From positions 1-33,216 of the forward strand of contig JBJHAZ010000001.1 in NCBI GenBank assembly GCA_050485225.1: 33,216 bases of DNA, given 5' to 3'. Source of the stretch: Gammaproteobacteria bacterium. Its GTDB lineage: Bacteria > Pseudomonadota > Gammaproteobacteria > Pseudomonadales > Porticoccaceae. Below the pieces are notes generated by a model. It saw nothing but the letters and a program-made list of their open reading frames with translations. It was not told where the DNA came from and made no database searches. How positions within the stretch are numbered: the first letter of the stretch is position 1; each line of letters begins with the position of its first letter. Below, in pieces: positions 1-33,216 of this stretch. The position numbers and the translations under genes are program-made.

Positions 1-391
1 CGATGGCAGGGCGCGGCACCAGTACGTCGATATCCGTATACACCCTTCCTTGAGCGTTGCGACTGTCTCGCAAGGTGTAACCGGCTCCCTTGAGAAACAC
101 CGGCTCAATGCCTTCGGCCATGAGGCGCGCGGCGATGTGCGTGCATTCGAACCGAACCTGCTGCGCCTGCCGGCGGGAATACACCAGCATCGACTGAAGG
201 TGGCGCCGCGCATAGCCATCGTACTCCGGCAGGTCGCCCGAACGCTCCGCCAGCGCGGCCACGGTACCGAGCAGTCCGCATTCCCGCAGGACATGAACGA
301 TCGACTCCCACGCCGACCCGGGCAGGGACAGACCCGTGGCCGGATCCCTGATCAGCTCGACAATCGCCGTCACCCGCTCATCGCGGTTCAA
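1..391 (-). CDS. Nucleotidyltransferase family protein (PF14907-like uncharacterised NTase), 5' part only; gene continues beyond the left edge
   Basis: Absent from the ORF track because it runs off the edge. The reverse frame is open from 391 to 1. My translation: (L/M)NRDERVTAIVELIRDPATGLSLPGSAWESIVHVLRECGLLGTVAALAERSGDLPEYDGYARRHLQSMLVYSRRQAQQVRFECTHIAARLMAEGIEPVFLKGAGYTLRDSRNAQGRVYTDIDVLVPRPAI. The KG..Y...R....DIDVLV block is the hallmark of this NTase family. A candidate TTG start at 389-391 overlaps the upstream stop (TTGA). The + strand ORF 50..442 is its antisense shadow. Confidence 0.6.
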   Translation of the reverse strand, partial: MNRDERVTAIVELIRDPATGLSLPGSAWESIVHVLRECGLLGTVAALAERSGDLPEYDGYARRHLQSMLVYSRRQAQQVRFECTHIAARLMAEGIEPVFLKGAGYTLRDSRNAQGRVYTDIDVLVPRPAI

Positions 392-1242
392 GGGGCAAAC
401 TCCCCGGCCAGGAAGTCCTTCACCGCCGACAGGTCGCTGTAAGCGATCGAGAACGAACGCGATTGAGCGGCGAGCCGCCCGATGAGGTTGAAACCCCGCT
501 CGCCGACAATGTTGTAGTTGAATGCATGGCTGCACAGTTGCCGAAAGGTATCGATCTCATCGACCGGACGAACGTTCAGCGCCATCCCCGGCTGATAACG
601 AGGAAATACCACACCGGCAATGGAAACGGGCTCAAGGGTTCGGAAGCGCTGCCACGGCATCGCCTTGACATGAGCCACGTCGCCTTTCTGGGTATCGCGC
701 GCCGTACCGGTCATGACCGCATCGGGAAACCAGGACCGAACGAGGTCGATGGAACGGTTCTTCAGACACACCGGTCTGAACAGGGGCATGACCCGAGCGG
801 TATCGAAGTCGATCAGCGCCATTTCGTCGGAATAGAGGTTCCAGCCGTGGAAGGCCAGAAAAACGCTCAGGGTGCTTTTGCCAGCTCCCGGCGTGGCAGG
901 GAAAATCAATGCCTGACCATCGCGCTCCAGCACCGCTGCATGCACGATAAGCCGAGTGTAGTCGTGTGCCGCAATGCACCAGTTCATGCCCCACTCGAGC
1001 ACCGGATACGCCTGGGAGCGCGGGACGGGCTTGAAGGGCGATCGCTGGTCGGCATGAAAGGAAATCTGGGGGCGCAGAAACCGACGCAGCAGCGAGTCGC
1101 AGGTCAGTGACACGCGGAAATCCACCGGCTCGCGGCCATGATCCGGAGGAAGGTCACCGTACATCGCCTGCAGAGGATCGAGCACAAAACCCGGGCAACT
1201 TTCGACGCGGAAACGGAACTGACCGGAATCAATAAGGTACAT
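388..1242 (-). CDS. HprK-related kinase A (HPr kinase/phosphorylase C-terminal-like P-loop protein)
   Basis: HAAVLERDGQALIFPATPGAGKSTLSVFLAFHGWNLYSDEMALID resembles the HprK catalytic core, including the P-loop GAGKST. I trimmed the track start (1296) to the ATG at 1240-1242 (MYLIDSG...). This ATG overlaps the PqqD stop as TGATG, implying translational coupling. Confidence 0.8.
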   Translation of the reverse strand: MYLIDSGQFRFRVESCPGFVLDPLQAMYGDLPPDHGREPVDFRVSLTCDSLLRRFLRPQISFHADQRSPFKPVPRSQAYPVLEWGMNWCIAAHDYTRLIVHAAVLERDGQALIFPATPGAGKSTLSVFLAFHGWNLYSDEMALIDFDTARVMPLFRPVCLKNRSIDLVRSWFPDAVMTGTARDTQKGDVAHVKAMPWQRFRTLEPVSIAGVVFPRYQPGMALNVRPVDEIDTFRQLCSHAFNYNIVGERGFNLIGRLAAQSRSFSIAYSDLSAVKDFLAGEFAP

Positions 1243-1496
1243 CACTGAACGTCTTCGATGATCCCGAAGGCGGACAGGGTTTCGATCAGTTGCCACCCCT
1301 CATCCCGGGACAATCGCAGGCGACGACACAGTTCATCCGGCGTAAAGGTCGGCGCTTCGAGCAACTCACTCATGGAAACAGGGTCAACGTGGAGAAAGTG
1401 GGTATCCCCGGAGCGGGGGCAGTAGAACGCCGCCCCGCTACGGTCACCGGCATAATACCGGGGGACTCCGGCGAGCGGACGGTATCGATCCGTCAT
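1242..1496 (-). CDS. PqqD-family peptide chaperone / RiPP-recognition-element-like protein (HPr-rel-A system type)
   Basis: 84 aa. The C-terminal ...TPDELCRRLRLSRDEGWQLIETLSAFGIIEDVQ fits the PqqD winged-helix pattern. It sits immediately upstream of, and overlaps, the HprK-related kinase. Confidence 0.75.
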   Translation of the reverse strand: MTDRYRPLAGVPRYYAGDRSGAAFYCPRSGDTHFLHVDPVSMSELLEAPTFTPDELCRRLRLSRDEGWQLIETLSAFGIIEDVQ

Positions 1497-1512
1497 CGGC
1501 AGTCAACGACCC

Positions 1513-2250
1513 TCAGACACAGACCATGCCCGGAGCCAGCTCATTCCACTGGGTGGTGGCGTCACCGGAGAAGACAGCAGCGAATACCGCATCGCCCAGA
1601 TCGCCGGCCAGAAACGTCAAGGCGTAAAAATGCTCGACCCACTCCTGGGGCGACCCGGCATCCCGGCCGGGCAGCGAGTGACCGGCAAAGAATCCGAAAT
1701 AGGCATCGAGCCAGATGGCCGCAAGCTGAAACTTGACGCCACCCGGGGACGCCAGCTCGGCCGCGACATTGCAATGTTCACCCGGCACGGTATCGCCCGG
1801 GGGCAGATCGAAGTAGGCCTCGGCCATCACTTGCCGAATGAAGCAGCGCAGGGTATCCAGGTCTCCGGCTTCGACCAGCGGAAACGCGGAAGCCAGCGAT
1901 GCATTGACACCGTTGTTATTGCCATTGTTACCGTTATTGCCATTTCCCTGGGCATTGCCCCTGCCACGGTTGCCGGGGCCGTCGCCGTTGTGCGACAGCA
2001 AGGTCATCCAGAACCCCGGGGAACGCCCCCAGACCTCGGGAATCGTGCAGTAGTCGTCCCGGTTGTCCTGGGTTACCGAGCCACCCGACATGGCGCCCGA
2101 GACGGTGCATTTACCCCACACCGGCTGCGCGGCCAGCGTGGTCACCAGCGCTGCTGCGGAGGACTTCTGCAAAAAACTCCGTCGCGACGAATTCGTAACT
2201 CTCTCACGCTCCATGCGCACGAGTTGCTGTTCTTCCTGATCAAGCTTCAT
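1513..2250 (-). CDS. Hypothetical secreted protein with a twin-arginine signal and an Asn/Gly-rich tract
   Basis: Tat motif SRRSFLQKSSAAALVTTLAAQPVWG. Low-complexity tract GNRGRGNAQGNGNNGNNGNNNG. I chose the ATG at 2248-2250 (MKLDQEE...), which has AAGGG 8 nt upstream. The track's GTG start at 2328 lies inside the candidate sigma-54 promoter. The gap to the PqqD gene is only 16 nt. I do not recognise the family. Confidence 0.65.
   Translation of the reverse strand: MKLDQEEQQLVRMERERVTNSSRRSFLQKSSAAALVTTLAAQPVWGKCTVSGAMSGGSVTQDNRDDYCTIPEVWGRSPGFWMTLLSHNGDGPGNRGRGNAQGNGNNGNNGNNNGVNASLASAFPLVEAGDLDTLRCFIRQVMAEAYFDLPPGDTVPGEHCNVAAELASPGGVKFQLAAIWLDAYFGFFAGHSLPGRDAGSPQEWVEHFYALTFLAGDLGDAVFAAVFSGDATTQWNELAPGMVCV
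1909..1960. repeat. Imperfect short-period (about 9 nt) repeat encoding the Asn/Gly tract
   Basis: + strand: gttgttattgcc attgttacc gttattgcc atttccctg ggcattgcc. The tract is locally AT-rich within a high-GC gene. Confidence 0.6.
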
Positions 2251-2315
2251 GTGTAAACCCTTGGAATTACCTGATGCAGCGACACGAAATCCCCGTGACA
2301 CTGCCACCGGCTGGG

Positions 2316-2332
2316 ATGCAACCTTCACGCCA
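2316..2332 (-). promoter_or_regulatory. Candidate sigma-54 (-24/-12) promoter for the Tat-protein/PqqD/kinase/NTase operon
   Basis: The reverse strand reads TGGCGTGAAGGTTGCAT. Consensus is TGGCAC-N5-TTGCW. GG-N10-GC spacing is exact, and TGGC and TTGCA are conserved. It lies about 65 nt upstream of the ATG at 2250. Confidence 0.5.
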
Positions 2333-2476
2333 GCCTACCAAGCTGCCTGCAAACCATTGACCCAGTTGAAATAACGATTGCCTCAAGCCAGCGCGAGACA
2401 GCCGCGAATGCGAAAGTGCAAAAAAACCTGACACCCCTTGCAACCGCACAACCCTCCTGCGCACTGGAAAGATAGC

Positions 2477-2519
2477 ACGGCGCCGGAGCCTCGCCAATCG
2501 GGCCGACAGGCGGCGCCGT
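2477..2519 (-). terminator. Possible terminator hairpin after the dehydrogenase gene
   Basis: 9-bp inverted repeat ACGGCGCCG ... CGGCGCCGT with a long (about 25 nt) loop. On the reverse strand it is followed by gctatctttcc, a weak T tract. Confidence 0.3.
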
Positions 2520-2539
2520 AAGGTGGATAAACGGGCACC

Positions 2540-3847
2540 TCACAGGCGCCAAAGGGTGAGGCCCAGGTCTGTGGCGCGCGTCCGATCCAGCACCGACTTG
2601 ACATCCAGAACCACCCCACCCGGGTGCAGCAGCGGCTGCATCATGTCGATCCCGCCCTCAAGGTAACCGGCATGAGGTACGGCCAGCACGACCGCGTGTG
2701 CGGCCTGCAGAGCACCATACTCCATCAGCTCGATACCGTATTCGTGCTTCGCCTCTTCGGGACTGGCAAGCGGATCGTGCACAGTCACCTCGCAGCCATA
2801 ATCCTCGAGCTCTCGCACAATATCGACAACCCGGGAGTTGCGGAGGTCAGGGCAGTTCTCCTTGAAGGTCAGACCCAGCACGGTAACGCGTCCTCCGGCG
2901 ACCGGGTGCCCGTTCCTGGCAAGCTGCTTCACCGCCTGCTCGGCAATGAACTTGCCCATGCCATCGTTGGTCTGACGACCCCCCAATACCACCTGCGGAT
3001 GAAATCCGACGCTCTGGGCCTTGTAGGTGAGGTAGTAGGGGTCCACCCCGATACAGTGCCCTCCCACAAGCCCCGGTCGGAACGGCAGGAAATTCCACTT
3101 GGTTCCGGCCGCCTCGAGCACATCCAGGGTATCGATGCCGAGCTTGTTGAAGATCAGGGCCAGCTCGTTCATCAGCGCAATGTTGAGATCGCGCTGGGTA
3201 TTCTCGATGACCTTTGCGGCTTCGGCGACCTTGACGCTGGCGGCGCGATGAATGCCGGCCTGAACAATGCTGCCGTAGAGTGCGGCCAGTCGATCGAGGG
3301 TGTCGGGCGTATCGCCCGCGACTACCTTGGTGATGGTTTCCAGCCTGTGGGTCTTGTCACCCGGATTGATGCGCTCCGGCGAATACCCGATGTTGAAGCT
3401 CCGGTCGGGCCGGACACCGTCCCGGCAGGCCCATGCCAGACCGGATTCGGCTTCGAGGATCGGCACGCAGACCTCCTCGGTACATCCCGGGTAGACGGTG
3501 GATTCGTACACCACGATGGTGCCCGGCTTCATGTGCTGCCCAACGGTTCTGGAAGCACTCTGCAGTGGGGTGAGATCGGGGCGCTGGGCGTCATCGATGG
3601 GCGTCGGCACCACCACAATAATGACAGTCGCCTCGGACAGGGCCGCAGGGTCGCTGGTGAACTCCAGCAGTGTCGCTTCCCCAAGTTTTTCCGCACCCAC
3701 CTCGCCGGTGGGGTCCACACCCTGGCGATACTGGCCGAGCTTGCGCTCGTTCAGGTCAAAGCCGATGGTGCGCTGCCGCGCGCCGAAGGCCACCGCCAGC
3801 GGCAGCCCCACGTACCCCAACCCTACAATCGCAACCGTGTCGCTCAT
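2540..3847 (-). CDS. wbpO: UDP-N-acetyl-D-glucosamine 6-dehydrogenase family (WbpO/TviB-type nucleotide-sugar dehydrogenase)
   Basis: MSDTVAIVGLGYVGLPLAVAFG is a Rossmann N-terminus, and the UDP-glucose/GDP-mannose dehydrogenase architecture is present. Start trimmed to the ATG at 3845-3847, with AGGAG 11 nt upstream inside the end of the preceding gene. Confidence 0.85.
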   Translation of the reverse strand: MSDTVAIVGLGYVGLPLAVAFGARQRTIGFDLNERKLGQYRQGVDPTGEVGAEKLGEATLLEFTSDPAALSEATVIIVVVPTPIDDAQRPDLTPLQSASRTVGQHMKPGTIVVYESTVYPGCTEEVCVPILEAESGLAWACRDGVRPDRSFNIGYSPERINPGDKTHRLETITKVVAGDTPDTLDRLAALYGSIVQAGIHRAASVKVAEAAKVIENTQRDLNIALMNELALIFNKLGIDTLDVLEAAGTKWNFLPFRPGLVGGHCIGVDPYYLTYKAQSVGFHPQVVLGGRQTNDGMGKFIAEQAVKQLARNGHPVAGGRVTVLGLTFKENCPDLRNSRVVDIVRELEDYGCEVTVHDPLASPEEAKHEYGIELMEYGALQAAHAVVLAVPHAGYLEGGIDMMQPLLHPGGVVLDVKSVLDRTRATDLGLTLWRL

Positions 3848-3855
3848 GCGATGAC

Positions 3856-4881
3856 TCACTCCTTGTCCTGGTGATCGGTAAACCACTGTGCAGTACGGGC
3901 CAACCCGGCCCGCACGTCGAATTCCGGAGCGTATCCGAGCAGCTTCCCGGCCTTGCTGATATCGGCCAGGGAGTAGCGAACGTCACCGGCGCGGAACTCG
4001 CCGTACTCGGGATCGGGATGAGCAACCTGCACACCAGCCTCGCTCAGCAGATCCCGGATCAGAAAGAACAGCTCGTTCAGGGTGGTACTGGCACCGAAGG
4101 CCACATTGTAGACCTCGTTGACGGCGCTGGCGTCCGTGCCTGTTGCCGCCAGCAGGTTGGCCTGCACCACATTGTCGATGTAGCAGAAATCGCGGGAGGT
4201 TTCGCCATCGCCATGGATCCGGCACGGGGAGCCGCTCATCAGGTGATCGAACCAGCGCGGAATGACCGCCGCATAGGCGCCCTGAGGGTCCTGTCGCGGA
4301 CCGAACACGTTGAAATAGCGAAGCCCTATGGACTCGAATCCGTAGCTGCGATGAAACACATCGGCGTACAGCTCGTTGACGTATTTGGTGACGGCGTAGG
4401 GGGACAATGGCTTGCCGATGCGATCCTCCACCTTGGGCAGGCCCGGGTGATCCCCGTAGGTCGACGACGAAGCGGCGTAGACGAGGCGGCGAACGCCGGC
4501 ATCGCGTGCCGCGACCATCATGTTGAGAAAACCATCGATGTTGGCGGAGTTGGTCAGCAGTGGATCGTCCAGTGAGCGGGGGACGCTGCCGAGGGCTGCC
4601 TGATGCAATACGTAATCGACGCCCTCCACGGCGCGACGGCAATCGTCGAGAGAGCGAATGTCGCCTTCGATGAATCGCCACTGGCCCTTCTCCGCAGCTA
4701 CGGTCGCGGCATCGAGATTATGGCGATAGCCGGTGGAAAAGTTGTCAAGGCCCACCACATCCTGGCCGAGCGCCAGCAGGGTTTCGACCAGATGGGAGCC
4801 GATAAAACCGGCCGCGCCGGTGACAAGCCATCGGGCCGGAGCAGCCACAAGTCGCTCCCTCAAGTTTGCGTAGGTTTCCAT
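3856..4881 (-). CDS. wbpP: NAD-dependent UDP-GlcNAc(A) 4-epimerase (WbpP/TviC-type SDR)
   Basis: [56 protein letters not shown] aligns by eye with the WbpP/TviC N-terminus. It is adjacent to the dehydrogenase, the classic pairing for UDP-GalNAcA synthesis. Confidence 0.8.
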
Positions 4882-4945
4882 TCGGTTCGTATTGCCTCCT
4901 GCTGCTGGCGTGTGGCCTTGGACTGTTCGTCAGACCTGACCGGCA

Positions 4946-4972
4946 TTTACATGCATTGGCGCGCAGTATAAT
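4946..4972 (+). promoter_or_regulatory. Possible sigma-70 promoter upstream of prsK
   Basis: TTTACA (4946-4951), a 15-nt spacer, then a perfect TATAAT (4967-4972). The spacer is short, so confidence is low. Confidence 0.3.
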
Positions 4973-5034
4973 GTCAGCACAGGATGGCAGCCAAGTGACC
5001 ATTCACCCGGGCGCTGCCGCGACAGCCCACCGTC

Positions 5035-7173
5035 ATGATGTGCGGTGGCGCGCCGCCCGAATACCCCGGATCGCCAAAAGGACTCGTCGTGTCGATCTCT
5101 GGCAGCATTGGACTTCACACCTACCTGATCGCCGGCGCCTGTTATGGTGTACTCACCCTGCTGACGCTCACCCTCCGCCGCGTCAAGACCATCGGCCCTG
5201 CGCTGCTTGCAGCCTGCCTGGGGACCACGATCTGGGCTACAGTCGTCGCCTCGGCCACCGCCACCGGCCAACCACCGGCCAACCTGGTACTCACCAGCGA
5301 ACTGCTCCGCAACACATTGTGGCTGGGTTTCCTGCTGCAGATGCTCAGCCTGCGCAGTGACGACACCCCCTGGCGACTGCGCGGTCGGCACTGGCTACCA
5401 TGGCTGGCAGCGTTTCTTGTGGGTGCCTCGGTGCTGCTGATCGCACAGCCCCTGCAGCCCCTCGACCCCATGGGGCCGCTGTCGCTGGAGCTGCAGTATG
5501 AAACCACACTGATTCTGTGGCTCCTGATGTCCCTGACGGGACTGGTATTGCTCGAACAGCTGTTTCGCAACGGGTCCAGCACCGAACGCTGGGCGCTGAA
5601 ACACCTGTGTATCGGCCTGGGAGCGATGTTTGCGTACGACTTTTTCATGTACGCCGAAGCATTGCTGTTCCGGCAGCTGGACGCCGACCTGTGGCAGGCA
5701 CGCGGACTGGTCACCGCGGTGGTGACGCCCCTGTTTGCCATTTCCATGGCACGCAACAGTTCCTGGCACCATCGGGTCACCATTTCACGCCAGGTGGTCT
5801 TCCACACCGTGACCTTGATGGGTGCAGGCCTGTATCTGCTGGGGATGGCCCTGATCGGCTATATCATCCGCTTCATGGGCGGCACCTGGGGGCATGTGCT
5901 GCAGGTGGGCTTTCTTGCCGGTGCCGGAGTGCTGCTGGCGACTGTGCTGTTTTCCGGAAAGGTCCGCGCGCAACTTGGCGTGCTGCTCAGCAAACATTTT
6001 TTCAGCTATCGCTACGACTATCGCGAGGAGTGGCTGAAGTTCACCGGGGCCCTGACAGCACTGGATCAGGAGGTGCCCGCCGGCATCGTGCGCACCTTGG
6101 CGGAGCTGGTGGATAGCCCGGCAGGGCTCCTCTGGGCCAGGGGTGACGAGGGGCGAATGCACCTGGTGGCCAATTGGGAGATGCCTCCCCCCCCGGTCAA
6201 CGATCAGCAACTTGCCCAGCTGGCCAGCTGGCTGGCTCGAACCGACTGGGTGATCGATCTGCGCGAGTGGCACAGAACACCGGACGTGTACAACGATCTC
6301 GAGCTCCCGCAGTGGATCCAGGCCGATCCCAGTCTGTGGCTGATCGTGCCGCTGGTATTCCAGGAGCGGCTCGAGGGTATCCTGTTGCTCAGGAAGTCCC
6401 CTCTGAAAGCCGGTATCAACTGGGAGGATCGGGACCTGCTCAAGACAGCCGGACGCCAGGCCGCCAGCCACCTGGCCCAGCACCTGGCGAGCAAGGCGCT
6501 GGTGGAAGCCCGCCAATTCGAGGCCTTCAACCGGCTTTCGGCTTACGTGGTACACGACCTCAAGAACATCCTTGCCCAGCAATCGCTGATGGTGGCCAAC
6601 GCGGCCAAGCATCGCCACAATCCGGCCTTCATTGACGACATGATAGCGACCGTGGAAAACTCGGTAGCCAGAATGCAGCGCCTGATGGAGCAGATGCGCA
6701 GCGGGCTCCGCGAGGCACCGCCGGAGCCGGTGGATCTTGCGGAGGTGCTGCGGGAGGTCGTGGCGGCCAGAAACGGTGGCCAGCCTGCACCGACCGCCCA
6801 GCTCGACAAGGGCGACTGCCGGGTGATCGCCGACAGAGAGCGACTTTTTACCGTGTTCAACCATCTGGTCCAGAACGCGCAGGAAGCGACCCCACCCGAT
6901 GGTACCGTCACCGTGCGGATGAAGCCCGACGAGGACGTCGTGGTGGTGGAGGTGGAGGATACCGGTTGCGGTATGAGCGAGGAGTTCATGCGCAACAGCC
7001 TGTTCCAGGCTTTTGAGTCCACCAAGGGACTCACCGGCATGGGCATCGGCGCGTTCGAAAGTCGCGAGTACGTCCGCCACCTGGGCGGTGATATCCAGGC
7101 CAACAGCGAGCCGGGGGCAGGAAGCCTGTTCAGGGTAACCCTGCCCAGATCAATGACACGGGTTCCGGAGTAA
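5035..7173 (+). CDS. prsK: PEP-CTERM system histidine kinase PrsK (multi-TM N-terminus, GAF-like middle, HisKA/HATPase C-terminus)
   Basis: About 300 aa of hydrophobic helices, followed by the H-box SAYVVHDLKNIL and HATPase motifs (NHLVQNAQEA, DTGCGM, GMGIGAF). It lies directly upstream of a sigma-54 response regulator inside an EPS locus. An alternative start is the GTG at 5089, preceded by AAAGGA. Confidence 0.85.
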   Translation: MMCGGAPPEYPGSPKGLVVSISGSIGLHTYLIAGACYGVLTLLTLTLRRVKTIGPALLAACLGTTIWATVVASATATGQPPANLVLTSELLRNTLWLGFLLQMLSLRSDDTPWRLRGRHWLPWLAAFLVGASVLLIAQPLQPLDPMGPLSLELQYETTLILWLLMSLTGLVLLEQLFRNGSSTERWALKHLCIGLGAMFAYDFFMYAEALLFRQLDADLWQARGLVTAVVTPLFAISMARNSSWHHRVTISRQVVFHTVTLMGAGLYLLGMALIGYIIRFMGGTWGHVLQVGFLAGAGVLLATVLFSGKVRAQLGVLLSKHFFSYRYDYREEWLKFTGALTALDQEVPAGIVRTLAELVDSPAGLLWARGDEGRMHLVANWEMPPPPVNDQQLAQLASWLARTDWVIDLREWHRTPDVYNDLELPQWIQADPSLWLIVPLVFQERLEGILLLRKSPLKAGINWEDRDLLKTAGRQAASHLAQHLASKALVEARQFEAFNRLSAYVVHDLKNILAQQSLMVANAAKHRHNPAFIDDMIATVENSVARMQRLMEQMRSGLREAPPEPVDLAEVLREVVAARNGGQPAPTAQLDKGDCRVIADRERLFTVFNHLVQNAQEATPPDGTVTVRMKPDEDVVVVEVEDTGCGMSEEFMRNSLFQAFESTKGLTGMGIGAFESREYVRHLGGDIQANSEPGAGSLFRVTLPRSMTRVPE

Positions 7174-7219
7174 CCCACAGAGGTTCCCCAAGAGAACCTG
7201 TCGCAACGGGAAGGATATT

Positions 7220-8564
<1,345 letters not shown>

Positions 8565-8578
<14 letters not shown>

Positions 8579-11500
8579 TTCACCCACCCCGGGTGCGCGC
8601 TCCGCAGCTCCGCCCTGCCCCGGCCCGGCACTGACCACCGTTGGTTGGCTCCGCCTGCTTTGGTGGACCTACACCCTGCTGATCGTTTATGGCTCCCTGT
8701 ACCCGATGACCGAATGGGACGGGTCGCAGGGCGGCTTGCAGGCCCTGCTGGACGCCGGTGTCCCCGAGCCCCCGCCCCTGCGGGATGTGGTCATCAATGT
8801 CCTCGTCTACATCCCCTTCGGGCTGTTCTGCACCCTGCTGATACCGGGCCGCCCGCTGATCAGGCTGCTGCTGGCGACCCTGGCGGGGCTGACCCTGTCC
8901 TCGTCGATGGAGCTTGCCCAGACCTGGTTACCGGTACGCATCACCTCCCTCGCCGATATTGCCCTCAATACCACCGGCACGCTGATCGGTTTTGTGATCG
9001 CCGTACTGATTGCAGGCCCGGCCCCATATCGACGGCGGCCACACCCGAGTCCCTGGCTGCACCTCATCGCAAGACTCCAGGGGTACCGCCTGCCCTGCCT
9101 GCTGACGGCAGCACTGATGATCAGCCTTTACGGTGCCGTGGCGCTCCAGAAAACCCCCGACGACACTTCCCTCAAGCGCATCAATCCGGTGGTTTTCAGC
9201 AACCATGTGAACAGCCCCGCAGGCATGTTGGAGCTGCTGATGGTGGTGGCCCTTGTCGCGCTGCTGGCGGTCTGCAGCGCGCCCTTTATCCGCAACTGGG
9301 GTCGCCTGTGGGCCATTTCCACGGCGCTGTTCGTCCTTGCAATGGGTGTGGAGTTGGGCAAAACCACGATTCCCGGCACGACGCCCGACATCACCCTGCC
9401 CATCGTCGCCCTCGTGACCTGGCTGCTGACCGCGCTGTCACCGCTGGCCCATCCCCGACTGCCGTTGTACACGGCAAAAGAAGACCGGGTCAGACACCAC
9501 CATCGCAAAACCACCCTGGCCTTTGCCGGCATCGCCATCGCCCTCGCCACTGGGCTTCTGTTGTGGGTCGGCTCCATGACCGACCCCCTGTACCGCCCGA
9601 AACCCTACCAGCTGCCCCCCGTAGCGGTGCTGCCGTCACCGACGTTTCCCGCTTTCCGGGAAAACCATCCGCGCTTACCTGCTCCCTCGCGGGAGGACAT
9701 CGCCGCGCTCGACCGCGACAACCCCGAGTTCTGGTCGAACCACCAGATCAAAGCTACCCGGGGCGAGCTCTATTCCCGCATCCTGCTCGCCTACACCGGT
9801 CGGGGTGAAATGGATCGCGACCGGTTGCTGGCCGACCTGCTCGCCCTGGAGCCCACGGGTCGCGGGCATCGACAGACGGAACCCCTGGCACTGGCCCTTG
9901 ACTGGCTTCACGATCAATGGACGGCTGACGAACGCGCGCAACTGATAGAGAAAACTCACGCCGCGTGCCAGTACCAGGCGTACCTGATACGGGACCATTA
10001 CCGGCTCTCGCCCTACAATGCCATTCTGTACAACCGCCCCCTGCACGCCCTGATGGCAGCGACCCTGGTGACCCACGGCCACGCGCAGGACGACCGCTGC
10101 ATGCGATTCACCGCCGACTACTGGCGTCATCGTGTCATACCCGTCTGGCGGCAGGTAATGGGCGAAGGCGGTGGCTGGCACGAGGGTGCCGAGTACCTGG
10201 CGGTGGGCCTCGGCCAGGCGGCCTATCAGTTACCGGCCATGTGGCGCCACGCCACCGGCGAGGATCTGTTCCGAGCGGTACCGGGGTTGGCAGGACTGCC
10301 CGACTTCGCCGTCCATCGCAGGCGCCCGGATGGCCTCCAGTCGCGCATGGGCAGCGGCAATCACCTCGACCGAACCATGCCGGATCTGGGCGCGCTGTCC
10401 CTGGAGTTCGGGCACGCCCACGGTTACCGTCTGGCAGCGCCCCCCGCTTCCCCCGAGCCGCTCGCCTATCCCTGGGGACCGCTTTCGACCCCGGAAGCCG
10501 AGCTCGACGACCCACTGCCCGAGCTACCGACCCACGCCCACTTCGACGGCATCGGTCTGCTGACGGCGCGCTCCGACTGGGGCGAGAACGCGTCGTACGT
10601 GACCTTCAAGGCCGGCAACAACTACTGGTCCCACAGCCATCTGGACCAGGGCACCTTCACCGTCTTCAAGGAGGGTGCGCTGGTGATCAACAGCGGTCTC
10701 AGCGGACCCAGCGGGCAGTCCGACCACGTCGTCAACTACACGCGACAATCCATCGCTCACAATGTGGTTACCGTCACCGATCCCGACGACACGGTGCCGA
10801 TGCCACAGCGTGACCCCGGCCTGGCGCCCAGGGCGGTCGCCAACGACGGCGGCCAACGTCGAGTCGGCTCCGGGTGGGGGCTGCCCGCGCCCATGGACCA
10901 TCTGGAGTGGCGCCGTCTCGAGCACATATACCGCACGGTGGGCGATACCCGTCACGGCGCCACCGAGGATGTAGTCTGGAAGGTGGCCGACCTGACGCCG
11001 GCCTATACCAACATCGACTCGGGCAAGGGAGATTTCGCTGCCCGAACCCGCCGTGTCGAGCGCTATCTGCGCACCTTTGTCTACGACGCCCGCAACGAGA
11101 TCATCGTGATTCACGATCGCGTGGCCAGCTCTGATCCGGCTTTCCGGACGCGCTGGCTGCTGCACAGTATCAACGAACCGGCGCTGGCCGAGCGGGGCTT
11201 CCACATACGGGCGACCGACCCGAGCTCGGATCGGCCCGGCGGCCATCTCGAGGGGCGGGTTCTGCTGCCCGCTGATCCGGTGCTCACCACAGTGGGCGGC
11301 CCCGGTTTCGAGTTCTACGTGGACGGCCGGAATTACGACGAACAAGGCATGGTGCAGAGGATCGCTGCGGGTCTGCCCCACGGCGAGATCGGCGCCTGGC
11401 GCCTCGAAATCAGCCCCGAGGCGGATTCAGCCGAAACCGAGTTCCTGGTGGTGATGGGTCTGTCGGGTTCAGGCCAGCAACGACCGATACCCGACCTGAT

Positions 11501-11606
11501 GCTGGACAGTGGGCCGGAGCGGACCCTGCGGATCGGCGGCGAGCATCCACGGGTGTTCGAGCTCCCCGACGACATTGACCCGGTGCGGGTACAGCGCCAG
11601 CCCTGA
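8565..11606 (+). CDS. Large fusion protein: N-terminal VanZ-like domain + additional TM helices + C-terminal alginate-lyase/heparinase II/III-like domain
   Basis: VanZ-like motifs: INVLVYIPFGLF ... SSSMELAQTWLPVRITSLADIALNTTGTLIGF. Several further hydrophobic helices extend to about aa 340. The C-terminus has NYWSHSHLDQGTFTVFKEGALVINSG, typical of the heparinase II/III family. Start trimmed to the first in-frame ATG near the end of prsR (8565), which overlaps prsR by 14 nt. Confidence 0.75.
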
Positions 11607-11614
11607 TCGGCCGG

Positions 11615-12124
11615 CTAGGCCGGCATTCGCTGTGTCAGCTCCTCGGCCAGCGCAGCCACGGCGCGGTCTATCTGCTCGAACACGGTAACGAAACACTGTG
11701 CATCGCCGAAATACGGATCCCGAATGGGCTCCGGATCATCACCCCGGGAAGTCAGGTAGCGACCCAGCAAATCGACCTGTGGCGGCGACCCGGATAACGG
11801 CACCAGCTGTGCCAGTTCCTGCAGGTGACGCGCCTCCATCCCCAACACCAGATCACTGCGATCGACCAGTTTCTGACTGACTTGCCTGGCCCGTATACCG
11901 GTCAGGGAAACACCGGCCTCGGCCGCAAGCCGGATCATGCGACTGTCGGGCTTGCGTCCCGGCGCAGCCACTGCGGTGCCCGCCGATGCGATGCGCACCC
12001 GCCGCGCCAACCCCCGTTGCCGCAGACGCTGCCGGAGCAGGGCTTCGGCCAACGGCGAACGACAGACGTTGGCGGTGCACAGAAAAAGCACGCTCAGAGC
12101 GGGCGGGGAAAAGAACGAGAGCAT
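11615..12124 (-). CDS. Low-molecular-weight protein-tyrosine phosphatase
   Basis: Active-site loop VLFLCTANVCRSPLAEAL (CX5R-S) and a downstream DP motif (IRDPYFGD). Confidence 0.9.
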   Translation of the reverse strand: MLSFFSPPALSVLFLCTANVCRSPLAEALLRQRLRQRGLARRVRIASAGTAVAAPGRKPDSRMIRLAAEAGVSLTGIRARQVSQKLVDRSDLVLGMEARHLQELAQLVPLSGSPPQVDLLGRYLTSRGDDPEPIRDPYFGDAQCFVTVFEQIDRAVAALAEELTQRMPA

Positions 12125-12147
12125 GGCAGATTCGCCGTCGCGCCCGC

Positions 12148-12936
12148 TCAGGGCGCCAGGCCGGCGGTATCCAGCAGTGCCTTCACATGCCGGGCCGGAA
12201 TGGCGTAGGTGATCCCCGACGGGCGCTCCAGCACCGCCTCACGGGACTCCTTCACGAATACACTGTTGACCACGCCGATGACCCGACCGGTGGCCGGATC
12301 GAACACCGGGCTACCGCTGTTACCCGGGTAGGCGGTGGCATCGAGCTGAAACACATCGTAGGGATTGCGCATACGGCGAACCTGCGCTGCCGAGAGCTGA
12401 TTCGAGGACTCCGCCGTGTGGGACACCGGCGTGATGGACGCGACAATGCCCGTGTGGGTCGCCGGATAAAGGCCGAGGACAGCGCCGATGGGATATCCCG
12501 TAAAGGCGATGGAGGCGCCCTCCCGAACGCTGTCAGAATCACCGAGACGGACCACCGGGAGGGGGCCGGAGGTAATGCGCAACAACGCAAGATCGTGCAC
12601 CGGATCCTCGGCCACCACCGTGGCCGGATGCACCATGGCCTGACCACCACGACCGACGAATATCGCCAGGATCTGGTTGTTGTCGCGGTCGAGCTGATCC
12701 GGGATCACATGTCGGTTGGTCACGATGGTACGACCATCGGCCACCACAAAGCCGGTGCCGATCAACCGATTGGGGCTCTGCCCACGGACCGGCTGACGGG
12801 GTGGATAGGCGGTGCCCACACCCACCACCGCGGGGCGAATACCGTCGATCACATCCGGCAGACTCGCCGCCCAGACCACGCTCGGCAGCACGGCAAGCGC
12901 AACCAGCAGCGCCTGTAGTTCCTTCACAATCCGCAT
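12148..12936 (-). CDS. Secreted trypsin-like (S1 family) serine protease
   Basis: Signal peptide MRIVKELQALLVALAVLPSVVWAAS. Catalytic triad contexts TNRHVI, HDLALLRI and GNSGSPVFD. Start trimmed to the ATG at 12934-12936, with GGAG 8 nt upstream. It is 23 nt upstream of the phosphatase gene on the same strand. Confidence 0.85.
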   Translation of the reverse strand: MRIVKELQALLVALAVLPSVVWAASLPDVIDGIRPAVVGVGTAYPPRQPVRGQSPNRLIGTGFVVADGRTIVTNRHVIPDQLDRDNNQILAIFVGRGGQAMVHPATVVAEDPVHDLALLRITSGPLPVVRLGDSDSVREGASIAFTGYPIGAVLGLYPATHTGIVASITPVSHTAESSNQLSAAQVRRMRNPYDVFQLDATAYPGNSGSPVFDPATGRVIGVVNSVFVKESREAVLERPSGITYAIPARHVKALLDTAGLAP

Positions 12937-12954
12937 GTTAGACTCCGCTCTGTC

Positions 12955-12970
12955 TGGCACAGGGCCAGCC
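12955..12970 (+). promoter_or_regulatory. Candidate sigma-54 promoter for the ligase/decarboxylase operon
   Basis: TGGCAC-agggc-cAGCc. The -24 element is perfect and GG-N10-GC spacing is exact, but the -12 element keeps only GC. It lies 66 nt upstream of the ATG at 13036. Confidence 0.4.
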
Positions 12971-13035
12971 CAAGGATACCGCCCCTGCCCGCTCGACCCC
13001 CCAGAGCTGTACCGCCCGAACGGAAGCATTGAGAC

Positions 13036-14634
13036 ATGGCAGAGTTGATACACGACTTTATAGCTCAACGAGCCGCCGAGAACGGTGACTCTACCGCATT
13101 GATGTACAGGGAGGAAACGGTCAGCTATCGGTCGCTCTGGTCACTGGTCACCGGAGTTGCCCATGGCCTTCTGGAGCACAACCTGGGCGCGGGCGAACGA
13201 GTCGCCATTTTTCTGCCCAAACAGACCGAGACCGTGGCCGCCCTGTTCGGCACCGCACGTGCCGGTGGTTGCTTTGTGCCGGTCAACCCCGTGCTCAAGC
13301 CGCGCCAGGTGGCCTACATTCTGGAGCACTGCCAGACGCGAATCCTGATCACCTCCACGCAGCGCTACCAGGCGCTCGGCGAAGCCCTGCGCGACTGCCC
13401 GGCACTGCACACCGTTGTGCTGGTCGACGGCGATGGCAACTCTATACCCGACGACGCTTCGCTCTCGGTCATCGCCTGGCAACGGTTCCTGCGAGCAACA
13501 CCCGCCACCGGCCACCGCCGTATCGATCGCGACATGGCGGCGATTCTGTACACCTCCGGCAGCACCGGGCTCCCGAAGGGGGTCGTGCTGAGTCATCGCA
13601 ACATGGTGGCCGGCGCCGAGAGTGTTGCCCAGTACCTGGGCAACACGGCCGACGACCGTATATTGGCCGTGCTGCCGCTGAGTTTCGATGCCGGCCTGAG
13701 CCAGCTGACCACGGCCTTTTCCCGTGGCGCGGCCGTGGCACTGCTCGACTACCTGCTGCCGAGAGACGTGCTGCGCGCCGTGGTGCGCCACGGCATCACC
13801 GGCCTCACCGCCGTCCCCCCCCTGTGGAACCAGCTGGTTCAGCTCGACTGGCCACCCGAAGCCGCCGCCACCCTGCGTTACATCGCCAATACCGGCGGCG
13901 CCATGCCCGTACCCACCACCCGCGCCCTGCAACAACGGCTTCCCGACACCGACATCTATCTGATGTACGGTCTGACCGAAGCCTTTCGCTCTACCTACCT
14001 GCCGCCCGACCAGGTCGGTGCCCGCCCCACCTCCATCGGCAAGGCGATCCCCAACGCGGAAATCCTGGTGGTCAACGAGCGCGGTGAAATCTGCGGCCCC
14101 AATGAGCCCGGCGAGCTGGTTCACCGCGGTGCGCTGGTCGGACTGGGCTATTGGAACGATCCGGAAAAGACCGCGGAGCGGTTTCGCCCCCTGCCCGGCC
14201 AGGACCCGGCCCTGCCGCTGACCGAGATCGCCGTCTGGTCGGGTGACCGGGTCACCATGGATGAGGACGGCTACCTCTACTTTGTCAGCCGCCAGGACGA
14301 AATGATCAAGACCTCCGGTTACCGTGTCAGCCCCACCGAGGTCGAGGCGGTGGCCTATGCGTCGGGCTTGGTGACCGGAGCCGTTGCCCTGGGTGCCCGG
14401 CATCCCGTGCTGGGGCAGGCCATCGTACTGGTGGTCGCCGCCGCTTCGGCCGAAAGCGACAGGGACAACCTGGCCCACGAGCTGCACAGGTATTGCCAGC
14501 GGGAACTGCCCAATTTCATGGTACCGGCCCGAATCATCGTCGAGGATTCGCTGCCCCACAACCCCAATGGCAAGATCGACCGCAAGACACTGAGCGAACG
14601 CCATGCCAACCAGTTCGAGGAAGGCAACTCATGA
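13036..14634 (+). CDS. Acyl-CoA ligase (AMP-forming), exosortase-A-system-associated type
   Basis: AMP-binding signature ILYTSGSTGLPKGV, plus the adenylate-forming core motifs (TGD...DEDGYLYF..R..D..K..G..V) and a C-terminal NGKIDRK. It is paired with a PLP decarboxylase, as in exosortase A loci. Confidence 0.85.
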   Translation: MAELIHDFIAQRAAENGDSTALMYREETVSYRSLWSLVTGVAHGLLEHNLGAGERVAIFLPKQTETVAALFGTARAGGCFVPVNPVLKPRQVAYILEHCQTRILITSTQRYQALGEALRDCPALHTVVLVDGDGNSIPDDASLSVIAWQRFLRATPATGHRRIDRDMAAILYTSGSTGLPKGVVLSHRNMVAGAESVAQYLGNTADDRILAVLPLSFDAGLSQLTTAFSRGAAVALLDYLLPRDVLRAVVRHGITGLTAVPPLWNQLVQLDWPPEAAATLRYIANTGGAMPVPTTRALQQRLPDTDIYLMYGLTEAFRSTYLPPDQVGARPTSIGKAIPNAEILVVNERGEICGPNEPGELVHRGALVGLGYWNDPEKTAERFRPLPGQDPALPLTEIAVWSGDRVTMDEDGYLYFVSRQDEMIKTSGYRVSPTEVEAVAYASGLVTGAVALGARHPVLGQAIVLVVAAASAESDRDNLAHELHRYCQRELPNFMVPARIIVEDSLPHNPNGKIDRKTLSERHANQFEEGNS

Positions 14635-15896
14635 ACAGCAACACGCCAAGCCGGATCGCAGGTGTCGCCAAAAAGGCCGCCCACTGGTCCGAACACCCTT
14701 TCGAGGTACAGGACAACTGCCTCCAGGTGGCCGGCCAACCGCTTACCGCCATCGCCGAACGGGCCGAAGGGCGCGCTTTCTATGTCTACGACCGCCAGAT
14801 CATGAGCGCACGGGTTGCGTTACTGCGTGAGGCCATGCCCGAATCACTCCACCTGCACTACGCCATCAAGGCCAACCCGATGCCCGAGGTGGTCCAGCAC
14901 ATGGCGCGGTTGACCGACGGACTCGACGTGGCCTCGGCCGCGGAGCTGCGTGTGGCCTCCGCCACGGGTATCGACCCGGCCGGCATCAGTTTTGCCGGAC
15001 CCGGCAAGTCTCGCGAGGATCTGGAAGAAGCGGTGCGTGCCGGGGTCATCATCATCCTGGAATCCACGACCGAGATGTATCGGGTTGCGGAGCTGGCGAC
15101 CGAACTGGATCGACGCCCACCCGTCGCCATCCGCGTCAACCCGGACTTCGAGCTCAAGGCCTCCGGCATGAAGATGGGCGGCGGCCCCAAGCCGTTCGGC
15201 ATCGATGCGGAACAGGTGCCCGATGTTATCCGCACCCTCGGCGAACTCCCGGTCGACTTCGTCGGGCTCCACATCTTCAGCGGATCCCAGAACCTGCTGG
15301 CCGACAGCATCATCGACGCCCACAACAAGACTTTCGATCTCGCCTGGCGCCTGTGCGAATCCGCCGGCGTCCACCTGCGCTGGCTCAACATCGGCGGCGG
15401 TCTTGGAGTGCCCTACTTCCCGGGTGAAAAGCCCCTTGAGCTCGCGGCCATTGCCGACAACCTGGCGGGCCTGCTGGAGGAAAACGACCGCCGCCTTCCG
15501 GATACCGAAGTGGTGATGGAACTCGGGCGTTTCCTGGTCGCCGAGGCTGGCCTCTATGTGTGTCGCGTGACCGACAAGAAACAGTCGCGCGGCCACACCT
15601 ACCTGATCACCAACGGGGGCTTGCACCACCACCTGGCGGCGTCAGGCAATTTCGGCCAGATCATTCGCAAGAACTACCCGGTCGCCATCGGCAACCGGAT
15701 GCAAAGCGCGCAGCGCGAAGTGGTGTCCGTGGTAGGGCCGCTGTGTACGCCACTGGACCTGCTGGCCGACCACATGGAGCTGCCGAGCGCGGAAATCGAT
15801 GACCTGGTGGTGATCTTCCAGTCAGGGGCCTATGGGTACACCGCGAGCCCGCATCAATTTCTCAGCCATCCCGCACCGTTGCAGTTCTGCCTTTGA
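14631..15896 (+). CDS. Pyridoxal-dependent decarboxylase (Orn/DAP/Arg decarboxylase fold), exosortase-A-system-associated type
   Basis: Start trimmed to the ATG at 14631 (MNSNTPSR...), which overlaps the ligase stop as ATGA. HYAIKANP contains the PLP lysine, and the GGGLGVPY glycine-rich loop is present. Confidence 0.85.
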   Translation: MNSNTPSRIAGVAKKAAHWSEHPFEVQDNCLQVAGQPLTAIAERAEGRAFYVYDRQIMSARVALLREAMPESLHLHYAIKANPMPEVVQHMARLTDGLDVASAAELRVASATGIDPAGISFAGPGKSREDLEEAVRAGVIIILESTTEMYRVAELATELDRRPPVAIRVNPDFELKASGMKMGGGPKPFGIDAEQVPDVIRTLGELPVDFVGLHIFSGSQNLLADSIIDAHNKTFDLAWRLCESAGVHLRWLNIGGGLGVPYFPGEKPLELAAIADNLAGLLEENDRRLPDTEVVMELGRFLVAEAGLYVCRVTDKKQSRGHTYLITNGGLHHHLAASGNFGQIIRKNYPVAIGNRMQSAQREVVSVVGPLCTPLDLLADHMELPSAEIDDLVVIFQSGAYGYTASPHQFLSHPAPLQFCL

Positions 15897-16063
15897 CTGT
15901 GCGAAAGTGGACTATAATGGCTTGTTGCAGCGCGCAATAACAACGCATTACCGGCAGCCTGGAACACCGAACCGACGAAAGGATTCACGTCGCCGCCCGA
16001 ACCCGCAAGCACCCAGGCTCAGTTCGAACGGCGACCCAACCACGCGAAAGGAATTCAAGGGAT

Positions 16064-17521
16064 ATGAACACGGGCAAAGGGGTTAGCAGGACCATGTCAT
16101 TCGGCAATTTCATGAACACGACCCGTGTTTTCAACCATCATGTGAACATTGCCTATTCCGTCCTGATCACCGTCGACGCACTGCTCTTTTTCGCCAGTTG
16201 TTACCTGGCGGCCTGGTTCTATTTCCTCCCCCAACCCCAGTCACTCGCCGCCTACCTTTCCGGCCTCGCACCCAAGGCGGCACTGTTTTCGGCCGTGACG
16301 GTTCTCGCACTGTTTTCCATGGGCCTCTATCAGCCCAGGTTGCGAGAGACCGCTGCCGGTGTCGTACTGAGGGTAACCGGTGGCTTTCTGCTCATGACCA
16401 TTGCGATTGCGCTGGTGAATTTTTTCTTCACCGGCTTCGATCTCTGGCGAGGACTGTTTATCTACGCGGCCGGGATCGCCTTTGCCGCCTGTCTGACCAC
16501 CCGCGTGGTCTTTTCCCGCCTGGTCGAGCTCAACCAGCTCAAGCGCAACATCCTGATTCTCGGGGCGGGCAGCGCCGCTGACAACATCGCCAACCGCATG
16601 CGACGAAAAAGCGATCGTCGCGGCTTTCGCGTGCTGGCCTACGCCAATGTCTCGGATTGCGACCCCGGCCCCAAGGACGCACCGGTCATTTATCTGGAGA
16701 AGGGCGCCCTCTTCGACTACGTGCTGACGCACCAGATCCACCAGATCGTAGTGGCCCTCGACGACCACAATGAGGACATCCCGACCGATGAACTGGTGCG
16801 GTGCCGCATCCTTGGGGTTTCCATCATCAACATGCTCGATTTTTTCGAGCAGGAAGCCGGTAAGGTGCTGGTCGATCAAACACCTCCCGAGTGGCTCATT
16901 TTTGCCGGTGCCTTCAAGGGGCAGTCGGCCAACGGGCTGGGGAAGCGAGCCTTTGATGTATTCGCCAGCCTGTGCCTGCTGTCGGTCACCTGGCCTGTTC
17001 TGCTGCTCGCAATACTCGCCATCAAGCTTGAGGATGGCGCCAGGGCACCGGTGTTCTTTCGTCAACGGCGGGTCGGGCTCAACGGGCAGGTCTTCGACGT
17101 ACTGAAACTGCGCAGTATGACCGTGAACGCGGAAGGCGACGGCAAGGCCCGCTGGGCCAAATCCCACGATCCACGCGTCACCCGGGTCGGGACATTCATT
17201 CGCAAGACCCGCATTGACGAGTTGCCCCAGATCATCAATGTACTCCTCGGGCACATGGCGTTCGTCGGCCCGCGACCCGAGCGACCGGAGTTCATCGAGG
17301 AGCTGTCCAGCGCCATCCCCTACTTCAACGAACGCCATTGCGTGAAGCCCGGCATCACCGGCTGGGCACAGTTGAACTACCCCTACGGCAGTTCCATCGA
17401 AGATGCAAAACACAAACTGGAATTCGACCTCTACTACGTCAAGAATCAGAGTCTCTTTCTGGACTTTCTTATTCTGTTGCAGACCGTGGAGGTCATCCTG
17501 TTCGGCAAGGGCGCTCGCTGA
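16064..17521 (+). CDS. Polyprenyl-phosphate sugar phosphotransferase (bacterial sugar transferase, PEP-CTERM/EpsB-type priming enzyme)
   Basis: N-terminal TM helices and a central Rossmann-like region. The C-terminus has ...DELPQIINVLLGHMAFVGPRPERPEF...KPGITGWAQ. The start is uncertain: in-frame ATGs at 16064, 16094 and 16112, with family N-termini usually beginning near TRVFNHHV. Confidence 0.85.
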   Translation: MNTGKGVSRTMSFGNFMNTTRVFNHHVNIAYSVLITVDALLFFASCYLAAWFYFLPQPQSLAAYLSGLAPKAALFSAVTVLALFSMGLYQPRLRETAAGVVLRVTGGFLLMTIAIALVNFFFTGFDLWRGLFIYAAGIAFAACLTTRVVFSRLVELNQLKRNILILGAGSAADNIANRMRRKSDRRGFRVLAYANVSDCDPGPKDAPVIYLEKGALFDYVLTHQIHQIVVALDDHNEDIPTDELVRCRILGVSIINMLDFFEQEAGKVLVDQTPPEWLIFAGAFKGQSANGLGKRAFDVFASLCLLSVTWPVLLLAILAIKLEDGARAPVFFRQRRVGLNGQVFDVLKLRSMTVNAEGDGKARWAKSHDPRVTRVGTFIRKTRIDELPQIINVLLGHMAFVGPRPERPEFIEELSSAIPYFNERHCVKPGITGWAQLNYPYGSSIEDAKHKLEFDLYYVKNQSLFLDFLILLQTVEVILFGKGAR

Positions 17522-17523
17522 CT

Positions 17524-17538
17524 GTCAACAAATTTGAC
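17524..17538. promoter_or_regulatory. Perfect inverted repeat GTCAA-N5-TTGAC (possible activator binding site)
   Basis: GTCAAcaaatTTGAC lies 3 nt after the sugar transferase stop and about 75-90 nt upstream of the sigma-54-like element at 17612. Confidence 0.3.
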
Positions 17539-17611
17539 GCACTGGTGTAACAATCGCGCCACCGAGGCCCCGATCCGCGCCAATCCATTGAATATTATGA
17601 TCTTATTAAAG

Positions 17612-17627
17612 TGGCTTGCTTCTTGCT
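17612..17627 (+). promoter_or_regulatory. Candidate sigma-54 promoter upstream of the small Arg-rich membrane protein
   Basis: TGGCTT-gcttc-TTGCT with exact GG-N10-GC spacing. It is preceded by an AT-rich tract (ccattgaatattatgatcttattaaa). The ATG at 17736 is about 108 nt downstream. Confidence 0.5.
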
Positions 17628-17735
17628 GCAGCGAATAGCCAAGGAAGCCAGATACCGAGCGCGCCGACCGACAGTGGCAGGCCACTCAAAGTGCCCACGA
17701 ACACGAGCACCACTTTGCCGGGATAAGGTCAAGGA

Positions 17736-18026
17736 ATGAATACTTTGCTGGTCACCATAGCGGTGCTGGGCTTGTCAGCCCTGATTGTATCGGCCTACAT
17801 TTTTGCGGCGGCAGCCCGAACCTTTGTCTCCCATCACGATGATGAGGGACTCTCCGGTGAGCCACTCCCCAACCTCCACCGGCGCAGCGAGGAAGACCGT
17901 CGCCGGGCGCCGGCCCCGGCCCGGTTTCCCATTCTGGCGGGCGGACAGTGGATTATGGAGGACCGGCGCAGGACACCCGACCGACGCAAGCAATCCAGCT
18001 GGAAAATGGCGGAGTCAGGCAGCTGA
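17736..18026 (+). CDS. Small hypothetical membrane protein with a duplicated EDRRR motif
   Basis: 96 aa. N-terminal TM helix LLVTIAVLGLSALIVSAYIFAAAA. Cytoplasmic tail has SEEDRRRAPAP ... MEDRRRTPDRRK. AAGG-type SD upstream. I do not recognise the family. Confidence 0.5.
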   Translation: MNTLLVTIAVLGLSALIVSAYIFAAAARTFVSHHDDEGLSGEPLPNLHRRSEEDRRRAPAPARFPILAGGQWIMEDRRRTPDRRKQSSWKMAESGS

Positions 18027-18091
18027 TACCGTGCCTGTCTCGATCAGCCCCGCCGGCTCCTGGAAGCGCGGCAATGGTCAGACCGAATGCT

Positions 18092-18451
18092 TTACTCCTC
18101 GACCAGCTCGCCAATCAGATAACTTTCCATCATCGCCCAGGCCGCCGGGCTGTGATCCCGACCATATCCCTTGGTGCGCATGCCTTCCGTCGCCTCCTTG
18201 CCACACCAGGGCTCCATGATGGCAGGAGGCGTCGGGTGCTTGGGGATATAGTCACTGAAGTCATACACCTTGCCATCAATGGCCATCCAGCAATCTTCGA
18301 GGGTGTCGTGACGCGCCACTTCGGTCAGGGTGTAGGCCTGAAGCCCGGCTTCCCCTTTGGGCTCGCTGTCGGTTGCCACGGCCTGCAGCGCCAGCAGGGT
18401 CGCAATGCTCGACCAGAAGGCAATGAAAGCGGAATAACAGAACTTTTTCAT
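18092..18451 (-). CDS. Exported cytochrome b5-like heme-binding domain protein
   Basis: Signal peptide MKKFCYSAFIAFWSSIATLLALQAVA. The b5 core YTLTEVARHDTLEDCWMAIDGKVYDFSDYIPKHP...GKEATEGM...GRDHSPAAWAMMESYLIGEL is present with both axial His positions. Its ATG overlaps the upstream stop (ATGA). Confidence 0.8.
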   Translation of the reverse strand: MKKFCYSAFIAFWSSIATLLALQAVATDSEPKGEAGLQAYTLTEVARHDTLEDCWMAIDGKVYDFSDYIPKHPTPPAIMEPWCGKEATEGMRTKGYGRDHSPAAWAMMESYLIGELVEE

Positions 18452-19764
18452 AACAGGTCAAACTCCTCACTGTGAAAGCGACTCGCGGGTATGCCACCCT
18501 GACGCAACAAACCGCGCAGCAGGTTGAGCAGTGGTTCCGGGCCACAGGCATAGATGTGGCGCTCGCCGATATCGGGGCAATGGTAGCGCAGGTAATCCCA
18601 GTCCAGCGGTCCATTGCGGTAGAAATAGTGCATGGTCAGCTCGAAGCCCGGAATCCGTTCGGCAAGCGAACGCAGCTCCTCGGCGAACACGGCGCGCGCT
18701 TCATCCTGGACACAGTAGACAAGCTGTATATTCACCGGTTCACCCGTTGCAGCCAAATGACGCGCACGCCCCAGAAAGGGGGTAATCCCCACACCGCCGG
18801 CAACCCATAGCTCGCGCCCCGTCGCCTGATCGGCTGCGGGAAAAAAGTTGCCATAGGGACCATCCATCAGCGCCCGGCTGCCGATCGCCACCCGCTGGAT
18901 GGCGCGGCTGGCGTCACCCAGATCCTTGATGGCGATGCGCAGGCACTCCTCGCGGGGAGAGGACGACACCGTATAGGGGTGTTCCTCGTTGCAGCCGGCC
19001 GCCAGCGACCGGTCCAGCGACCGCAGGTAGACAAACTGCCCCGGCTCGTAGGGCAAGGGCTTGCCCTCCGGCTCAAAGGTAATTTCGACCACGTTGTTGG
19101 CGGGGAAATCCACGGCCGCAACACGGTACGCATAGCGGTTGGCACGCCTGGCGAATATCAGGGCGTACGCCATGGCGCTCAGTGCCGCGATCGTCAGAAC
19201 ACCCCAGATCAGCGCATCCCAGGGCGCCGGCAGGGTACGCGCCAGCCACCAGGTGTGGGCCAATGCCAGCACCAGGGCAACGCCCGACAACGCATGCACT
19301 TTCTTCCAGCGCTGATAATCCGGGCGACCAAAAAAGGAGAAGCTGGGCGCGAGAAAGATCATCATGGCAATCAGCGCACCCCAACCGACCCAGGATGCCA
19401 CGGCAGACGCCGGGGGGAATAGCACCTGCACCGCAAGATCCAGCGAGAACTCGGCCGCTGCCAGCGCCAGTAACAGCGGGTGCGCCAGCAACATCAGAAA
19501 GGAAACGGCGCCCAGCTTGTGGTGGGTTTGCCACAATTTGGTGAGGCCGCCGAAGGGCCGGTCAAAGCCGGGAATTCTGAAACTGACGATGGCCGCGACC
19601 AGAAACAGGCTCAAACCGGCGATGCCGGTGAGCCGACCCAGCGAGTTGAAGGTTGCCGCGGTGCTGGCGAACGCGCCTTCCTGCAGACTCGCGAGCCCTG
19701 CCAATACCGGGACGGCCGCCACGGCCCATAGACAAAAATGTGCTGGCCTGTAACTCATCTTCAC
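18448..19764 (-). CDS. NOX-like flavocytochrome: ferric-reductase transmembrane domain + FAD-binding + NAD(P)H-binding domains
   Basis: Paired heme-ligand histidines in TM helices (HHKLGAVSFLMLLAHP; HALSGVALVLALAH). FAD motif HPYTVSS. NAD(P)H motif VAGGVGITPF. The GTG start at 19764 has AGGA 6 nt upstream, and an ATG alternative lies at 19758. Confidence 0.85.
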   Translation of the reverse strand: MKMSYRPAHFCLWAVAAVPVLAGLASLQEGAFASTAATFNSLGRLTGIAGLSLFLVAAIVSFRIPGFDRPFGGLTKLWQTHHKLGAVSFLMLLAHPLLLALAAAEFSLDLAVQVLFPPASAVASWVGWGALIAMMIFLAPSFSFFGRPDYQRWKKVHALSGVALVLALAHTWWLARTLPAPWDALIWGVLTIAALSAMAYALIFARRANRYAYRVAAVDFPANNVVEITFEPEGKPLPYEPGQFVYLRSLDRSLAAGCNEEHPYTVSSSPREECLRIAIKDLGDASRAIQRVAIGSRALMDGPYGNFFPAADQATGRELWVAGGVGITPFLGRARHLAATGEPVNIQLVYCVQDEARAVFAEELRSLAERIPGFELTMHYFYRNGPLDWDYLRYHCPDIGERHIYACGPEPLLNLLRGLLRQGGIPASRFHSEEFDLL

Positions 19765-19916
19765 TGATTATCCTGGTTTTACAGGGGTTTCCGCTCACCG
19801 AACGATTGACTTTCATCATAGTATCATCAATTTACGGTGTCTCAATGACATACACGGTTGCATGATCTGTGTCAGTATTGCGCCTCCGATATCGTAACTC
19901 CTTGACGCCCTGAAGC

Positions 19917-20675
19917 ATGGATCTGATCAACGCCCTGCTCCGCCAGACCCTGGACAGCCTGCGCGACCTGCTGCCTGTGGTGGTTGTCATCGCCTGCTTT
20001 CAGCTGCTGGTGATTCGGCAACCGCTCCCCGATGCCCTCTCGCTCACGGAACTGCTGGCCGGTGTCCTGCTCGTGCTGGTGGGGCTGACGCTGTTCGTGC
20101 AAGGCCTCCAGATCGGCTTGTTCCCGGTGGGGGAAAACCTGGCTCATGCGCTGGCGCGCAAGGGATCGGTGTTCTGGATGTTCCTGTTTGCCTTTGCGCT
20201 GGGTTTCGGCACCACAATAGCCGAACCCGCCCTGATCGCGGTGGCCGGCAAGGCCGCCCAGGTGATGGCCGAGGCCGGGGCCATCGCCGCGACCGAAGCA
20301 GCCCGGGAGCAATTTTCTTTTCGGCTTCGTATGGTGGTGGCCGTATCCGTCGGGATTGCCGTCATGATCGGAGTCCTGCGTATTCTCAAGGGCTGGCCCC
20401 TGCATCTGATCATCATCGGCGGGTACGTTCTGGTACTGCTCCTGACCACGGTCGCGCCGGACGCCATCATCGGCATCGCCTATGATTCCGGCGGGGTCAC
20501 CACGTCGACCATCACGGTCCCCCTGCTAACGGCTCTGGGCGTGGGCCTGGCCACCGCCATCAAGGGGCGCAGCCCGATCCTGGACGGATTCGGACTCATT
20601 GCACTGGCCTCGGTCATGCCCATCATCTTTGTGCTCACCTTCGGACTACTGACATTGCCGGGAGGCTCGCTGTGA
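19917..20675 (+). CDS. DUF1538 family integral membrane protein (copy 1)
   Basis: [32 protein letters not shown] and [25 protein letters not shown] are the conserved DUF1538 blocks as I recall them. Confidence 0.8.
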
Positions 20676-21466
20676 TCGCCCCCTCGGAGACGGTGGGCAT
20701 TCTGCTCGAGACCGTGCGCGATATCCTGCCGATCATCGCCATCATTTTCGGCTTCCAGTATCTGGTAATCCGCAGAAAGGTGCGCAATCTTGGGCGGATA
20801 GCCACCGGCTTTGCCATGGTGCTGATCGGCTTGACGTTGTTTCTGGTGGGACTGGAGCAGGCCCTGTTCCCCATCGGCAGCCTGATGGCGGAACAGTTGA
20901 CCTCTGCCGAGTTCCTTCCCCAGCTGGCGGCCGGCGCCCAGCGTCACTGGAGTGACTATTACTGGGTCTACCTGTTTGCCTTTGCCATCGGGGCCAGCAC
21001 CACCATTGCCGAGCCCGCCCTGATCGCCGTCTCCCTGAAGGCCGGAGAAGCGTCGGGGGGCACCGTCGACCCACTGATGTTGCGCGTCGCTGTCGCCGTG
21101 GGCATGGCCTTCGGCATCACGCTGGGCTCCTGGCGCATTGTCATGGGGTGGCCACTGCACTGGTTTGTACTGGGCGCCTATGTACTGGTGATCGTCCAGA
21201 CGCTGCGCTCACCGCGCAAGATCATTCCGCTGGCCTTTGACTCGGGTGGTGTGACCACCTCCACCATAACGGTACCCATCATAGCGGCGCTGGGATTGGG
21301 CCTGGCGGAATCGATCCCCGGACGGGATCCATTGAGAGACGGCTTCGGCATGATTGCACTGGCGTGCCTGTTTCCCATCATCACCGTGATGGGCTATGCC
21401 CAGATTGCCGAATGGCGCGATCGACGTTCCGCCGCTCGCGATACCGAAAGACGGCCAACCGAATGA
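20672..21466 (+). CDS. DUF1538 family integral membrane protein (copy 2)
   Basis: Paralogous blocks [32 protein letters not shown] and [25 protein letters not shown]. The GTG start overlaps the copy-1 stop (GTGA), with GGGAGG 6 nt upstream. Confidence 0.8.
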
Positions 21467-21485
21467 CGCACTGCGAGGAGGACTC

Positions 21486-21836
21486 ATGCGCTTCAAACTG
21501 ATTCTGGCCTTTGTGGACGACGATCAGAGCGACAAGCTGCTCGACGCCGCCCGCTCGGCGGGGGCAACCGGCGCCACCATCATCTACAACGCCCGCGGCG
21601 AGGGGGCGCGCAAGACCCGAGGCGTGTTCGGGCTGGAGATCACGGCCCAGCGCGATGTACTGCTGTTCCTGGTGGAGGAGCATCACGCACGGGCCGTGCT
21701 TGAGAAGATCGCTCAGGTGGGCGAGTTCGATGAATCACCCGGCACCGGCATCGCTGTCCAGATCGATGTGGAGGACGCCGTCGGGGTACAACACCAGATA
21801 AGAGCACTGACAGAATCGCTGTCAGACGAGCTGTGA
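21486..21836 (+). CDS. PII-like signal-transduction protein (non-canonical)
   Basis: 116 aa, MRFKLILAFVDDDQSDKLLDAARSAGATGATIIYNARGEG..., with a beta-alpha-beta pattern and length typical of the PII superfamily. Start trimmed to the ATG at 21486 behind a strong GAGGAGGA SD. Confidence 0.7.
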   Translation: MRFKLILAFVDDDQSDKLLDAARSAGATGATIIYNARGEGARKTRGVFGLEITAQRDVLLFLVEEHHARAVLEKIAQVGEFDESPGTGIAVQIDVEDAVGVQHQIRALTESLSDEL

Positions 21837-21849
21837 GGAGGAGCCGTTC

Positions 21850-22272
21850 ATGAGTGACATGCAATCAAGCCACAAGGGCACGATCGTCTCGGTGAAGGAT
21901 GTGATGAGCGGTGATTACCGGCTGGTGAAAGGGGTGACAACCGTGGCCGAAGCCCTGCAGCAGATTCGCGGCACCGAGATCCGCGTCCTGGTCGTCGACA
22001 AGCGGGATGAGCGGGACGAATACGGCATCGTGCTGTTCTCGGACATCGCCAAGAAAGTGCTCGCCCGCAACAAGGCGCCGGAGCGGGTCAACCTTTACGA
22101 GATCATGGCAAAACCGGCGCTGGGGGTCGCACCCGAGATGCAGATCCGCTTCTGCGCGCGCCTGTTCGAGCGCTTTGGCCTGAGTGTCGCACCGGTTATC
22201 GACAGCCAGGGCCGGATCCAGGGGGTCGTGAATTACGAAAGCCTGGTCATGAAGGGCCTGCTGGGACCCTGA
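21850..22272 (+). CDS. CBS-domain pair protein
   Basis: 140 aa. VKDVMSGDYRLVKGVTTVAEALQQIRGTEIRVLVVDK... and ...LSVAPVIDSQGRIQGVVNYESLV form two CBS repeats. GGAGGAG SD upstream. Confidence 0.8.
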   Translation: MSDMQSSHKGTIVSVKDVMSGDYRLVKGVTTVAEALQQIRGTEIRVLVVDKRDERDEYGIVLFSDIAKKVLARNKAPERVNLYEIMAKPALGVAPEMQIRFCARLFERFGLSVAPVIDSQGRIQGVVNYESLVMKGLLGP

Positions 22273-22285
22273 CAATCGACACGGG

Positions 22286-23635
22286 TCAATCCGTCGCGGC
22301 CGCCCGGTAGCGCTCCGGGTTGATGTCGTGCCGCTTCACCAGCTTGTGAAAGTCCGAGCGGTTGCGTCCGGCGAGTTCGGCCGCCATGGTCATGTTGCCG
22401 TTGGTGGCGGTCAGCACCTGAATCAGGTACCTGCGCTCGAAGTCCTTGCGGGCGTCGCTGAGGCTCACCACAGGCCGCACCCGATCGATCGGTAGGGCCT
22501 GCTCCACCTGGCCGGCCGCAATAACGGGTCCCGGGGCCAGCGCAAACAGCCGCTCCACGGTATTTTCCAACTGGCGAATGTTGCCGGGCCACTCATAGCC
22601 GAGCAGCACCGGCAAGGCATCGGGGGCGAGCCTCTTGGCCGGTCGGCCGGTGCGCTGGGCTATACCGGCGATGAAGTGCTCCACCAACATCGGGATATCC
22701 TCGGGACGATCCCGCAGCGGCGGCAAGTGCAGATTGACCACGTTGAGCCGATAGAAGAGATCCTCCCGGAACTGCCGCTCGGCCATCGCCTGCTGCAGAT
22801 CGATATGGGTCGCGGAAATGACCCGCACATCCAGTGACATGTCCGCCCGACCGCCGACCGGCCGCAGCTTGCCTTCCTGCAGCACCCGCAACAGCTTCGC
22901 CTGCAACGGATACGGCATGTCACCGATCTCATCGAGCAGCACCGTGCCCCCATCGGCGGTAGCGAACAGGCCCTCGCGGTCCTGATGGGCACCGGTAAAG
23001 GCGCCCTTCACGTGACCAAACAGCTCCGACTCCAGCAGGTCCTGGGGTATGGCACTGCAGTTGATGGCCACGAAGGGCTGATCGGCGCGGGCGCTCTGAC
23101 TGTGAATGGCATCGGCCAGCAACTCCTTGCCGGTACCGCTCTCCCCGGTAATGAGGATGTTGACGTCGCTCTGGGCGTACAGCCGCGCCTGCTCCAGCAA
23201 CTGATACATCTTGGCGCTGCGGGTAAGAATTCGGGATTGGCCCACCTCGCTGGGCGGCGAGGCCGGCTGCGCCGCATCGCAGGCGCGCGCCAGGGTGCTT
23301 TCCAGTTCGTCCTTGTCCACCGGCTTGGTGAGAAAGGCGAATACGCCCTCCTGGGTGGCGCTGACGGCTTCCCGGATCGTGCCGTGAGCCGTCAGGACGA
23401 TGAACGGAATGCCCGGCCAGCGATCGTGCGCTCGCCGAAACAGCTCCAGGCCATCCATCGGTTCCATGCGGAGATCCGTGACCACGGCGTTGACACCGTT
23501 CTCTTCCAGCACCTCCAGTGCCTGCGCCCCGGAGGAAGCAGTCAGGGTGCGATACCCGAACCCGCCCAGCCTCAGGCTCAGCAGCTGCAGCATGCCCGGG
23601 TCATCGTCGACGACAAGTACCTGTGGACTCTTCAA
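22286..23635 (-). CDS. glrR: Sigma-54-dependent response regulator, GlrR/QseF-like
   Basis: By eye it aligns along its whole length with E. coli GlrR as I remember it (VLVVDDDPGMLQLLSLRL..., TDLRMEPMDGLELF, ILTAHGTIREAVSATQEGVFAFLTKPVDKDEL, ESELFGHVKGAFTGA, WPGNIRQLEN, C-terminal HTH). Its start overlaps the upstream stop (ATGA). Confidence 0.8.
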   Translation of the reverse strand: MKSPQVLVVDDDPGMLQLLSLRLGGFGYRTLTASSGAQALEVLEENGVNAVVTDLRMEPMDGLELFRRAHDRWPGIPFIVLTAHGTIREAVSATQEGVFAFLTKPVDKDELESTLARACDAAQPASPPSEVGQSRILTRSAKMYQLLEQARLYAQSDVNILITGESGTGKELLADAIHSQSARADQPFVAINCSAIPQDLLESELFGHVKGAFTGAHQDREGLFATADGGTVLLDEIGDMPYPLQAKLLRVLQEGKLRPVGGRADMSLDVRVISATHIDLQQAMAERQFREDLFYRLNVVNLHLPPLRDRPEDIPMLVEHFIAGIAQRTGRPAKRLAPDALPVLLGYEWPGNIRQLENTVERLFALAPGPVIAAGQVEQALPIDRVRPVVSLSDARKDFERRYLIQVLTATNGNMTMAAELAGRNRSDFHKLVKRHDINPERYRAAATD

Positions 23636-24114
23636 TGATTCCTCCTGTTGCGACGAAGACTTTCCATATCGGCCTCGATCTGGCGGATACCCTCGACAGT
23701 CGCTTCCAGTTGTTCGGCGAGCTGGCTGTTGCGGTCCTCCAGCATGCGATAACTGCGGGTGTGATCGCGCAGCATGTTCAACAACGATTGCAGCGCCGGG
23801 TCGCGATCGGGGTTGTCCGGCAAGGCATTCAGGGCTTCTCGCATGAGACCCGGTGTACGCGCCGGGTCGCAGCTCGTCAGCAGCACGCGCTCGATAGCGG
23901 TCGCCTCGTCATGCCCCTGCAACTCAGCAAGCCGGGCACGCTGCACTTCACCTTCCAGGCTGCACAGTTCGCTGCGACGCAACAGCCAGGTGGTTGCAGG
24001 ATCCGGCTCCGGATCGACCGCTTCACAGACGGGCAGATCATCAACGGGCACCGGCTGCAACGGCTGACAACCCGCTAACAATACGGCAACCAGCCACAAA
24101 GTACTTCTAGTCAT
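23632..24114 (-). CDS. Lipoprotein located between the kinase and regulator genes (QseG/YfhG-like position)
   Basis: Lipobox LLAGC. C-terminal coiled-coil-like region (LEDRNSQLAEQLEATVEGIRQIEADMESL). It overlaps both flanking genes. The gene order kinase-lipoprotein-regulator equals glrK-qseG-glrR. Confidence 0.65.
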   Translation of the reverse strand: MTRSTLWLVAVLLAGCQPLQPVPVDDLPVCEAVDPEPDPATTWLLRRSELCSLEGEVQRARLAELQGHDEATAIERVLLTSCDPARTPGLMREALNALPDNPDRDPALQSLLNMLRDHTRSYRMLEDRNSQLAEQLEATVEGIRQIEADMESLRRNRRNH

Positions 24115-25552
24115 TTCTTGTCACCCCCTTGTGGGGGAAAAAGAGCAGGAATGCCGTGCCCTCTCCCTTCCCTGAATGTACGGAAATACTGCCGTTGAGC
24201 AAATCCGCAGCCGCCTTGACGATCGCCAGCCCGATGCCATTGCCGGGGCGACTGTCGCCGCGGGTGTTGCGACCGCGGTAGAACGGAGCAAATATATGGT
24301 CAAGTTCGCTTCTTTCAATACCCGTGCCCGTGTCGGACACCGACAGGCACCAGCCCTTGCGGTCCTCCTCCCAGCGCACCGTCACGGATCCGCCGTCCGG
24401 CGTGAACTGGAACGCATTGCCCATCAGGTTGGCGAGTATCATCTCGAGCAGCCTCGGGTCACTGGTGACGCTGTCCACATTCCCGCTCAACTCCCATCTC
24501 AGGCTCTTGTCGGGGTTCGCCGTGACGATACGCTGCCGCAAGGTCTCGCAAAGTCCGGCCATATCCACCGGTTGAAAATGGGCCATCAGCCCGTGAGACA
24601 CGGCATTGTAATTGAGCAGCTGCTGAATCAGGTCCTGCAGGTGGCGCGCATTGCTGAACAGGATTTCCAGCACCTCCCGCTGACCCGGCTGGAGGGCTCC
24701 GGTGACCTCGTCCCTCATGAGGCTCGCCGCCTCGATGATCGCAGCCAGCGGCGTCTTCAGCTCATGGGTCACATGCTGGATGAACGCGGTGCGCTGCTCG
24801 TCGCTGGCGCAGATCTGCTGTCTCATCCACTCGAGGTTATTACCCAGCGCCACCAGGTCGGCTGGCCCGCCGATGACGATGGGCTCGTCCCACTGCTGCC
24901 GGCCAAGCCGCCGGATGGCCTGGCTCAGCCTCCAGATCGGACGCGAAATGAGAAAGGTGCCCAGCACCATCAGCAGGAAGGTGCCGGGCAGGGTCAGCAT
25001 GGCAATCAGAAACAGTCGATCCACGATGCGGGCAAACTCCCGTTCGCCCTGCTGGATATTCGCCTGGCGTGCCCGCGAGACGGCGCTGGCCAGGTCGTCA
25101 CTGTCAAGCAGCAGAGTCTGCACGAGGTGTGTCACCTGCTGGTCCGACGCCTCGCCGTTGACGGCGAGGCTGTCTTCGAGCAGCGCCGCATCCTCACCGA
25201 TGGTGACTACCAGTCGACGCCAACCGGACTCGAGCGGCAATGACCGGAGCAGACCGAGTGTTTCACCGAGCGTCTCGTTCTTCTGCACGAAAAGCTCGAG
25301 AAAGGTTTCGTCCCGCAACAGGCGATACTGCCGGGCGAGGCGAACCAGCTCGCTGACGTCGTCCATCAGCCGGCCGGTGGCATCCGCCAGCCGGTCGAAG
25401 CGCTGCATGCTCTCCGTCTGACGCGCGGTCTGCTGCTGCAGCGAGAAAACGGCGTACCCCGCAGCAACCATGAGCGGCAATACCGCCAACAGGGTTGCCA
25501 ACGCCCACTGCTGCAACAGGGTCAGGCGACCAAAACCGGAACTCCTCAACAT
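24107..25552 (-). CDS. glrK: Sensor histidine kinase, GlrK/QseE-like
   Basis: Two TM segments flank a periplasmic domain, followed by HAMP (SRPIWRLSQAIRRLG), the H-box FIQHVTHELKTPLAAI and HATPase motifs (LMGNAFQFT, DTGTGI, GIGLAIV). Confidence 0.8.
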   Translation of the reverse strand: MLRSSGFGRLTLLQQWALATLLAVLPLMVAAGYAVFSLQQQTARQTESMQRFDRLADATGRLMDDVSELVRLARQYRLLRDETFLELFVQKNETLGETLGLLRSLPLESGWRRLVVTIGEDAALLEDSLAVNGEASDQQVTHLVQTLLLDSDDLASAVSRARQANIQQGEREFARIVDRLFLIAMLTLPGTFLLMVLGTFLISRPIWRLSQAIRRLGRQQWDEPIVIGGPADLVALGNNLEWMRQQICASDEQRTAFIQHVTHELKTPLAAIIEAASLMRDEVTGALQPGQREVLEILFSNARHLQDLIQQLLNYNAVSHGLMAHFQPVDMAGLCETLRQRIVTANPDKSLRWELSGNVDSVTSDPRLLEMILANLMGNAFQFTPDGGSVTVRWEEDRKGWCLSVSDTGTGIERSELDHIFAPFYRGRNTRGDSRPGNGIGLAIVKAAADLLNGSISVHSGKGEGTAFLLFFPHKGVTRND

Positions 25553-25597
25553 GCAATCTCTTCCCTGGATGAAAACTCATTGTGCCCCAAGATGGCA

Positions 25598-25617
25598 GTG
25601 TTGCACAGATGCGACAC
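25598..25617. promoter_or_regulatory. Operator copy 1: GTGTTGC-N6-GCGACAC (contains TGTT-N10-GACA)
   Basis: GTGTTGCacagatGCGACAC. Both 7-nt arms are shared with copy 2, which lies 66 bp away. It is close to the TGTC-N10-GACA motif reported for E. coli GlrR sites. Confidence 0.6.
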
Positions 25618-25663
25618 CCTAACCCACTGTTTTTATTAGACCCATAGCCCCTAAGGTGAAATG

Positions 25664-25683
25664 GTGTTGCCATAGCGCGACAC
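25664..25683. promoter_or_regulatory. Operator copy 2: GTGTTGC-N6-GCGACAC
   Basis: GTGTTGCcatagcGCGACAC, centred roughly 100 bp upstream of the predicted sigma-54 start site. A degenerate third site, TGTC-N10-GCGA, follows at 25686-25703. Confidence 0.6.
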
Positions 25684-25714
25684 AATGTCGGATCAGCAGG
25701 CGAGCAAAAACAAC

Positions 25715-25727
25715 CAACATATTGATA
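25715..25727 (-). promoter_or_regulatory. IHF-like site
   Basis: The reverse strand reads TATCAATATGTTG, matching WATCAANNNNTTR exactly. It sits in an AT-rich tract between the operators and the -24 element. Confidence 0.5.
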
Positions 25728-25746
25728 TTAATGAATATTTATAAAA

Positions 25747-25762
25747 TGGCACAGCACTTGCT
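25747..25762 (+). promoter_or_regulatory. Sigma-54 promoter (near-perfect consensus)
   Basis: TGGCAC-agcac-TTGCT, with the -24 and -12 elements perfect and at exact spacing. It is oriented toward the small lipoprotein gene, about 75 nt before the ATG at 25836. Confidence 0.8.
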
Positions 25763-25835
25763 AAACACCCATCGTCTGCAGCTGACGCGAGGTGCCCAAC
25801 CCCACTCCAGCCAACACTGCAGGGAGCGAATGCCG

Positions 25836-26063
25836 ATGAAACCGATGCTGCTGTTGAGTGGCGTGTTCTGCAGCATCCTGCTGGCACTCACATTACCGGG
25901 TTGCCAGAAGGAGGGGCCCGCAGAGCGTACCGGACGGGCATTGGACGAAGCAGCTCAGGACGCGGCGATGCACCTTGATCGCCAGAGACAGAAAGCCGAG
26001 GAACTGCGACTGGATTCCGAGACGTTCCAGCGCGATTGCGCCGCCACTGAAGGTGGCTGCTGA
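25836..26063 (+). CDS. Small putative lipoprotein (75 aa)
   Basis: MKPMLLLSGVFCSILLALTLPGCQKEG... is a signal peptide with a lipobox-like LPGC. GGGAG lies 9 nt upstream of this ATG. The track ORF 25656..26063 extends spuriously upstream through the promoter. Confidence 0.55.
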   Translation: MKPMLLLSGVFCSILLALTLPGCQKEGPAERTGRALDEAAQDAAMHLDRQRQKAEELRLDSETFQRDCAATEGGC

Positions 26064-26158
26064 AAAACACCGCCAGCAACGGATAGCAGGCAAGGAAGAT
26101 GATCCGACGAGAGCACAGGTCGACACAACCGTCGGCCGCACAACTCAGGAGACCGGAA

Positions 26159-26368
26159 ATGAGCCCGGTAAACGATGTCGAAGAGGCAACCGAAAAGCTC
26201 GTATCGCTGGGATGGTCCGTGGTGCTGTTCATTGTCGCCATCATCGCTGCCCTGCTGAGTTTTTCCGACCTGGAGCATGCGTTGGTCCAGGGTGCCATCG
26301 GCCTCTTCCTGATCTGCCTGACACTGGGTATTGCCCTGCTGTTCGTCGGCCGAACGCCGATCGACTGA
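26159..26368 (+). CDS. Small two-TM membrane protein (69 aa)
   Basis: MSPVNDVEEATEKLVSLGWSVVLFIVAIIAALLSF...GAIGLFLICLTLGIALLFVG. AGGAG lies 7 nt upstream of the ATG at 26159. Confidence 0.5.
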   Translation: MSPVNDVEEATEKLVSLGWSVVLFIVAIIAALLSFSDLEHALVQGAIGLFLICLTLGIALLFVGRTPID

Positions 26369-26421
26369 ATTCGGCGAAGCCCCCACACACCGGGGCTCGC
26401 CAAAAAGAACCCTTCCCGCTT

Positions 26422-26447
26422 GGGGCCCCGCAAGGGGCCCTTTTTTT
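26422..26447 (+). terminator. Rho-independent terminator
   Basis: GGGCCCC-gcaa-GGGGCCC is a perfect 7-bp GC stem with a GNRA loop, followed by TTTTTTT. A second bulged hairpin (GGCGAAGCCCC...GGGGCTCGCC) precedes it at 26373-26401. Confidence 0.85.
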
Positions 26448-26469
26448 GTCTCGCGAAAAGCGGGAGCTG

Positions 26470-28620
26470 TCAGCCGTAGTAGCGTTCTCCGCTGGCTGCC
26501 ATGGCGCGCATGGCCGCAGTCGGCTCGTACAGCTTGCCCAGTGCGGCGAAGCGATCCGCCTGGTGACAGATCTCGGCCAGTCCCAGCTCGTCCATCCAAC
26601 GGTAGATGCCGCCCCTGAACCGGGGAAAGCCGAGCCCGTAGATAAGTCCCATATCGCCTTCCGCCGGCGAGCCGATAATGCCTTCCTCCAGCGCGCGCGC
26701 CGCCTCGATGGCCATCGGCAGCATGACCCGCAGCGCCATGTCCTCGTCCGGCAGGGTTTTGCCCGCCGGTGCGATATGCTCGCTGATCAGGGCGCGACTG
26801 TCCTCGTCGACGGTTTTTTCCGGGCGACCCGCCTGATCCTTGCGGTAGCGATAAAACCCGGCACGACTCTTCTGGCCGTAGCGCTTGTGCTCCGACATCA
26901 GGCACAGGGCGGAACGGTCGCGGTCCGGTGCCATGCGATCGGGGTAGCCGACCTCCAAGGCGGCAAAACAGTGCACCGCCACGTCGATGCCCACGACATC
27001 CATGAGGTACGCAGGCCCCATGGGCATACCCCATGCCTCCACAGCCCGGTCGACGGCTTCGAAGGCCACACCTTCCCGCACCAGCATGTCGAAGGCCAGG
27101 ATGGCGGGAAACAGGGTTCGGTTGACGAAGAACGCCGGGCAGTCATTGACCACGATGACCTTTTTGCCCATCGCTAGCCCCTGGGCCACGGTGGTGGCAA
27201 TAGTCTCGTCCGAGGTTTTCTCGCCCCGGATGACCTCGACCAGTGGCATGGCGTGGACCGGATTGAAAAAGTGCATACCGCAGAAGTTTTCGGGGCGCTT
27301 GAGCGCCTCGGCGATGCGGCTGATCGAGATGGTCGAGGTGTTGGATGCCAGCACCGCATTTTCCGACAGCCGGCCTTCCACATCGGCCAGCACCGACTGC
27401 TTGATGTCGAGGTTCTCCACCACCGCCTCGATCAGGAGGTCGGACTGCTCGATCCCCTGGTAGTCCAGCGTGGCCGTGATCCGACTCACGGCCTCCTCGC
27501 CTTTCGCCGCGCTCATCTGGCCGCGCTTGACCCGCTTGGCCACCAGGCCCCGCGCCTCCTCCATACCGACGTCCAACGCCTGTTGGTTGATGTCCTTCAT
27601 GAACACCGGAAAACCCTTGAGGGCGTTCTGATAGGCGATACCACCGCCCATCGTGCCCGCGCCCAACACTGCGAGCTGGCCCACCTTGCGGGCGGCCCTG
27701 GCATGACCGCGTGCGATCCGTCCAATGGCCTGATCGTTGACGAACAGTCCGACCATGGCCCGCGCTTCGGCGGTTGCAGTGACCTCGTAGAAGGCCTCGA
27801 ACTCCACCTCGAGGGCCTCCGGCAACGGCAACGGCGCCGATTTGACCATGGACTCGAAGGCCACCAGCGGTGCCTTCCAGTGGCGGCCGGCAATGTTGCG
27901 CACCACGCTTCGGGAGCGCTCCACTGCCTCGTGGAATGCTGCCTCGCCCAAGGCGATCGGGTTGTGTTTGGCCAGGCGCCGTTCACGGCAGCTGATCTCA
28001 CCACGGGCACAGCGCTGCAGCCAGCTCAGGGCTTCCTCACGCAGTTTGCTCGGCTCGACGACGGCATCCACCAATCCCAGCTCGAGCGCAGCCTGCGCAC
28101 GGTATGGCGCTCCGCTGGCCACTGCGGCTGCAGCCGGCTCGAAGCCGATGACCCGAGGCAGGCGAACGGTTCCGCCCCACCCGGGAATGATGCCCAGCCC
28201 GGTCTCGGGCAAACCCACCTGGGCGCCCTCGGCCATGATGCGGTAGTCGCAGCCCAGACAGAACTCGAGGCCGCCACCCATGGCGGCGCCATTGATGGCC
28301 ACAACAATGGGCAGATGCAGGCTTTCGAGTCTCAGGATATTGCGACTGTTGGCGCTGGCAAAGCGACGGAAATGGTCGATTGAGGTGCCGAATACATTGC
28401 CGAATTCGGTGATATCGGCGCCCGCTATAAACACGGTTTTGCCACTGGTGACCAGTAGCCCACGAATGCGTTCCGCCTGCTCGAGCCGATCCAGCGCGTC
28501 GGACAGCTCGGCCACGGTATCGCTGTCGAACTTGTTGACCGAACCACCCTCGGCGTTGAAGTGCAGCTCCACCAATCCGTCCTCGATGGGCGTCAATGCG
28601 AGTTTCTTGCCCTGATACAT
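26470..28620 (-). CDS. fadB: Fatty-acid oxidation complex alpha subunit (enoyl-CoA hydratase / 3-hydroxyacyl-CoA dehydrogenase)
   Basis: MYQGKKLALTPIEDGLVELHFNAEGGSVNKFDSDTVAELSDALDRLEQ parallels the E. coli FadB N-terminus. Crotonase fold plus the NAD-binding LAVLGAGTMGGGIA. GAGGAGAG SD upstream. Confidence 0.9.
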   Translation of the reverse strand: MYQGKKLALTPIEDGLVELHFNAEGGSVNKFDSDTVAELSDALDRLEQAERIRGLLVTSGKTVFIAGADITEFGNVFGTSIDHFRRFASANSRNILRLESLHLPIVVAINGAAMGGGLEFCLGCDYRIMAEGAQVGLPETGLGIIPGWGGTVRLPRVIGFEPAAAAVASGAPYRAQAALELGLVDAVVEPSKLREEALSWLQRCARGEISCRERRLAKHNPIALGEAAFHEAVERSRSVVRNIAGRHWKAPLVAFESMVKSAPLPLPEALEVEFEAFYEVTATAEARAMVGLFVNDQAIGRIARGHARAARKVGQLAVLGAGTMGGGIAYQNALKGFPVFMKDINQQALDVGMEEARGLVAKRVKRGQMSAAKGEEAVSRITATLDYQGIEQSDLLIEAVVENLDIKQSVLADVEGRLSENAVLASNTSTISISRIAEALKRPENFCGMHFFNPVHAMPLVEVIRGEKTSDETIATTVAQGLAMGKKVIVVNDCPAFFVNRTLFPAILAFDMLVREGVAFEAVDRAVEAWGMPMGPAYLMDVVGIDVAVHCFAALEVGYPDRMAPDRDRSALCLMSEHKRYGQKSRAGFYRYRKDQAGRPEKTVDEDSRALISEHIAPAGKTLPDEDMALRVMLPMAIEAARALEEGIIGSPAEGDMGLIYGLGFPRFRGGIYRWMDELGLAEICHQADRFAALGKLYEPTAAMRAMAASGERYYG

Positions 28621-28700
28621 GATCTCTCCTCATTGTTGAATCCGTTGACCGCCGCGGCCGACGACGGAATTGCTCATGGATTCATTCTAGTCGATACAAG

Positions 28701-29351
28701 TCACACCCCGTGGGGCCGCGTCAGCAATACCACGTCATCGCCATGAAACTCCAGCCCTGCCTGCCACTGCCGTGCCAGCCACAGGAAGGTGTCCCGGTGG
28801 AAGAAACAGATGTGGGTAGGGTCGTTCTTGTAGTGCCAGTTCGCAAACCGCTGCGCGTCCAGTGCGCGCTTGGTCATGATGGCGAGCACGCCGCCGGGGT
28901 TCAGCCGGCTCCACAGCCGGTCGAGCACCTGACCGGGGGCGGACAGGTGCTCGACCACTTCGGTGGCCGTGATGAAATCCCACTGTTGGTCGAGCAGGCT
29001 CTCGTGGGGCGCGTAGTAGAGGTCATACTCGGCACAGTCATGGCCGCGTTCGCGAAACATCAGTGACAGGGTGGGGCCGGGGCCGCACCCGAAATCAAGG
29101 CCCCGCGCCCCTTCCGCCAACCGAGCACAGACCGGGTTCAGGGTGCGGGACAGAAATCGTCGATAGCCGGCATCACCCGGCGCGTTCTCATGGAGGTCGT
29201 AGTGGGCCTTTTCCTGCTCCGGCGTGAGGTGCCAGGCGGGCGGCACCTGGATCAGATGGCACTGTCGACAGCGGAGGTACTCGCGCCGGCGATCTGCCCA
29301 GAAGGGTTCCAGCGCCATGCAGTGACACAATGAGCAGGCAGGCATTAACAT
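28701..29351 (-). CDS. Class I SAM-dependent methyltransferase with an N-terminal Cys4 zinc-ribbon-like motif
   Basis: CSLCHC...CRQCH is followed by the SAM motif GLDFGCGPGP. Start trimmed to the ATG at 29349-29351, with GGAG 5 nt upstream. The rest of the 514-aa track ORF is antisense to the SDR gene. Confidence 0.8.
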   Translation of the reverse strand: MLMPACSLCHCMALEPFWADRRREYLRCRQCHLIQVPPAWHLTPEQEKAHYDLHENAPGDAGYRRFLSRTLNPVCARLAEGARGLDFGCGPGPTLSLMFRERGHDCAEYDLYYAPHESLLDQQWDFITATEVVEHLSAPGQVLDRLWSRLNPGGVLAIMTKRALDAQRFANWHYKNDPTHICFFHRDTFLWLARQWQAGLEFHGDDVVLLTRPHGV

Positions 29352-29417
29352 GAACACTCCTGGGACTCGTGGTTCCCGGCCGGTATCGACAACATCCTCT
29401 GCCAAAGGATACCCGAC

Positions 29418-30203
29418 ATGAATCATCGCGCTGCCTCCGATTTTCACGCCTTTATCACCGGTGCCGCCAGAGGTATCGGCCGGGCGCTGGCCGAGGCGGG
29501 GCACGGCGCCGGCATGCGGGTATCGCTGGCGGATATCGACCACGAGAGCGCAACCCGGCTTGCCGCAAGCCTGAGCCCCTCCGGCGAGCGGGTGACCGCC
29601 CACAGTATGGATGTCACCTCGGCAGACGCCTGGCAGCGGGCGGTTGACGCAGCGGAAAATCATCTTGGACCCATCAACCTGCTGATCAATGCGGCGGCGG
29701 TTTCCGCCGGAGGCACCCCGATGGAGGACATTCCGCTGGATCAGTGGCGCCGGGTACTGGAAACGAATGTTACCGGTACATTCCTGGGGATCAAGACCGT
29801 CGTTCCCCGCCTCAAGGCGCGCGGACAGGCGGCCCATATCGTCAATGTGGCCTCCGGAGCGGGCTTGATCGCCACACCCGGACTGGGGGCCTTCCACGCG
29901 TCCAAGTATGCCGTGGTGGGCCTGTCCGAAGCACTGAGACTGGAACTTGCCCCGCACGACATCGGGGTCACCGTGGTCTGCCCCGGCCCGGCCCACGGGA
30001 TTTCGACGAGCCCCGGACGAGCGGCCGCCCTCACCTTTCGATCGCGGGCCGTGTCGCCCGACAGCGTGGCATTGCAGACTCTGACAGCCATCCTCGAAAA
30101 CGACCCCTACGTCATCACTCACGCGGAACTGCTGCCTGCCGTAAAATCCCGCTTTGAAGCCATCCTCGACGCCTTCGCCGACCACCCGTCCAAGACCCAC
30201 TGA
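29418..30203 (+). CDS. Short-chain dehydrogenase/reductase (SDR) family oxidoreductase
   Basis: TGAARGIGRA cofactor motif, NAA, and the catalytic S...YHASKYAV (YxxxK). AAAGGA SD upstream. Confidence 0.85.
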   Translation: MNHRAASDFHAFITGAARGIGRALAEAGHGAGMRVSLADIDHESATRLAASLSPSGERVTAHSMDVTSADAWQRAVDAAENHLGPINLLINAAAVSAGGTPMEDIPLDQWRRVLETNVTGTFLGIKTVVPRLKARGQAAHIVNVASGAGLIATPGLGAFHASKYAVVGLSEALRLELAPHDIGVTVVCPGPAHGISTSPGRAAALTFRSRAVSPDSVALQTLTAILENDPYVITHAELLPAVKSRFEAILDAFADHPSKTH

Positions 30204-30226
30204 GCCAGCCGAACCCGACAATCCGT

Positions 30227-31054
30227 ATGACGAGTAGCGCACCACCCTCCCGCCCGCCCCGCGTCCTCGTGTTCGATTCCGGCGTCGGCGGACTCAGCGT
30301 CCTCGACGAGATCCGCCGCCTGACCCCCTGGTGCGAGCTGGTGTACGTATCGGACAACGCTGCCTTTCCCTACGGCGTCAAGGGAGAGATGGAGCTGGTG
30401 GATCGTGTCGACCGGGTACTGCGCCACCTGATCCGGCGTGAGGAGCCGGACATTCTGGTGGTCGCCTGCAACTCGGCAAGCACCCTGGCCCTGCCCCACA
30501 TTCGGTCCCACTTCGAGCGACCGGTGGTGGGCGTGGTTCCGGCCATCAAACCAGCGGCGGCGCTGACCCGCACCGGCGTCATCGGCCTGCTCGCCACCCC
30601 CGGCACTGTGGCCCGCCCCTATACCCAGCAGCTCATCGACGACTTTGCCGGGCACTGCCACGTGATTCGCGTGGGCTCCTCGCGTCTGGTGGAACTCGCC
30701 GAGCAGCACCTGCGTGGCCAACCGGTGTCCCGCGAAGAGCTGGAAATCATTACGGCGCCCCTGTTTGCCACCACGCCGCAGGGTGAGGCCGACGTGGTCG
30801 TGCTCGCCTGCACCCACTTTCCGCTGCTGCGCGAACGGCTCGCCGGCGCGGCACCCCGCGCCCTGGCGTGGATCGACTCGGGCTCGGCCATCGCGCGCCG
30901 GGTCGCCTCGCTGCTGCCGGCAGACTGCGATCGAACCCAGCGCCACTTTGCCTGGCGCTGCCTGTTTACCGCCGAGGACGCATCCCTGGCGCGCCTCAGG
31001 CCGGCGCTGGATCGGCTCGAGTGCGCCTCGGTGGAGATCACCGCGATCCACTGA
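30227..31054 (+). CDS. murI: Glutamate racemase
   Basis: VFDSGVGGLSVL, the two catalytic Cys contexts VVACNSAS and LACTHFPLL, and PYG. Confidence 0.9.
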   Translation: MTSSAPPSRPPRVLVFDSGVGGLSVLDEIRRLTPWCELVYVSDNAAFPYGVKGEMELVDRVDRVLRHLIRREEPDILVVACNSASTLALPHIRSHFERPVVGVVPAIKPAAALTRTGVIGLLATPGTVARPYTQQLIDDFAGHCHVIRVGSSRLVELAEQHLRGQPVSREELEIITAPLFATTPQGEADVVVLACTHFPLLRERLAGAAPRALAWIDSGSAIARRVASLLPADCDRTQRHFAWRCLFTAEDASLARLRPALDRLECASVEITAIH

Positions 31055-31078
31055 CCTCCAGCGAGCCAACCCGCCGAC

Positions 31079-31969
31079 TCAGGCCGACCGGTTGCGACGG
31101 TAGTGCTGCGGCGACACCCCCATCACCTTCTTGAACAGTCGTGAGAAGTAGTAGGCATCGTCGTAACCAAGCGCCGCTGCGGTCTGCTTGACCGATCGGG
31201 TATCGCTGTCCAGCAGCTGGCAGGCGTACTGCATCTTGAGGTGGATGAAGTACTGGATCGGGGAATGGCCGGTCTGCTCGCGAAACCGCCGCACGAAATG
31301 ATAGCGGGACATGCCGGCCTCCTCGGCCAGCTCATCGAGCCGCAGACTGCGGTCGATACGTCGGCGCATCAGCTGTTCGATGCGATCCATGTCCACACGC
31401 GCGCCGCTGCCCGATCCGGCGCGGCTCCGCTGCCAGCCCACATCCGTCAGCAGCTCCTTGAGCTGGGCAGAGCCGTGGATGAAGGCCCGCTCGGGATATC
31501 CGCCCCGACCGAGTGAAAACAGCCCTGAAAACCCGGTCACTACCGACGGGTGCATGCCCAGGCGCAGCACCGGGTGGTCGGCATTCAGAAACTGCAGGTA
31601 TTGTTCGGCCAGTTCGCCATCGAAATGCACCCAGTAGATCGACCAGGGGTCCCCCTCATCGGCCCGATAGCTGTGGGCCAGCCCGCGGGGGAGACACAGC
31701 AGATCGCCGGCCTGGATACGCCAGGTCTCGCCGCCGATGGACAGGTGCCCAAGGCCGGCGACGCAGTAGATGATCAGGTGACTGTCGTGGCGGCGGCGCT
31801 CCATGCTATGGCCCGCGGCCACCGGATAATAGCCGACGGCCAGCGGGAACAGGTCGCGACTCAGCGGATGGGTGGACAACAGCCTGACGAGAAAGCGCGG
31901 GGTCTCGAAGCGGACGCCCTTTGGTGGCAGAGGCCAACTGGAGGCAAACACCGGTTCTTTGCGGGCCAC
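31079..31969 (-). CDS. mmsR: AraC-family transcriptional regulator, divergent from mmsA (MmsR-like)
   Basis: C-terminal dual HTH (RYHFVRRFREQTGHSPIQYF...GYDDAYYFSRLFKKVMGVSPQHYR) and an N-terminal cupin-like domain. GTG start with GAGGGTGA upstream. The divergent arrangement matches Pseudomonas mmsR-mmsAB. Confidence 0.7.
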   Translation of the reverse strand: MARKEPVFASSWPLPPKGVRFETPRFLVRLLSTHPLSRDLFPLAVGYYPVAAGHSMERRRHDSHLIIYCVAGLGHLSIGGETWRIQAGDLLCLPRGLAHSYRADEGDPWSIYWVHFDGELAEQYLQFLNADHPVLRLGMHPSVVTGFSGLFSLGRGGYPERAFIHGSAQLKELLTDVGWQRSRAGSGSGARVDMDRIEQLMRRRIDRSLRLDELAEEAGMSRYHFVRRFREQTGHSPIQYFIHLKMQYACQLLDSDTRSVKQTAAALGYDDAYYFSRLFKKVMGVSPQHYRRNRSA

Positions 31970-32123
31970 GGCGGGTCACCCTCGGGAGCACAGGAAGCAA
32001 TATCGTCCATCACATGGGCAACTTCGTCAATTCAAGCCGAATCGACAGCGTGTTGTTATAGAATAGTTGGCGAGAAACGGTCCACTGGGCCCCGTAAACC
32101 CAAACCACCACGAGGTATGGTTC

Positions 32124-33216
32124 ATGTTCCCCGAAAAGGTACCCCTTTTTATTGACGGCGAGTTCGTCAACAGCGTCAGCCAACAATGGATGGACGTCAC
32201 TGACCCCGCGACCCAGAAGAAGCTGTCGTCGGTGCCGATGTCCACCACTGACGAGATCGAGCGCGCCGTAGCCGGGGCCAAGAAAGCCTTCGCCACCTGG
32301 AAGGAAGTCGCCACCCCCGAGCGCCAGCGCCTGATGCTGCGCTACCAGGCGCTGCTCAAGGAGCACCAGGAAGAGCTGGCCGAGATCATCTGCCAGGACC
32401 TCGGCAAGACCTTCGACGACGCCAAGGGCGACGTATGGCGCGGCATCGAAGTGGTCGAGCACGCCTGCAACATCGCGACCCTGATGATGGGCGAGACCGT
32501 CGAGAACGTCGCCCGCGGCATCGATGGCTACTCCTACACCCAGCCGCTGGGCATCTGCGCCGGTATCACGCCGTTCAACTTCCCGGCCATGATCCCGCTG
32601 TGGATGTTCCCGCTGGCCAACGCCTGTGGCAACGCCTTCATCCTCAAGCCCTCCGAGCAGGTGCCGCTCACCGCGGTGCGCCTGATGGAGCTCTACAAGG
32701 AAGCCGGCGCACCTCCCGGCATCTGCCAGATGGTTCACGGTGGCAAGGATCAGGTCAACCAGATCCTCGAGCACCCGGACATCAAGGCCATTTCCTTCGT
32801 CGGTTCCGTCCCCGTCGGTCGCCATATCTACTCCCATGGCACCCAGCACCACAAGCGCGTCCAGTGCCTCACCGGCGCCAAGAACCACCAGGTGGTCATG
32901 CCCGACGCCAACCGTCAGCAAGCCGTGAACTCCATCATCGGTGCCGCCTTCGGTGCCTGTGGCCAGCGCTGCATGGCGATTTCCGTCGCCGTCATGGTCG
33001 GTCACGCCAAGGAGTGGGTGGGCGACATTGTTGCGGCCGCAAAACAGGTGCAGCCTGGCCATTGGAAGCAGTCCGGCTCCGCGTTTGGGCCGCAGGTCAA
33101 CCGAGCCGCCATGGAGAAAACCCTGGGTCTGATCGAACAGGGCAAGAAAGAGGGCGCCACGTGTGTGCTGGACGGTAGCCAGGTGGTGGTCGACGGTTTC
33201 CCGGACGGCAACTGGG
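32124..33216 (+). CDS. mmsA: Methylmalonate-semialdehyde dehydrogenase (CoA-acylating), 3'-truncated by the window edge
   Basis: Absent from the ORF track because it runs off the right edge. My translation: [62 protein letters not shown]...[83 protein letters not shown]. These are conserved MmsA/ALDH6 blocks. GAGG lies 8 nt upstream. Track ORF 32010..33062 (-) is its antisense shadow. Confidence 0.85.

Follow-up and report, generated by a model that had tools for sequence, protein, structure and literature searches.

The left end of the window (the whole 33,216-nt stretch of DNA analysed here) carries four tightly packed genes on the minus strand, in the order Tat-signal protein, PqqD-like protein, kinase and nucleotidyltransferase. 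The gene for the Tat-signal protein (2250..1513, minus strand; 245 aa, ATG at 2250) is separated by 16 nt (1512..1497) from that for the PqqD-like peptide-recognition protein (1496..1242, minus strand; 84 aa plus stop), which a TGATG stop/start overlap (1244..1240) joins to the gene for HprK-related kinase A (1242..388, minus strand; 284 aa plus stop). A TTGA overlap (391..388) then links the kinase gene to that for a PF14907 (NTP_transf_5) nucleotidyltransferase with a TTG start at 391; because the window edge cuts this gene, it is incomplete and only the N-terminal part is present (391..1, minus strand; 130 aa of about 381 aa). The left flank was inferred from close relatives, as exact-protein matching gave only one 1.8-kb contig. 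In these relatives the transferase is the last gene of the cassette, with unrelated genes beyond it, so that leftward extension uncovers no hidden RiPP core genes. The preliminary description had delineated the same reverse-strand operon, with the 16-nt gap and both overlaps recovered here. It had also pointed out that lasso cyclase, leader protease and short precursor are missing, which holds for the window cassette as well as for the conserved neighbours of 80 comparative loci from species genomes. Assignment as a lasso peptide cluster was accordingly rejected, as there is no Asn-synthetase-like cyclase (C), no transglutaminase-like leader protease (B/B2) and no gene for a short precursor. 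An Rfam scan of the window yielded no match, and PADLOC no defence-system match for any of the four cassette proteins.

The kinase scored 297.3 bits against TIGR04352 (cut-off 200), its residues 4–277 aligning with model positions 3–276 of 280, and at least 576 species representatives encode a kinase A relative. Its P-loop (PGAGKST) and an S-D-E motif are both invariant family-wide, the invariant columns of the family alignment being P118, G119, G121, K122, S123, T124, S138, D139 and E140. When the AlphaFold2 model (pLDDT 93.6) was compared with known structures by Foldseek, the best matches were ATP-dependent PEP carboxykinases (E 4e-6), and HprK/P was found with E-values of 7e-4 to 1e-2 and probabilities of 0.97–1.0; a search of PDB sequences with the kinase profile returned no sequence-level relative, solved HprK/P included. 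The predicted fold resembles those of PEP carboxykinase and HprK and, considered together with the invariant P-loop and S-D-E motif, makes the enzyme look catalytically competent. The P-loop kinase fold is thus common to HprK/P, PEP carboxykinase and the cassette kinase, whereas the cassette differs from HprK/P systems in lacking HPr or PTS context and in an extra N-terminal kinase domain that aligns better with PEP carboxykinase. Despite its truncation, the nucleotidyltransferase fragment reached 58.1 bits against PF14907 (cut-off 31.2) and contains the G-A-G ... D-I-D nucleotidyltransferase motif (KGAGY...TDIDVLV), from which this enzyme, too, looks competent. Complete 381-aa orthologues annotated as PF14907 lie directly after the kinase; the transferase has no sequence-level relative in the PDB. 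The HprK-like kinase and the NTP_transf_5-like nucleotidyltransferase of the preliminary description were hence both confirmed by curated models, and its third enzyme-associated component, described as a PqqD-like RRE, was upheld as to family by way of orthologues and not by the window protein itself. The latter matched TIGR04353 (HPr-rel-A PqqD) with 19.8 bits (E 1.1e-3), below the cut-off of 35, for which reason the assignment leans on the orthologues. An ORF of 80–100 aa terminating at the kinase start is found in nearly all loci, and 20 of 33 positional orthologues, defined as the gene directly upstream of kinase A, match TIGR04353 (best E 4e-18). A SGDTHxL motif (SGDTHFL in the window) is common to all of them, and on these sequence grounds we place the window protein, though divergent, in the HPr-rel-A PqqD family. 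Near full length, though with weak E-values, the orthologue profile aligned in the PDB with two recognition proteins of lasso systems, TfuB1 (E 2e-3) and TbiB1 (E 0.07); a leader-binding RRE fold of three strands and a winged helix is putative for the small protein.

The Tat-signal protein begins with a signal of 46 residues (SRRSFLQK ... AAQPVWG), in which the twin-arginine stretch S-R-R-S-F-L-Q-K is followed by AAALVTTLAAQPVWG, fitting the pattern of S/T-R-R-x-F-L-K, hydrophobic stretch and small-residue cleavage site. The protein scored 18.3 bits against TIGR01409 (cut-off 16.7); this model is short, and only 3 of 41 diverse family members match it at E<=0.01. The RR pair is conserved to 96–98% across the family, in which the betaproteobacterial members depart from S-R-R-x-F-L-K, and the signal end is of a conserved VWG type. 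The protein is, as judged from these features, a twin-arginine-signal protein with predicted Tat export. Just past the predicted signal end lies an S-G-x-x-S motif within C48–S58 (C-T-V-S-G-A-M-S-G-G-S; codons 2077..2109, minus strand), our putative modification site. Among the 41 diverse members, R24, W45 and S51 (codon 2100..2098, minus strand) are invariant, and R23, F26, G46, C48, G52, C68, G75 and W81 are conserved to at least 90%; S55 is nearly invariant in the family alignment. In 84 locus-derived members the two motif serines are conserved to 96% and 94%, and S-G-x-x-S is common to all three motif subtypes. AlphaFold2 predicted residues 1–65, including the S-G-x-x-S segment, to be disordered and residues 66–245 to form a helical domain, mostly with pLDDT >90. 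This folded domain diverges fast, and the conserved part of the protein is the signal together with S-G-x-x-S; the domain has no fold match (best E 6) and no sequence match in the PDB, and neither Pfam nor NCBIfam holds a model for the family as represented by the 41 diverse members. A word-index homology search returned 21 close relatives, none of them named, and the distant members were retrieved by exhaustive profile search. Three other readings of the protein were discarded. A lipoprotein is at odds with the K, Q or R that many members have before the conserved Cys, and with the loss of this Cys from the ASGHGS subtype. An N-glycosylation sequon does not account for the motif either, the N-x-S of SGNxS missing from the window's own clade. 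Finally, its C-terminus (...WNELAPGMVCV) has no PEP-CTERM match in Pfam or NCBIfam and there is no sorting domain; the protein is therefore not an exosortase substrate.

Across the 80 loci, the transferase directly follows the kinase without exception, and a homologue of the Tat-signal protein adjoins the cassette wherever the flank is long enough, with the single exception of L062, which has kinase and transferase and is devoid of both chaperone and Tat-signal protein. The preliminary description had seen in this protein the only candidate partner of the enzymes, a view that gains from the persistence of the adjacency under permuted gene order: the Tat-protein gene either precedes the chaperone gene or, as in about 10 loci, comes directly behind the transferase gene. 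Tandem copies occur in some loci, and two loci (L041, L067) have two cassettes each, both of those in L041 with a Tat-signal protein of their own. Reciprocally, the distant members retrieved solely with the Tat-family profile are followed by chaperone and kinase genes. These data show co-inheritance of the four genes across hundreds of species, with the Tat-signal protein as a core component of the cassette. Kinase clades track the motif subtype of the adjoining Tat-signal protein and not the genus; this agreement can be explained if the cassette is inherited en bloc.

Upstream of the Tat-protein gene we found a sigma-54 (-24/-12) element, TGGCGTGAAGGTTGCA (2317..2332, minus strand), 66 nt before the ATG at 2250, and 84 nt upstream of this element an activator motif, TGTCAGGTTTTTTTGCA (2417..2433, minus strand). 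The PEP-CTERM cis-regulatory region has been described as a motif 1 of 17 nt with TTTACA at its end, a spacer of 32–92 nt (mean about 63) and a sigma-54 GG/GC motif 2, with the start codon about 70 nt further on (Haft et al. 2006; PMC1569441). The two window elements correspond to motif 2 and to motif 1, the predicted PrsR binding site; TGTCAGGTTTTTTTGCA agrees with the consensus TGTCNNNNNTTTTTACA at 11 of 12 positions, the single mismatch being in TTTGCA. The promoter region thereby matches the definition of the PEP-CTERM box, and PrsR binding is predicted. A sigma-54-like promoter had been proposed before. As a site alone it does not rise above chance, because 61 two-mismatch matches occur in the window versus 44 +/- 7 expected; what sustains it is conservation across loci and pairing with a conserved activator motif. 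The best sigma-54 site reaches the background 95th percentile in 70% of the 80 upstream regions, motif 1 scores of >=10/12 were obtained in 62 of 80 loci versus 1.5% of background windows, and the spacers of the bipartite sites are helically phased in loci carrying the PEP-CTERM box. Within the 33 kb of the window, no strong bipartite site occurs other than the one before the Tat-protein gene. A sigma-70 promoter/terminator scan and folding of the TviB–Tat intergenic region gave no informative signal, and the cassette may also be transcribed by read-through from tviBC. Genes for PrsK, the histidine kinase (5035..7173, plus strand; TIGR02916, 773.9 bits), and PrsR, the sigma-54-dependent response regulator (7220..8578, plus strand; TIGR02915, 699.3 bits), of the XrtA/PEP-CTERM system, both above cut-off, lie 2.8 kb from the cassette, and 30 of 53 long loci have PEP-CTERM markers within 10 kb. 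PrsK/PrsR are the likely regulators of the cassette, and as the Tat-protein gene is preceded by a PrsR-type activator site and a sigma-54 promoter, it is probably induced by them together with the PEP-CTERM/exosortase regulon. Co-regulation with the EPS/exosortase regulon can thus be argued more strongly than originally proposed, as the promoter region fits a published cis-regulatory region. The bipartite architecture is that of the PEP-CTERM genes of the PrsK/PrsR regulon, with a window spacer inside the published range (PMC1569441); the difference is that here the promoter lies in front of, or drives, an operon of enzyme genes instead of a single gene.

Taken together, the region may constitute a four-gene protein-modification cassette that encodes its own substrate, with chaperone-guided serine phosphorylation, addition of a group by the transferase, Tat export and PrsK/PrsR control, a reading to which we would assign an even chance of being correct. 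Target residue and chemistry we infer from conservation and analogy. In the cytoplasm, the PqqD-like protein would bind the N-terminal region of the pre-protein, from the RR motif to VWG, much as an RRE binds a leader, and would present the adjoining disordered segment to kinase A. The kinase would phosphorylate the invariant S51, possibly also S55, and the PF14907 transferase would extend the phosphoserine with a sugar or nucleotide. This second step is modelled on pseudomycoidin, where PsmN, an uncharacterised nucleotidyltransferase, is needed for a hexose on the phosphoserine made by PsmK. The folded, modified protein would then leave via the Tat pathway and its signal be cut after VWG, leaving the modified serine some five residues behind the new N-terminus of a protein that, now in the periplasm or farther out, might act in the polysaccharide/biofilm programme. 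Among the points that speak against the mechanism, the proposed serine is internal and that of the characterised lasso kinases C-terminal, the top structural matches of the kinase, PEP carboxykinases, are small-molecule enzymes, few family members match the TAT-signal model, and L062 lacks chaperone and Tat-signal protein.

The Tat-signal protein could instead be a co-regulated periplasmic partner, such as a binding protein or an enzyme, with the real target elsewhere, for example among PEP-CTERM proteins or an unannotated small peptide. This would be in line with the preference of lasso kinases for C-terminal serines, no such serine being conserved in alignments of the Tat-signal family, with the retention of kinase and transferase without a Tat-signal protein in L062, and with the regulatory element common to the cassette and PEP-CTERM protein genes. 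We nevertheless consider it unlikely, since the near-universal adjacency was kept through gene-order permutation, tandem duplication and, in L041, duplication of the whole cassette. Moreover, a mere effector should conserve its folded domain and not the signal end plus a disordered S-G-x-x-S segment, and the cassette interior holds no conserved small ORF or PEP-CTERM gene. Still less probable, in our estimation, is that kinase and transferase act on a non-protein compound (a sugar, nucleotide-sugar, lipid carrier or EPS precursor), with the PqqD-like protein as a winged-helix scaffold or regulator and the Tat-signal protein handling the product in the periplasm. The ATP-dependent PEP carboxykinases at the top of the Foldseek list would suit such an activity, and the PqqD-like profile also matches many winged-helix DNA-binding proteins in the PDB; yet TfuB1 and TbiB1 are the only PDB matches to span both its N-terminal strands and its winged helix, and the matches of its orthologues are to a curated peptide-chaperone model. 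Likewise, TviB/TviC-type UDP-sugar genes and EPS genes often adjoin the cassette, but the TviB/TviC neighbours do so in only a minority of loci, and HprK/P and the lasso kinases, which have the same fold, are protein or peptide serine kinases. Very improbable, in our view, is a regulatory instead of a structural role, in which the serine beside the signal peptide would be reversibly phosphorylated or nucleotidylylated to control Tat export or cleavage of the signal, while a chaperone of the Tat-proofreading type holds the signal until the protein is ready: HprK/P enzymes are bifunctional kinase/phosphorylases, the candidate site is few residues from the predicted cleavage site and signal-peptide-binding chaperones (e.g., TorD, DmsD, NapD) are established for Tat substrates, but nothing points to reversibility, known Tat chaperones have folds unrelated to that of PqqD, and strict co-inheritance of the transferase suits a two-step build-up of the PsmK/PsmN kind better than a switch.

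The closest parallels to the putative modification cassette come from lasso peptide tailoring, where the HPr-kinase homologues PadeK (paeninodin) and PsmK (pseudomycoidin) phosphorylate the C-terminal serine of the linear precursor. In both settings one cluster encodes a recognition protein of the PqqD type together with an HprK-like P-loop kinase and with a nucleotidyltransferase, PsmN being likened here by protein type and not by PF14907 membership. The cassette differs in the lack of lasso cyclase, B protease, short precursor and ABC exporter, in a kinase of a separate family (TIGR04352), and in its candidate substrate, a twin-arginine-signal protein of 190–280 aa with the serine internal, just past the signal. 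Bufferin precursors offer a second comparison: these small proteins with general-export (Sec) signal peptides are modified by an MNIO before export with an RRE-containing partner (PMC11626156). Common to both would be a small folded precursor, an export signal in place of a dedicated leader and RRE-partnered modification in the cytoplasm followed by export, whereas the cassette would use Tat instead of Sec, a substrate two to three times larger, and kinase/transferase chemistry on serine instead of oxidative cysteine heterocyclisation. As the bufferin signal peptide is dispensable for modification (PMC11626156), recognition of the Tat-signal protein does not have to run through its signal. It is with considerable doubt that we put forward the narrower proposal of a twin-arginine signal doubling as a RiPP-style leader, read by the PqqD-type protein to direct phospho-glycosylation or phospho-nucleotidylation of the invariant serine in a full-size protein before export. 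If true, Tat substrates modified ahead of export in this manner would make up a new class, and the group attached by a phosphodiester close to the mature N-terminus might prime or anchor the exosortase-associated polysaccharide.

In the literature searched we found no publication on HprK-related kinase, TIGR04352 or HPr-rel-A and, for PF14907, only an unrelated paper; neither a published function for PF14907 transferases or kinase A nor a published account of an association of the Tat-signal family with the cassette or the PEP-CTERM box was found. The cassette is not unrecognised, since its kinase and chaperone families already have curated names. The NCBIfam term 'HPr-rel-A system' designates exactly this cassette, of which the window kinase is a clear and the small protein a divergent member, but it spans only two families (TIGR04352, TIGR04353) and implies no function. 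If the modification model is true, both the PF14907 transferases and the kinase A family acquire a function, RRE-guided tailoring reaches from small RiPPs to a full-size exported protein, and the cassette becomes an example of covalent modification installed ahead of Tat transport. Genomes revealed the PEP-CTERM/exosortase system in 2006, but its biochemistry is still poorly understood; the cassette is widespread, probably belongs to this regulon and does not itself encode a PEP-CTERM protein. The candidate modification site is narrowed to one peptide, CTVSGAMSGGS, and two serines.

Re-reading of positions 1-2332 of the window reproduced exactly the coordinates and junctions that the preliminary description had given for the four minus-strand genes of the cassette. 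The Tat-signal protein (245 aa; translated from the ATG at 2250 to the stop at 1515..1513) is followed after a 16-nt gap by the PqqD-like protein (84 aa; 1496..1242, assigned via positional orthologues), whose TGA overlaps the kinase ATG as TGATG. The TGA of the HprK-related kinase A gene (284 aa; 1242..388) in turn overlaps, as TTGA, the TTG start (391) of the PF14907 nucleotidyltransferase gene, which the window edge ends after its first 130 codons. The earlier family calls stood for both enzymes: TIGR04352 scored 297 bits on the 284-aa protein (cut-off 200), a clear HprK-related kinase A, and PF14907 (NTP_transf_5) scored 58 bits on the partial transferase (cut-off 31), the translation of which carries a G-A-G ... 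D-I-D motif. The call for the 84-aa protein now rests on its orthologues, as the protein itself reached 19.8 bits with TIGR04353, under the cut-off of 35, and fails curated membership by itself. We treat it as a predicted, divergent PqqD-type recognition protein because 20 of 33 positional orthologues match TIGR04353 (best E 4e-18) and because the orthologue profile finds the lasso recognition proteins TfuB1 and TbiB1 across nearly the full length; the same profile also matches many winged-helix proteins. When modelled with AlphaFold2 (pLDDT 93.6), the kinase matched ATP-dependent PEP carboxykinases and then HprK/P, enzymes that share a fold, and no sequence-level relative of the kinase was found among solved structures. 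The 245-aa protein matched the TAT-signal model (18.3 bits, cut-off 16.7) and, beyond it, no Pfam or NCBIfam model.

The protein search returned kinase A, which NCBI and JGI label 'HprK-related kinase A', in 1,471 clusters, and at least 576 species representatives carry a relative. In all of 80 kinase A loci fetched from other genomes the transferase directly follows the kinase, and in nearly all of them an 80-100-aa ORF adjoins the kinase start. The leftward extension proposed in the preliminary description was approached by reading the left flank from relatives' loci. The two nearest genomes (62-64% identity) encode, in this order, a 229-235-aa protein, an 85-aa protein, a 284-aa kinase and a 381-aa PF14907 protein, the first being 41-51% identical to the window Tat-signal protein. 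Downstream of this array lie unrelated genes (GH88 in one genome, ThiF in the other), and therefore the cassette ends at the transferase, with no RiPP core genes hidden left of the window. Likewise, neither a lasso cyclase nor a leader protease nor a short precursor was found in the window cassette or among the conserved neighbours in the 80 loci, so that a lasso cluster was rejected, even though the cassette would resemble a lasso tailoring set in its working. By database definition it is a member of the 'HPr-rel-A system', a term for which our literature search found no publication. The cassette is widespread.

In Alteromonadales loci (for example L008, L009, L011, L025 and L043), a recurrent gene group lies beside the cassette, upstream and on the opposite strand; its members are a ThiF-family protein (PRK08223), an Acg/Rv1355c-like FMN nitroreductase, the PEP-CTERM-associated acyltransferase TIGR03694, a patatin-like lipase and an ElyC-like protein. 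In loci of this order the transferase is often followed immediately by TviB/TviC-type UDP-sugar genes.

That the Tat-signal protein is a partner within the cassette, as had been proposed, was borne out by an iterated profile search seeded with three homologues. Apart from one, every locus with sufficient flanking sequence contains a family member, most often some 1 kb upstream of the kinase; about 10 loci have it immediately downstream of the transferase, and some have two tandem copies. The exception (L062, a Nitrosomonadaceae MAG, 8012-9912) is the sole informative locus in which kinase A and transferase have no detectable PqqD-like or Tat-protein gene nearby. The reciprocal approach agreed: an exhaustive profile search of the Tat-signal family returned 327 clusters at E<=1e-3, and distant members found only in this way lie directly upstream of a PqqD-like gene and, where the contig is long enough, also of kinase A. 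No Pfam or NCBIfam model matches the family members, and no PDB relative of the Tat-signal protein was found by fold or by sequence. Two tandem Tat-protein genes follow one enzyme set in L065, L066 and L074; two whole cassettes are present in L041 (Paraglaciecola sp. MB-3u-78, 6-11 kb, divergent) and in L067 (10-14 kb, in tandem), with each L041 cassette having its own Tat protein. Such duplications recall RiPP clusters with multiple precursors.

Conservation within the family is concentrated near the N-terminus. Three residues (R24, W45 and S51) do not vary among 41 diverse members, in which R23, F26, G46, C48, G52, C68, G75 and W81 are conserved to at least 90%; among the 84 members taken from the loci, conservation is 96-98% for the RR pair and 96% and 94% for the two serines of the S-G-x-x-S motif (S51 and S55 in the window protein). 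This motif is common to three subtypes (C-x-x-S-G-x-x-S-G-N-x-S; A-S-G-H-G-S without Cys; C-x-x-P-S-G) and lies a few residues past the VWG/VWA/VLG signal end. The AlphaFold2 model has residues 1-65 disordered and residues 66-245 as a confident helical domain, and it is this domain that is poorly conserved among distant members. A conserved signal end and short disordered segment attached to a fast-evolving fold would be expected of a site for recognition plus modification and would not be expected of an ordinary periplasmic enzyme. A Gly/Asn-rich low-complexity insert, GNRGRGNAQGNGNNGNNGNNNG (window ~1906-1989, minus strand; residues ~88-115), separates the first helix from the remaining helical domain with low model confidence; most homologues lack it or have a much shorter version.

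Kinase clades track the motif subtype of the Tat protein, not the genus: the kinases of Paraglaciecola and those of Catenovulum are each split between two clades, and so is the L041 pair, each kinase of which has its own partner type. This agreement fits a putative pairing of enzyme and substrate, and the same agreement would result if the cassette were inherited as a unit. The Tat protein could also be only a partner, with the substrate lying elsewhere; we regard this as unlikely.

Observed features are that the four genes are inherited together, that the catalytic motifs are intact, that conservation in the Tat-signal protein follows the pattern above, and that the regulatory region is present; the chemistry built upon them is one that we infer throughout. 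The PqqD-like protein would bind the N-terminal region of the Tat pre-protein, kinase A would phosphorylate S51 and perhaps S55, the PF14907 enzyme would extend the phosphate, and the modified, folded protein would exit by the Tat pathway. We would give this model as a whole about even chances. Precedents exist for parts of it. In lasso-peptide clusters, a serine of the linear precursor is phosphorylated by HPr-kinase homologues; the phosphate then receives one or two hexoses, a step that depends on PsmN (an 'uncharacterised NTP transferase') and on its D-x-D motif. The precursors of bufferins, small proteins bearing general-export signal peptides, undergo modification together with an RRE-containing partner before they are exported (PMC11626156). 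That the substrate of the cassette enzymes is not a protein at all seems distinctly improbable, and a modification serving as a reversible export gate is hardly to be expected. What appears to be new is a candidate substrate family with a defined, predicted modification site, together with a putative link between the cassette and the PEP-CTERM box.

As to the sigma-54-like promoter described earlier, the single site at 2332..2317 is no better than chance and not significant by itself; what does stand out is its recurrence across the 80 loci, paired with a second motif. When the best GG-N10-GC site within 300 nt upstream of the RR codon was compared with background, it lay at or above the background 95th percentile in 70% of the 80 loci, an enrichment that includes loci with the Tat-protein gene after the transferase. 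The second element, TGTC-N5-TTTTTACA, emerged from k-mer enrichment and scores at least 10/12 in 62 of 80 loci versus 1.5% of background windows. Spacer lengths from this activator motif to the sigma-54 site group near 51, 62, 73, 84 and 95 nt, in steps of ~10-11 nt or about one helical turn, a periodicity suggesting that the activator is required to occupy a single face of the helix. Haft et al. (2006) described a cis-regulatory region upstream of PEP-CTERM genes, in which a 17-nt motif 1 ending in TTTACA is followed by a spacer (mean 62.8 nt, range 32-92), the sigma-54 motif 2 and ~71 nt to the start, with PrsR proposed as the binding protein (PMC1569441). Judged by sequence, the element pair upstream of the Tat-protein genes is this region. 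In the window, motif 1 (TGTCAGGTTTTTTTGCA, 2433..2417, minus strand) matches the box and is separated by 84 nt from motif 2 (2332..2317, minus strand), which lies 66 nt from the ATG; the pair is the only strong bipartite site in 33 kb. The PrsK and PrsR genes lie 2.8 kb from the cassette, and 30 of 53 long loci have PEP-CTERM markers (PrsK, PrsR, PrsT, TIGR03694 acyltransferase) no more than 10 kb away; by a tally of motif scores, motif 1 is still present in 15 of the 23 long loci lacking a nearby marker. The presence of the box, the nearby regulator pair and the markers near many loci support the co-regulation with an EPS/exosortase regulon suggested in the preliminary description, and the claim can now be made more specific: by its predicted cis element, the cassette belongs to a PrsR-type regulon. 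The Tat-signal protein shares this element with PEP-CTERM genes but is itself no PEP-CTERM protein.

In about 41 of 80 loci, many of them gammaproteobacterial, the gene immediately upstream of the one for the Tat protein encodes a DegP/trypsin-like serine protease (~260 aa, Sec-type signal, without PDZ domains; for example L005, 7857-8651). Its window orthologue (12151-13068, minus strand; 59% identity) lies 10 kb from the cassette and adjoins an exosortase-A-associated ligase. The protease could process the exported Tat-signal protein.

Elsewhere in the window, a perfect sigma-54 consensus (TGGCACAGCACTTGC, 25747-25761, plus strand) stands ~68 nt upstream of a small ORF (~25830-26063, plus strand) whose signal is of the lipoprotein type (…LALTLPGC…). 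This ORF is divergent from a GlrK/GlrR-like pair of histidine kinase and sigma-54 response regulator (22289-25552, minus strand), and Rfam gave no GlmY/GlmZ-type RNA there. The large ORF after prsR (8436-11603, plus strand) contains a heparinase II/III-like (HepB) region at residues 702-1014 and stands where a PrsT TPR protein would be expected; its annotated start overlaps prsR and is probably set too far upstream. A second, weaker PEP-CTERM-box-like pair (17523-17627, plus strand; TGTCAACAAATTTGACG, 72-nt spacer, TGGCTTGCTTCTTGCT) lies after an EpsB_2 glycosyltransferase gene and before a 96-aa ORF (17736-18026, plus strand), the product of which lacks an evident PEP-CTERM domain and has a single hydrophobic helix at its N-terminus and a tail rich in Arg.

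Follow-up and report, generated by a model that had tools for sequence, protein, structure and literature searches.

A 165-bp stretch at positions 25,598 to 25,762, in an intergenic region of a non-enteric marine gammaproteobacterium, carries two operators, two IHF-like sites, and a -24/-12 element. We put at roughly 80% the probability that it is a sigma-54 promoter of the enhancer-dependent kind, under the control of the neighboring two-component system of the GlrK-QseG-GlrR type. The stretch is very probably a real on-switch for two neighboring genes that encode small envelope proteins. That glmY and glmZ of the Enterobacteriaceae have sigma-54 promoters dependent on GlrR (QseF) was reportedly described by Reichenbach in 2009, and by Gopel in 2011 (PMC3045617). 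QseE/QseF (GlrK/GlrR) is regarded as a system of that family, with glmY, glmZ, and rpoE as its known direct targets (PMC6075780), and our literature search returned nothing relevant on GlrR/QseF outside the enterics, nor on sigma-54 control of EF-hand or opg genes. Below, "the window" is the whole stretch of DNA analyzed (33,216 nt), and numbers preceded by L are our designations for related loci.

Elements of the Control Region

The following features were located between the kinase gene and the first gene of the divergent operon.

25598-25617, no strand assigned: operator A, the distal upstream activating site (GTGTTGCACAGATGCGACAC), GTGTTGC-N6-GCGACAC, with an 18-bp core, TGTTGCacagatGCGACA, at 25599-25616
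25620-25632, reverse strand: IHF-like site 1, which reads TAACCCACTGTTT on the forward strand, two mismatches from YAANNNNTTGATW, the reverse complement of WATCAANNNNTTR
25664-25683, no strand assigned: operator B, the proximal upstream activating site (GTGTTGCCATAGCGCGACAC), GTGTTGC-N6-GCGACAC, with its core at 25665-25682
25686-25703, no strand assigned: a degenerate "third site," TGTC-N10-GCGA, on the promoter side of operator B
25715-25727, reverse strand: IHF site 2 (TATCAATATGTTG), an exact match to WATCAANNNNTTR, centered at about -52
25747-25762, forward strand: sigma-54 promoter TGGCAC-N5-TTGCT (TGGCACAGCACTTGCT / TGGCACagcacTTGCT), with GG at 25748-25749 and GC at 25760-25761

An earlier sequence-only reading had reported the two operators, 66 bp apart from start to start, an exact IHF core on the reverse strand, and the sigma-54 element, and each was found where that reading had placed it. 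The operators are the only zero-mismatch matches to their motif on either strand of the 33-kb window; by an arithmetic estimate, chance would supply an exact 14-base pattern some 2.5e-4 times in 66 kb of two-strand sequence. IHF site 2 is the only exact WATCAANNNNTTR match in the 33 kb (0.20 expected from shuffled sequence), and TGGCAC-N5-TTGCW is matched exactly at 25747-25762 only. The -24/-12 element predicts a transcription start near 25773, relative to which operator A is centered at about -166 and operator B at about -100. Both are exact TGTYGC-N6-GCRACA sites lying about 100 bp or more upstream of that start, and both agree with the published GlrR consensus, TGTN12ACA or TGTCN10GACA (PMC6075780, PMC3045617). 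The single mismatch noted earlier between their TGTT-N10-GACA and TGTC-N10-GACA is within the natural range, since ABS3 of Leclercia itself reads TGTTGC-N6-GCGACA.

Might these motifs have come together by chance in an AT-rich spacer? The intergenic region has 39-50% GC, compared with 60-67% in its surroundings; the motifs are short, and the third site, like IHF-like matches in general, is typical of AT-rich DNA. Against this, four exact matches, each unique in 33 kb, all fall inside 165 bp of this region, and their fixed spacing is kept across distant relatives while the flanks are not. Conservation in effect refutes chance, to which we assign practically no weight.

Conservation and Specificity

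The case for the control region rests on the conservation of five blocks across orthologous regions. When 10 orthologous intergenic regions (kinase 39-72% identical) were aligned, the only conserved blocks were operator A, IHF-like site 1, operator B, IHF site 2, and TGGCAC-N5-TTGC. Operator A keeps its position in all 10 regions, and both repeats, whose lack of conservation would have counted against the sequence-only reading, are among the conserved blocks. In this alignment (A2), IHF-like site 1 appears as the block AACCnnCTGTTTT and IHF site 2 as TAACCnnnTGATTT, and TGGC and the GC dinucleotide of the sigma-54 element are invariant.

Relatives were gathered from a contig scan by kinase alignment, which yielded 80 loci, approximately 25 of them of the GlrK type. 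Because the scan used a generic HisKA peptide, most of the remainder belonged to unrelated kinases, and these served as a negative control. A composite scan, defined by two operators 60-72 bp apart and a sigma-54 element 60-140 bp downstream, recovered the module in the window and in 25 GlrK-type loci, whereas the 52 loci of unrelated kinases (411 kb in total) gave no match. Marinimicrobium and Kineobactrum salinum, both cultivable, are among the relatives that have the module. The spacing from operator A to operator B is 63-69 bp in the window and in all 25 other module loci, and the promoter is in every case directed away from the operators. IHF-like site 1 sits 20-22 bp past the start of operator A, in constant orientation, in 19 of these 26 loci, enterobacterial ones included, with exact matches at this position in Leclercia, Xenorhabdus, Serratia, L085, and L019; operator A is likewise followed by an IHF-like site in L025, L026, and L035. 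IHF site 2 begins 31-33 bp upstream of TGGCAC, again in constant orientation, in 17 of the 26, several betaproteobacteria among them. The window thus has two predicted IHF-binding sites, one exact and one with two mismatches, at offsets kept across loci, and the proposed combination of IHF and sigma-54 elements is borne out by alignment, composite scan, and offsets alike. IHF-like site 1, between the operators, was absent from the earlier list of elements. The distal IHF site at E. coli glmY is essential (Gopel et al., PMC3045617), and IHF-like site 1, to judge from its sequence context, may be its equivalent. For helical phasing of operator B relative to the promoter the signal is no more than suggestive: a nominal R of 0.59 fell to 0.38 (p ~0.08) once redundant distances were collapsed.

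The degenerate third site is present as had been described, yet it is probably not a conserved element. Its columns are not conserved in eight of the nine close orthologous regions, a comparable site (+20) occurring in L090 only, and it is without counterpart in the enterobacterial layout, where ABS1 sits on the other side of ABS2. We rejected a third conserved operator on the basis of the unconserved aligned columns. The earlier description of the region as "complete" holds for two operators with two IHF-like sites, but not for three operators.

Exact operator pairs were also sought in metagenomes, which gave 107 stretches. Of 80 loci examined, 17 have the sigma-54 module, for the most part ahead of EF-hand genes and beside GlrK/GlrR homologues. 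Twelve of the other metagenome loci were read, and all 12 lack a sigma-54 element and contain either iteron-like arrays or palindromes that are isolated or otherwise repeated. Pairs of TGTTGC-N6-GCAACA palindromes thus occur in unrelated iteron-like arrays as well, so that a palindrome pair alone is not diagnostic. A BLAST search of the region against plasmids gave no match.

The Adjoining Sensor Operon

Three overlapping genes lie on the other side of operator A, 46 bp from which the kinase start codon is found.

24107-25552, reverse strand: GlrK/QseE-like sensor histidine kinase, 481 aa, with HAMP, HisKA, and HATPase domains (Pfam), divergent from the promoter
23632-24114, reverse strand: QseG-like lipoprotein, 160 aa, with lipobox LLAGC and C-terminal coiled-coil motif GIRQIEADM, overlapping the kinase gene by 8 bp
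22286-23635, reverse strand: GlrR/QseF-like sigma-54 activator, 449 aa, with receiver, AAA+ (GESGTGKE, GAFTGA), and Fis-type helix-turn-helix domains, overlapping the middle gene by 4 bp

The order glrK-qseG-glrR with overlapping coding sequences is as had been proposed. Several homologues of the kinase are named GlrK by JGI, and its nearest named relatives are from Porticoccaceae and Cellvibrionaceae. Pairwise identity is just 26%, but a profile of its sensor portion (N-terminal 210 aa) aligns with that of enterobacterial GlrK (hhalign 95.8%, E 7e-9) and with that of beta- and gammaproteobacterial GlrK-like kinases (99.4%), placing it with GlrK/QseE sensor domains. The middle lipoprotein has no Pfam match. 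Its window-clade profile matches the middle proteins of beta- and gammaproteobacterial operons (95.2%, E 3e-8), and these in turn match enterobacterial QseG (94.7%, E 6e-8); directly compared, the window clade and enteric QseG match weakly (8%), so that only the transitive link holds. With homology to QseG supported through intermediates, a QseG-like protein lies between kinase and regulator, and the profile comparisons agree with the earlier assignment of both proteins.

The regulator was also rightly called GlrR-like. Its best NCBIfam match is GlrR, at 561.6 bits, which is below the equivalog cutoff of 763 (NtrC, 423.6), and it is 52-53% identical to the regulators in the GlrR position of three glmY-carrying enterobacterial loci, L025, L026, and L035. 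The phospho-acceptor Asp aligns with that of the enterobacterial proteins, Walker A and GAFTGA are present, and the recognition helix is conserved (RNRSDFHKLVKRH versus RNRTEFYKLLSRH in the enterobacterial proteins).

These data bear on whether the promoter, if real, might be served by some other enhancer-binding protein, with the palindromes belonging to a different DNA-binding protein. Many NtrC-family activators bind inverted repeats of the TG-N-CA type, and there are the TGTTGC-N6-GCAACA palindromes of unrelated iteron-like arrays. The full module, however, is linked to a GlrR orthologue in approximately 26 loci, with three gene arrangements among them, and is absent from the 52 control loci; its half-sites are those experimentally shown for GlrR (PMC3045617), and the helix that would read them is conserved. 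We consider a different activator highly improbable and retain GlrR as the likely one.

Across the beta- and gammaproteobacteria examined, the cassette always adjoins the sensor operon, in three arrangements, which supports the sequence-only reading in calling the architecture ancestral and portable. The genes in front of which it stands encode periplasmic EF-hand proteins, BON-domain proteins (as in L088 and L089), or proteins of glucan synthesis (opgG/opgH). Its placement also bears on autoregulation, in which the palindromes would serve also, or instead, as operators of the divergent glrK-qseG-glrR genes, operator A covering the -35 element of a weak sigma-70 promoter with a partly conserved CACAAT as -10. 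A promoter for the kinase must fall somewhere within the 280-bp intergenic region; in most divergent loci 45-49 bp separate operator A from the start codon of the kinase gene, and a motif, ATTGTGCC, which the kinase strand reads as GGCACAAT, is kept in the window, L081, L082, and L086. A scan of 25400-26600, however, detected no sigma-70-like promoter on either the lipoprotein or the kinase side, and the candidate -35 matches at three of six positions. In betaproteobacteria the operator pair is downstream of the regulator gene, and in enterics it is upstream of glmY; in neither place can it overlap a kinase promoter, and autoregulation therefore cannot be the conserved role. We regard autoregulation in the window as unlikely, and activation of the sigma-54 promoter as the probable function of the operators.

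Genes Downstream of the Promoter

The predicted transcript would cover two genes and end at an intrinsic terminator.

25836-26063, forward strand: lipoprotein gene, 75 aa, first behind the promoter, with lipobox LTLPGC followed by the motif QKEGPAERTGRALDEAA
26159-26368, forward strand: small membrane protein gene, 69 aa, second, whose two hydrophobic stretches are taken to be transmembrane helices
26422-26448, forward strand: intrinsic terminator, GGGGCCCCgcaaGGGGCCC followed by TTTTTTT, which ends the two-gene transcript
26470-28620, reverse strand: fadB, identified as FadB, convergent and beyond the terminator

The downstream genes are real and conserved. The lipoprotein gene has a GGGAG ribosome-binding site and, from the predicted start, a 5' leader of approximately 63 nt; its orthologues occupy the same position in L081-L083 and are found further along the divergent operon in L085 and L086. 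The lipoprotein matched no Pfam or NCBIfam family and has no BON domain by Pfam, but a profile search gave 4147 matches, some of which also contain a fused BON domain; for some, the JGI name is "hyperosmotically inducible protein." What it shares with the lipidated BON proteins P0178 and P0240 is an N-terminal CxxEGPAE(R/K)xGxxID only. The second gene is the conserved partner of the first in L081-L083 and L086. An AGGAG ribosome-binding site precedes its ATG at 26159, and an alternative in-frame start at 26099 would give a protein of 89 aa. To DUF1328/YtjA (PF07043) it shows a weak resemblance that does not reach the gathering score (E 0.013; 16.3 bits, where 27 are required).

That the promoter does not face a GlmY-like small RNA, as had been claimed, was upheld: neither GlmY/GlmZ nor any other Rfam family was found in the window, whether gathering thresholds were applied or matches with E as high as 1 were admitted, and Rfam finds GlmY only in L025, L026, and L035 and in no non-enteric relative. 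In enterobacteria, GlmY and GlmZ, both small RNAs, are transcribed from the homologous cassette (PMC3045617), and leaders of approximately 110 nt occur in L088 and L089, so a regulatory RNA, either a GlmY analogue or a cis-acting leader, might be entertained as the product here in place of a simple mRNA. A conserved coding gene with its ribosome-binding site directly behind the promoter argues against this, as do the Rfam result and the leader itself, which is not conserved and whose predicted fold does not surpass that of shuffled sequence (z +0.72). The short leader is thus unstructured, and an attenuator or other structured leader is unlikely. We see hardly any prospect of a regulatory RNA and read the transcript as an mRNA.

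Comparison with Known Systems

The closest counterparts are the glmY/glmZ promoters of enterics, where TGTCN10GACA sites, two IHF sites, and sigma-54 are combined (PMC3045617, PMC6075780). Window and enterics have in common the operator type TGTYGC-N6-GCRACA, a second IHF-like site ahead of the promoter, a -24/-12 element of the form TGGCA-N6-TGC, and a cassette adjoining glrK-qseG-glrR. The enterobacterial ABS2-IHF-ABS3 unit (63 bp) corresponds to A-IHF-B in the window (66 bp), operator A being akin to ABS2 and operator B to ABS3. There are also clear differences. Enterics have three sites (ABS1-3), whereas the window has two conserved operators and no conserved counterpart of ABS1, the site that in enterics is dispensable and poorly conserved (PMC3045617). 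Operator B is 82 bp from the promoter in the window, a distance that in enterics amounts to 107-125 bp; cassette and kinase gene are co-directional in enterics but divergent here; no overlapping sigma-70 promoter was detected in the scanned interval; and the predicted product, which encodes two small envelope proteins, is an mRNA and not a small RNA.

The P2 promoter of E. coli rpoE uses sigma-54 and QseF with similar upstream sites and needs QseG (cited in PMC6075780). By that description, it resembles the window in having an envelope-linked, protein-coding target, and differs in that it serves a sigma factor gene and is unlinked to the sensor operon.

The order of the downstream genes recalls E. 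coli osmY-ytjA, in which the gene for a periplasmic stress protein is followed by one for a small membrane protein, and the window lipoprotein has the N-terminal motif of lipidated BON-domain proteins. The likeness stops short at the missing BON domain and at the sub-threshold match of the second gene to DUF1328. Expression of osmY is RpoS-dependent, not sigma-54-dependent.

Proposed Mechanism

From these elements we infer the following course of events. The kinase, aided by the QseG-like lipoprotein, would phosphorylate the receiver aspartate of the GlrR-like activator, which would then bind the two 18-bp inverted repeats, centered approximately 100 and 166 bp ahead of where transcription is predicted to start. 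Bends made by IHF between the operators and around -52 would then come into play, bringing the AAA+ activator to sigma-54 RNA polymerase held in a closed complex on TGGCAC-N5-TTGCT, and ATP hydrolysis would open the promoter. The resulting transcript, of approximately 650 nt, would end at the hairpin at 26422-26448 and encode a small two-helix membrane protein and a small lipoprotein, the latter of a hydrophilic type, with a relationship to the segment that forms the N terminus in some lipidated BON-domain proteins. As late as 2018, the periplasmic stimulus of QseE/QseF was described as unknown for E. coli K-12 (PMC6075780). Going by the recurring target types, our guess is that envelope, osmotic, or ionic stress would be the inducing signal. 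The locus reveals no new mechanism.

Evolution and Significance

We offer an evolutionary scenario only tentatively and think it somewhat less likely than not to be correct in full. GlrK-QseG-GlrR may ancestrally have been a periplasmic envelope-stress system (osmotic or ionic, possibly Ca2+) with its own cis-linked enhancer/IHF/sigma-54 cassette, whose original cargo was a periplasmic or envelope protein (EF-hand, OsmY-like/BON-domain, or opgG/opgH), and enterobacterial glmY would be a small RNA that replaced this cargo. The arrangement in Neptunomonas, in which the cassette, an EF-hand gene, and glrK are all co-directional, could represent an intermediate, and the gene pair in the window could be the remnant of an operon; a longer EF-hand / outer-membrane-barrel / lipoprotein / membrane-protein operon is still present in Porticoccaceae.

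At the level of sequence, the three-gene sensor system and its promoter grammar exist well outside the enterics, where they would drive genes for envelope or periplasmic proteins directly. The composite motif of two operators, two IHF sites, and a -24/-12 element at fixed offsets was specific enough in our scans to be tried for the prediction of GlrR regulons. The window locus, with one adjacent protein-coding operon, would be a simpler readout for studying the system and supplies a concrete hypothesis for its signal, osmotic or ionic stress in the envelope, together with an evolutionary frame for how glmY may have come under sigma-54 control.

A Putative Sigma-54 Control Region Beside a GlrK-QseG-GlrR-Type Operon

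One AT-rich spacer (39-50% GC, against 60-67% in its surroundings) separates a minus-strand kinase gene from plus-strand small genes and holds all the elements that a sequence-only reading had listed at 25598-25762. We consider it probable (about 0.8) that this spacer functions as a sigma-54 control region of the GlrR type, serving the small lipoprotein operon. The features are as follows.

22286-23635, minus: regulator, receiver / sigma-54-AAA+ / helix-turn-helix, 449 aa
23632-24114, minus: middle lipoprotein, 160 aa, lipobox LLAGC
24107-25552, minus: kinase, HAMP/HisKA/HATPase, 481 aa
25598-25617: operator A, putative GlrR-like site
25664-25683: operator B, putative GlrR-like site
25686-25703: degenerate third site, TGTC-N10-GCGA
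25715-25727, minus: IHF core
25747-25762: sigma-54 element
25836-26063, plus: lipoprotein gene, 75 aa (MKPMLLLSGVFCSILLALTLPGC-QKEGPAERTGRALDEAA...)
26159-26368, plus: small gene preceded by AGGAG
26422-26448, plus: strong terminator, with convergent fadB beyond

As that reading had proposed, the three minus-strand genes overlap and follow the order glrK-qseG-glrR. The top NCBIfam model for the regulator is GlrR (561.6 bits, short of the equivalog cutoff of 763), with NtrC far lower (423.6), and the protein shares 52-53% full-length identity with the GlrR-position regulators of three glmY-carrying enterobacterial loci (Leclercia, Xenorhabdus, and Serratia). It has Walker A (GESGTGKE) and sigma-54 contact (GAFTGA) motifs, its receiver aspartate aligns with that of the enterobacterial proteins, and its recognition helix, RNRSDFHKLVKRH, closely resembles the enterobacterial RNRTEFYKLLSRH. 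Identity between the kinase and enteric GlrK is only 26%; in profile comparison its N-terminal sensor region matches enteric GlrK both directly (95.8% probability, E 7e-9) and via beta/gamma intermediates (99%). The middle lipoprotein has no family match and resembles enteric QseG weakly when the two are compared directly; profile comparison links it to the middle proteins encoded at beta/gamma loci (95.2%, E 3e-8), and these in turn match QseG (94.7%, E 6e-8), with a common C-terminal L-x-x-IE-x-x-L coiled-coil motif. Given the regulator identity and the kinase and lipoprotein profile matches, the operon is, as judged from sequence, a glrK-qseG-glrR homologue.

Named kinase relatives belong to Porticoccaceae, Cellvibrionaceae, and Kineobactrum, the closest being 72% identical, which makes the source an uncultured gammaproteobacterium of marine origin in the vicinity of Cellvibrionales. 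In Kineobactrum salinum (CP048711; locus L090:5467-5951), the qseG-like gene between kinase and regulator is called as two short ORFs of 103 and 58 aa, possibly through a frameshift or decay to a pseudogene; the genome is complete. Just past the regulator 3' end in the window, a convergent gene on the opposite strand (21850-22272) encodes a 140-aa CBS-domain protein and is not conserved there among the relatives examined. Two tandem genes at 19917-21466 resemble the Na,Li,K/H+ antiporter subunits UmpA and UmpB, scoring 406.6 and 478.2 bits, each slightly short of its NCBIfam equivalog cutoff (490 and 500).

Within the spacer, GTGTTGC-N6-GCGACAC occurs as operators A and B and nowhere else on either strand of the 33-kb window, and these are also the only zero-mismatch matches there to the relaxed family consensus, TGTYGC-N6-GCRACA. 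The window also contains one exact match each to the IHF core WATCAANNNNTTR (0.20 expected from shuffles) and to TGGCAC-N5-TTGCW, whose GG (25748-49) and GC (25760-61) place the predicted transcription start near 25773.

Conservation of the Cassette

Orthologous loci (L-numbers, from other genomes and metagenomes) were gathered via the kinase and from a genome collection. Ten aligned intergenic regions, with kinases 39-72% identical, share five conserved blocks only: operator A and, immediately behind it, the IHF-like AACCnnCTGTTTT; then operator B, another IHF-like block, TAACCnnnTGATTT, and TGGCAC-N5-TTGC. Both operators of the sequence-only reading are kept in these 10 regions; its third site is present in the window and lacks conservation in relatives. 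Coincidence of the motifs by chance is excluded by this conservation.

A composite scan for two operators 60-72 bp apart with a sigma-54 element 60-140 bp downstream was positive for the window and 25 GlrK-type loci, and for 0 of 52 unrelated kinase loci (411 kb) also returned by the generic kinase search. The cassette always adjoins the sensor operon, and such linkage makes it unlikely that a different activator serves the promoter. Operators A and B lie 63-69 bp apart; the first IHF-like site follows 20-22 bp after the operator A start in 19 of 26 loci, and the second lies 31-33 bp ahead of TGGCAC in 17 of 26. Distances from operator B to the promoter fall into classes of about 81, 92, 102, 111, and 124 bp, for which helical phasing is only suggestive once redundant loci are collapsed. 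At L087:3685-4000, operator-like sites are kept beside the kinase gene and the divergent gene encodes a bacterial globin; no sigma-54 element was found there, and this cassette may have decayed or been replaced.

Genes Behind the Predicted Promoter

The predicted transcript begins with a 63-nt leader bearing a GGGAG ribosome-binding site, followed by the 75-aa lipoprotein gene. The family of small lipoproteins to which this protein belongs is very large (4147 matches in a profile search), absent from Pfam and NCBIfam, and marked by CxxEGPAE(R/K)xGxxID; some members have a C-terminal BON domain, and some carry the JGI label "hyperosmotically inducible protein." Two hydrophobic stretches in the second product are read as putative transmembrane helices. 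It weakly resembles DUF1328/YtjA (E 0.013); in E. coli, ytjA follows osmY. The promoter might instead yield an RNA product, as at glmY, which is unlikely with a coding gene behind it and a leader that is neither unusually structured (z +0.72) nor conserved. Rfam gave no family matches, even at E up to 1, in keeping with the earlier view that no GlmY-like sRNA is faced.

The fadB gene (26470-28620) and the lipoprotein operon are directly convergent, and fadA is absent from the interval. In L081 and L082 a thiolase (fadA) gene separates fadB from the small genes; L083 has none there.

Arrangements and Cargo

Three arrangements beside the sensor operon in beta- and gammaproteobacteria bear out the proposal that the architecture is ancestral and portable.

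Arrangement 1, divergent upstream of the kinase: window, L081-L083, L085, L086, L088-L090, L001, L004, L014, L015
Arrangement 2, downstream of the regulator, co-directional (many betaproteobacteria, some gammaproteobacteria): L002, L003, L012, L013, L017, L019, L020, L023, L027, L028
Arrangement 3, upstream of the kinase, co-directional: enterics (glmY), Neptunomonas L006

It is plausible that operator A autoregulates the kinase operon: its spacing to the kinase start codon is conserved, and a GGCACAAT motif is partly so. Autoregulation cannot be the conserved function, since in the other two arrangements the cassette lies apart from the kinase promoter. About 10 bp to the kinase side of operator A, at 25581-25588, lies ATTGTGCC (the minus-strand GGCACAAT), a motif that the window shares with L081, L082, and L086. 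This motif could be the -10 element (CACAAT) of a promoter for the kinase operon, whose -35 region operator A would then cover.

The genes that come first after the cassette are listed here by type.

Periplasmic EF-hand protein: L001, L006, L007, L012, L017, L085, L086; also 8 of 17 module-carrying metagenome loci
BON-domain protein: L088, L089
opgH-like glycosyltransferase: L019, L020, L023 (about 7040-7340); named from an N-terminal sequence reading, Pfam confirming glycosyltransferase family 2 only
MdoG-family opgG/opgD: L027 (6141-6311), L028 (6883-7062; Pfam MdoG, 639 bits)
Bactofilin: L004, L015
Crp-like regulator: L090

The five loci with osmoregulated periplasmic glucan genes (L019, L020, L023, L027, L028; hosts Variovorax, Janthinobacterium, Pseudorhodoferax, Rhizobacter, and Hydrogenophaga) have the cassette downstream of the glrR-like gene. 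In the Porticoccaceae loci L085 (2421-3760) and L086 (2140-3756), the divergent operon encodes an EF-hand protein, an OmpA-like barrel, a small lipoprotein, and a small membrane protein, the last two being orthologues of the window's two genes. Only those two lie directly behind the promoter in the window and L081-L083; the EF-hand and OmpA-like genes thus seem to have been lost in the window lineage. Since most cargos are envelope or periplasmic proteins, often osmotically connected, the cassette points to a possible role in envelope stress.

In the Neptunomonas MAG (JAWUYS010000061; locus L006:3330-3965), the cassette (operators 65 bp apart, IHF-like TAACACACTGATA, CGGCAC-N5-ATGCT) precedes a gene for a 104-aa periplasmic EF-hand protein. 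This gene has the position and orientation of glmY in enterobacteria, and the arrangement may therefore be an evolutionary intermediate.

Related Palindromes Elsewhere

Arrays of four to six TGTTGC-N6-GCAACA palindromes at about 21-26 bp spacing occur in L092 (6930-7180), L096, L106 (3453-3600), L112 (9874-10020), L154, and L171; none has a sigma-54 element, and neither GlrK nor GlrR is encoded near them. Their appearance is that of iterons, or of operator arrays from phages or mobile elements, and the TGTTGC half-site is thus reused by unrelated DNA-binding proteins. A Pseudohongiella MAG (L011) has two separate modules (1676-1860 and 6756-6905) in one 8.8-kb locus, each with the variant operator TGTTGGG-N4-CCCAACA and then TGGCACAGC-N2-TTGCT; possible explanations are a second member of the regulon and an activator paralogue whose specificity has changed.

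Comparison with Enterobacterial glmY

In the enterobacterial loci, Rfam places GlmY directly upstream of glrK, and upstream of glmY we find activator site ABS1, 33 bp to ABS2, IHF, 63 bp between ABS2 and ABS3, an IHF-like site, and a sigma-54 promoter. This layout agrees with the description by Gopel et al. (2011; PMC3045617), who give TGTCN10GACA at three sites and an IHF site on either side of ABS3, the distal one essential, and with the consensus TGTN12ACA (Gopel and Gorke 2018; PMC6075780). In the window, A-IHF-B is the equivalent of ABS2-IHF-ABS3, and Leclercia ABS3 has the TGTTGC-N6-GCGACA form of both window operators, which upholds the kinship to GlrR sites at glmY that had been claimed for them; the predicted mechanism is therefore the known one. 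The window differs in its cargo (an envelope-protein mRNA rather than a small RNA), in being divergent from glrK, in lacking a counterpart of ABS1, in having operator B closer to the promoter, and, by promoter scan, in having no detectable sigma-70 promoter overlapping the control region.

Nothing is new in the family of the regulator, the operator, the IHF/sigma-54 logic, or the linkage. The open-access literature that we found handles QseE/QseF as an enterobacterial system, and its text yielded no description of a non-enteric cassette or targets; Francke et al. (2011; PMC3162934) defined a "QseF-like" activator class of 117 members and left its promoters undescribed. The value of the region is comparative: it shows that the promoter grammar of glmY predates glmY itself and has a wider distribution, and it suggests an ancestral cargo as well as a class of signal.
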